Of a stretch of 64,000 nucleotides of DNA, positions 1 to 64,000 are shown in pieces. The stretch comes from Hydrolagus colliei (taxonomy: Eukaryota), in contig CM068751.1 in assembly GCA_035084275.1 (NCBI GenBank), forward strand, positions 4,774,001 to 4,838,000, read 5' to 3'. Position 1 is the stretch's first letter; every line of letters begins with the position of its first letter. Made by a program: the position numbers and the translations under genes. The notes beneath the pieces are model-generated. The model saw only the letters and a program-made list of their open reading frames with translations, made no database searches and was not told the DNA's origin.

Positions 1-1189
1 CTTGAGAAGAGGGAGTTCAGCTTATTAAAGGGTGGGGATGGAATGGATTCATTTGGTTTGCACTGCAATCCAGGCAGCATGTTAAGAATCAAAATCATTT
101 TATGGATTGAAGTGAGGAAATTGCAGTTTCCACTGAAATCAGCTCATTTGGCACAAATTAGGGAAGGAATCTTGGACTTTCTGTGTAAACTGACACAAGC
201 AAATAATGGCTGTTGCAGTGAAGGACTGGAGGTTGCCGATACCATGGTACAGTATCCTAGCAAAAGTTCCCACATCAGGAGAGTGGGGCAGGAAACTAGC
301 TAAAAAGATATGGATAGAAAATACATTGCTCTTTTTTTAAAAAAAGCAGTAATCCATATCATGCCATGTCACGTCAGGATCTCATCCTGACTGATTTGCT
401 TTTTTGGGAAAAAATGCTTTTACCAGATATGAAACAACTTGTGGTTTTACAGACCTGGAACATTTTAGCTTCAATAAAACTTTCTAAAGTTTTAATTACA
501 GCGGTTTGAGCAATTTTTGACTGCTTGAATTCAATTTAAGCTGCATTCCAAGCTCCGCAGTGTGACATGATGTGCCTGCATTGGTTGTCGTTAACACAAG
601 CCTGTCTTTTGTGATGAATTTCTTTGCAGTGTGCAGTAGCCTTGTGATATGCTGGCAGCCTTGGTAACTATCGATCCCTGGTATGTGGGGAGGAATTTAC
701 AGATCAGATTTTCAAAAATATATTTCAATTGCTATTAAGTCTGAACATGTTGGGAACATCAAGGATGTTTGATTTGAATTGGTCATATGAGAATGAAACA
801 GCAAGTCAATTCATTGTCTCATATTTTTGCATGATTCCCTGCAATAGTCTTAAATTATTACAAGAGGAACCTCGGGGATTCTGTTAGCACAGATGCAATG
901 TTTAATCGAGCTTCTTGCATGGGAGAAGTTCTTGAAATGGTGGTTGCACCTGATCTGGTGTTAATGCTTTGATTGTGAAAGCGATGACAGGTCACACGCC
1001 ACAGGCACCTTCTCTGAAGCGTGTTCGGGAAAACATTTCCCTTTCAAAATGAAAATTGTGGGGTTTTTTAAAGTTTTTTTTCCCCCATCACCACATCTTC
1101 GTTGATCAAGTTGTCCTCACCCAATGTCTACAGATGTGCACTAGAGTTCATAGGAAAGTGATTTCCTATGAAAGGAAAGAAGCACAAAG

Positions 1190-1340
1190 TGACTGTGTTT
1201 TCTCTCTACTTGCCTATGGATATTAAAGTCAGTCATATTGTCTTTACTGTCACCCCAACTGAGATTAGCTAATCCATCAAAAACTAAGGATACACCTGGG
1301 TCCTTTACATTTTGTATGGTTTGAGATCACATTGAGTTCT
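1190..1340 (-). mobile_element. Old tRNA-derived SINE fragment (AmnSINE2-like, 5' half)
   Basis: Core 'aactgagattagctaa' matches the copies at 19447 ('ggctgagatcagcta') and 37449 ('tctgacatcagctta'). Family name from recalled consensus. Confidence 0.5.
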
Positions 1341-1840
1341 GCATTTATTCACTGCAATTTAATGAAAATTTTTTTTTAAGGAGCTATTTAACTCCCTGCA
1401 ATATAATATCTATCGTTCCTGCTTAAATTCTTGGTTCTAGTTTTATCACTGAGCTCTTGAGCATCTCACTAATCCTTTTGTTCAGATTTTCCACCTCTGA
1501 AATGAGCCAACATCAAAGCTGTAGATATTTAAAACTGGAAACTAAGCAGTGTCGATTGCAATTTTAAAGCTGCATTTGAAACTCAGGAGGTAGGGTATAG
1601 TTATCAACAACCACAGTTTTGGTTTTCTGACCGATAATGGGCCTGAACCTGATCTTATTGCTCATAATTACTCCCGGATATCTGCTGTAAAAGAGGGCAT
1701 ACTACACCCAATGACTGGAAACCCAATATCACTTCAGTCAAGTCACATCCTTTGATTAGAGATTGAATTGGGATCTTATAGTCCAGTTGTAACGTTCATT
1801 GCCAAAGAATTGGAAAAAAAAAGGGAACTAGCCCCAAACA

Positions 1841-2140
1841 CCAACAAAATTCTATTCCATTTATATAGCGGCTTTCGTTTCAGGAGGATATTCCAAGGTG
1901 CTAGATAATCAGTGCTTCGGACCCGAGCTGGTGTCGGGATCAGGGAGGGGACGTGACCGGCGGCACAGTTGAAGAGGAGGTTCTCAAGGCAGGACTTGAA
2001 GGAGGCTAGAGAGAGGGTGAGGCAGAAGGATTGTGGGATGGAATTCCAACGGTTGGTGGCATGGTGGCTGAAGGCTCACCCGCCGATGGTGGGGTGAGGG
2101 TGATAGGTTTGCGGAGCCTAGAGCAGGAGAGGACATGGGC
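1841..2140 (-). mobile_element. L2-clade LINE 3' end, 5'-truncated
   Basis: Reverse complement aligns with the 3' part of the L2 copy at about 17150-17462 (ggcgggYgagccttcagccac, ccttcaagtcYtgcct, cagctcgggtcYgaagca, and the tail stem-loop). Confidence 0.85.
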
Positions 2141-3099
2141 TGCAGAGTTCTGGATGATCTACAGCAGCATAAAGTAAAGCTATCAGGAAAGAGGTTTAAG
2201 GATGTATGTCACCTCAGACTTCAGAACGTGTTGGAAAACGTCTTTTGTTTTGTAATGGCATTGGAGCATTGCTGGCTCATCAGGCACATCTACCTGTGCC
2301 ATGCTTTAAGTGACACCGACACTCCATATCACTTCTGAGTCACATCCTTGGACTTGTTCCGTGACCATCACAATCCTGTGTCTTATAGAAGGCAATTTAT
2401 TCTCCAATAATTGAATGCCAGCCCCTGCTTCAGATGATGAACCTCTACACCAGTGCCATGAGGCAAAACATGTTCATCTGGTTTCTATATTGGAGGAGCA
2501 GTTTGTGATTGTAAGGCTGTAACTTGATCAAGGGCTTCAGTTGATGGCTGTGGGTGGTCGTCCTGGTTGATGATCCCACCCAAATGATTCAATTCGAACC
2601 TTCTCCTTTTGTTCCCTGCCAGCACGCTATTATCTTAAACGCATTCAATGCACTTGTTTTAAAATAAAAATCTTCCAACCGTTGTACAACATTAGTGTTC
2701 AATTTAAGGGCAATTTCATCCCTTTTAACTTCACGTCTTGACTGCTAGACTTCTCAGCAGTAGCTGGCAATTCCAGTCATGTTTAAGGCCATGCTGACTC
2801 CAACTGCCTTGTTCAGTCTTTTTGTTGTGTTCCTTCAACCTTGCTTTATCATCTCTTGAATTGGGATGTAGTTTTCCACCATTCCTTTTTCTAATGATTG
2901 TCACAATTCACCACTTTTCCTCACTCCTCTATCTTCCCCTGCCCCCACCCATGTTCTCTGACACTCTTAATTGATCAACTCCTCAAAGTTGTCTGTCCAT
3001 TCCTTCTTTCTGTGACTCCCCGTGACCCATTCGCTAATTTAATCCCCATTGAACTCAGAGCTGACACCATGAGCCAGCCACCAATTATTGAAGCGCTGC

Positions 3100-3240
3100 A
3101 TATTTGAATGTCTGCTCTACTGACATTTATATATCCTATTTGAATACATCATATTTAATATATAATATTTAATATATCTGTATATACAATATTTAATATA
3201 TAATATTTAATATATAATATTTGAATTGCGCTCTACTGAA
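3100..3240. repeat. AT-rich minisatellite (atatttaatatata units) bracketed by a short direct repeat
   Basis: Repeated 'atatttaatatataat' units lie between 'tgaatgtctgctctactga' and 'tgaattgcgctctactga'. Confidence 0.7.
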
Positions 3241-4639
3241 GCAACCCTACTCAATTTGCAAAATATGTAGGTTTTACTGCACTTTTAATGCAGAATTTTG
3301 CACTTGTGGCTTTCAAAGGATCAGAATCCAGGGTGGCCACTGCTGGTGTGTGTGTGTGGCAGTGTGTGATATTCTGGAAGATCTGGACAATTTTCTTTTT
3401 GGCCACACATAGGGGAATTGATCCCATGGCACTATTCCAAAGCATTAAGAGTTTCTCTCAGTGCCCTGGCCGACAGAAATCCTCTGAATAAATTGGTCAT
3501 TTATTGCCCAGCTATAAAACCGCAGCCAATTTGCACACAGCAGGTCGCATAACCCAGGTCACTTTGACTTGACAGCACTTACCTGTGAAGCATATTGAGT
3601 TGTTTCATTGCGGTAGATGCTATTTCAAATGTAAAGATTATCCTTACATTACTTATTTATCCATAAAGCATAGGTTGTTTGAGTTGCAAGCATTGTGTGT
3701 GTGTGTGCTGTTTTATGTTTCTGCTGCATTGTTCACTAACCAAGGTGCAGTACTTTGTGGTCTAAAAGTTGCACAGCAAAAGAGAAGAGCAGATACTATA
3801 ATTAGTTTTAGAAATAAAATTCAGCACCATCGTCTTTGTGCAGATCTGCTGCCTTGTCTTGTGAAACTGCCATTGCTTCAAGTACAGCCCAGCGAAGGAA
3901 TAGGACATCTGCAAATATAACCTTAGCTCAGATCAATCCTTCTCTTTTCCTATCGTACATTTAATTTTGTTTGTTTGTGTGCGTTTTGTCATGTTTAGAG
4001 CTTAAAGGTTTCTGAGCTGTAAATTTATTTTGATGGAGTCTGCCCTGACTGGAAGGGACGCTAACTAATTGAGGATTGCAAAGAGATCGATAGCCCCCGA
4101 GTGATCCAATGGCCCTTTAGCAAAGATGGTATTGACACAAGACTTGAAGAGCATGCTCTGGGAAATCAGATGCCTCGTATTCAGGCCCGCGACTGCAGAC
4201 CTTGAAGTATCTTGTGGCCGGTTGTATTGATTGCTCTGAATACCAGAGGGGATAAACTGGCTTGTGCAAGATTCATACCATTGCTGCAAAATTAGTGCCG
4301 ATTGCTTAGTCAAATGGAATGAACAATAATGTGTGGAAAATCCCTGAGAGCTTGAACTGTTGGATAATTAAATTAATGTGGTATACAATTACCGTTAATG
4401 TATACTATATATATATATATATTATTTTGAACCCTTAGAAATGCTTCGAACTCTTTCCAACTCAGACAGGTCAAGTCCTTTCAATGTTCGGGTTATAATG
4501 GTTGGTCGGATTTTCGTTTTCCGAGCTAAGCGGAGCCTGGGGTTCGTATTGATCAGGAGAAAAAACACTACATATAGTATCGCTCAGAATACTGAGCCAT
4601 ACTCCTTGAATGTTGCGCCAATGCTATTACATCTACTGT

Positions 4640-4735
4640 TAATTACAATGCCATCGCAACACTTCACAGTGATTCCTGTGAAGCGTTTAGAGACGTCGCG
4701 ACAAAATGACATCTCAAATGCATGGATTATGATTC
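4640..4735 (+). mobile_element. SINE 3' tail fragment (L2-type tail)
   Basis: 'ctgtgaagcgtttagagacgtc...tcaaatgcatggattatgatt' matches the tail of the full SINE at 48040-48347. Confidence 0.65.
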
Positions 4736-6084
4736 TAGATGTGGGTGTTATCTTTCGTTTATCGTATTAGACCTGAAAGCTACAATCCATTGCAAACAAA
4801 TTTTACGGTCTGGGAATAGATTCTCAATGTGTAACGAGTCTGTGTGTTTATTAAGTAGCAATGGCCTGAAGTCATTCCACTTTTTAAGAAGATAAAATTG
4901 TTGAAGCTGGGCACTGTGCCAGGCCCCAGGAGCTTGTGCTGTACTGTTTTTACTCAATTTAAAGAAAAGGAGTTGACCTCAGCAGCAATAATGCTGGTTG
5001 TGTTCATGTCAACTCTACAGGAAGTCTTTCTGCTGCTCCCTGTCTTTGTGCCTCAACTCAGTGGATCCAGCTGTTGATTTGTCAAATTTTGAGGGTTATT
5101 TTAAAAATAGATCTCTTTAACTTTCGGAGTAATTGGGTCATGTTGATTTTGGTTCTGACACTGTGGCAGTACCGCTGTAAACAAAAACTACTTTAGCCAC
5201 CCAGGGAAGGCTGGTAATGGGAAGGTCGTTGAAGGCTGCACTGACATTTCCCAGTAATTGTCATTGATTTCAGTGAAAAAGAAACAACAGGGTGGATTTT
5301 TTTTTAAAGAAACATTATGGCTGCTGGCTAACAATTTAAAGGTCACACATTTGTACTATGTCCTGTTACCTGATGTTGTGGAGCCTTTGATGCTGACTGT
5401 GCAGTAGCCGTGTCGGAGGTTAGCATGCTGCTTTGGTTCTGAGCCATCAAATGCTGAGTAAATATTGAGATGATAGCAGGCTCCTAGTTTTCCTGTATGA
5501 ATTAGAAGAGGGATAAATTTAAGAAACTTAATCTGTGTGCAGAGCAGCTCAGGACCATTGTGGGAAATTAGAAGATCAGTCCTCCCCCAGGATGTGCTAC
5601 ATCTCACTGCACCTGGTCTGTGTAGTGAGCCATGTTTTTGATGGAGGTTATTTTTGTACTAAAACAGTGGCCAGGAATCCCCTGCGACCAACTATCAGTA
5701 TATCTCAAATGATCAATCCCACTTTGATCAATTTATTGAGAAGAGGAGCACTCATTCATCAGTTCCAATTAATTGTCTGCTTTCTCAGGAGTCTCACACT
5801 CTCTTCATTTCCATCACACTTTAGGTGTCAATGGCTCTACTCACTCCTGCAAATGCCACCAGTGTGTCAGTCTCACGGTAATGGGGCATGCAGCTTTGAG
5901 AGACTCTTCTCCAGCCACAGAAGAATGGTTTTTACTGAATTGTCAGCAGCTATAGTGATTGAGTGACTTTGTATCCCTGATTGCTGCTCGCCCTATCCTA
6001 CCTGATGTGATTCAAATCAACAACCTGTACCAAAATAAGTTGCCTTTGCAAAGATTGCAATTGAAATTCCTTGTCAGTCGTATA

Positions 6085-6172
6085 ACTTTCCAGGAACCAT
6101 TGCTGAAAAGCGTGGAGACATTGAGTGAGGACAGGATCTGGCTATACTGTGATCTCTTCTGCCTATAACCCT
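6085..6172 (+). mobile_element. AmnSINE2-like central fragment
   Basis: 'gctgaaaagcgtggagacattgagtgaggacaggatctggctatactgtgat' resembles the recalled AmnSINE2 middle and, in reverse, the 37280-37340 region. Confidence 0.45.
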
Positions 6173-6244
6173 TCTGCCTAATCCAGACATTTAGCTCCAC
6201 TGGAAAGGTCTTTGGTCAGGTCAAATTTCTAGCCTATTTAACTC

Positions 6245-6384
6245 ATTATAGCCTTGACATTTGAAAGCTGTATAACATTTACAGGTCAGCCAGGTGCCTC
6301 ACCACATGTGGAAACCCATCTGCACATGTCAGGTACCTGACTGACCAAAAATGTTACATGGCTTATAAGTTATCAAAAGATAAT
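6245..6384. repeat. Long imperfect palindrome (fold-back element)
   Basis: Left arm tgacatttgaaagctgtataacatttacaggtcagccaggtgcctc..acatgtg aligns with the reverse complement of the right arm, tgataacttataagccatgtaacatttttggtcagtcaggtacctgacatgtg. Confidence 0.8.
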
Positions 6385-8287
6385 TACTGTGGGAATGTCT
6401 GACGGTATAAAAAGCCGTGTAACCTGTTACAAATCCTTGTCATGTTCCTCGGTGTTCAGATCTGAGTCAATTAAAACCACTTACATAATGGATTTTTGAA
6501 ATTGTTGAGTTTTAAAGTGCTGTACATACAGCCAATGAGGTGTCACCATGACCTTGATCAGCAGAATAAATGATTGCGTACATTTGATTTCCTTATTTAG
6601 ATTCTGTTGAGCTGAAAATTTGACATTGCGGGGACAGAAACTGTAAATCCTATTTGCCATGTGCTAATTAGTGTAGTTTACCTTGGTAAATTAGGCCACA
6701 TTTTTCTAATTTATAGTTTTTCCACTGGGGACAAAGTAGTATTCTCCATAACTTTCATGAAAACTGACTTAACTTTCCCCTCAGCTAGAAGAACTACAAT
6801 ATTTTCTAATTAACCTAATTTGTGAACTGCACCTACCTGTGACATGTAGTATGATGCTTAAATTAGCATAATGATTCTGCATTAAATTTAAGCAACACAA
6901 GGATTTGGGGGTAAAAGCAGAATTAACCTTATTTGTAAATATAAATGATTGCCACTTCAAATATCTGTAAGCACTTATTGATTTTATAATTGCCATGTTT
7001 GAAAAGTCAGGACTTTGGGCTCTCACAGATGCAGTTATACAAAGTGCAATCTAGCTGCAACCTGACTCTCCAATAGCTTCACAAATGAACTGCCATCTGA
7101 TGCAGGGTAAGAACATCTCTGAGCGAGTCACTTACATAACTGTGGTCTACCAGCCTTGAATCACTTGATCACCAAATCCAATTTGTGGCATAATTAAATA
7201 TCCCAAATGGTTGTGAAAACGCTTCCTTTTTATACTGTTACTCTGAATAACGAATGGCTCCAATGCTTGGATTAAAGCTTTGTAATGACCGCAGTTTTTA
7301 TTCCCAACTGTACAATTGGGTGTAGTCTATTTCTGGTAAGCTGCTGACCATGTAAAATATGCAGATTTTGCTGAGTTCTAGATCTCTGTGCGTTCCCCAG
7401 GAGAAGGGAAATAGAAAGACCAGGATCACTCTCAGATTATTTTCCATGATCGGATCTTCCTGTGGCCTGGGGAGCAGGAAACCCAGCTGCAGTCCCTTAG
7501 CTGCTGGCTCATATGTGACCCAGTGAGAAAATCATGTGATTTTATTTGGGTTACACCAATGTTTTTTCCTTTTATTTGCTGGCTTCCTTGAACAATGGCA
7601 AAAGAACACGCGAGCGAGAAGCACCTACAGCAATCGTTCTTGACCAGTTTCAAGGCCTGTTCTTAAGAGATCTCCAGAGGCTCAAATAAAAGATGGGATT
7701 TCAGTCAGCCGGGCAGTTTGATAAAGTTTGGTGATGAAACTCATGAGAAACGATGTTCAGAATTGGAGATAATATTGAAAAATATAATTGTTTAAAATAA
7801 CAAATCTGAAAATTAAATTGGGTTGTGTATAATAATAATAATAATAAATAGGTTGTGTGTTTACTGACAGTCTGTGGTATTTCACTGATGTTAATAAACT
7901 GCTCATGCTTTCATACTTGTGTTGTATGTCATTATTAGAACTGCTTGATAGAACTCTGTGTTTGGCAGCTATTCTCCAATAATTCTTTCGTGCATGATCA
8001 TTGAATAAATGAGCTCCTCAAAAATAACTCAGTACAGTTTTAGGAGATGTGACGTATCCTTTTTAAGCAATGAAACAAAATGCTTGCACACCAACTTTAG
8101 AAATGCAGCAAGAGCTGACAGAGTCCCCTTTGCCAAAAAAAAGCTGACGACTCAAAATAAGCCCTAAATATAGGGCTGTAACCTGTGAAAACAAGTTCTA
8201 GGCAACATTTGAATTCAGTAATAAGTATTTTGTTTATCACTATTACACGCACACCCTGTCCCATTTGTTTTGGCTGCTACTGGAAGG

Positions 8288-8995
8288 TGTAGAATTGTAG
8301 GTTTATTTGAATCATTGGGTTTATTTTATGTTTATTAAGTAAATCCAATGTATATAATAGGTAGTATAACATTAGAAATTTAGGTTTAAACTAAGAAGGC
8401 TGCAGAATTGCAGAAAACAGCCCTGTCTGTAAAAGAACTGAATCTAGCCAGGTTGGCACCAATTGTAGTAGATATGATAAGTGTGAAGGACGGAGAACAG
8501 TAAACATGTTCAGTTGAAGACATCAATACAGATATTCTTTGTCTCCCCAAGGGTAAGAAGTCACAGGGTAAGCAAGAAGGCAGACAAACAGGCCTTGGTC
8601 GATGGGAAAGTGTTTTACAATAAGATATTTTGAGAAAATAGGAATGTTTGAGAACCGTTCTGCTAGTCAAGATAAGCGAGGCTGGTGGAGAAGTATAAAG
8701 ATAGGAGAAAAAGAGTGGCTCATCACAACAGTCGAGGAGTGTCTCGGGGTAGAAACCGAGATCTCCAGCCTGCCGCTGTTGTCCAGAACAACTGGAACGG
8801 GTAGCATGATTCCAGTTGTTCTGTTTTACAGGCAGGGAAAGAGCAAGCGCCTGGTAGTATTGTTCTGTTCATGTTTGTAATGTTTTGTAGTGTGTGTTTG
8901 CATAAGTAAAAATGAACCAGCTTCAGCCAATACAGTATCATCAGTTATTTCGGAACCTAAAGCGTTAAGATCAGTGCTCGGGTCTTTCTCCAACA
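8288..8995 (+). mobile_element. Probable solo LTR
   Basis: TGT...ACA termini; flanks gaagg/gaatg form a 5-bp TSD with 1 mismatch; TATAAA at 8694-8699; AGTAAA poly(A)-signal variant near 8905; U3-R-U5-like order. Confidence 0.65.
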
Positions 8996-9908
8996 GAATG
9001 TAAACTCAATCAATCTAGCATCCTATAAGCAATGTGCTGTAATCTAGTTCTGTGATTTTTAAAAATATGTACATAAAGGGATTCTAAATGACTAAGATCT
9101 GTTTAGCTCAGTAAGGAATAGCAAGTCTGAGCTGAGCTTTAATCCTGCAGTTTCAGAAATAATGTGACAAATTACCTTATTATAGGACGGCAAAATGTTT
9201 ATTATCTACATACACAAATCATTGTTTTGAAGGTACTTTACCCTCTTTCTCAAAAGCAGAACTACTTTGTCCATTTTGTATTAAAAAAGGCTCGAATGGT
9301 GAATGAGGCTCCAATTCCGTAGGTACTCACCATTTAAATCAAGTGGTCACTTCAAGAACAGGTCACCAAAGCCCTAGGACAACGGTAGTACATCCCTTAT
9401 GCAGATGTGATACAGATAATATATCCTGTGAAGCACTTTGAGACGTTGTTTTGAGATGCAAGGCCCTATATCTATTGTTTTACTATTACTCAATGCAAAA
9501 TTGTTATCTTTCCCCGTGTGTGAGCATTGATTTCTATACATTTTTTGCACATTAAACTTTCTGTTAATTTTTCTTTTTATCAACTACCTTTTCTTCTCCT
9601 TTGCTTCCATCCCCAATATGATTATTTTACACGTGTTTTTCAAATATGAGGCATTTTCAGCTATTTATAAATTTTCTGTTCAGCTCAGTTAGGATTGGGA
9701 AGTATGGGGCAGAGATCTGGGATCCTGCGGTTTGGGAAATAATATGTGAAATGACCTTAATAGTCCAGTTGAAATCCAAGCTGCTGAATGGACTGTGAGA
9801 AATACATCCCAGGCATTGGAAAAATAAGCTTCATCCTGTTCGAAATCCGTTTCCATTTGGAATCCAGCTGTGATGTGTGTACGTACTTGCAGTGATGCTG
9901 ATGTTTTA

Positions 9909-9976
9909 AGTGCTTTGGGACATCCTCCTGACGTGAAAGACGCTATACAAGTGTAATTTTATTGTTTGCTGTTGTA
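9909..9976 (+). mobile_element. L2 tail-only insertion
   Basis: 'agtgctttgggacatcctcctgacgtgaaagacgctatacaagtgtaattttattgtt' matches the terminal ~65 nt of the L2 copy ending at 17462. Confidence 0.8.
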
Positions 9977-10867
9977 AAGGCGGTTCCAGTTATTTGGATC
10001 GAACACACATAGATTATTCCTAGCAGGATGCGGAATTCCGTGAGGTTTTTTCAGGGATGCATTACTATACTTGTAACCAGTGGGAAAGGGCAATGTTCTG
10101 GTTTCCACTGTTATGACAACCTGTCAAATGACTTAAAAGATGAAGAGAGAGGGGGATGGGGGGGACAAACACAAGATGCACTTAATGTTTAGCAATGTCG
10201 CTGCGCAGAGTAACCCCATATCCTCATCGGGCCTGAAAACCAGGGAAATTCAACTGGAGACCTGGATTCTGATCAATGAAAGACATGTTTCAGTTCACAG
10301 CGTTTAAAGTGGGGTGGTTGAAGTATAACCATGCATTATAGATGGGGCAAGAGCTGACTGAAACATAGCTTCTTACCGGACTGATTTGTAAAGACTTCAC
10401 TCGAGCTAAAACGCTTAATCTCAATTAATGAAGAAATAACCGCTCGAAAATAATTTATTATTTTCTTGATATATCACTGCCTTAATCTTTACCCTTGGAG
10501 CTATGAGTTATAAAACTACTTGTTCCTTCTGTCTGTGGGGTGAGGAACACACACGGGTGCCGGTATATTGTAACAGATAGCAGAATGAAAAATCATTTCA
10601 TTCTACAGATCTAATGCTAATCCGACCCGATAGTTTGACAGTAACTGTTGGACTCTGAGCTCAGTGATGGATGAAGTATACTTTTTAGCTTCTCCTTGTG
10701 GGCATATTGAATGAGTTATTGACAAGAACAGAAGGAATGGAACACATTTCCTGCAGTGTTTAAACAAATCTCCAGATTGGTGGGTCAAGGACTGAAATTT
10801 CTGTAAATTGAATGACCAAGTACCTTCGCCATTAGGATGGTGGGAAAATAACCAGATATTGGGGCAA

Positions 10868-10873
10868 GAGAGA

Positions 10874-10906
<33 letters not shown>

Positions 10907-10909
10907 AGA
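10868..10909. repeat. (GA)n microsatellite interrupted by (GC)n
   Basis: gagagagcgcgcgcgcgagagagag... read directly. Confidence 0.9.
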
Positions 10910-11632
10910 AAGCAAGTATTCAGAAAACATTCTCAAAACAAAGAAAATAATCAACATTACATTAGGTGGGATGTCTCTTGCAGATGTATAAATGTGGATG
11001 GTAGAGGTGAAAGAAAATGAGAAACACCTTTAACCAGCTGTTTTCTGAGTTGAGCAGGAATAGACTAAGAATAATAGAGTACTTTATCCAAACAGTCCAT
11101 TAGCAGCTGTTTCTCTCGTAAACTGTGGAGTGAAGGTCAGGGTCAAGACTGATTTCTCTGGGAGGATACACTTGCATCCTTTCAGTTTCCTAATGGTGAA
11201 TACTGATTCAAAAGGAAGTCCCTTTTGCTCCAGATGGGGATGGTTGGAGGGCAAAGGTTTATCAGTGTGTTGTTCTGCAACAATGCTCCAAGGCAAACAG
11301 ACCATTGTACCAGACGTCTGCCAAATAAAAAGAGTCAAGTTCAAACTTCAAAGGTTGACCCACAAGTTAAATGCATTGATGAGCCATTTTGGTTCAACTA
11401 CCTCTTGGTTGTAATGTCAACAGAAACTTTCCATCATTCCTGTAAAGGCTGATGAACAGACGGTTTAATAACCTGATGTAGAATTTAGGATTCCCTGCTG
11501 GTTTTATGACCTTGTGTGTCCTTGGAAGGTAGGGCAGTTATGCCTCTGTTAAGATTCCTCTGTTGCACTGGAGAAATGTGTAGAAGCATTGGCTGCGGGG
11601 AGTCAAAGGAGAAGAAAATGATTACTCTTTAG

Positions 11633-12652
11633 TAGGGAACGGCGATATATTGATATATCGCTAAAACCCGATATAATTTTCATATCGATATGCTGATATA
11701 GACATTTTAAAAATATCAATATATCGAAAAAACGATATATCGAGATAAAAAATCGGGATGCGAGCACACTGAACTACAAGACCCAGAATGCTCATCTCTA
11801 TACACAATGCACAGACCGAGGTGCAAAGCCGCCATCTTGTATTCATAGTCCTCGAATACAATATACAGGTATGCAAAGGGTGGGGGGAGAGAGACGGCTG
11901 TGGGTGGGGGGGGTGAGGGGGAGAGAGACTGCTGGGGGGGGGATTGAGGGGGAGAGAGACGGCTGGGGGGGGGGGGGGGTGAGGGGGAGAGAGACGGCTG
12001 GGGGGAGGGGGAGATAGATGGCTGGGGGGAGAGGGAGAGAGAGACTTTGGGGGGAGAGGGAGAGAGAGACTTCAGGGGGGGGGAGGAGAGGGGGAGAGAG
12101 ACGGCTGGGGGGGGAGGGAGAGAGAGATGGCGGGGGGGGGGGAGGAGAGGGGGAGAGAGACGGCTGGGGGGAGGGGGAGAGAGACGGCTGGGGGGGGGAG
12201 GGAGAGAGAGACGGCGGGGGTGGGGGGAGGGAGAAAGAGACGGCTGGGGGGAGGGGGAGAGAGACGGCTGGGGGGTGGTGGGGGAGAGAGACGACGGGGG
12301 TGGGGGGTGCGAGAGAGGGACGGCGGGGGGGTGGGGGGAGAGACGGGGTGGATGTGATAATATACAGATAGATAGAGATGGGGGGGGATGTGAGAGAGGA
12401 GAGAGGGAGAGAGACATAGAGAGACACAGACAGAAAAACACAGAGATGGAGAGAGTGAGAGATACAGAGAGAAAAATATATTTACCTCCTGAGAAGATAG
12501 GCCCCGAATGCGCGCGCACCCGCAATGCACGCGTAATCCGATGCGCGCGCATGCGCAGTACGAAAAAATAGAAAATATCGGTATTTCGGTATATCTCGAT
12601 ATGAGCCAACCGATATATCCATATCGGGAAATTCCCATATCGCCGGACCCTA
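11633..12652. mobile_element. Non-autonomous hAT DNA transposon (1020 bp)
   Basis: Perfect 8-bp TSD CTCTTTAG (11625-11632 and 12653-12660). 16-bp terminal inverted repeats (TIRs) TAGGGAACGGCGATAT / TAGGGTCCGGCGATAT. Dense subterminal CGATAT/ATATCG motifs at both ends. No transposase ORF. Confidence 0.93.
11878..12350 (+). repeat. G-rich minisatellite inside the hAT element
   Basis: Tandem units of about GGGGGAGAGAGACGGCTGGGGG(G)n with variable G-run lengths. Confidence 0.92.
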
Positions 12653-13568
12653 CTCTTTAGTATATTTCATCAGATATTACCCTTGGACAAAACCATCCAA
12701 CCTGCCTTCAGTTGAATGTATCTCACTCCCTGCTAGAATTGCACTAACCCTGTTCTACACATACTTCCTGTCCTGAGTAATTCAATGTCTATTGATTCTG
12801 TTCTCAGCTGCAAGTGTGCATGTCTATTCGAACAGGGCTGTTGGAATAGTGGGTCTTCAGCTCATTTTATTGAAAAAAATCTGAAGGGATTCATCCAAGG
12901 CACAAGTAAATGTACTCTTTACTGAAATTGTTGACCATGGTCTGTGCTGATGGTAATGAATTTGCTCATGGTTAACCTAAAGAAGGATGTGAAGATGGAT
13001 TTTAAGGTTGTACAATGTGTTGGCATATCCGTGGTGCTGTGTGCGTGACAGTAAGTAGTCTATACCTTCCACAGAGAAGGAGATACAGGATGAAGGTGAG
13101 ATCCACCTAGTGGCTGATTTTAGAATAGATGTCTGGTTGCTCACTTGTCTGGGAGATTGTGGGAATTCTTGAAAAGAGAAGTGAAAGAAATGTAAAATAA
13201 CTCCAGTTTTCTCTCCTCTTCTGAAATGTGACAGAATCTGTCTGCTGTATTTTGAGTACCTCCGCTGATTTTGAGACACACCTTGGGGCTGTTATAAACT
13301 GAGTGCTGATTTAGACATTTGTGAAACCTGGTAAATTCCTCACCACATCTGCTGTGAGGGCTTTGCTTCTATACTTTTGCTTGTTTTTTTTAAAAAAGAA
13401 GCAGAATGGAAAGCAGGATTCCTGCTGTGGCGCAGCCTGCATGAGAAGGAAGCACATTGGGAATTAATGTTCAACTGACCCACACAAATTTAACAATTTA
13501 ACATCAGAATGTTCCTGTGTCAAGCTTATGGCCTAAATGGAGCCTTTTTTAATTGGGATTCCTTGTAG

Positions 13569-13770
13569 AATAATAATAATCTTTGCATTTGATATAGCAC
13601 TTTTCATGTCTTCAAGGCATCTCAGAGTGCTTCACAGAATATACTGTACAGTGGACTGTATATTTGTGGGCGAAACATAGCAGTCAATTGCGCTCAGTAG
13701 TGTCCCACAAACAGTCGTGCATTGAAATGACTGATTTATTAATGATTTTTGAGGGATTATTAATAGGAAT
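13569..13770 (-). mobile_element. SINE (tRNA-head, L2-tail family), 3' portion
   Basis: (aat)n-ctttgcatttgatatagcacttttc...tgtgggcgaaac...cccacaaacagtc...gagggatta is the reverse complement of 48150-48340. Confidence 0.85.
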
Positions 13771-15792
13771 TCCTGCCAGTTAACAGGAACTATGCTTTCA
13801 AAATATATCAGGTAGGGGTGAATCTGTCTACTCATGCAAGGTGGGATTTGCACTTTGATTTTTCTTAAATTAAGGAATTCATTTACGAAATCCCACAAAT
13901 TAGACCCATTCATTGATGCCAGTGCTGCAAATCCCACCCTACAAAGTAACACAAAGTTTGGTTTCAGGCACCAGCTCCCTAAGGCAGCTTGGGAATCGAT
14001 GCTGTTTGAATGCCTTCTCAAGTAGTCTACAAAGCGAAGGCAGTGTCAGAAATCCTTTTCATTCACTAATTCAGAATTTGCACTGGCTTCTTAATCTGCT
14101 GTGAAGTGCCTTGAGATTTCCATGGATGGGAATTCCGCATTCATTCAGGTTTTTGCCAGAAATCTGCGTCATAAGCCATTCAAGTGAGACTCCCATTTCA
14201 GCAGCAGAGCACTTATTAAATGCTTATTAGGTGCTATCGAGTTAGCTTTTCTTTTACCCCTTCCCTAAATAATTAGTTTTTTTTTGTTGGTTTGGGGTTT
14301 TCTCTGGGAAGTCTGGTGTTGATGTATGTTCTGTGAATGGACAACCTGGGGGTGACATGAGTATGTTTCTATTTCCCTGTAACTTTGGTGTGATTGTGTT
14401 TGAAGGTGGGAACATTGACAAAAAGCTAAGAAAATATCCAGGGAGACGAGACTGGAAAATCATCCCTCATTGTTCTCCATATAAACTATTCTCGGCTATT
14501 TAGTGTTGGGGGGTGGGTGGGTTCGTAATCGGGATTATCATAGCAAATCTTTGTGTGGAGAGAAGTAAGAAATTTGTGGCCTGGTCTTGTATTGCATTTA
14601 ACATTCTGCATTAAAAAGAATTTCAAGAATGGATTACTAATATTCCCCCACCATTTTTGTGAAACCCATAGAAATCTCTGCAAATTCTTCACTGATCATA
14701 AGTGTGCTGTTTCTCGCTATTGTCCCACAGATTCGTTTTTTTTTACTGACTATCCATTTTCCCCCCAAATGGAAATTTCAATAAAATTGAATGTACTTTG
14801 CAGTAGCTAATCTCTTTTGCTGCCTGGAAAGTCTGGAATGTCAGCACAGAAAAAGCTTCTCAATGCAGTTGATAGTAATAATTAATAAAAGTCCATAAAT
14901 TTAACATTGCGTCTTGTCATATTGATAGTATCACTGTGCCTCTCAGGATTTCTGGCTGCAAACTGCAGTGACTGTGTAGTTGCAGACAAATGTAGGATAA
15001 AATGAAGTGGCTGGAATTAAGTGTTGTTTACCCGCTGAAAGTGCTTTGGATGGCAGTTCCGTGACCTGGGCCACATTTTAATATGCTGTAATTGGGGGGG
15101 TTCTTTGCATAACTGATAATCCTTATGAAATATATTTCCAGAAGTATTGGTTCAGCCATTTGAGGGATTGTATACCCGGATTATATTGCCTGTGAAAGTT
15201 ACAGAGGTGGGGACAGGAGGGGTGAGGAGAACTAAAGGTGAACGCTTCTTGCTTCCTATTTTTACAGCTGGATGATCGGAGATACTGTCCATTGTAAAAT
15301 GCCAATAATGTATCAATAGCTCCTTTTTTTAAACAGTGAAAAGAGAGAGCTACGGGACTATGTTATGTTAACACAGATGTGTCTGTCGCTATTGGATTTT
15401 GTTAATCTGCTGTCGAGCTGTTCGTTGCTTGATCGGCTAAATCAACGCAGACCAGCGACAACAACCTGTGGCTCATTTCCCGACTGCTTTATAAAATGAG
15501 CTTTCATTTTAATAACTGTTCTGCATTTAATGAACCACGCTTCGCAGTTATGTCTAATCTTGCATTTATATAACCAAATCTCTACAAGCTGAGTAACATT
15601 TCTAACACTATAATATTACGACATTCTTCAGCTTTCCTTAGTTATGGGTTACATGGAACTTACTGATACATACAGTACAGAGGATCTTACATATTTGGTG
15701 ATAATCATTATTTGGATATGCAAAGTGGAGAAGTGGGAGTTAGTGGGTGTTTGATTGCAGTAGGGTAGAAGCTATACATGATTATGTGGGTA

Positions 15793-15885
15793 AATAATAA
15801 ATAATAATAATAATCCTTGCATTTGATACAGCACTTTTCACATCTTCAAGGCATGAAGTGAATTGACTATGTATTTGTGGGCGAT
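15793..15885 (-). mobile_element. SINE tail fragment with internal deletion
   Basis: (aat)n ccttgcatttgatacagcacttttcacatcttc...aagtgaattgactatgtatttgtgggcg. Confidence 0.8.
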
Positions 15886-16821
15886 TGATCTGAAAGGGGC
15901 TTGGATCTGCTCGTGGTCTTTCTGTGTCTTTTACCCTTTTCAGTCTCAATCTCCTCCGGCACCTTTCAACCATCTACCTCTTGTCTCTCTCTTTCACTAT
16001 AATCTGCCGGCTCGCTCACACAATATGTTTCAGCTCAGATGATGGGACAATTCCCAGTCCAGGCTGACTGTTCATACCTCCCTCCCCCATCTGATCCAAG
16101 CTACGGTTAGAGATGCAAAGTGCCTCCTGGAAATATACCTCTTCACATGCGAACAAATTGCCACTTCTAGCTAAATCAGGGAGCACTTGTACAACAAGTG
16201 TCTCCCATTACACATCCTGTATGCATGGGCTTCATCCTCTAATTTGAACGGTGTCTATTTTTAGGCCATGTGTCCATGGCACAGGTTTCAATTGGGGCTG
16301 GAGTTTGTTTCTGTGCAAGAATAAAAAACAACCGTTCGGAACTGAACTATGGGTATATTGCTTCCAATCTATCATTTAAATGCTTTGAGACATCCTCCCG
16401 ATGCTCTGGTGTTATATATGTGTAAATTGTAATACTGTAATTTGATAGTGACCTGAAACAGGACCCACTACTAATTTTCTTTCTATTTTCTCCCCCATTC
16501 CCCCCCACTCAGACAGACACACACACGTTCATACTGACACTCCCTCACCAAGGGTTTCTAATGCAAATTGTAGTACTCTTCCCCAGCTAAACTCAGCAAA
16601 TTCCACACCAACTAGTAATTGATCTGGGACTAATTGAGCCATCATCAGCCCTATTACGTAAAAGTATAGATGGAGTTAATGGATTTGGTCATCTCCGATA
16701 GAAAGGCCTTTCGACATTCTTTGGTGATTCATTGAACTATCCTTAGCCTGTCAGTGTTATAAAGAGCCCCAACCTGACTTGGTTTGCCTCTGAGGTGAGC
16801 TAACTGGAATTGTGTTATTGT

Positions 16822-17462
16822 AACATTGCCCGAATCCTCCACTACCTCACCCTCAAAACCGCTGAAACCCTCATCCACGCCTTCATTACATCCCGGCTCG
16901 ATTATGTAAACGCCCTGCTGGTTGGCCTTCCCAATTCCTCGCTCCACAGCTGCAGATAATCCAGAACACTGTGGCCCGTGTCCTCTACCATTCCAAACTC
17001 CGTTACCCCATCTCCCCCATCCTCGCCTGACTCCATTGGGTCCCCATCATCCAGAGGATCCAATTCAAGATCCTGGTCCTCACATTTAAAGCCCTTTGCA
17101 ACCTCGCCCCATCCTACATCCGTGACCTTTATCCCCTTACCAACCGGTCTGCCCCCTACGCTCAGCAGCCTCTGGCCTGCTCCACATCCCCCGACCCACC
17201 CGCCTCACCATTGGCGGGCGAGCCTTCAGCCACTCTGCCCCAATCTCCATTCCACAGTCCCTCCGCCTCTCCCTCTCCCTGGTCTCCTTCAAGTCTTGCC
17301 TCAAGACTCTCCTCTTCGATGGACCTATCGGCAACTCCTAAAGCCCCCCCACTCCACCCTCTTGTTCTCAGCTCGGGTCTGAAGCAGTGACTGTCCAGCG
17401 CCTTGGGACGTTCTCCTGATGTGAAAGGTGCTACACAAGTGTAATTTTGTTGTTGTTGTTGT
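16822..17462 (+). mobile_element. L2-clade LINE, 5'-truncated (ORF2 C-terminus, 3' UTR and (TTG)n tail), inactivated
   Basis: Manual translation gives NIARILHYLTLKTAETLIHAFITSRLDYVNALLVGLP [frameshift] LQIIQNTVARVL...ISPILA*LHWVPIIQRIQFKILVLTFKALCNLAPSYIRDL, the typical L2 ORF2 C-terminal region. Tail ends ttgttgttgtt; the flanks tgttattgtaa/tgttgttgtaa are TSD-like. Confidence 0.95.
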
Positions 17463-17468
17463 AATAGG

Positions 17469-17921
17469 CAGGACCCACACTCCGTGTTAAATTCATCCAG
17501 AGCACAATTCCCATGTGTCGTCGGGAATTCTATCTTGATTTATTGTTAAAGAAGCATTTTAAGAAGTGTAGCACAAATTCTACTGGTTTCATGTTTATAC
17601 TTTTTATAAAAAACAACAAATCTGTCACCTTTTAATTCAAGTCACCGTGGTTTACTTGTTTAAAGCATGATTATTCGAGAATGTCCACTTAAATTCACAG
17701 CAATTTAGCTCTACACATTGCCACTAATAGTGTAAAACTGAGCAAGAAGTTAACAACATCTTTTGCAGCACTCGTGCACATCAGCTCGTTTGTATGAAAT
17801 TCACCAGCATCTCCAGCAAATGCTAATTCCTATTCCTGATAGTTTTGAATTCACTTCCGACAGTACAAATTGAACATTTATAGTTCTCTATCCTAAAACT
17901 TCCCTGGAGAGGAGAATCCTG
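17469..17921 (+). mobile_element. Old dispersed repeat, copy 1 (possibly a degraded hAT-type element)
   Basis: Aligns with 18566-18870 (aattcccatgtgtYgtcgggaattcta...gtagcacaaatt...atgtcca...gaagttaRcaRca). Ends caggacccacactcc / ggagaggagaatcctg are weakly inverted. No TSD found. Confidence 0.55.
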
Positions 17922-18565
17922 CAAAACAGGATTAAGCGTTGGGGATCTTAGAGCTTATAAACATTTGTGTTGGGCTTCCTACTGTTCCTCTTTGTTGTTT
18001 TTTTGGACTTTTTTTTACCTTTGAAACTTTTCCCAATTAATGTGTATCAAAATGTAGCAGGAATCTATAACCCCATCCACCATTACACCATCTCGACTGT
18101 CGGTAAGCTCTGAACAAACAGCTCAGATTTAATACATATACAATAAATAGACTCTTGAGACAGAGTCAAACGCTGTCATAAGAGAGCCTAAGGGTTGAGA
18201 AGAGACTTATTTGGCTTTGATGCCTTCTGATCCTTTCGTTCAAAGTGCAACCTTTAACACTCAATCTGTGTTGTACATTTATGTGTTTAATGTGTCTGTA
18301 ACAATAGCGATGGAAAGCATGATACTTTCAAGCAAGATATGATGTGTTCTTGATCAAAAGGTTTATATTCATATTTCATTAATTCTATATAATGTATATA
18401 ATTTAGATATTAATGTATCTTCTATATATTATTCAGGGGGAACTCTGGGCTCTAAGTTGTGACATTTCCTAACTGGCATTTCTTTAACTGGATTCTTTAA
18501 CAAGAAATTAGAACTGTGCAAATGGGGATTTCTTTCATTAACTGCAATTATGTTGTTCTAATGGG

Positions 18566-18870
18566 CAGGGACTGCTCTCCATATTATCTATGTCCCGAGC
18601 GGAATTCCCATGTGTTGTCGGGAATTCTAACTGGATTTACTATTAAGGAATTATTTTTAGGTAGTAGCACAAATTTGGCCGATTTAAATTTTAGATATCT
18701 TTTGGGAAAAAAAGACATGTTTAAAACTTCTGATTGATTCAAACCGGCATCATTTGCATGTGCAGTGCATCAGTCAAACATGTCCAGTGAAATTCCCTTT
18801 TGCGTGACTGACTCAATGTGTCGCCACCATTAGTGGGAACACTACAGAGAAAGAAGTTAGCAGCACATTG
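18566..18870 (+). mobile_element. Old dispersed repeat, copy 2
   Basis: Direct homology to 17469-17760. Confidence 0.55.
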
Positions 18871-19374
18871 AAATTAATGGTGGAAGACGGAGAAAACATG
18901 TCACTATTTCTTTTTGCTGCAATTATGGGAAAGCTTAAAGGGGCTGGATAGAGATATTGCAAATGTTATCTCTGATTTTCAGGTGAACCCGAGAGCATGA
19001 GCAGTTGGACATTCTTTTACATTTAGTTGGGACAGCGAGCGAGGAAGTCATGTGTTTATGTGTTTTCAGAGCAGGGGTCAATTTTAGGAGTGTAGGGTAG
19101 GTGGACTCCCTCTCTTCCTCAAGTTAATAACCCTGATGTGTGCCCTTCGACTTTGAAGGTTTGAAGGACACATAATGTGATCCTGAAGCTAAAATAGATG
19201 GGTTTGGAAGTTTACTATCTCCTATAGAACCGTAATCAATCTCACTCTTACAGAAACTTGTTTATTTTGCTTTTTATCCCATTAATTTGCAATCATAATT
19301 AGAGTCTCCCCCCCCCCCCCTATATTCCCCTCTCTATCCTGGTGCTCTGGGTATTGCTAAACATGATTAGGAAC

Positions 19375-19525
19375 TATCTGATTTCTGATTTCTTCCTCTA
19401 CAGTCCAGGGACACCAAAGTCATTTCTAGCATTGCTATTGCCATTCCGGCTGAGATCAGCTATAACTCAGCACAGTCCATGGATTAAACCTGGCATCTTC
19501 TGAGTTTATACAACTCAGCTGGTAC
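19375..19525 (-). mobile_element. AmnSINE2-like SINE 5' half
   Basis: Reverse complement reads ccaggtttaatccatggactgtgctgagttatagctgatctcagccgg...gtccctggactgtagaggaagaaatcag, matching other copies in the window and the recalled consensus. Confidence 0.65.
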
Positions 19526-20741
19526 AGGAGTGATTGGGTGGGGGAAACTGAACATTATCCTCTTTAAATGGGCTTTAAAATGATCCATTGGCAAAGCTTG
19601 GGTCCCAATGTTAAAAAAAATCTGTCGACACAGATCTATATCCTAATATTCAGCATTGTACCACATGCGGTGTAAGCTGTAGTTAATTGAAAACAATAAC
19701 CCTTGTATTTGATATCGCGCCTTATCATCTCATCAATAATAGCCTAGTCCTGGTATTGTCTGTTTTAGTGATCAGTTCAATGGATTGCCAGTAACCTTTC
19801 TCTGCATTCCTACCATGGTCTGTGTTCAAGTTGTGCTTTTTTTGCTGCACTTAGAAAGGTTAACAGAGCCAGAGATTTTGTAGACTTTACTTATTCCTTT
19901 CAAGCTTGTTAGATTTTGGGTGTAATCCCATCATATCCCTTGTTGACTGTTGCTATGTACTGTATTTACGAAATGCAGTGTTGGTTTGGCAGTTGTCCAG
20001 TCTCTGGCCCTCGTTCGAGCTCTCTGCACAGCGCTTGTCAATGCCAATTGATTTTATTCTGGTTGAAAGAGTTAAGACTATTCCTGATCACATTGCTGTC
20101 TGTTCTGGTGGCAGGTGGGCAAGGACAGGGGGAAATCTTCTTCATCATTCTGCAGGAAAGCATTTGTGACAGGTGCTATCAGTTTTCCAAGCTCTTTTAT
20201 TGCACGATCTGTCAAGTCAGGATCATTGTTTGGGCCTTGATACATGCAATATGCTTTGTTTGAGTGCAAGAAGATTCAGATTTTTCAGTACTTTAACCTA
20301 GCCAATTATATTAGAGGGAACATAGCTCTAATCCTCTAATTATAATAGAGCAAGTTTGTCTGATATTTTCAGTGACACACACACCATTTATTTTGCAAGT
20401 TGCAAAGCTTGTCTGGTTCTTCTCCTTGTGTAAATCAATTTAAGTCAAGTCACCGATTTACTTACTGCCTTTTATCAGCCACAAAAATGGATTGTCTGAC
20501 CAGCTGGTATGTTGCATGTGGTGTTGCCTCCCCTACTCTCAATCCTGTTTCCTCGTTCAGACATAATCCTATGAATCCTGTTTAGCCTTCCCTCATTTCC
20601 CCCCTGCTGATAACCTGGCTGCCGGTAGATTGGAGGTGGATTTATTTTTAATTTTTAAAGATTGGTTTATCTCCTCTGGTTAGACAGCGGGTCACAGGGG
20701 ATAACTTGTTTAATGTGTTGATGCGTTGGTAAGCCTCAACT

Positions 20742-20815
20742 CAACAATAACAATAACAAAATTACACTTGTATAGCGCCTTTCATGTCGGGAGGACATCC
20801 CAAGGCGCTGGGACA
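20742..20815 (-). mobile_element. L2 tail-only insertion
   Basis: aacaataacaaaattacacttgtatagcgcctttcatgtcgggaggacatcccaaggcgctgg is the reverse complement of the L2 terminus. Confidence 0.85.
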
Positions 20816-21679
20816 GCTGACTGGTGTACAGAAGTCTGGTAGAAAACTATAGTTCACTTCTCTGCCTTTGCCATCGTTGCAATGCTTTATAGCACTATTT
20901 CAGTGACAGCACTCATCCCAGCTGTAGAATAAAGCTCTGCAGTATGATTTAAAAGGACCACTACACGTGTTGAACCTGTGCATGTTTACCCAATTGTCCG
21001 ATTATCTTCACTTCCCTCCGCCATTTCATCTGTGCTGGGAGGTGGCGGATCCTGCCGTCAAATCCGACCACTTTGGAAAAATGTGGCATCAGGTGCCACA
21101 TTTTTATCTCGGTGTCAGAAAAGCTGTGAAGCAAAATGTTCACTTGACATGAGTGGGTTCCTTTCAGTGGATTTGTGCGCAGCACACCCACAGAGCTGGG
21201 CTGACTGTGGCAAGATTCCTTTCCAGTGATGCAACATGTTCTGTCCTTCTCCTTTCGACCATTGTCTTCCCTCCTCCCTCAATCCCATCCCACCCCCACT
21301 CCTTACCCCACACCACCGCGGAGAATTGCTCTTCTGTCGTGTTGTCACATCTACCCCCCATTGTGAACTCAGCGAGTAGAGATAGAGAACGGCTCCAAGG
21401 GAGTTCGGCTGTCCAGGGGATCAGCTGTAATGTGATTAACAGCAATTTGTTACGCACCAGCAGTTCTTCCACAGCTCTTACAATCAAATCATGCAAAATA
21501 TCTCAATTTTTAAAATGCCATAACCCTGGCCTTGGGTCGTTGTGTAACATATCACCAAAGGTAAGACAGTGTCTGCTGATATGACTTTGAGTGTGAGGCT
21601 GCACTGATTCCAATTTAATAAGATTCCACCCCCCGCCCCCCACCCCACTCCCCAATCCTCTCACAACTATCATCCTCTA

Positions 21680-22032
21680 GTGGTTCAGTGAATGTTCAGT
21701 CGATAACATAGACCAAGAAAGTTGCATGTTATTGATTTCCCCTGTGTGTGGGGAGTTAACAGTTCTCAGTTAGACACGGGTCACCAAAATTGGGCGAGGA
21801 TTTGAGTTCACTATCCAGTCACTGGTGTTATGGATATGTAGACATTGATTGGACTTGATCTTTTTTCGCTTGTTTTCCCCTGTCAGCGAAGAGACAGTTG
21901 AAATATCGTTGGGTGGGGTGGGCGAACAAAGGTGAACCGTGGTCACTTAAGCAAGATGTGTGATGGTCCCTATGGAACTGAACCACAGTAGAAGGGAAAA
22001 GAAGTCTTCAGGAGCGGAGGGGAAAAAGTTGG
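21680..22032 (+). mobile_element. Near full-length but highly diverged AmnSINE2-like SINE
   Basis: Head 'gtggttcagtgaatg', core 'gagttaacagttctcagtt', 'ctatccagt', and 3' end 'atggaactgaaccacag...cttcaggagcggaggggaaaaagttgg'. Confidence 0.55.
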
Positions 22033-24933
22033 CAAGACAAGAAAATAAATTCATGATTAATGGAATATTGAGCTTGATTAAACAATCCAAATCATTCCAA
22101 TGGGACCACTTCCTGCACAAATATATATTTAATGTTTTTTTTCTGACTTACCAGATGATCAGCTTCCTGAGATAATATTTATATGTTTTTACTGTCAGTC
22201 CATGTAATATGTCAGTACCTACTTTGTTTCATGATTAATGTAAGGTGTCTCACAACGCTGAGGCTGAATGACTTGTCTATCTATGCTGCAGAATTGCCTC
22301 TATTGCTGAAGCCGGCCGAGTATAAACTTGTGGCATTATTGACTCCAAATGGGATTTCAGTGTTTATTTAAAAAAAACGAAGTTACACTTCTGGTTTAGT
22401 CTCAGTCTGGGGAGTTAAAAGACCTCGGACCTGGTACAAACAGCCGTATGAGTGTGCTGCCGGTTTATACTATGAGTTAATACTTGATGTTTATGAGCAC
22501 ACAGACTTCCACTTGAGGTCATAACTAGCAGGAATATGTGGAATGCAGATTGTGCTTCATTCAGGTAATTTAGTGCCAAGTTTAGTGAGTCTAGAAGTCA
22601 GTCATGTACACAGACTTACTACTGTTCCAGACATAGCAGCGGCAATATTTTTTAAAAATCTCTCTGTGTTGGCTTTCCTCTCTCTTATCCCCTCTCCAAT
22701 ATAAATTCTCAATTTGCCTTTGCTGGAAAATCATTTAGGGCTACTGTTTCTTGTTAAATGTCTTTATTTCAGAGCATGACAGTTTGTATCTGATCAAGAA
22801 AACAACCAAATGTGCTTTACTGTCAGTGTTGAGTTTGGAACCAAAATTGTTGGGTACCTTTAGTGACTTGACTCCCAAAGTTGGGTTTGAACACACTAAA
22901 GAACGCTTGATGAGTTGGGAACATTTATAATACATTTACGCAAAACTGATCATCCTTTATTGTACTAATGTGCAATAATCTCTGTTTACTGTTTGTTACA
23001 GCGTTGCTAACATGAACTGATGAAATCTGAAGTGTGTGGGTGGGACCTTTGATTGTCTGGAGCAATGTTAAATTTCACATCAATGAGTTAGGCCTTCTGG
23101 TAGGGAACAAAATGATGATGGACGATGGAACAAGTGAGGACACGGCTGTTTCTGTAGGGTTGGCAGATGCCAATCTGTTTATCTCTCCTGGCAGACTTTT
23201 GAGAATTTAAAGTGTTTTATCTTCACCTCAAACAACAAATTATTCTGCTCATTGTAGCAAAATGATGATTGTGGTTCAATTACTATTCCGCTCCGTTGAA
23301 TACATTTAGAGATTTGTCATTTTCTTATAAATACATCTAATTTTGTTGCAAATTCAATGTGGAATTTACTTTTACATTTATCAGCAGCCCTGTTTTGTCC
23401 ACAAAAGATGTACCACTTTATAGGATAGAATTATCTGCAGAATACAAGCTTGCCTTTTACCCACAACCAGCTTTAGTGTTTCAAACTAAAACAGAATGAC
23501 CTGCTACTGTATTTGGCGTTGGATAGATGATTGGAGGGTGGGGAAGGTGAAAGCTCATGAAACACTACACCTATGATCCACAGTTTCCACCTGCCTTCGA
23601 CAATATCTGAACCAGCAAATGGATGTCGTCAATTTGATCAAGAGAAATCAGTGCACAGGGGGAATGAAGTAGTTTTTCACACCAATTTCTTGGCAGAAGC
23701 AAAGCTCGGTGTGCTTAACAGGGCAGTTTGAGTCCAGCTCTTATGGCATGGGCTAGGACTGTTGTTGGTGGAGTTTGTACTGTAATTAGACTGGCCAAGC
23801 AGTAAGCTGTTTGACTGTGTAATCTGTGTTTGCTCAAGCCTTGCACAACACAGTAAATGTGTGTTCTGGGAGGGACTGAAGTCTGCCCTTGTCAGAAGAG
23901 AACACTGTTTGCTTTTGGCATAAGTGAGAGAAAAGAGCAGGGAAGATACAAGATTGAAAGGAATTTAAGAGGAGGTATCAATTCACACTTTTTATTCTTT
24001 TTCTCTCCCCTACCCCCAATAACTCTCGACTGGCCCAATGATTTCTCCATGTCAAGTTATATTTTATCCAGAATTAATTTACTGGTAAATATTCTGTCAG
24101 GCCTGCAAGGCTATGTCATTCTGCCACAGACCCACTCAACCCTGGAGTGGCTTTAAGTTGGTTTGACTTAAAATCCAGCCAACCAGCACTCATATTGGTT
24201 GCTTTGGGTTCGAAGGTTTATGTGATGTCAGACACAGCAAATTCTGAAAATTGAGACACTGTATGTCATCTATAACCTGAGATGTGTCACTGCTGGGAAG
24301 CACAAGGAGCAGTGACAATCAGTAAAAGAGGATGAAATGCGTCCATTCTGATCAGCTTATCAGGAAATGATCACTTAGAACAATATTGATCTCAGGAGGC
24401 CTGTTATAGACAGCTTTGGTCAATTTAGTTTAACAGTAAACCCGTGTCCACATGACTCTGGGCGGGAGGTTCAGACTGAGCTATGCTAGACCAAGATGTG
24501 CATTTCTGTTTTTTTTAAAAAAGTGTATTGAGGAGAAGCTGTGGCCCACGGCCTGAACGGAGAAGATTGGATGGAAAATGGACATGAGTCAGTTACCAGC
24601 ATACGATTCAGTGATGAAAGACGACATACAGTTCTTTGCCCTTTTGAGAAATACTTTCAGTTAGGCCTAGTCCTGTCTAAATCCTAGCCTAGAGATTCCC
24701 CATTGGCTCTGCAGGATTGTGGAGGTCCAAGGTTCAACCCCACCGTGTCTGTGATGACCTCAGCGCCAGGGGTTAGAGAGAGAAAAATAAGCCAATGTCT
24801 TTCCTTGAGTTGATTGTGTGGATGTTCCTCCCTCATCATTAAATAGATATGAAGTAGGTATCGACACTCACAGACGGAAGTTGAGCATGAATAGAGCCAT
24901 TTAACAATGAATAGCCTAAACTTTGTTTAGAGT

Positions 24934-25540
24934 TGTTGAGATTTTGTAATACCTGGATTCGAATGGTAAAGACTCGACAGAACCAATATGGCATAGTAAA
25001 GTTTTATTGATTGCAAAGATAATATGTGTATAGCATATGGATAAAATTAATATAAAACATAAGATTTATTCTCATGCTAACAATAGCATGGAAAAGTATT
25101 ACCGTTTACACAGCGCAGGGGAAGCAGAGATTCTGTCTGGTTAGTCAGAGTTTCGGCAAGAAGCAAAGCGCCTGTTCATGTTGTCAGCCTGTCCCTGTGG
25201 TTCTCAAAGCGTCTCTTGAAGCAAATCGCGACGCTTACTTATCCGAATATGTCACCTATATTTATATAAATCTTGGTATGGACATTCTACTGTCTATTCT
25301 GGCGGTTGTTGTAGAAGCACCTAGCGCACGTAGCTTTAGTGTTATCTACCTTTGCAGTTACTTACTGTTGTAAGGATATTGGGAAAAACACTTGTCTCTT
25401 TCCGAGAAGAGAACCCGTTGACCAATGGGAGTCTGTTTCTTTGTGGTTTTAGATTAGGTGTTGACCACTTTGATTTATGATTAGTTTTACTCAGAATTAG
25501 GTGTCATTGTTTCTTTTATCAAATCTCTCAGCCTGCAACA
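24934..25540 (-). mobile_element. Possible solo LTR
   Basis: TGTTG...CAACA inverted termini. On the minus strand a TATA-like tatataaat (~25255-25267) is followed by AATAAA (~25004-25009) near the 3' end. CpGs retained. No TSD identified. Confidence 0.45.
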
Positions 25541-25593
25541 TTATGTTCCTTTTTTCTCCTGAGAGGAATATAACTGTGTTTGTTAATCTTAAA

Positions 25594-26105
25594 CAGGTAT
25601 CCCCAATTTACGACAGGGTTGCGTTCCTGAAAAATGTCACGCAAATCGAAATGTCGTAAATCGAAACGCAGTTTCCCATGCGGTCCCATTATGTAACCCA
25701 AGATGCATTCTTTTCACAAAATTTTCAGATTTTAAACCCACTAAATAACACACAAAACAACACTCAAAGCACACAAAATAACACACAAAGCACAAAAAAT
25801 AACACACATAGGCAATATGGGGTACTCGGGGGCCTGTACTGGTTAATACTGGTTAAATTACTGCAATACTGACTTGGCGCGGTGTCCCTTCAAAATCAGC
25901 TGACTTTTAAACAATGCTAGTGACCAGTTCAAACGTTTGGCTACACTATACAACTGTGATTTTACCACGAAATACATTATGTATTGCACATACACAAAAA
26001 AGTTATTTTTATCATTAAAGCAAAACCAAATGTCGTATATCGACAAATAATGTTAGTTAAATCGAAACAGTGTAAACAGAACCCTCGTAAATCGGGGGAT
26101 ACCTG
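25594..26105. mobile_element. Tc1/mariner (Tigger/pogo-like) MITE
   Basis: TIRs CAGGTATCCCC-AATTTACGA / CAGGTATCCCCCGATTTACGA. TA on the right flank, AA on the left. Subterminal tgtcgtaaatcga repeats and an internal aaataacacacaaa tandem repeat. Confidence 0.88.
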
Positions 26106-26189
26106 TACCCATATAGCTGATGACTTACTCAATCTATCTGGGTTGAACCCTTCATCTCCCAACAGAGTGCTTATCACATTGTCAACGTG

Positions 26190-26335
26190 TCTCAAAAGTG
26201 CCTCACAGGATTTACTGAAAAGTGTGGTGACCAGTTTTTATTAGGCAGGTTGTTGGCCAGAGATCAAGATAAACACTGTTCTCCTTTCAAATGGTTCCAT
26301 AGGATTTTTAATCCAAAACATTCGGCCTCAGAGAC
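26190..26335 (-). mobile_element. Degraded DeuSINE (SacSINE1/AmnSINE1-like) fragment
   Basis: 'ttggccagagatcaagataaacactgttctcctttcaaatggttccataggatttttaatcca' resembles the reverse of the recalled Deu domain; a tail remnant 'gtctcaaaagtgcctcacag' precedes it. Confidence 0.5.
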
Positions 26336-28284
26336 AAGAGTCCTCTCGACTGAGCCAGGCATTTCCAGGAGGTATTATAGTATTATAGCCTGGAACACAT
26401 ACACTGCAGTGGAAGGAAAGGAGTTCAAGGAGAGGAGAGAAGGGGGGGTGGGGTGGAAAGAAAAACTGATATTACAATTGAAACTTGCTCCGAATCTATT
26501 TATCACCCAACATGTATCACACTCATCACTGTTTGTACAAGTGCAAAATTCTGGCATCAATAGAATGTGCATGCATTGCCTTTCACACTTGAATAGCCTG
26601 TTGACACATGTTGTTAAGACTCACGGTGAGTAATGGCCATTTTGGCTAATAGCTGAAATTTGAGCTGCAGGGGATAAAGGGGGCAAACGCCTATGACTGG
26701 GGAGAGTGGGGGAGCAGAATTGCTGAGAATAAATCAGCAGGCGGACCTGGGCGGCCCCACATTTTAGTATGTCTGAGTTCAGCCGCAAATCTGGCAAGTT
26801 TCTAAGCTTTGTGCTTCACGTGGAGATCTTGATCACTGGTTTGTTGCCCAGTTTTCAATAAGCCAGTGAATCGGGGCTGCCTCTATCTGGTGCACAGCTG
26901 TGCAGTTTTAACACATTTGTCACTGGGCTTCAGCCTGGATAAAACTCCATTTGCTGCTTTCAGTTGTGTGGGCAAGTTCTGCTTATCAGCCGGGGTCTGT
27001 TTTTATTACAAAACTTTTAAGTTTCCATAAATATTCTCATGCTGGTACCCACTCAGATGTTTTGCTCTGTGTGTGGCTACCGATAATGCTTGACACCCAC
27101 ACAACATTCCAACACGTGTGAAAGGCACGGAATCTGGCTGAGATCTGATGTTAACCGCAGTATGTTCCGTCCTGATACAATGTTCTATGCACTATGTTAT
27201 CTGAAGCTTGAATAATGTGAATCGTGCTATCTCTCACTTTCTGGCAATACCCATTTTCTCAAGAATTTCATTTTTGGCTCCCTTCACCCAAATAAATGAT
27301 TACAACTGAAAAGAATCTTTAAAAAACAGCAACATGAAATCAAATTGCAATCCTTCCATTTGATATTGCAACTTATATATGGGAGGACGTCTCAAAGTGC
27401 TTCACAGGATTGAACCAAATAGCTTCTTCGTGGATGAACTTAGACATTAAGTGTCAAGAAACGTTTTGATCATGTTCGGCAACACAGCCTTGTTAGATGA
27501 TGTCCTCAATCCTAACAGTACTTGAGAAACAAAGGCTTTCTAATCGAGAATCACCTGGAGTGAAATTGGAACATAGCCACTATTTTCCGCTAACTTAGCC
27601 CAGATCTTCACAACCACTTGGTGCTGCACATTTACTAACTGAGCCATTGAGGAGACCCATTGTGCTCTTCATCGCACTGATGCGTCTCCTACAAAATTAC
27701 TGTTTTGTAATCACAGCCTGGGCGTCATTACCCGCCATGCATATGAAAAGATGGTTTAGTTCTTTTTAAATAACAAACAAGTAAGACTAAAATCTATTGG
27801 AAACTCTGTGCTCTCTTGGTCTGGATCCTAAAGAAACAATGGGAGCTTTTTATGAGTTTGGTGATGAACCACTTGGTGCAGGGGAGACTGCTTGACAACA
27901 CAATTAGATGCTAAGATGCATGTGCTGCTGATAGACACTGTAATCCCTCTGTAATTTGTTCAAACAAAAGAGCAAAAGAGACAAAACCGTCTGTCGTTTT
28001 TTCTAGTGTGCTGTTCTGTGGTGGTGCCTTGTGGCTGTGATATATATTTGTCAATGACTGAAGCCCGACTTTGCAACTCGGAACCTGTGAAATCCCTTGA
28101 ACAACAGTCACATTTGGTTTTCAATTATGGCATCTCTCGTGAGGGCGGCAATCTGGATTTGAATTTCTGTGCACTGTGTATCTGGCAAACGGAAGCCGTG
28201 TACTTTACCATCAGCAGCCTGAGAAGCCGAAGGTGATTTCCAACAGGTCAGCAAAGAAGTTTTGCCCAGCAATGTATTAAAACA

Positions 28285-28657
28285 CTTGCGTTACCCTGAT
28301 AGTGTTTACGGTCTGGAATACCCTGCCTGAAAGAGTAATAGAAGCAGATCCGATAGAGAGCTTTCAAAAGCTAATTGGATAGGTAGATAAACGGCTGTGC
28401 GAATTGGCTGTTGCATTTCGCCCACAAATGTACAGTCAGTTCACTTTGCAGTCTATACTGTGGAACTCTTTGAGATGTCTAGAAGACGTGAAAAGCGCTA
28501 TATCAAAATGTAAGGATTATTATTATTAATTGCAGGGACAATGGATAAGAGTGAGTGGGGGGGGGGGGGGGGGACTAGTTAGTAGCTCTTTCAAAGAGCC
28601 AGCACAGGCACGATGGGAAGAATGGCCTCCTATGCTGTAAGGTTCTATGATTCTATG
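28285..28657 (+). mobile_element. CR1-clade LINE 3' end, interrupted by a SINE
   Basis: gtctggaataccctgcctgaaagagtaatagaagcagat (VWNTLPERVIEAD), then gctctttcaaagagccagcacaggcacgatggg...aatggcctcct...gctgt and the terminal ttctatgattctatg repeat typical of CR1. Confidence 0.85.
28395..28528 (+). mobile_element. SINE 3' portion nested in the CR1 fragment
   Basis: ctgtgcgaattggctgttgcatttcgcccacaaatgtacagtcagttcacttt...gacgtgaaaagcgctatatcaaaatgtaaggattattattatt. Confidence 0.88.
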
Positions 28658-29594
28658 CAATGATGACATTAATGTATTGTTCGCGAGCCAGGTTTGGCGT
28701 CTGTAAACATACCAGGTTTCTTGCAATGACACCATTCTATATCATGCAAAATAGGCCATGTTGGTTTGAAGTGTGTCAAATTGTGTTGGCGGCTGGCAAC
28801 GGCAGCAGGACTGTGCACCAAGCTTCAGGAGCTCTCTTATTTAGTGCTCCGTTGTCATTAGATTGCAGTTGACTGACACAGATGGAATGAATGGGGGAGA
28901 GGTACCACACCCTTAGGTCATCAACGTAGATTTTTTTTGGCATCTTCTCTGCTCATGTCAAGTAAGATTTGAACCAGAAGTAAACCTGTAAAATGAAATT
29001 ATTTTCTTTTCTGGGTGAGCTGCATGCTACATTCCCAGAATATGCACATACATTATCGTAGACAGCATCCGCCTGTCACCTTTCTTCCTTCTGAAGCAGA
29101 TAAAGAAATTACCATTCTATTTGATGACTGAACAATGATTTCTAGAGTTTCTATTGTTGTGAAGTCTTAGGGGATACACATTGTGCTTGTGGAGAACTAT
29201 CTATCCATAGTCGTGATAATGCTGAAACGCTGTCTCTCTGAATACAATGCTGCAGTAACTTTTATTTACCGATTACTTATCCACCCCCACATACCCCAGT
29301 TTGTTCTGTGCTACCTTGTTTTGTTCAGTTAAGAGGAATGAGGTGGTCTAACCTGCAGGCTATTCGGTCTTGTAATGGGGCAATGAGTGAAGAGCTCCCT
29401 CTTGTGCAGATTTCAGTTCGCCATACAACAGTTGTGTGTTGTCCAAGAGAACATCTTTCAATCTGCTTCAAATTGGTTTCTTCCAGTTTCTTTTCTTCCT
29501 TAGTTTTCAATCCCCTTACCCCCTCCCCCACTCTCTCATGGTTATCTAAGAAAGCTCTCTGTTCTCTACTCATGAATTTTCTTCTCTTCAGTCC

Positions 29595-29735
29595 ACGACT
29601 GTTTGTGGGACACTGCTGTGCGCATTTGACTGCCGAGTGTCGCCCACAAATATACAATCAATTCACTTTACAGTGTATTCTGTGAAGCGTTTTGAGATAT
29701 CTAGAAGATGTGAAAAGCGCTATATCAAATGCGAG
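29595..29735 (+). mobile_element. SINE 3' portion
   Basis: gactgtttgtgggacactgctgtgcgcatttgactgccg...gatgtgaaaagcgctatatcaaatgc matches 48195-48330. Confidence 0.88.
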
Positions 29736-32700
29736 ACATATTAGAGTTTGTGTTGCAGAGGAATCAGTAATATGCCTTGACGAGCCTTCATCAACAACAC
29801 CAATGACAAGTTGCATTTGTACAGCACCCTTCAGGCAGAGTAGCATCTTGGAGTGCTTACATTAAGTTGTGCCAATCAATCTTTGCAACTTTCTGACAGA
29901 ATTAAGTTAATGGGTCCCTTTGAGACGTCTCAAAGGCATGGTAAGGCGCAAATGCAAAAACGCAGGATTATTTCATCATGTCTTCAAAATAAATTATTAA
30001 AAAGAATACTAATTTACATTAGTTTTCCCTCTCTCCTTATCGGTTTTCCTTCAGTAACTGGGTACTGAGGGCGAGTGCTCCAGTCTGCCTTCAAGTTGAG
30101 CTAAATTGATAAGTAGAAGGGGCTGCATCGCATCAATCTGGGTCAATGATGGAGAGAGCTGCACCATCAATGATCAAGCGTTGTCTGGCTCAGTAACTCT
30201 ATTAACTCCCTGTTCACCCAGTGATGTCATTTGCAGGCCTTGTCCGAACAGAAAATATTCACAAAAAACACAGCTGAAAATAAAGATAGGTACTGATAAT
30301 GTAAGAGCCTCTTTAAGCTGCATTGTTGAGTGGCTTGTAGGCCACCAGTGTGCAGATGAATAAACTTGCATTTTCTTTCGAAAACCTTTGCTGGAGAGAA
30401 CGAACATGTCATTTTTCTCTCATTGATTTCAGGCATGAGAGACACTGTAATAATTTTGAAATGCATTGATGCAAGCATCACGATCACATCTGTGCCTCCT
30501 GCCAGTGGATAAAAGCCCGCCACACATTGGGGATAAAAATGATGTCCTTTCAGATCATATTTTCTCTTTAGAACGTTTTTTTGAGATCAAAGCTTATCAA
30601 ATAAGTTTAGACATTCCATGCAAGCCAAGCGTGGTTGCCTTTATAAGCTGAACAAATTGTGACTTAATTTCCTCTGCAATATACAGTTCTGTGCAAGCTG
30701 GTTTTTTTTCCGCCCTTTTAACACAGTGTCTCTGTTCCGAATGGACTGCAGATTTTAATGTAGGTATGGACAAAAGCTCTTTACGGAATTGCTTGACAGC
30801 TATATAAAGGAGGTGGGTTTCAATGAGATCAGATGGTGTAGATAAGTCGGGTCTAAATCCACTATATGTGTGGTGGATTGAACGCAAAGATCCAGATAAT
30901 GTGGATCAAAGGATTTTTCATTTAAACTGGGTTTTGCATTATTTCACTTTTTTTTAACTGAGATCTGCGGCTCAGATTTTCCCCTCCATGCAGTAATGGA
31001 CACTGAGTAATATCCTATTACTGCTGTATGAATGAATCTTGTTTTATGCTTATGTCGTAGATGCTGATATTTTCTCCGGTGTGAAACCCTACACTGGCTT
31101 TTAAATATATACAGTGCATTAAGAGTGAGGTTTGATGTGATTTAACATACTGTATAACTTCTCACAGGTCCTAATCTGCAATGCCCTGCCTAATAGGTGA
31201 TGATTTTGTTTTTCTGTTTGATGTAACATGAACTGAAAATAGGACATTAAGTAACATGGTTAATGCTACCTGATGCTGTCCATTAAATATACATGATTAA
31301 CCCTATTGCAATAAATTTGCTACCATTTTTGTAACCCTGTTTAGGATTCCTTTTAATATGGTCTGATTATAAGCCTGTATGGTTTTAAAAATGATGTTTA
31401 TAGTGAGATTACTGTCTGTCAGTGACTATTTTCCAGTGGAAATCATTAATTACTTGGGAGTTTGTCATAAGGGTATTGTGTTACAATAGTTTAGATTCTG
31501 CTCCCTTATATAAGAGACTGTTGAAACACAGAAATAATGGGTTACCAAATACTGATGAAGGACTGCAAATTCTCATTAGTTTTGTTCCTTCAGCCTGTCC
31601 TGTTGTCAGTTGAACCTCTGGTCGCTATGTTTTCCTAACTTCAAAACCAAAGTGAAAGGGAAAAGCGGAGAAAATTGAAAATATAATTGAATATTGAGGA
31701 ATGCAAAACATATATCTCCAGTATTTGATTGTGTGTGTATGTGTGTGCATGTGTAGAGCTGTTTTGAAACCTTCCCTTTTGGGAGAGTGTTCGTGGAATA
31801 CAAATTAATTGCAACAATCAGAGTGGTGGGATCTAATTCAATTAGCTGTGATTTAAGTAACAAGAGCTCGAATGGTGCCAGTGGCCTTCAGAGTAAGCGA
31901 GCGCAGGAGACATTCAGATTCACCCCGAGTCAGCTCGCCTGAGGCACTAACAGGAACGAGGAGATAATGGCCGACCAATGTTAAGAGTTTGAATCTATTA
32001 AAGCTGCTTAATGCCGCCTTGCTGAAGTACCTTAATGAGGCACTGAGAGTGACATTTCCAAACATGTCAGTGTCACCATGTCGTCTACACTGAGTCTGAG
32101 GATTTCCGTGAAGCCGATAAGATGATTAAAATGGCCTTCCGCCTGGACAGTTTTAAAACCTTTTACTTTCTATGTAGTGTTTAGTCTGATTGAACAATCG
32201 ATGCGACGATTCGTGAAGTTCGCTCCGAAAGCAGAATTCCGCGTTATTTTGTGCTGATGGTTGACGTTGTACTGTGAAGTCCTTGCGTCTAAAATTGTCC
32301 TTTTCTTTATTAAAAAGAATGTTCAATTTTGTTTTAATTCTGCTCTGCCAGCGCTTTCGTAATTCACAAGTCGAGTTTTAAAAGAAGTAGACTGAGATCG
32401 TTAAATGACACTACATGTCATTCCAATGTAAACAATGACACAAGGTTGTTGCTTATTGAGACTAGATTATTGTTGTTAAAGATGGTCAACGGAGTCTGAG
32501 GTGAAAGGGCTACTACTGAGCTCAATGCCACTGGGTCAAGATGGAAACCAAGCTGGAAATTTCCACTCTTAATAACAATCCAACGACTCCATCTGGTGAC
32601 TCCCATGTGAGATGTGGGGTAGCAGAAGGGGCTGGGAGCTTGTGTCTGTGGAAAAAAAAAGTCCTCAGCAATGGGAAGGGTGATTAACGAATTAGAAATG

Positions 32701-32874
32701 TGTGAAGAATCGTCCCTGTAGAAATTCCTGTGGTGTGACCACAGCTCTGTGAGATGGGGTTAAAACATAACATCTGGAGTTGCCAAATATACCCACCGAT
32801 GTAGAACAATTCCTTTAAACAGCTTGTTGTATTTTAGGAGTTATTGCAGTGAGGACTGTCTGTCTGTCTGCATT

Positions 32875-32986
32875 TACTGACGTGTTTTCTTTTTCTCTCT
32901 TCTCTTCTCGGTTCCTCTGGAATGCTTCTGATTCGCTGCGCTTCCTGAACATTCCTTGGCTTGTCACCATTTGGATATAGGTAAGT
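32875..32986 (+). promoter_or_regulatory. 3' splice-site architecture abutting a consensus 5' splice site (candidate recursive splice site)
   Basis: TACTGAC at 32875-32881, then a CT-rich tract. No AG from 32854 to 32978. The first AG (32979-32980) is immediately followed by GTAAGT. Confidence 0.7.
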
Positions 32987-33414
32987 TTTATTTTAGCTTC
33001 GTCTGGCTTTTCCCCTTCTTCACTTTAGACCCAGGAGGAGGTGCTGAGGAAAGCACTTAGCCTGTTACTTCAACACTCTTGTTCACAGATGATACAGAAG
33101 TCTTGTGATTTCTGCAGTCCGGTTATTTACCTTTGTGAAAGGTGCTACTGCATTTAAGTGCAAAAGTGGCTAAGTATAATTTCCCAAAATGTTACTTACA
33201 TTTTTCCCTCTCTCTTCCACTATCCCACCTCCCAACATCAGTTAAAGTGATCCTTTAATACAACTAATTTGACTCCTGGATGGCATGATTGAGAGAAACC
33301 ACCCTGATGAAAGCTTTACTGAGTTATTTTGGTCGGTGCACTGAATGGGAGCCTTGTTTGGATATTTTTTATTTCCACCTTTGGGGAGGGTAACTCGTGA
33401 ATTGATTATTTTAT

Positions 33415-33503
33415 GGGTGGGGTGGGGGGGCAGGGGACGGGGGTTGGGGGGACGGGGGTGGGGGGGCGTTGGGTGGGGGGGCGTTGGGTGGGGGGGCATG
33501 GGC
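33415..33503 (+). repeat. G-run tandem repeat (G-quadruplex-prone)
   Basis: gggtggggggcgtt-like units and many runs of 3 or more G. Confidence 0.85.
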
Positions 33504-33867
33504 ATCAACTGGTTAAACTGAGCAAACAGTTTGTCAATGCCTCAGTCAGTTGGTGACATCACTGCAAGAGAGAAATGTAGATCTTACTCTATAATTCTGG
33601 TGTCATACTCTTGTTAGAAATACAAAATTTCATTCATTGCTCACAGCACTTGCTGGACTTTAATTTTGTTTGAAGAATATGCTCCTGTTTCCTCAGTGGA
33701 TGTGTCACGAGCTGAGTTCCAGGCCAGTCTGATATCCCATTCTATCAGCCAGGCTTCATGGTGACTTCTGTCAGTTTTTGCCTTGGTCAGTAAGTGACAC
33801 AAGAAAAGGACAGGAGGAAGAAGCACTGCTGATTATGTAGATACTCGTCTCTGTCTGACTTTCATAC

Positions 33868-34045
33868 GTGTGTGTGTTTGGGGGGGGTGTTCGCGTGTCT
33901 GCGTGAGTTTGAGTGTGTGGGTGTGCGTGTGTCTGTGTGGGTTTGCGTGTGTCTGTGGGTATGCATGCATCTGTGTCTATGTGTGGATGTCTGTGTGCGT
34001 GTGTTAGTGTGTGTGTGCACGCATGTGTCTGTGTTTGTATGTGAG
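33868..34045 (+). repeat. Degenerate (GT)n microsatellite
   Basis: About 180 bp of gtgt/gcgt/ctgt units. Confidence 0.85.
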
Positions 34046-36480
34046 GGTAAATGATTTACCTGGAGTTTAAGCTTGTTATTGGTAAAGAGTGAAGAGAGAT
34101 TGAATCTATATTGATCCATTGTGTATTTTATTGTGAAACTCTCCTTGTTGTGCAAGGTTCTGTTTTAAAGTAATCTTGACTACAGTTGTTACTGATGTAG
34201 CCACAGAAGCGGAAGTTAAAATTCAGGCTGTGTTTCTAGAAATATCTGTGTCCATATTAAGAGTATCTACCAGAATATTCCAAATCTCTTCATGGCTTCA
34301 CCTTCTATTTTGTATTTCAAATGCCATCTACTCCAGAAACTGGCACCAAACATTGTCCATTGCTTTCAAAATTACATTTTCTGTTTAATGCTGTGAATTA
34401 ATTAGTATTCATCAGCTCTACCCGCCACAAGTGCCTGATCGTATTGAACTCCGTAGACCATGTTCTCTCCCGCAACATGGACAACCAGTTTCCCTTTAAC
34501 ACTGAAACATTCTTTGTTTCTAAGTGAATCAGGTGAATTTAACAGATCAAATCACAGTGCTCTTCATTATGCAATGAAACAAATGAATTGTTCAAACAGC
34601 TTTCATAATGCACCTTGATGCCTTATACTTGTTGAATAGCCGTGAGCAGCTTTCTCAACAATGTAGGGCTGCTAACACATTGACTTTAAGATTGCAATGG
34701 GCCACATTAGTGTTGCAAGGAAATAGCCTCTTAAATTATTTTTATACATTTGAAAAAGGAGAAATGGTTCATTATTGCTAATTCAAGACAAGTCTGCCGT
34801 AGACTGGAGAAGCCTTGGCGTCATTGTTAAACAGGATTTCAGCACTGAAGGCAAAAAACAAATCGCTTTTGCAGTTGCTTTGTTCCATTTGCAGTCTTTA
34901 GTTGTGTAAATTGGCAGCACTGCTAAGTGTCTACAGTAAAGCTCAATGTGTGGCATCTGTTACCTGCAGGCATCGAAATATCGTTCAAAATATACCCAAT
35001 TGGCTGAATGTCCAGACATTAATGGCACATTGTCTCTGGCCACATATTCTTCCCACAGCAGTGTCTACGATGTGAAGAGATGTCCAATTTGTGTCATGTT
35101 TTTCCTCCCAATGTGAAAGGCGCTATACAAATGTAGTTTTGTATAAGTGAAATATCCTTTGAAGCTCTCTTGGATTCATTTATTTTTAGAAAAAAAGTGA
35201 ACACTCACTGAACCAATTGGCATGCTAGATACTTTAAATTAGTGGCCTTGATATGGAGAGAAAGTCACCTTTCAAACCAAAGTGCTACTTGTCTTGTTGG
35301 TGGTCATTATGAATAAATCTATTCTAATGGACTTTATGTGTAGTCTAAATTTCACATTACTAGCCACACTCTTTTCTCTATCTTCTTCTGATTACTTTCA
35401 AATTTCAGGATGAAACATCAATAAATATAAAACATTTTTTTTGAAGAAATATGTTATTTATATATATTTTCATATGTCTAAGCTAAAAATATGTTAGAGA
35501 GTAATACAATATCAAAACAGCGTTTCATTTGGAATGGGGAGCCTAAGGCCAGCTGCTGAGGAGAATCAGAAAAGAAGGCAGTCTTTTGCTCAGGGGTGAA
35601 GCGCATTTATGAACACGTGGTTTTTGGCAGACAATAAGCCATTTAATTTTTTTTTAGCAAATGCTATTGAATTTGTAGTCGTAAAAGAGGTAAAAGGGAG
35701 ATTTGGGTGATTCTTTGAAGTACTAAAATGCCTGAAAGCAATAGATGGCCTTGTATTATGCTATGATGAGCATATTGTAAGCTATTATATATATATAGTC
35801 ACAGTTAGTTGCTTTCATTTCTCTCCTTCCCCAACACCCCCACCACCCCGCCCCCAACCCACCACTCCTCACATTTTCATTGAAATGATCAATGTTCTGT
35901 GTACTTCAGCACTGGATATTTATTGGGGTCCATCAGTAGTGCATTATTCCACTCGGATACTCTGTGTAGGGTGTTAATGTGCTATGAGCACAGTTTTAAA
36001 CCCTTGGTCTTTTTCTCAGTCAGCGGGAGTGCTATCTGGACCAGACCCATGCTGTGAAGCTGGCATTGAAGGCTCGATCGGTTAAATTCAGGACCAGCCA
36101 AAAATTTATTTTTCATTTGAATAGTGTGCTGTCGATATGAGAGTGATTCTGACAGCTGTATTGGGTGGCTGAAATTCCCTCGGATGGGCTTCCAGGGTGA
36201 CTGCAGATCTGAACAAAAGCCCTTTGAGTCTGCTCACGAAATATTTGAGTGCTTTTTGCTCATCATAAAAATCCAAAGGGGTTGTAATGTGTAAAGGCTA
36301 TGTTGAAAACTGCTGCTGTCAGACTATCTGAATTGTTGAACTTTTCGACACAATACATAATCCTTGGAAAAGGCAGCAATGTTTCGCTGTAAGTTTGAAA
36401 TTCTTAGCATTTTTAAACCAATAACTTTATACTTGCAATGCAGAATTGGCTGCCCCCTCTTTTTAATGTTGTATATAGTG

Positions 36481-36877
36481 CACTAAAACCTTCGTTATCC
36501 AGCACGCTCGGGACCTGACCTGTACCGATTAATCAAATATGCCGGACATTCGAATGGGAAGTTGCCAAAAATCCACCAAAAAAAATGTGCTTATTTTAAA
36601 ACATACTAATAATAGACTAAATAAAAACAGAATTTTGTATGGATACTTACTAATAAAGCATTCCAGCACACTCAGTAAAATGATCGGTAAAAAAGCATTC
36701 CAGCATTCGGTAAGTTTAATAAGTGCGATGCGTACGCATGCGCAAAGTGAGCATACTGCGAGTGTCCCGGATGGCTATGGAATGAGATCTGGTTGCTGGA
36801 ATGGTGAATTGTATGGGGAGATAACGGTTGGTTGAGTATGCCATTTGGTTGGGAACTGGATAAACAAGGTTTTACTG
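36481..36877. mobile_element. Tc1/mariner (Tigger-like) MITE
   Basis: TIRs CACTAAAACCTTCGTTATCCAG / CAGTAAAACCTTGTTTATCCAG, with TA at the right flank; internal direct repeat aaagcattccagca twice. Confidence 0.8.
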
Positions 36878-37137
36878 TAATTGGATGGCAGCATGTTGTT
36901 TTCATAGGGTTAATGGTGCAATGTGAACCTACTGTACATTTATTATATATTGTGCAAATATGTATGGTGGTGGTGTATTGGAAGTGTTCCTTGTTAGCTG
37001 TAATTTTTTTCTTAGTATGGGAAAAGAGGAAAAGTGTGTTCATCGTCCCAATGTGAATGGCACAATACAAATATAATTCTGTTGTTATTGTTCATTGGGA
37101 ATCACTTCTTAAGGAAGATGATATGTGACTTGTCCTC

Positions 37138-37500
37138 CCAATTTCCCCTCTTTCTCTTTTTGTCTTAAGAGCACTGACCCATATACTGAGGTGTGCTTCT
37201 GTGTGCAATAACTACCTTCTGATATCTTGTTCAAATTGATCTACAATGGTCCTAAACATTTTGGACATGAAGGTTGACATCACGGGCAAGCTTGATCCTA
37301 TTCTTGTCACCCATCATACGTAGGCATTTTTCAGCAAAAATCAGTGATTAACTATGGGGAATAGGAACCCTGGATATTTTATTTCCCCCTCCCTTCCTAG
37401 CCCAGGGTCGCCAAGGACAATTGCAGCATCTTTCTTTATTGCTGCTTGTCTGACATCAGCTTAATTATCAGAAAATAGGAGCTGAAGTCCAGATCATGCT
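37138..37500 (-). mobile_element. AmnSINE2-like SINE, near full length, diverged
   Basis: ccaatttcccctc (3' end) ... aggaaccctgga...ccctcccttcctagcccagggtcgccaaggacaattgcagca...ctgacatcagctta. Confidence 0.65.
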
Positions 37501-40500
37501 ATTCTCTGTAGACTCTCAAGTGAACTGGTGGTGGTCCTTTAATTACAAATGTTACTGCATGGTCTGGCATTTACACAGAGCTTGTGCATGCACACACTGA
37601 ATTCATTCCAATGGGATTTTCAATAACATTTAAAATCAGGAGGCAGAAGATGTCAAATAAAGCTGCGATGTGAACTCCCAGAGGAATTGAGCCCAACAAC
37701 AAAAAGAAAATGTGGCAGGCCGCAAGAGAGAGCCTTTAAAGTATATAATTAACTAACCAATTTCATTAGTTCTCTCCAGAGCAAAACCTGTTGCTTCAGG
37801 CTATTGAATGACTGATCTTTCCCATGTACCTGAGATGAAATAGATTTCTGATGCCTTAATGAATGTTCTACCTGTGTCACTGGAGTTTGATCAGTCGAGG
37901 GATCTACGGGGGGATGACTATTCAGTAGTGTTGGGAGCCAGGGCCTCCTGAAGAAGCCGTGCTTACACTCACTGCATCCTGTCTGTGTCTTTTAACCTTC
38001 CAAGCCTTTTAACTTTTCCTTCCCATCTGATCACATCACTGCTTGGATGTCCTTTGGGCAGGCTATTTTGGGCTGCTGCTCAAATAGTAGCTAAGACCTA
38101 TTTCTCAGTCAGCAGATTGATCAAGGTACCAAAACTACTATATGTGTTATACCCCTTGACCACCCACTTCCCTTCCCCAGATAATCTTGCCTGAGTGGCA
38201 GAGTGGAGGAGCTGATGTCCTCTTACTGAGTCAGTTACTGAATAAATTCACAGAGCATTAAGAGGAGCGAACCTAGAGCATGTTTATTCACTGTAAGCCA
38301 AACTCTGACTCAAAACTGTGGCCCCAGCATGATGCATCCATCTTCCAACAAGCTGTTACTTGGTAGTGTTAAACAATGACTTGTGAAGAAGGTTACCTCA
38401 GTGTTTTGACTACAGTTTAACCAATAGCTTTACTTCAAGGTCACTGCTCTTGATTGCCGCCCAGTATCCCTTGATGGAATGTTGATCTGTGCCTGTGCCA
38501 AGGTGGGATGATGGGGGAATGGAGCCAGCAGGATTTATTAGGCAGTATGAGGGAATAGAAGTATCAGAGGGCTAGAGTGTGAAATTGAGGGGTGGGAGTT
38601 TGGGATCAAGCAAACAGAGGGCAGATAAATGGATACTCTAAATTAAGATGTCTGCTTATAGGAAGAGGAGATGCTTAACAGTTTTTTTTAAAAAATCAAT
38701 AAATATTTTGAGGGTATAATATGAACCTCTGAGCTTTGACTCACTCCTCTTTACACCCATTACTGAAGCAATTATAGCAAAACAAGCTCTCCTTCAGCCG
38801 GCCAACAAAACAAGAGGTAATTTGATGCTGCTTTTAACGTGAGCGAGAAGGATTGTTGTTTGGGGGAAAAAAATCAATTGAATCCGTTGAACCAGGATAT
38901 TTGCATCTGCATGGGTGAGGTGGAGCAAGGAGGCCTAGATTACAGGAATATGAAGCATCAGTAACTCTCATCAGATGAAGCATCTGCAACCCTCCAGCTT
39001 TTTCCTTTTCTCTCTGATTTTAATCGTGGAAAGGCGCAAACTATTTCATGTGTTTTATTTTGGAACTCAGTCAAAACCAAGTCTTGGCAGATTATCCTCT
39101 AGAAACTCCTTGGCCTTTTGTACTGTGATTTTATCAATTTTTTTAATGTTGTTTTTATCTTCTACCCCTGTGGCCTTCTCTTGCTTTTATATTCCCTTCC
39201 TCCATTCCTCCCTCTCTTTCTCTCTCCTCTCTCTCGCCCCATTCCCCCTGTCTAAAAAGAAATTATGCAGAATCCCTTCAGGAATCTGCCTACTTCTCCT
39301 TGGCATGGCATAAAAACACTGCTCTTCGGTATGCCATTGTCACATTAGGTGATTCGCTGTGTTGGTGTGTGGGATGTTACTTTCTCACACACAATTTCCA
39401 GAATCTTTATAAACCACTTGAGTGGATCTCGGAGACCTCCCGGCTTTTCCAGTTTATGACTTGCAGGTGTCTTCAGTGTCTTAGCTCTAAGTACATTAAG
39501 AACATTGATCCTGACATTGGAATGCCCCAGATCTGCAATGTTTGTGAAAATTCCTCTCTGACTTTATCCCTGTAGTTAGACAACAAGACGGGTGATGTAT
39601 TATTACACCGCATTCCATATAAGATTAACATTCTGTGAAGGCCTGACTCAGAGGGTTAAGAGAGGACTGACTCTTTTCACCTCAAGGACCAAGGGTTTAT
39701 CTTCAGTCTGTCCGATGGAATTCTCCTCTTGTCTTTGCTTGCAACACAGCTTCTGAAAATGTACCACCCAAGGATGTGAGAGTCCACAGTCCAAATGAAA
39801 AGTTGCTGAAAATTTTGAAGTCTTTCTGTTGGATCGAAGGATTCTGACATGAGACCTCCGGGGTACTACACCTCCTCTAGTTGAAATATTGAGACTGTTC
39901 GTAATCTCCAGGATCACTGCGATGCACATTCTATTGGCGGCCTTTAATTTTGAAGATGAGAGTCACTGGTCATTCATTTCATGTGCTCCATTTTATGGCT
40001 ATATCATCAAAGTTGTGTTAATACAGGACTTCCTGCACTGAGTTGATGTGAAAGCCCTGTTATTCTCACCTAGCTGTTATTTGAACTTACTGGTGCCATT
40101 GTTGCACAGCGCTTGTGTATTTTGTTTTGCCTTTGGCAATGATGTTGAGTTTTCAAATTGAGTCTTTTCCGATGCTACCCAAGTCTGAGGCCACCAGTCA
40201 ACAGAAGGACACAAATACAAAGGGCCCTGTGTTAATTGAATTCTTGCAGTCATGTGGGGATTAGTGCTGCTGTTCATGGTGGATCTTATTCATTGTCACT
40301 GTGATGTAAGGGAAATGGGGTCGTATTGCTGTCTCTGGAGACATTGAGACACACCTAAAGAGATTCATTCGTGACAGTTTCAAAGGAAGGAGCACCAGTG
40401 CCAGAAGGATAAACACTACACAGTGAAATGTTGGAGGTTGATTTATTTGGTTTATTTTTGAGTTGTCCAACAGTATGGGATTTCCAACAGTTGGCCTGAA

Positions 40501-40650
40501 TTAATTCTCCATTTGTCAAGGGAAGCCAAGATAATAACATTTTGAACATAACCATATAATTATACTGGTTTTGTTGCCTTGTGGTGTGAATGGGATGACT
40601 TTTGTAGTATAGGAAGCTCCAGGTTATATGGAATAGCTTTTACTTTAACA

Positions 40651-40712
40651 TAACAACAACAACAAAATTACATTTATATCATGCCTTTCAGATTGAGACA
40701 ACATCCCAAGCA
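40651..40712 (-). mobile_element. L2 tail-only insertion
   Basis: (aac)n aaaattacatttatatcatgcctttca...acatcccaag. Confidence 0.7.
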
Positions 40713-41072
40713 TCAATATAGCAGCAGATGAAACACACTGGTGACACTATATTGGCTTGGCTCAGGTTATACTGTGTGATGCACTTTCAAAAGAATCTTC
40801 ATTTCTTCGTAGGAGGGGTGGATAATTACCTTTTGCAATTTAGGACATGTAAAACTAAACTGAAATCTAGCATTCCACATTAATCATCATGATTGAGGTG
40901 ATTGTGTGCATCGGTCTGCCTTTGTGCAGTTACCTTGTGAACTTTTCTCAGCACCCTTTGGTAATAATCTATCGTAAGCAGGCTTTCAGACCTTTTGTGT
41001 CAATATATCTTCTTAAATATGATCGTGTGCAAAGAGCTATGAAAGCAGAACGTGTCCTGTTACCTTCTATTT

Positions 41073-41240
41073 AGTGGCTTTGGCTCAGTTGGTAGTACTC
41101 TTGCCTCTGACTCTTAATGGTTGTGGGATTGAACCCCATGCTAGTACTTCAAGCTTATAGTCTAGGCTTGGACTCCAGTGCAGTGCTGGAGGAGCATTGC
41201 ATTGTCAGAGGTAGTGTTGTGGTGGGAAGTCAAACTGGGT
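41073..41240 (+). mobile_element. DeuSINE (SacSINE1-like) 5' part: tRNA head and start of Deu domain
   Basis: A-box-like tggctcagttggtag and B-box-like gggattgaacccc, then tctaggcttggactccagtgcagtgctggaggagcattgcattgtcagaggt. Confidence 0.7.
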
Positions 41241-41817
41241 AAATTTACAATGTGGAGGTTTGCAGGAATCTGATTTTAGAAAGGGTGGTAAGTGAAGTTT
41301 GGAGATTAAAACTGGGAGTGAATGGATTGTCAAGAGTCTCTGATTATGATGTATGGTGTGGCTTTGTGCAATCCCAGGTGGTGTTTTGCTTATTAAGCCC
41401 TGTTGCAGTTTGTTTAAGTTGCTTTGCAAAGTTTCCTTTCCATTATTTTGAGTAAATCCCAAGTTCTGCTCGAACTCGCTGAATCTTGGCAGGCAGCAGT
41501 GGAAAGGATTGCATGTCCAAGCATATCCAAATTCCATATTCAGGGCCAGTGACTTACATTGTGCACACAGAGGAATGCCTGAACTACACAGAACCTTGAG
41601 GAAACACAGAAGTACTTGCTTTTCACTTTGAGAAAGCTACTTTAATTTTGGAATAACAATATTTTAAATTTTTATGTGACAAATGAGCGTGTGGGTGATT
41701 CACTTTCCATTGCACAGGTTCTGAATTCGGGACAGAGTTAACAATGCACTTGTGTCGAGTATTTTCCTTCAGTTATGTGTACACACACTTATGCACATAA
41801 TGCACACATTAATCATA

Positions 41818-42035
41818 GAGTTTGCATTTGATATAGTATTCTTCATGTCATCACGACATTTTGAAGCACTTTACAATACTGTAAGGTGTAGTTACTGTGA
41901 CAGCTAATTTGTGCACCTCGATTTAAAGTTTAATCTGAAGGAGATCACCTCCAACAAGACAACATGCAATGTCAGCCTAGACTTGTGAGTTGAAAATACT
42001 CACATGGGACTTTAAACCCCTGGCTTCTGACCCCA
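41818..42035 (-). mobile_element. DeuSINE-like copy with internal deletions
   Basis: Tail ttgcatttgatatag, 'cagctaatttgtgcac', 'cacctccaaca', 'tgtcagcctaga', and head remnant 'gggactttaaaccc...cttctgac'; the last four are the reverse complement of motifs at 41100-41210 or 48220. Confidence 0.6.
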
Positions 42036-42076
42036 AATGATTTCAGTTCAATTCAGTATGGCTGTGTTCTTGCATT

Positions 42077-42140
42077 TCAGTGCCTTGGGACATCCTCCTG
42101 ATGTGAAAGGCGCTATACAAGTGTGATTTTGTTGTTGTTA
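42077..42140 (+). mobile_element. L2 tail-only insertion
   Basis: tcagtgccttgggacatcctcctgatgtgaaaggcgctatacaagtgtgattttgttgttgtt. Confidence 0.88.
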
Positions 42141-42851
42141 TTTCTTCATTAAAACTAAGACTGTTAAAATTGACTCATCGCTTTCCTGTGTTTCTTTGAG
42201 GGGGTGTACAGTGTGCATAGTACACAACTCGTTGCAACTTGCAGAATACTTTACTTCGAAGAAGGGAAGGTTGGGTAGAGTGTTATTGTATTCCGCTCTA
42301 GGCAGAGGTGGGGTAATGAATGCTAGGTTTGGCCCTTGGATCTTATCTGATCTCTGTAATTGGTGCAGAATAGAAGCCGTGTGGGATCTTGCTGCATTGA
42401 AACTGGCTTGAAGGCTCCAAACCCTTGTACCTCAGCTTTAATGCTTCTTGTTACGTTTGCAATGTTGAATGGCTATTGGTAGCAGTCGCCCACTGCAGAT
42501 TATTCTGTAAATTGAGGAGGCCTCTGAACAAACCTGAAGGAATATTGATGGTTCTTGTGATTTGCTTTGGAAATGAGACCGAAAACCTTCAGGGCTCAAG
42601 GGGAAAGTTTTAAGAATTGTGAATGAATTTTGGGAGAGCTGCCATTTTATTTGTTTTTTTTAGGGAGAGTAGTTGGTATCTTCCATTTAAGATTGAAGCT
42701 AAATCACTCCAGTTGCCAGGATTTTTGCACACTTCTTTGGTCAACTCCTTCATACTCTCTTCTTTCTCCCTCATTTACACTGTTTGGGTATTTATTCCAC
42801 ATCTGTAAAGCATTTTGAAACATTTTCCTAAGTGCAAGTTCTTGTTGACAC

Positions 42852-43020
42852 TTTCTCCTTTTCTTCCTCTCATCAGATATTGATTCTTTGCTGACTACCT
42901 AAACTCTGATACCAGCCTCCCTCTGGTACTTAACCCAAGTCATTATTCTTTATGTGTGCTACTAGACAGTGAGTGGGAGAAGGCTATTTCTCCATGGGAA
43001 CCATCCCAGCAGAACCCAGT
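42852..43020 (-). mobile_element. AmnSINE2-like SINE 3' half
   Basis: ccctctggtacttaacccaagtcattattctttatgtgtgctactagacagtgagtgggagaaggctattt resembles the reverse complement of the recalled AmnSINE2 3' region. Confidence 0.6.
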
Positions 43021-43274
43021 TTTGTCTGTCTGTGCATCTTCCAAAGTTATCACTGGATAGCAGTCGAGAGCAGGAATCAATGCTTGAATTTTCTCTTGCT
43101 TTAAAGAGTTATTGAGCTCAACCATGCGAGACAGTGAGTGACTCCACCAATGATATGACCATTTATCCAGAGCCGCTTCAGTGAGCACTGCTGTGGGTGA
43201 TACAGTTGTGAAGATAGTGGATGTGGCTTTAACCTCCATCAAGGTGGCAGGACAAGGTTGGGGGGGAGTGTGGG

Positions 43275-43490
43275 GGGAGACAGGTTCAGAGCAGTAAAGG
43301 ACAAGTTTAGTTCAAATATTGAGGGAGCACTGCTTTATATAGAGGATTGTCAATGTCTGGAATTTGGTTGAGAAAGTTGAGGACGCGATGAGTAGCTGCA
43401 ATGAGAAAACAGTAACTTTTGCTGCTCTGGAAAATGAGATCAAATGAATCAAAGATTCTTCACCCAAACCTCTCATGTGGTCTTATGATA
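43275..43490 (+). mobile_element. Highly diverged CR1 3' remnant
   Basis: aaaggacaagtttagttcaaatatt...agaggattgtcaatgtctggaat (R-I-V-N-V-W-N motif) and a tcttatga-type end. Confidence 0.5.
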
Positions 43491-44682
43491 TATGTAGGTT
43501 TCAGGAGGAGAAAGAGTAGACGTGCATTTTTTGTCTCTGGTTCCTGTCTCTGACAGTGCTCCTCCTCCACTGCTATTCCAGTGAATCTGCAGGTCTTCTA
43601 AAGATGGGACCAGCGGTTTTAGGATTCTGCTAACATTCACTGTTGAAATGTGCTGTTTGTATACGGAACTTTACCTTCATATGGAAAATAAGAATAAAAG
43701 TAAATTGAATGGCAGAACTTGTTCAAGCTGGGGATTGACCGCCTCCTCAGCTCACTCAGCAAAGCCCATTATGTGTACTTTGTTTAAACCCATGGAAAAA
43801 TCATGTCTATTCCGGATTATATTAATGAGACTTCAAATAAAGTGTGTTGTACATTACTCCCCAGGAGCATTGGGAAGGATATAAGCTGTGATCTTTCCAG
43901 TTAAAGTTGATGTACAGTGCAATCGTCTGCAAAGGTTTTTTTTTCCCCATAGTGTCTAATTAAGTGAGGAAAAATAATATTTTGAAGGCTCGATTTTGAT
44001 GAGTTGTTTGAGTTTCAGTCAAGCTGAGGTGTAACCTACAAATATCCTTTGCTCTGGGGAACCTGCGGAGCGCAATGCACTTATTGAAAATTGAGGCATG
44101 TACCTTCCTGTCGTAACCCACCTCACCGGGGAGTGAACCACCCACAAGGTTTCATCAAACAAATCTGATAGATAGCACAAATCGAGCTGGCTGACTGACA
44201 CCCGGGTCCGTGCAGAGCTACAGGAAATGAAACAGCATTGAGTATTAAAATATTTTGTAGAGGAATTATCAGTGAAATGTGTTTTAATTAACAACGAGTT
44301 AACACAGATAATAAAGAGGCAGATGGTGCAGCTTAAGGTTTTAACCTCTGTTGAAGAATATACAGTACTAATCCTCCGTATCTGCAGGACCACTTCTGGA
44401 TTGTGTCTGGCGAGACTGTCTGGACAGTGGCAACACCCAAAGTGCTTCTGTATGTGCGCTCTATGATAGACGCTTTCTACATGTGGTGGGGACCATATAG
44501 TTATAAAACTTTTGGCTTGTATTTTTTTTAAAACGTTGGCCTTTTGGAACAAGTTGCTGAACGGTGTGTGATGGTGATTTCCAATACCAGGGCTTTGGCT
44601 TAGTATCTTTCCACCCTGCCCTGCTTGCCATTTTGGCTGTGGATATGCCCTAGGCAGCTTTCACCTCTCTAATCGTATTCCA

Positions 44683-44747
44683 ACAAAAACAACAAAATTA
44701 CACTTGTATTCTGCCTTTCACATCAGGAGGACATCCCAAGGCACTGA
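44683..44747 (-). mobile_element. L2-type 3' tail, inverted relative to the adjoining SINE body
   Basis: acaaaaacaacaaaattacacttgtattctgcctttcacatcaggaggacatcccaaggcactga. Confidence 0.88.
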
Positions 44748-44994
44748 AGTCCTGTAGCCCAGTGGAGTTCTGCAGGTCAGTGGTTAGAGCATCTGCCTTA
44801 CAAGTGTGAAACCTGTGTTCAAATCCAGGCAGAGTGAAACCTTGAGAAAGTTTCCTTACTCCACATGCCTGATAATAATCCCTCAAAAGAAACAATAATA
44901 AATTGATCATTTCTATCCACAACTGTTTGCGGGACATTGATGTGTGCATTTGGCTGCCGCGTTTCGCCCACAGTCAATTCACTTCACACTATTC
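44748..44994 (+). mobile_element. tRNA-derived SINE body from the head to just before the tail
   Basis: agtcctgtagcccagtgg...tcagtggttagagc (A box) and gtgttcaaatcc (B box). Colinear with 48040-48280. Stops at cactattc, where the tail normally begins. Confidence 0.9.
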
Positions 44995-47034
44995 CAGTAG
45001 AATGAGAAAGGGAGTTCAATATCTTTGGGAAAGGAAATGATGTGTGGGTGAGGTGGAAACGACTTGTTCCTGACAGGATTTCAAAATATTTGTCGGAAAG
45101 TATATTTGTGGTAGAAACTAGCCTGGACAAGATGGGTAATGTGATAATTGATTTCAGAGTGGAATTGTTGCTGTGTGTTCATCCAAGTAAACCTGTAACC
45201 ATTACTTCAGGAATGCAGCTGTTCACAGATGTTTCACTCTTTCGTTATTTGTTACTGTACGAAGGAAGCACAGCTGCTTTTCATCTCCATTGAGTCTGCT
45301 TTCTTCCAGCAAGTGCTTGCACCTCGGCCTCTGGGCCACTGAACCTGACAGAAAGGATTGAATTCAACCACCCCAAAATAAAAAAAAACACTTTATCTTC
45401 CTGGAGGGAGAGAAAAGGTGTCTTGGCATCAGCAAAACTGTTGGGGAAAAAAAGTCAAACTCATATTAAATAAAGAGTCTCTCCCAGTGCCTCCAATGGT
45501 GAAGTTATCAGCTTTGTTACAGAAGTTACTGATATGTTGGCGAGTGAGCTGATCTTACCAGGACAACAGGAAAGTGTTACAACTGCCCTCAGCACCTTTC
45601 ATCTCAGAAAGTGACAATCACACCACCAGTCTGTGTCTTTACCAACTGAGCCATCAGATGAGTTCATCAACATGTTTGTAATGCAAGCAGTTCCCCCCTT
45701 TGAGGTGCTTTTTGTTTACTAGCCTGTGTTTTGCAATGATTTTTTTTCATTTAACCACTAATTGCTGGTGACCTCATCTGGGAACTGGCTTAGAGGAGTT
45801 AATGAGCCCAATCGCGTGAGAGCTGTATTAAAGGGGAATTGGCTTCATGAAAACGCATTTGTCAGGCTTATTTTGTTTTTTTATATTGTAAATAAATTTC
45901 CAAAGCACAATTATCCTCTTAAGACATCATTGGATCAATTCACACGGCTTCATGATGTTACAGATGGTAAATTGAATGCTCTTTTACTGGCCTCAAATGG
46001 GGGAAAATATCTTGGCAACCAATCACAGTTTGCATTCATAAAGCGCCTTTCAAATCAGGAGGATGTCACAAGGTGTCACATGCAGGTGGAGAGGTGGGAG
46101 GTCATCACTGTTAAACCCATTTGGAAAAGGGAACAGAAATTCTGCAAATGGCAGTGAACTGAAGCTTAATCTTTAAAAGAGAAAAAAATGCAGAAGTTGG
46201 GAATCTGATGTAAGAAAAAATTCCCCAGAAAATCCTGGAAATATACATTGTGTCATAGAGTATCTTAAAGAGAAAGTTGGTTTAACTTGTAGGGTGTGAC
46301 ACTTCAGCAGAATTGAGTTTGGTGGGAGCACTCGAAGTGTACTACTCAGAGGAACCATCATCCTTATTGTCCTCGTTTCATTTACAGTCATTCATGTAAC
46401 CTTGAATCACTGATGTGCAGAGCAAAGACATCCTATTAGGAACCACTGTGCACACCGGTGGAATCAAAATGTGATTGCCTTAGATTTTAATGCAGCCATT
46501 GTTCTGCTTAGTACCTCCAGATAAATGCCTTCTTACAGGAACCTCTCACTTTGAGGAATGCAGCTGATCCGTAATGCTCACTGTTGGCAAAGTCGGCTTT
46601 CAAGGTACTCTTGAGAACAGCATTTTACTTCCTGTTGGTTGCTTTTTCTTTTTTTAAAAAGAAAGGAAAGGCCCATGTTGTGGGAATATTATTGCTCATT
46701 AAACTGGCTTAGCTTGCATTGAGTATCACCTCCCCCCCACCCCCAACACACACACACTTATACATATGCCATCTGGTGTTAATTTCAATGACAGTCATAG
46801 ACTCTCTGATGGCCTCTACAATTAATAGGCAAATCTGTTGCCCTGTTGATGTTTTTAGCTACCTCAGACCTGGTTCAAATGAAAGTAGATTGTAACTGCT
46901 GGTGCTTGGAAATTCTGCCAAGCCCGTACTAATGCAAGCGACGGTTAATGGTTAATAATGGGGCTATGTTGGTTCCCGGCTGGACAAGTACTATCCGTTA
47001 AAACATACTAGTTAGTTGTCCAAGGTCTCTCCCA

Positions 47035-47130
47035 TGAGCTCCATCCTTGGCATGCTTCATTAGTTCTAAGGTAGGTGTTGCCCTGGTCTTCAAATCTTGT
47101 CAGGGTCTGGCCCCAGTGTACCCGTCTCTT
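47035..47130 (+). mobile_element. Old L2 ORF2 remnant
   Basis: atccttggcatgcttcattag (ILGMLH*) and ctggtcttcaaatcttgtcagggtctggccccagtgtac (LVFKSCQGLAPVY), homologous to LTFKALCNLAPSY at about 17078. Confidence 0.55.
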
Positions 47131-47676
47131 CTTGCCCAGTGGAAACTCATCACATTAGCCTGAGACCTGTCTAGTGGTTATGGTTCTGTGCCATATTGTG
47201 CAGATCAGGCGAGTATTAAACTTAACTTGAACTGCAAGGGAAAATGCGGCACTTGGATTCAGAATTCTGAAGCTTTAGAATGATGGGCATAACGGCTTCA
47301 AATAAGTTTTGATTCACTGCAGGAAAGTAAAGTAGTTCAGATGTTAGGAATAAATGTGCTGATGTTAAAGACTTCAGTGCATCTCAAGTGCTTTCTGAGC
47401 GTGTTGAGTCTAGAGTCAGCAGACCCTTTCCTTCGCTGCAAGGAGCCAGATCTGAATAGCATAGGTTTTTGATTTGTGCTGCTTGTAGAGACCATTGAGT
47501 TTGGCAAAAGAAAATAAAAGCCCGAAAATACTGACGCAGGAACATATTTGTCATTCAATAAATAAATAAATAGCTAAAACTAACAGTGCATTTAGAATTA
47601 ATAAAGCAATGCTCTCTCGATAGCTTTGTCTTCAAAATTACATTGCATGAGTTTATAGGGACCATAATACAGTATA

Positions 47677-47791
47677 AAGGGTGACCAAAAGTCATGATAC
47701 CATAACAATGTCTAATAAGTCTGAAAATAAATGATTTTTTGTGAATAATAAAGTACAGCTAGTTGAAAAATAAGACTTCTTGGTCACTTCG
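47677..47791. mobile_element. Small mariner-like MITE (115 bp)
   Basis: TA|aagggtgaccaaaagtc ... gacttcttggtcacttcg|TA: imperfect TIRs with TA flanks. Confidence 0.65.
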
Positions 47792-47896
47792 TATATTTCT
47801 CTACAGATGCCATCTCAGTGGTGGTGGACTTGGAATTGCTCTAGATTTTCTGTAGGAGGGGGAATAACATCGCTGAAACTCCCTGCACTTTGGGGG

Positions 47897-47959
47897 TAAT
47901 GAGAGCCATAATGGAGTAAACAGAATGTGTTCTGTTTACTCCATTAAAAGCTGCCATTA
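47897..47959. repeat. Hairpin with a perfect 17-bp stem
   Basis: taatggagtaaacagaa-tgtg-ttctgtttactccatta (47909-47946), extended imperfectly by taatgagagc/gctgccatta. Confidence 0.9.
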
Positions 47960-48039
47960 TTTTGTATTCCTTTTATTTTATATGCAGTAGTCAGGGCGCA
48001 AACCGCTGGTCAATTTCTGATTGTTTCCATTCCATTGTG

Positions 48040-48347
48040 GAGTCCTGTAGCTCAGTTAGAGCACTTGCCTTGCAAGAAAGAAAGATCTGGGTTCAATTCC
48101 AGGCAAGGTGAAACCTTGGGCAAATTTCCTCGCTCCACATGCCTGAGAATTATCCCTCAACAAAAAAGAATAATGAATTAGTCAGCTCAATCCAAGATTG
48201 TTTGTGGGATACTGCTGTGTAGCAATTGGCTGCTGCATTTGGCCCACAAAATATACAGTCAATTCACTTTATAGTATACTCTTGTATTTTGAGACATCTA
48301 GAAGATGTGAAAAGTGCTATATCAAATGCAAGGATTATTACTATCAT
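48040..48347 (+). mobile_element. Full-length tRNA-derived SINE with L2-type tail
   Basis: A box tagctcagttag and B box ggttcaattcc (48090-48100). The body ttgtttgtgggatactgctgtg..aattggctgc is DeuSINE-like. Tail stem-loop and (att)n end. Many partial copies in the window. Confidence 0.92.
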
Positions 48348-49284
48348 AACTGGCCTGAAATATGTGGTAGAACTGCAAATGGATAAGATTAAAGAGATCG
48401 GGGAGAGGGGAAGGAAGAGACTTGCTAACAGCTGTTCGATTGGCATGTAAGAGTCATGACAACAATGTTGAAGAGTAAGGATAGCGAACCGTGAAATATT
48501 TCCTCCCTCCACTCTCCATTGCTACACACCAAGCCTTTCCATAGGACCTCTTCCCTGGCCAAATTGGTTAATTCAGTACCACTTAAGTGCCTTGCTGGCC
48601 AGCTCAATGCTAAACCAATGGTGTGGTTACAGATTCACCACTTAGGAGGTGTTCTTAAACAAATATTGTTTAGATAAATGGAAATGTGCTGCTGAAAAAT
48701 TAAGTGAGGGACCCACATACAATATTTTGTTCCAAGTCATTTAGATACCATCTTGCCTGAAACCTGCTTATCTTTCTGAAAGCTACTGAACCGTGCCTTT
48801 GGATTAAATTTTGTTTTGATTGAAATAGCGATGGAATGTTTGAAATGTTTTTCCTGTGTTTGGGAATACTTAATTGATTTTCACAGTATCACCTCTTCTT
48901 ATCTCTCGGAGATGAACCCAATTCACTGAAAGAACAGCCTGTTGCACAACATCCACTATCGCAACATCATGTCACCCATTCAGAGAGCTTTCCATTTCAA
49001 AAAGGCAAACATCTGTGTGTGTGTGTGTGCATAAAAAGAAGTAGTCATGACAGCAGCATCCAGTAATGTAGAGCACTCCTGTTATAATACGCTTTGTATT
49101 GCATGCAGTATTTATGAAATGGAATGTGGAACCATTTGCTTCCCATGCACCAGCTGGCTCCCACAGTTACAAATTAACGACATTAAGGTTATTTGATCAC
49201 TGCTGATGCCATTTCTTGGAATGTGCATCACAGGAATTATAATACTTATTATTATTATATAGGCAGGGACCTGTAGTCATACAT

Positions 49285-49410
49285 TTTGTCTTTGTGCTGT
49301 ACAATTTTATCGCCCACAAAGCAGTTATTACGTTTTACAGTATATACTCTGAGATGTCCTCACAACATGAAAGATGCAATAACCAGTGTAGGAATTATGA
49401 TTATTAATAA
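49285..49410 (+). mobile_element. Diverged SINE tail
   Basis: cgcccacaaa...ttttacagtatatactctgagatgtcc...catgaaagatgcaat...attatgattatta. Confidence 0.6.
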
Positions 49411-49454
49411 ATTAAGAACTTGACACAAGAAACATATAGCTCAACATACAATTC

Positions 49455-50016
49455 TCAATCGGGATAGAGAGGGAGGGGAGGTGGGGAATAGAGAGGGAGG
49501 GGAGGGGGGCATAGAGAGATAGAGATGGAGGTGGGGGACAGAGAGATAGAGAGGAGTTGGGGTAGAGAGAAAGAGAGGGGGGAGGGGGGGTAGAGAGAAA
49601 GAGGGGAGGAGGGGAGTAGAGAGAAAGGTGGGGGGTAGAGAGAAAGAGAGGAGGGGGAGGAAGAAAGAAACACGTCTCCCAAGTCAGGAAATGCCTGGGC
49701 CCAGGTTACAATATTTCAGTTCGGTGACTGTGAAGACATGGCCTGGAGCAGGTAAGATTGGCGTTTTTATTCCTGCAATTTTTGTCACATTCTGGATTCC
49801 GGAACTCAGGACTTTTGGCTGCTCAACCTGTACACCGAAAATGTTAGCGCTAGGAAGTGCTAGAAACTAAACAGATTTTAGCTGGGAGGCTCAGGTCAGG
49901 GCAGCATTTTGGCTGCAGCCAAATACAGTAATAGAGTTAAACTCTTGCTTAACAAACTTTTCGCTTGACGAAGGGTTTTAAAGTCCCTAACCGCTTCGTT
50001 ATACGGGGTCTACCTG
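49455..50016. mobile_element. Probable truncated Tigger-like transposon (right TIR only)
   Basis: ttcgttatacggggtctacctg|ta at 49995-50018 is a CAGGTAGACCCCGTATAACGA-type TIR, similar to the 25594 MITE. Left TIR not found, so the left boundary is uncertain. Confidence 0.4.
49462..49670 (+). repeat. GA-rich low-complexity minisatellite
   Basis: gatagagagggaggggag and tagagagaaagaggg units. Confidence 0.85.
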
Positions 50017-53000
50017 TATTTAAAATTGTCTTTCTCAATGTAGGTCAGACTTTTAACATTCTGGGTTTTCTCTGTGGGCAGGGCTGGCAGGTACTCTTGT
50101 GAATGATTGAATGATTTACCGCATTGAGATTTATATACCCATCATAGCTAATACCATGACAATCTACAGTTGCACAGAATAAGTATTAATTCATGTAAAG
50201 CAGTTTGTGAGGTATGCCTCTTTTAGAAAGTCTGTATGATTTCTTCTATTACAAAAAACTCAACTTAAGAAAAAACTTTTGTATGTTGGGTTGAGTTCAG
50301 GGGTAGTGTGTACTTAACTTTATATAAATCTCTTCACCTTTCAAAAGTCTTTGTTGTGTTTTTTTCCCCTGCATTCCTAGATCCTCCAATAATCATGATT
50401 ACAGGGCTCCAGATTGGGCTGTCATGGTTTAAGGGTCCCATTGCAATGTATCTGCTCTATATTGTTGGTATTGCACATTGTTGTGTTTCACAGAATGCTC
50501 CCAGAACAATCATGGGCCTTTTCTTATCTATACTTCAGATTTTTGAGTATTTGGTGTGTTACAACGATTCTATGCAACTGCTGAGAAATCTGTTGGAACA
50601 AATTTATTTAAACAGTCGTGGAGGAGGAAAAGCAAATGTCTCCCGTTGATTTTCAGTGTTACATTTTCCCTTCTCTCCAATTTTTTTTTCTCTCTTGTCC
50701 CTAAAGACACTGACTCATTCCAGAGTGCAGTTTACTAGGCGCCAACTATAATTCTGACTCTTGCAAAGTTTGCTGATGTCAGCCGAGAGCGCTGGTGGGG
50801 AACAGGACAGATAACCTCAGCAAATCTGAGTGAGGAGGGAAAAATATTCCAACTCCCATTTGTAAACCAATGTCCCCTTTCTGGAAAACAATAAACGAGG
50901 GGCAGTCAGGAAAAATGTAGGGAGCAAAGCAAACAAGAGTACTTACTGTAACATTTTTTTAACAAATCCCCAGTGCTCACAATTCAGTGTAAGCATGAGA
51001 AATTTTATTAGCCAGGCATCTGTACCACATCCACTTTCATCAGGCCTAGGTGTTGACAGAATCAGGATGTTAGAGCAGGTGTTTAAGCGCCATTGCCCAC
51101 ACTTCTGAACATCAATTAACACTCGTGGCTGAGGGGATCACTTGACAGACTAAGGCTAAATTGGCAAAATGAATGATTCCATCTAAAAATCCAGCAACAT
51201 ATTGAATTGGCCCCAGTGTAATTACTTGCAATTATCAAATTATTACTTTTTTGAAGCAACTGTAAGACACCTCTGATCAAGTTTAGTGAATGTTATTGTG
51301 ACGTATTAGCAACGCACAACAGAGCTGCTGCTTGTTCGTGAAATGTTGGTAATCTGATATCACAGCTGATGTGAAGGGATTGTTTCTGCCATTCTCTCAT
51401 GTACACTTCTCTTGGCTACTGCTCATTCTGAGTTAAAGATAAGAATAATTGTGGTGGCCTCTTCTGTCTTACCATCCCACTGAAAGAGATGTCATAACTC
51501 TTAAATCCCTAAATGAATGGAAGCACTGTGGGTCTTGTAGCGAATGTGTTATGCATGGTGCAGTGTCTGCTATGATAACATTTCAGCAGTGATATTTTGG
51601 AAGAGTTTAAAATGGTGAGATCTTTAAATAGAAGCGCCACTATGAAGTGTCACTGTCTAAACTCTTCAACGTGGCAATGTGGAAACACATCTTGGGCTTT
51701 TACCATGATGGACACACCCAAGTGGAACAATTACATTTCCTGTGATCCATTTTAAGATTAAAAATATTTTTTATATAAATATCTTTCTCCCAGCATTTCC
51801 TTCCTCCATGGAGAGTAGAGGGTTAAAGGAAAGAGGAATAGGAGAGGTGGGAGCCTGTGGGGAATAGAAAACTGTTTGAGCTGAATGTCCTGTTTTCGTG
51901 CTCGATGTAACTCCTCCACTCTACTTTACATTTTTTGGGGGGAGGTGCCGTTTGTTGTTTTAAACTGGAGAGGGAATCATGGTGAAACTTGCCAATGACT
52001 TTAAGGTCATTAACTATATGACAACTGGAAAGGATGGCTGCTTCTAAGCAGACATGATGACCTTTGGTGCTTCTCAAGATCGCTTTGTTAACATTCAGTC
52101 CTTCTTTCTTCTAAACAATTAGCATGGATTGGTCTCGAAAATGCTGGCTACAAATGACAGAAAAACAAGATTTGTCGGGAATGTAGACCGAGTGACGACC
52201 TTACATAAAAAAATACATGGAGGAAAATTTATTATTATGGTTGGATGCATTCCTGTCCAAGACCATATGGATGTCTTCCTAGATTTAAATAACCATTGGA
52301 ATTATATTTGTGCTAGAATATTATGTCTGCTTTGCTGTTGCTGCTTTGATGTTGAATGTGACTTGTAGCCAGATTTGAATTGTGCCTTGAGACGCTTGTG
52401 TTAGTGGTATGAAATTTCAACAGCGTATTGTTCATATCAAGTCAGTTTACATGATATGAATCATGAATAATGTAGAGCTCATAATCTCTTGGTGACTGAA
52501 ACAATGTTTTTTTTTCAAACTCCTCATGTTTTTGAGAGATTTTTTGACCTAAAAGAAGCTTTTTTAAACGGGAAGTCTTTTGATCAATTACAATGAGGCA
52601 CCATTATACGGCAGCCCCAAAGGTGTTGTGGATAGAGCTGCAACTTATGTACTGCCAACTCCTGTTTTGAATCCCAGTTCAGGCTGAGTTTTCTGGTCGA
52701 AGATGTGGTTGTGTGTGAATGCTAAATTGACGCTTGCTTGTAGGTCTTAGTTGATTCAATATTTATATCCAAACAGTGTGGAACAACAATAAAAGAGGCA
52801 AACCAGATACTATTTTCACTTCACAAACCAGCTGACCATGCAGGTTGATTTGAACTTGTAATTGTATGATTCAATATGCCATTATGTTGTGCCAACAGAG
52901 TTGCTCTGACTAATTTTAAAGGAGACAGCTGGACTGGAATGGTTGTGAAATACAGGTAACACAGTCTCTCACTGTCACTTCCTTCAGGCTGCAATACATT

Positions 53001-54284
53001 TGAAAAGCATTTGGTCATAAAATGTGATGAGTTGCTTTTGAACCTCAAGGCAGCTTCATTTTCGATACGCTTTGATGCTGCAAATGTTATAAAGTAGTAT
53101 AAACTCTTGTATATGCCATTGTCTCATGTTTTGTTATTATGTTGGCAGATCATCTGGATGTAGTCTGTCAGAGAAATGCTTTGAGAGGGAGGACACTCTT
53201 CAAAGTTCCTTTCATATTGCAATCACAAACTGTGACTGGGTCATACAGGTTTATGGGAAACCTTCAAAGCTTCTCAGCAAGCTTTTATCAGAGACCTTTG
53301 CAACTTTAGTTTGTCAGAAACTTATGTGTTTCATCAAACTCTTGATTCCATGAGAACCAAATGTGGATTGTTGACAGAACTGCATGAGACTTCAAGTCAC
53401 TGACTTGTTACCTAACCTATACGCAGTGAAACACTTGCTTTGTCGGGTGAGTTACCCAGGCTTGAGACAACACTGTTAAAAAGCATGACTACAAAAGCAA
53501 CGTTTGAATAAAATGGGATTTTATTTTGCTGTTAATTCACCTATGACTTTGATTCCCTGTGATTCCTTTGATCACCTTTAGAACAAAGCTCTAACTCTTT
53601 GTAACCCCTTCCAGACTGACTGACCATTGACTACTGTTAGCCATTTACCAATACAAGGCCCCATATATCAGGTAAAAGATATTGATGCTGAATGACTCAA
53701 ATCAGTACAGTATGGAGTACAGTATAATACAATATAAGGTTCACCACATTTCTGAGGCACATGATTCCTAATTGATGAGTTAACCAGATTTCTTTATCAG
53801 CAAATGTCTGGTCATGGATTTAATAGATTTCATGACAGAAAATGACGAACAGAAAAGCTACAGGGGGTGCTTGTGAGATCCCAAAGGATCATTGAAGGTT
53901 CAGCATTCCCTAAAGATGGTTTCCATTGTGTACGGAATTAAGCCAAAGTAGCTCATTTACTTCTGATTCCATTATTGTATTGTAGGATTGCCAGCCAACT
54001 GATTTTGGCCCAAACAGTAAAAAATGTATTTTTTTAATTTTTCCGTGATCATTTTTTTTAGTAATAATAGAAGTCCATTTTTTTCACTTGATTCCATATC
54101 TGATGACTCAGAGGTACTAAAATTGGCTTGTTGTGCTTTTCAATTCATTCATTTCTTGAGGAAAGCAAACCTGGAAGCTTAATTATTCTGCCTAACCACT
54201 TTCCTGATCCTATCCACTTTTGGACTTAGCAATAGCTACCAGTCCTGTTGTTTGGTCAACTTGATTTCAATACCCTGTAGTAGA

Positions 54285-54385
54285 AATAATAATAATAATC
54301 CTTGCATTTGATATAGCGCCTTATATCTTTCAGCCTCTCAAAGTGCTTCACAAAATATACAATAAAGTGATTTGACTGTATTTTG
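54285..54385 (-). mobile_element. SINE tail
   Basis: (aat)n ccttgcatttgatatagcgcc...caaagtgcttcacaaaatatac...aagtgatttgactgtattt. Confidence 0.85.
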
Positions 54386-57043
54386 AGTCTTTACTAATTA
54401 GATGAAGTGGGATATAATAGCTGAATTAAGAATATTTTATGCTGTTGAAACCCAGAATTCATGTATTTGTGCAATGGGTTCTATCACATAATTGCTTGTG
54501 AATTTAAAGCGAGTGGCATGTTTTCATTCTAATGCTTTTCTAAAGCTGCATTCTTTTGTGTCAGATCTATCGCTTTATTGGCACAAACTGATATGAACTT
54601 CTCTGGCACTTTGATGAGGTACAGAAAGCAGTGAATTCATTTTATTGAAGGAAGGAAATCATTCTACTTGAAATGATTCCATTCTCAGCATCAACTGTGA
54701 ACCATTGAAGTACTCTGATCCTGCAAAGAGCAATGCTCGGATTCTTCTGGGCATGGAATACTTCAGGCAAAATGTTCCATGATGATAATTCCACAATGTG
54801 TTTTCTTGAGTTAACCCAAAATCATTACTTGTTAAATAATGTAATTAAGAGATTTGGTCAGTGTACAGAGACACTGCTGAGGTTGTTGTAAGACTGATGC
54901 ACATCCCATCACTTCTTTTGAGCAAGATTATCTCTTGTACACCCTCCCACCCACATTCGGGTCTGAAAGCATCATAGCAGGAACAGAAACCAAATTAATC
55001 AAATTTGAAGCTCTCAAATTATTGTCTGATCATAGGAAGCCACTACGATTTGCCTCAGATCCAGTCTTTACCCATTTTAAACTCAGGCAGATTCTACAGT
55101 TAAACCCTTGGCACAGCTGATCCTTGCCTAACTGCTCATTCTCTACCTTGAAGCAACCCTACAATGTGTATAAATAAAACTCCAATTGATGGAACCTCTT
55201 TCACACTTGTTGTCAATGCAGACTGAGGATAACATCGATGCCTCGTCCGATATGCAGAATTTCTCGGGTAGGAAAAGCTTTGACGGAGCAAAATTAGTTT
55301 GGCCTTTACCTGTGGTCAGCCTTGGTATGACAAATTTATTTAAGCTATGTGACTGTAAAAGGGAAATTCTGATTTAAAATCAGATGCTCATTCACAGTCT
55401 CCAATTGCCTGCGGGACGCATTGAGATTGCTCTGCTCCACTCCGTGAACTGGGTGCATCGCACGGCAGAATAATATGGGTTCTGCATCAGCTTCATTTTT
55501 CATTCCTCTGTAAACCAAGGAAGATCTGTTCAGATCAAATCCCACAGGAATCTGAGTCCCAAATAAGAATTGATCTGACTGCAAGAATGTTGCAGGTTAG
55601 TTACTAAAATCGATAAACTGATTTGCCATAGAAACAACTCCCAATAGTGGAACATCACAAAGTAAATCCAGATAAATGTGTAGAATTCCAGAGGGTTTTT
55701 CCCTACAGTATTTGCTGTGTACAATACCAGCTCATTTTTATTCAGAGGGAATAGCAGGTCCTCAGAGACTGAATTCTTGAAGCCGTGGACTGTCGCATTG
55801 TATTGGAAAATATTGAGAAGATACTCGTTGTTCCAATCCTTCTCAGTTGTGAGCTGGGGTTGATTTGATTTTGAAATCAGAAGGAATAATAAGAATGACT
55901 GGAGCAAACAAGTTATGATGAAGAAGAAAGATAATATTTACATTGCAGGTTGTCAATTTTAATTCATATTCATTTGTTCCACTGTTATCTTTGGCAATCT
56001 GGTGTCTGACGCTTTCGGAAACTCATTGTCATGCTTTAGAGTATCCAAGCCAGGCTGAATCCCTCCACGATCCCCCTTCACTTTCTCTGGATTTTAACAA
56101 ATGCTGCCTTTTTGGGGTGGTGTGTTTATCCACTGTTGAGGCAACAGTTCCTCTTTATTTAACACATTTAATGAATTTCAATTAGTTTGTTTTGGTCTTG
56201 TACTTAAGGTGGCTGCTAAACTCAGAGCCTCTTGTTTGTCAAAAAGAGACTGTTTTTACATCCACCGTTGCATTTAACGATTATATAGACTTTGCTATAT
56301 TTCTCTCACAACTCTGTAGAGTTTAAGCAGTGAGTAGGGAAGGATGTCATTGAATTCTCCTTTCAGGGCATGACTGGATTGTATGGCATTGCCATGGAGT
56401 TTCTCTTTATTTTCTCCCGTTCCTTTTTCTCTTGGTGAACAAAAGATGAACCCAACTAAGAATGAGCCAAGTCAATTAAGCTTTGTATGACCCATTGGTG
56501 GATGAAAAGACTCTTCAGGCATTGTGCATCCCAGAGTGCTGAATTCTGACATCCTCGCCAACACAATGGGAGTGATCTAGTGGGTGTGGCAGCTGAGACA
56601 TCACCTTTTTTTTTAAAAAAAGCCCTCCCCTGACCGAGTTTTTAAACACAATCGTTCCTTGGCCCTAGAAAGTTGAAGGATAATTGGCCTGGGAAAAAAT
56701 TAAATCCTACTCTTTATTGAAGAATGAAGGCACTGCCTCCCCATCGTGTTTGGCGGGTTTGCACTGGGTCTTTCTCTTCCCAGACACAAAGGACAGTCTA
56801 CGAGTAAAGTAAGCCTGTTGCATCCCAAAAGAAAAAAAGCAGTCCAAAGAAGATTATGTAGCTGTATTCTTTAAGGCATGACATTTTGTGAGGCACAGGG
56901 ATGGTCAGGACCACTTTAAAAGTCTTTCCTTGAAGTTTGGGGAAACGCCTCTTGGCTCCAGTCTTGATTAGGCTGCCTCTGCAATCTGTTTATACGGGAT
57001 GACTGTACAAAGCTCAGAATTTGTCACATATAAACTCTCCCTC

Positions 57044-57063
57044 TGCAGCAGCAGCAGCAGCAG
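57044..57063. repeat. (CAG)n microsatellite
   Basis: gcagcagcagcagcagcag read directly. Confidence 0.85.
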
Positions 57064-57252
57064 GCACACAAGAACAGTGAGTTGGCATTGTGCCACAAAT
57101 ACTCTGGCTCACTTGCCAGTAGTATGTCCAAAAGCAATTTTGCTCCATCAAAGCCACTTCTACTGGAGAAACTTTTCCAATCAGACAAGGCATAAATTTT
57201 ACACCTTGTCTACATTTACACCAAGTATGAAAGAGGTTTTGACAACTGGATT

Positions 57253-57330
57253 TAATAATAATAATAATAATTATTGGATTTGATATAGCGCCTTCCATGT
57301 TAAGAGGATGCCCCAAAGTGCTTCACAGTA
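57253..57330 (-). mobile_element. SINE tail
   Basis: (aat)n...atttgatatagcgccttccatgt...ggatgccccaaagtgcttcacag. Confidence 0.8.
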
Positions 57331-60300
57331 TTTGTGTGTTTGTGGGTAAATGCCACAATTATATACAAGTTATATTTATACACAAGATCTAACCAGGAAA
57401 TAAACCTGATAATATAATATACATCACTCTCATGCAATGTGAGAGATGTTCTGGGTTCTTTTGGGGTTAACAATCAGATGTGGATATGCTAACAGCATAG
57501 TTTCAGGTTTTCTGTGCTCATTGTAGCGGCTATAATCACCAATGGCCAAGTTCACCCTGGAGTCAAGTCCCTTCAGAGTTTGAGGAGCTCCGAATAAATT
57601 GATGGCTGGACACGCTTCCTCCTACAAATGCTGCTTGACTAGGACTGCGCTTTTATTGTGGTTTCCAGGAAAATTCCTTGCCCCACAGTTCCCTTTTTGA
57701 TTCAGTGTCCAGCCTAAACGTCATCAATAAGTTCCAATTGAATAAGATATGCGATGAGTGTCAATCATGTTTCATTATTGGACATAAGAAATATGGAAAC
57801 TATACTGTTTACTGTTTTTTTGTATAAATGTATGTGATGGCTTTGTGTCCCCACAGCAAGAGAGTGGTTTGATCAGACAGTTGAATGTTACACCCCTCCC
57901 TGACAGATTTTATTTATCTCACACAACCATCAGACCCAACAGACCAGCTCTCATCAGAGAATTACTATCAGTCCCGCTAAAGATGCCCTTCCCTTTAAGT
58001 CCATCTCCCCTCCCCACCCAACACTCATCTACTGTGGCATCTAAGAATATTACTGCTAAAATATCTTATGACAGATAATGCCAGAAGCTCTTTTGCTCTG
58101 GGATTGTCATTAGAACACACAACTTTTTATAATGTGTTCTTCTGAGAGAAAGCTTTTCTTTCTGACAGAATTTAACTCCAAGGACATCTTGAACATGGTT
58201 TTAATCATGCAAACAACATATTGTCTCGATTTACATTCAAACCCTAGCACGTTGTCATTGCAGGATGACGATACAGTTCCCTTATTCATATTCAGCTTGT
58301 GTAAGCAGTCGGTTCAAGTTAAAGGGATTATACAGTATTGGTCTCCGATTCCATACACTTCCCCGTCCAGAATCCAGCAATATCTGTTTTCACATGGAAT
58401 GTCAGGGCAACAACTGACATTCAGGACAAAATATCTAAATGTTACTTTTCGTTGCCTAGTGTTAACATCATAGAATGCAATTCTGGCCAGTCACACCTCT
58501 GGACGCAAAAGATGAAGTTGGTGGCATCTCTGTTCACTACTACGGGATGGCTAGGAATACGAGATGATGCACAAATATCTCTAGAAATTGCAATTTTGTT
58601 TTAATTGTGAGTTGATGTAGAAGATCATGTCTTGCGATCTGCCTTTTGTAGTCACGAATGACTTGTCCCATGAGTGATAAACCTTCTTTCACACAATGTG
58701 AGAGATTTGTCTTTTGTGAATCTTTTTTTCACACCTGTCAATATTTGATTCAGTGGCGCATATAGTGAGAAATGCAATACACAGAATGACCTTTCTAACT
58801 GGACTTTTAATTGTTGATAGATATTGACTTACTTTGGAATGAGAAGTAGAATTTTAAGACCCATGGTGAAATAACATGCTGACATTCATACATTAATCAG
58901 TGGAGATACTGAAGGGTGTCCATATTCATTTTTTCCCCCCAGTCTCCATGAAGCCCTATCACTAGGAAAGCAAGGAAAAGGACTCCCAATGCATGCGGTG
59001 GAAGGGAAAATATTTGTAGGAAAAACAAAAGACAAAGCTTTTCTCTCATGATTTCATTTGAGCCCTTCGAGGGTGTTCCAGCCAAGTAGTTTGCTCTCAG
59101 CCATCTGCTATTCTTTCTGTAACATAATCGCAAGTTTCTGACGCCCTTACAGTCTGGAAGAACGAAGCTGAATCTGTCTCTACAAGTTTCTTGACCTGTG
59201 TGATTGGGTTACACCCCGGCTCTCTCTCTCTCTCTCTCTCTGGATTTGTTGGAATACTTCATTAAGTGGGTGGCAATGTTTTTGTCTTTCCTCAATAACA
59301 AAATAAGTACCTGCAGGATACCAGCACACCACTGATGCCCTTGTGTAAATCACTTCACAGACGCAGCATTGTATATTTGAACAGGAAATATAAATACACG
59401 CTGAACACAGTGTGAAATGCCAATCTCAAACAGATATACAGAGAGTCTGTAGTCAGAAAAAAATGCAGCAAAACTAATTTTGAATCTAATCTGATCCATC
59501 TTGTGCAGATGGGGTTAAGACCCTTCGATGATAGGAATTTTTGACTGGAAGCAGTGTGAATTTGGTAAGGGTCACTTAATTTGGCTTGAGGTTTAGCCAC
59601 TAAGCGTGTCAAGTAAGTGTATGAGTGCTAGAGTAGAATAACCTAATGCTGTATCCAATGGTGTCACATGGTGGTGAATTGCATTGGGAAATTGTCTCAT
59701 CTGGTTCTCACCACAAGACCACATCTGCCCTTAATGTCAGCAGAGGTTACTTCGGCATCCAGGGTTTGCCAGAAATTAGAATAAGTTTGTAAGCGAAAGT
59801 CAACCTAATTCAAGCCCCAAAGGAGCCCAATATTATGTGTTGTCTACCACGGGTAGCAAGTGGCCAATTTTGGTTAGTGCTTTTGAAACTGTAAGAAAAG
59901 CTGGTGGGGTGGGGGAGTTTGCAGTTTTAGATTAATACCCAACACTGTAGTTCTACCCACAGTACATCAAAATTGAGCATGAACCCAACATTGTCTGCAC
60001 CTAACCTGTGTTCTAACTGATGTGCAAGTGTTTGATGCCGAAAAACGAGAGGATTTTGTCAGCAATGTCTCACTGTAAGTCCAGGTCTTGTGTTTGTTTC
60101 CCGCGGTGGGTGTCCCCACCTGGAAAGACCCGAGCAGCAACATAATCCATGCGTCACAAGCACTTTAAGACATTTATGCCTATGATAATGCGTTGATAGA
60201 ATTTGCTCAAAATGTGCAGTACAGCAAGGTGATCGGTATCTGAAAGTGAAAGACAGATGGACTTCAAATCCCAGGAGTGACCAGCAACATCCACTGTCTA

Positions 60301-61443
60301 CTCCAGAGTATTTTTAATGTAACGAGTGCCGATTTGAAACCCAGCTTCACAGCTCACTGCTACTTAGAGCATAACCGAGGGACGGATTGAGCTGATAGAG
60401 GCACTGAAGGATTGGAGAGCTCTTAGTGCAGCTCCACTTCATCATCTCTTCCCAATAAGATCAGTAATCCCTTCTTAATCATTGAAGAACAGCCAAGGAC
60501 ATTGCAATCCAACTACTTCTATATATCCCCGTGCAGAAATCTGTTAAAAAAAAAGGGGGGTGGGGAAGAGATTCAAATCCCAAACAAAATCATTCAAGAG
60601 TACAGAGATACTGCAAGGATATCTTAAAGATTACAGAAATCCCAGTTTGAGCTCTGGTGCAAGAGCTGCAATTTACTTCTCAAACTCCTTTTTGGCTGAG
60701 TGCCATGTAGTAGGAGATTAGAGAGGTTCAGCTGAGACAGTACAAAACCACTATCTGCAGTACCAGTGAATCATTTCTGGGAACCTTTCAGCTCCATGTT
60801 AAGCAGTGTGGAAAACTGCCAGTTCTATTCCGGTGATATTCAAAGCTAGCAAACTGTTCATTCCCTTTTCCTTTCTATATTTTATAGCACAGAATGTACA
60901 AATTGTTTTCTTTGCAAGCTGAACTGCTGTTTAAAACTGGATAATTCTGCCATTTCAATGGGGAATTGGGCAGAACAGTGAATTGGCACATTGTCCTTTT
61001 ACCTCGAGGGCTCGGGTTCAAATATAACCTAAGCTGTAAGGGTAAAATGACTGCTGAGTGGTCCAGAAAATGGACTTGTGACGATGAAACCAGCCTAATC
61101 ATAATGCGTTTGTCGTTTGTGTTTTCTGGCACAATTTGGTGTCCCACTATTTCCTGTTTGTTATTCAAAGCCAATCAGTTTTTTAGCTCTACTTTTGTAA
61201 GGCAATGTGAAAGTTGCTTGGCTGACCTTACTTTCACTCTTGTGCTCTTGGTGTATGCTAAGCTGAAGATTGTGCTGGTGCTTATGAGTGTGTACTCATG
61301 TTTTGTGTGTGGAAGGCAAAGTCACTCTCATGGTAAGGACCTAGGGTGAGAGATTCCTTAAGTTGCTCATGTAATGCGATGTGGAGGATGCCTTTTTTGT
61401 TGATGCTCAATCTCTCCTTTTGTAGTTTGACCTAGCCTTAGTG

Positions 61444-61691
61444 CAGTGGCTTCCAAACTTTAAATAGCGGCGCCCCCCCAACTCAGCAAAGTTTTTGTTT
61501 TGCTCCCCTCCTTCACACTCTGTTCCACAGCAGTCGGATCCTCAGCTCCACACACTCCTATCCTCGGCCCCACACACTCGGGTCCTTGGCTCCACATGCA
61601 CTCGGGGGCTTGAGACTCTAAAGCTCCGCGCCCCCAGCCAACAGTACGCGCCCCCCCAAGGGTGGTGTGCCCCACAGTTTGGAAAGCACTG
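61444..61691. mobile_element. hAT-Charlie-type MITE (248 bp)
   Basis: TIRs CAGTGGCTTCCAAACT / CAGTGCTTTCCAAACT; 8-bp TSD ccttagtg/ccttcgtg (7 of 8 match); internal tandem tcctcRgcYccacacactc units. Confidence 0.9.
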
Positions 61692-61709
61692 CCTTCGTGA
61701 GTCTGCTAT

Positions 61710-61876
61710 TAATAATAATAATCCTTGCATTTGATATAGCACCATATCACATCTTCAAGAAATCTGAAAGTGTTTCATAGAATATATTGTAAAGTGAATT
61801 GACCATATATTTTGTGGGTGGAACACGGCAGCCAATTGCACACAGCGGTATCCCACAAACAGTCGTGAATTGAAGA
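61710..61876 (-). mobile_element. SINE 3' portion
   Basis: (aat)n ccttgcatttgatatagcac...ggcagccaattgcacacagcggtatcccacaaacagtcgtg. Confidence 0.88.
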
Positions 61877-63082
61877 AAAAGAAATTTGCCCAGTTTCTTT
61901 TTCTTTTTACCATGGAGACAATGCAGCACTGAGGTCTGATTATTTGCGAGCCAGCATCAGCTTTCAGGACAGATCAAACAGACCAGGCTTGTGGTTTGGA
62001 CATCACCAGTCATCCTATTCCTCACTGGAAGTTGCAGAAAGTGCACAGAGAGAGAGAGAAAAATTGGAATCACAACTTTGAGTCTGTGTGTTTGCTCACA
62101 TGACGTTTTAACATTTATACTTGAGTTAATGCATGCACTGCTCTTTCCATGTCACTGCCACTATCTGGAAAGTGAGTGGGGTAGCGGTGGGTGGGGGAGG
62201 GGTACTGGAATAACTCCCGACATAAGTGTAGCTTTAGGCTGCTTAACAACAGTTTCTGTTTGAACTGTTATTTTAAGGGCTAGATGCAGCAGCAAATTTA
62301 CAAGTACTGTATGTTAAAACCATGGTACAAGGTGATGAGTGTCATGATATTATCTTGCTGTGTGGGTCTCCCTGTTACTTTTGGGATAAGTGGATCATGT
62401 CAAAGACAAACGATACGTCAAACGATTGTTTCATTGGATTAGTGCTGTACAGCACTGACTCCAGAGCCCATAAGGAAACCTAATGGGTGATGATACTTGG
62501 TGCGTTAAAAATAAACACTTTTTGAATCTGACTCGACATACAAAATACATGTGCACTTATCTTTTGCGGGTTTATTAATGTGCAAAAATGCCAACTTGTG
62601 CAGAAAATCTGTCTGGTATGAATACGTTTCTTCTTTGATGGGTTATTGTCTCTGTTACTCTTTGTTCTGAAGGGTAGAATGAGTCTGCAGGGCTTTTGTA
62701 TGTAATGGAAGATTGGGAGCTAAATTGCTACTGCCAAGCGCGCTGATCATTGTCAAAGTTACTGCGGTGTGAGGGAGCGAGTTCATGCTGTGATTCAACA
62801 GCCACTGTCCTTGATATGGGACAAGTTCTTCTATAAACTTACTATTAGCTTGTAGAATTACAGGGTAACCACCCCAGATTCATTTTTCTTAAATCTAGGC
62901 AGTACAATCATTTCATTTCAGCACCTTACGAAGGTGACAATACATTTTATAGGTATTCATATCTATCTCCTTTATTTTGTGCTGTATAGAACTATTTTTT
63001 CAATAGGTTCTAAAATACTTATTTGTGATTATATTCCTTGCTATTGTGCTATTATTCTAGGCTATTGTGACCATGTAATTAT

Positions 63083-63235
63083 AGGCAGTATGGCTGATGC
63101 AGAAATATAACTAAAGACCTGATCTTCGCTGACCTCAGCCAGGCACGGGTGGAGATTCAGACAAAATTGACTTTGATTCTTCTGGATGAGGAAGAGGATA
63201 CCAGCTGGGAATCCTGCTTCTTATTGCTATCCACC
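63083..63235 (+). mobile_element. AmnSINE2-like fragment
   Basis: gctgacctcagccagg...aattgactttg...cagctgggaatcctgcttcttattgctatcca. Confidence 0.5.
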
Positions 63236-63964
63236 AAGTTATCAAAGGAGCCAAGCCTGACAAGCTACAATGGCATTGCCTTGAGAGAACATAAACAGGC
63301 ATGTTTCTTTACTTCCCCTGAAGAGGAAGTCCATTTGAAACACTTGTTTTCATCCCACCGAGTTTGAACTTTGACCTGAACAATTTGCAGAAGAGTTGGA
63401 AAAATGCTACCTCCTTGACCCATCAACAAGCATGGAATGTGCATGGCTTCCTGGAGGTCAATGGTACCCTTCCCACATTGCGAAGCTCTGACCTCACATT
63501 CCCGATGCTTACTTGATCTGCTCTCCACTCAAGCGTTTCACACGAATCTGCAACGACCAGGATGAAGCTGAATTGAAAATGTCAGACTAGTTAGCAGTGG
63601 TATTAACAATACTACATGGTTCATTGGTTTAACATTGCAGTTGAATTTAAGGACTGAGAACAAAGACATTGACTGCAGTACATTAGAGAATCCCATGTAC
63701 TTGATGCAGTGAACTGCCTGCTACCATCCCAGGATGTTAAAACTAAAAGTTGGGGTCCCTTCTTCGAATCTCTATGCAATGAACTCTGCTGGTATTGCTG
63801 GTATAAAGTGAGGACCATACCAGGCTCCCTATGAGTCTCATCATTCTGTCTAATTTTCCACCTCTTCCTCTCACCTCCCATGGCCTCAAAACTGGGCATT
63901 CACTAGTGTTGAAAAATAACTTGGATAAACAGCAGCGAAAATTACCCCCACTGCTCCACCCGAG

Positions 63965-63995
63965 ACAACAACAACTTACATTTATATAGTGCCTA
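63965..63995 (-). mobile_element. L2/SINE tail terminus at the window edge
   Basis: acaacaacaacttacatttatatagtgcct. Confidence 0.6.
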
Positions 63996-64000
63996 CTATA

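Follow-up and report, generated by a model that had tools for sequence, protein, structure and literature searches.

A candidate recursive splice site with a distant branch point in a 64-kb genomic window

Can a splice acceptor and a splice donor that share one junction, with zero bases between them, be served by a branch point 100 nt away? The question is raised by a locus near the middle of the window (the whole 64-kb stretch of DNA analysed here, whose coordinates are used throughout), which the original prediction had read as a candidate recursive, or zero-length, splice site. We find a real and rare sequence anatomy at this locus, for which the best reading is a candidate site of recursive splicing whose branch point lies at a distance.

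Anatomy of the candidate site

All elements of the site lie on the plus strand, and those named in the original prediction were confirmed letter by letter. The main branch-point-like heptamer, TACTGAC (32875–32881), places its branch A at 32880 and scores 7.2 bits, a value reached by 0.044% of positions (the weight matrices used here are approximate and not MaxEnt). A polypyrimidine tract begins 4 nt past this A and halts at CGG (32909–32911); 25 of its 26 bases (32884–32909) are pyrimidines, and the pyrimidine content over 32882–32918, corresponding to the claimed CT tract of about 35 nt, is 89%. Read base by base, the 125 nt from 32854 to 32978 are free of AG as had been proposed, and two of the TGC motifs attributed to this zone fall within 32912–32980. 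The first AG past the branch point (32979–32980), 100 nt downstream of the branch A, is directly followed by the donor GTAAGT (32981–32986), whose positions –2/–1 it also occupies. With 10.8 bits, this is the second-best donor on the plus strand. As a local acceptor the same AG is weak, ranking 422nd of 4030 with 4.5 bits on our own matrix, where the top 20 acceptors score at least 10.4 bits.

Four further features went beyond the original prediction: the CGG 31 nt from the branch point, additional branch-point-like motifs at –49 and –32, an acceptor 48 nt past the donor and a CpG-rich block upstream. The GG of the CGG (32910–32911), 31 nt downstream of the branch A, stands where an acceptor AG belongs. 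It scores 9.85 bits without the dinucleotide term, and an AG in its place would add 4.0 bits to reach about 13.9, more than any actual acceptor on the strand attains (13.3 bits at most). Between the GG and the donor lies an exon-sized spacer of 69 nt (32912–32980), 64% pyrimidine, with three YGCY and two TGC motifs and a stop codon in each of the three frames. The site thus looks like a 69-nt exon without its acceptor AG. Freedom from AG over 67 nt is found in 2% of window stretches and in 23% of those equally rich in pyrimidines, and the spacer may resemble a scanned intron end more than an exon. Within it, a secondary branch-point-like motif (32926–32932; A at 32931, –49 from the end of the AG) reaches 5.8 bits, which alone is not significant, and a third (32943–32949; A at 32948, –32) reaches 4.5 bits and overlaps the TG and AA dinucleotides that had been proposed as alternative acceptors. 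Folding around the site was no better than that of shuffled sequences (equalled by 147 of 200 and by 19 of 100 shuffles), and no fold hiding the terminal AG was found (z 0.57).

Downstream, a strong canonical acceptor of 11.0 bits (33004–33028) ends 48 nt past the donor and may be linked to the site. The stretch that opens with it (33004–33141, plus strand) continues into sequence that is purine-rich at first and open for 42 codons, with a donor of just 3.8 bits; it gave no protein match. Donors downstream of the site do not exceed 4.1 bits within 400 nt; the best farther on score 6.6 bits at +409 and 6.8 bits in G-runs.

Genomic setting and rarity of the combination

The window has a GC content of about 40% and contains simple repeats as well as dispersed short repeats with pairwise likeness of 69–97%. 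Of its 32 blocks, 27 have more T than A and 24 have more G than C. In vertebrates, such a combined skew is the usual mark of the sense strand, and plus-strand transcription of the window fits it. Our working picture therefore places the site inside a very long plus-strand intron of some vertebrate gene; the window could be intergenic DNA instead.

Searches for a host gene were negative within their scope. The roughly 31 kb on each side of the site yielded no flanking exon. Against Pfam, none of 135 plus-strand and none of 128 minus-strand candidate ORFs scored above the curated cut-off, with chance-level matches in four and six, respectively; this query set comprised ORFs of at least 25 aa containing a candidate exon, plus one extra, whereas the window holds 653 and 672 ORFs of at least 30 aa in total. 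Protein-homologue searches with the ORFs at 33029–33154, 17031–17387 and 19864–20166 gave no match, which is weak evidence, and a HMMER search with 21153–21581 against 1.84 billion representatives returned zero matches. Three ORFs at the site gave zero, 21 and zero matches in the PDB, the 21 being to ROCK1/2 at chance level (E 1–1.4). Rfam yielded nothing at E≤1 for 32300–33600, and a 14-base stretch across the junction had no occurrence in the literature full text searched.

Other elements of the window are recorded here in their own right. The sole Rfam match in the whole window is a tRNA-like head at 48041–48111 (31.8 bits), which opens a SINE-like family (48041–48347) with copies near 13569, 28391, 29575, 44762, 54284 and 61710, mostly 75–92% alike; we presume that it resembles the Deu-domain SINEs of cartilaginous fish. 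Two degraded LINE-like 3′ fragment copies (16800–17460 and 1837–2094), 69% alike and in opposite orientation, drew a blank in a homologue search; we take them to be L2-like. As a whole, the repeats are reminiscent of the SINEs and LINE fragments of cartilaginous fish. The ends of three CpG-rich stretches (11640–12650, 25590–26110 and 36475–36760) resemble inverted repeats by eye, in a MITE-like manner, the first spanning a long G/A tandem array. Finally, two plus-strand stretches have exon-like borders: 86 nt at 21475–21560 (7.0/10.7 bits), AG-free and with one open frame, without a Pfam or representative match, and a 21-nt, frame-preserving, microexon-like candidate at 37170–37190 (9.4/7.6 bits) past a long pyrimidine tract.

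How unusual, then, is the site? Single parts are ordinary within the window. AG-free runs of at least 100 nt number nine per strand, and those of at least 125 nt five on the plus and four on the minus strand; TACTGAC is found seven times on the plus and twice on the minus strand, and AGGTAAGT occurs once per strand. On plain AG|GT scoring, the site comes third of 196 on the plus strand and is equalled by minus-strand sites at 60119 and 3582. An AG|GTAAGT, which inside very long introns had been taken as the signature of recursive splicing, does not identify such sites by itself, as the minus strand also has one.

The combination, in contrast to its parts, is unusual. A composite of branch point, tract and donor gives the site 29.4 bits, the highest value in the window, ahead of 23.5 bits for the next plus-strand site and 27.3 bits for the best on the minus strand (3773–3582); the latter ends in CAG|GTAAGT, the strongest donor on either strand, and serves as an internal control. 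None of 60 windows from a block-wise Markov null reached 29.4 bits (maximum, 27.4). A strict filter for branch point plus tract was passed by this site alone on the plus strand and by two on the minus strand. When such a unit was placed at 127,069 real positions, the next AG was a donor of at least 10 bits at a distance of at least 30 nt in 63 cases and of at least 65 nt in 21, giving a conditional chance of 1.7e-4 to 5e-4 (about 1 in 2,000–6,000) per branch-point/tract unit. In 5,000 windows of an order-5 Markov null—which under-produces tracts, with 0.064 units per window versus the one or two observed—320 units arose, two of them with such a donor and none with one at 60 nt or more. All thresholds were chosen after the site had been seen and are thus post hoc. 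With about 1–1.5 strict units per strand-window, the conditional chance of 1.7e-4 to 5e-4 would predict several to dozens of such sites over the tens of thousands of windows of a multi-gigabase genome. We infer that chance does not account for the site within a single window but could do so across a whole genome. Its billing as the one clearly functional signal in 64 kb was not borne out, an AG-less 69-nt exon and a chance occurrence on the scale of a genome both being viable alternatives.

Possible recursive splicing and competing explanations

Our best explanation, to which we give appreciable but clearly less than even weight, is a deep-intronic recursive splice point on the plus strand with a distant branch point. 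On the branch A at 32880 and the adjoining tract, U2 and U2AF would assemble, and step 1 would run without an AG, like that of known distant-branch-point introns. In these, according to Gooding 2006 (PMC1431707), an AG-free zone opens with the branch point and tract, step 1 is AG-independent and step 2 scans to the first AG past the distant branch point. Applied to this site, the same established mechanism would scan to the AG at 32979–32980 and join the upstream exon to G32981. Ligation would recreate the GTAAGT donor, which would then be spliced to the next exon, and the mRNA would keep nothing of the site. Spare branch points may be provided by the motifs at –49 and –32. Such splicing may be efficient and under selection, or may amount to harmless, low-level use. 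There is precedent for an exon-terminal YAG|GT acting as a recursive acceptor in ten lariat-supported cases with MaxEnt scores from –2.6 to 11.6 (Hoppe 2023, PMC10156609).

This reading is favoured by the top composite score in the window, and by the fact that the first AG of the sole strict plus-strand unit belongs to the second-best donor. Against it stand the local acceptor, which looks weak on our matrix, whereas nine of nine described human RS sites reportedly score at least 5 on MaxEnt, with 19 of 23 mapped branch points located 20–50 nt upstream (PMC6110456), and the fact that the next 400 nt contain no donor scoring more than 4.1 bits. Donors that define an RS-exon accompany 50–69% of candidate sites (PMC6110456), and recursive splicing has been described as beginning with RS-exon definition (PMC6224609). 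Moreover, the CGG at the end of the tract stands as far from the branch A (31 nt) as the acceptor of an ordinary exon would. The proposal of recursive splicing stood in part: it follows from the known scanning rules if the branch point at 32880 is used, and the base skews fit the plus strand, but features of vertebrate RS sites are missed or marginal. The site may work like an RS point.

The plainest rival is coincidence, in which a strong donor-like word is preceded, by accident, by a strong pyrimidine tract and a branch-point-like word, with no measurable use and no conservation. We consider it rather unlikely, although still a serious contender: each part recurs elsewhere in the window, the minus strand offers the 27.3-bit composite and equal AG|GT sites, the genome-wide expectation of several to dozens of sites and the post hoc thresholds both speak for it, and a donor for an RS-exon is absent nearby. 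It has to contend with the nulls, in which 0 of 60 windows attained the score and no case at 60 nt or more arose in 5,000 (the latter null under-producing tracts), as well as with the placement of the site on the skew-favoured strand and next to the top CpG block of the window. Less probable in our estimation, and unlikely overall, is a non-coding or poison cassette exon of 69 (or 70) nt with GG at its acceptor, be it through a dead substitution, an allele or assembly error, an AG-less decoy or a non-canonical acceptor; such a unit would be defined across the exon, with U1 bound at the donor and U2AF at the tract. Among the rivals, an acceptor-dead, mis-called or decoy exon fits the geometry of the site best: the GG follows the branch A by 31 nt, has a pyrimidine at –3 and coincides exactly with the end of the tract, an AG there would outscore every actual acceptor on the strand (13.9 vs 13.3 bits), and the unit is of a length typical of exons, with stops in all three frames. 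A conserved GT-GG acceptor is documented for BANP, with AG in fish (PMC4176328), and conserved decoy exons exist (PMC7373989). However, the BANP GG is an alternative site (PMC4176328), and TG acceptors were in no case found to act alone (PMC2374985). A tract end one mismatch from AG is also weak evidence, as six of the 15 non-AG dinucleotides qualify arithmetically. Only about 2% of ordinary exons would be expected to lack AG over 67 nt, so the simple loss of an acceptor would have to coincide with a second rare event. Unclassified non-canonical borders are for the most part probably errors, and polymorphisms of splice dinucleotides occur (PMC1557818, PMC2882926). Supplement 3 of PMC4176328, covered for 14 of 14 GT-CG and 16 of 176 GT-GG rows, gives no flanking sequence against which to match an orthologue.

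The donor could also be real without any acceptor, ending an alternative first or hybrid exon that originates in the CpG-rich block or just upstream, with the CT tract as 5′ UTR or promoter sequence. The block (31869–32399) has no second copy in the window and overlaps the 500-nt stretch with the highest CpG o/e (1.03 in 32001–32500, against a window mean of 0.35). It lies 0.6–1.1 kb upstream of the site, is AT-rich (40–44% GC) with TAAT words and a CCAAT at 31975, and is possibly a conserved non-coding element, an enhancer, a promoter or a transposon remnant. While its CpG retention, the CCAAT and the strength of the donor suit a first exon, the GC content is low for this role, several other CpG peaks resemble repeat remnants on our reading, donors of 6.1–7.0 bits at 32501–32680 would terminate the exon earlier, and the branch point adjoining the tract is left unexplained; we regard a first exon as quite improbable. 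More improbable still is a 33-nt, frame-preserving mini-exon via TG (32946–32947), or an acceptor created by A-to-I editing of AA (32948–32949), two ideas of the original prediction for which the positions were correct. A TGC lies 8–10 nt upstream of the TG, two of the three frames are open through the 33 nt, UGC is found between branch point and AG in about three-quarters of SRRM3/4 microexons (10.1101/2024.09.17.613571), and edited GT-AA acceptors exist (PMC4176328). Yet TG sites are known just as alternatives no more than 28 nt from an AG (PMC2374985), and here the AG ends 33 nt past this TG and 61 nt past another at 32918–32919. Without the dinucleotide term, the TG scores 4.5 bits, and its distance of 67 nt from the branch A compares with a median of 45–47 nt in neural microexons (PMC12871342). 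Editing is disfavoured as well: the best duplex partner for the AA within 27–39 kb reached –29.2 kcal/mol, a value exceeded by five and equalled by one of 25 controls, no inverted repeat over the site was present among the 25 longest of 62, and an edited AA would yield 31 nt, which does not preserve the frame.

Three further leads were considered and set aside. A neural microexon of the SRRM3/4 type (3–27 nt) would agree with the UGC, but zero bases separate AG from GT. For a U12-type intron, a one-mismatch motif at 32942–32950 and an AC at 32966–32967 would leave a 13-nt exon that does not preserve the frame, and no exact motif is nearby. The third lead concerned the second-best plus-strand acceptor (38156–38230; 13.1 bits). 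The sequence from 38180 onward may resemble the start of the SCN1A poison exon 20N, and the 70-nt reading of the site may resemble SCN8A 18N. No Nav motif, no ion-channel Pfam match and no donor 64 nt past 38180 were found; SCN1A 20N measures 64 nt and lies in an intron of about 8 kb (PMC7790302). An 11-base stretch from this lead was absent from the accessible text of PMC11981616 and from two supplements of PMC7790302, and 10.1101/2025.08.16.670673 likewise gave the resemblance no support.

The recursive reading also has a more specific form, which we regard as improbable: a conserved ratchet point defined from upstream, by the AG-less 69-nt pseudo-exon, rather than by a downstream RS-exon. 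U1 on GTAAGT, together with U2AF and U2 on the tract and branch point, would bridge the pseudo-exon, and scanning would cross it to the donor's own AG, allowing splicing solely as a zero-length exon. An exon could have turned into such a recursive site through one AG-to-GG change, with switching perhaps exerted by factors on the YGCY/UGC spacer. Published screens demanded either a short tract adjoining YAGGT (PMC10156609) or a MaxEnt score of at least 5 (PMC6110456), and this class of candidate would therefore escape them. If true, the upstream-defined ratchet would be invisible to RS pipelines that demand a strong local acceptor, and would show how changing a single base could convert an exon into a ratchet point. 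If used and conserved, the site would mean that a distant branch point can be enough to specify recursive splicing in a vertebrate, with neither a strong local acceptor nor a downstream RS-exon; if unused, it would be an ordinary coincidence or a dead exon.

Comparison with known systems

The exon-like face of the site has its own parallels. In the GT-GG acceptor of BANP (PMC4176328) and in TG-AG tandems such as that of GNAS (PMC2374985), a GG or TG occupies an acceptor-like position past a good tract, as here. Those cases are alternatives beside a nearby AG, whereas the AG of the candidate lies 69 nt from the GG and 33 and 61 nt from the TGs, and is part of the donor. The decoy exons of OGT, SF3B1 and SNRNP70 (PMC7373989) are likewise deep-intronic, exon-like units with stops for which inclusion in the mRNA is unnecessary. 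They differ in residing in retained introns of 1.8–3.3 kb and in being defined by junction reads; for the candidate, no flanking exon came to light in the roughly 31 kb on each side.

For the preferred reading, a recursive splice point, the closest reference is the set of vertebrate RS sites with RS-exons (Sibley 2015 via PMC6224609, PMC5126111 and PMC6110456). These sites carry YAG|GTAAG in a very long intron, as the candidate apparently does, and contribute no exon to the mRNA, as it would not. The AG|GT junction with a 5′ splice-site motif is present here as TAG|GTAAGT (10.8 bits). Unlike in those sites, the tract and main branch point are not adjacent to it but lie 70–100 nt upstream, the local acceptor looks weak, and no good donor follows within 400 nt. 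Relative to the norm of 20–50 nt for RS branch points, the best motif is at –100 and the weaker ones at –49 and –32. Among the literature matches listed, as titles or abstract starts and with subscription papers mostly outside, neither an RS site with a distant branch point nor one in cartilaginous fish was described.

Distant-branch-point, AG-independent acceptors are a second point of comparison. In alpha-tropomyosin, alpha-actinin, PTB exon 11 and GABBR1 exon 23 (PMC1431707), a strong branch point with an adjoining tract likewise opens an AG-free zone, and the sequence hallmark of this group—an extended AG-free zone headed by a branch point and its adjoining tract, with more than 40 nt between branch point and AG—is found here at a distance of 100 nt. 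Those acceptors lead into a real alternative exon, whereas the first AG of the candidate runs straight into a donor. Distal exonic recursive sites, in turn, show how a YAG ending an exon-like unit can itself be the acceptor, with intron and exon leaving together (Hoppe 2023, PMC10156609). There, inclusion of the exon is also possible, through an AG acceptor of its own, whereas the candidate reads GG at that position; in both, branch-point motifs lie inside the unit, those of the candidate at –49 and –32 within its 69 nt.
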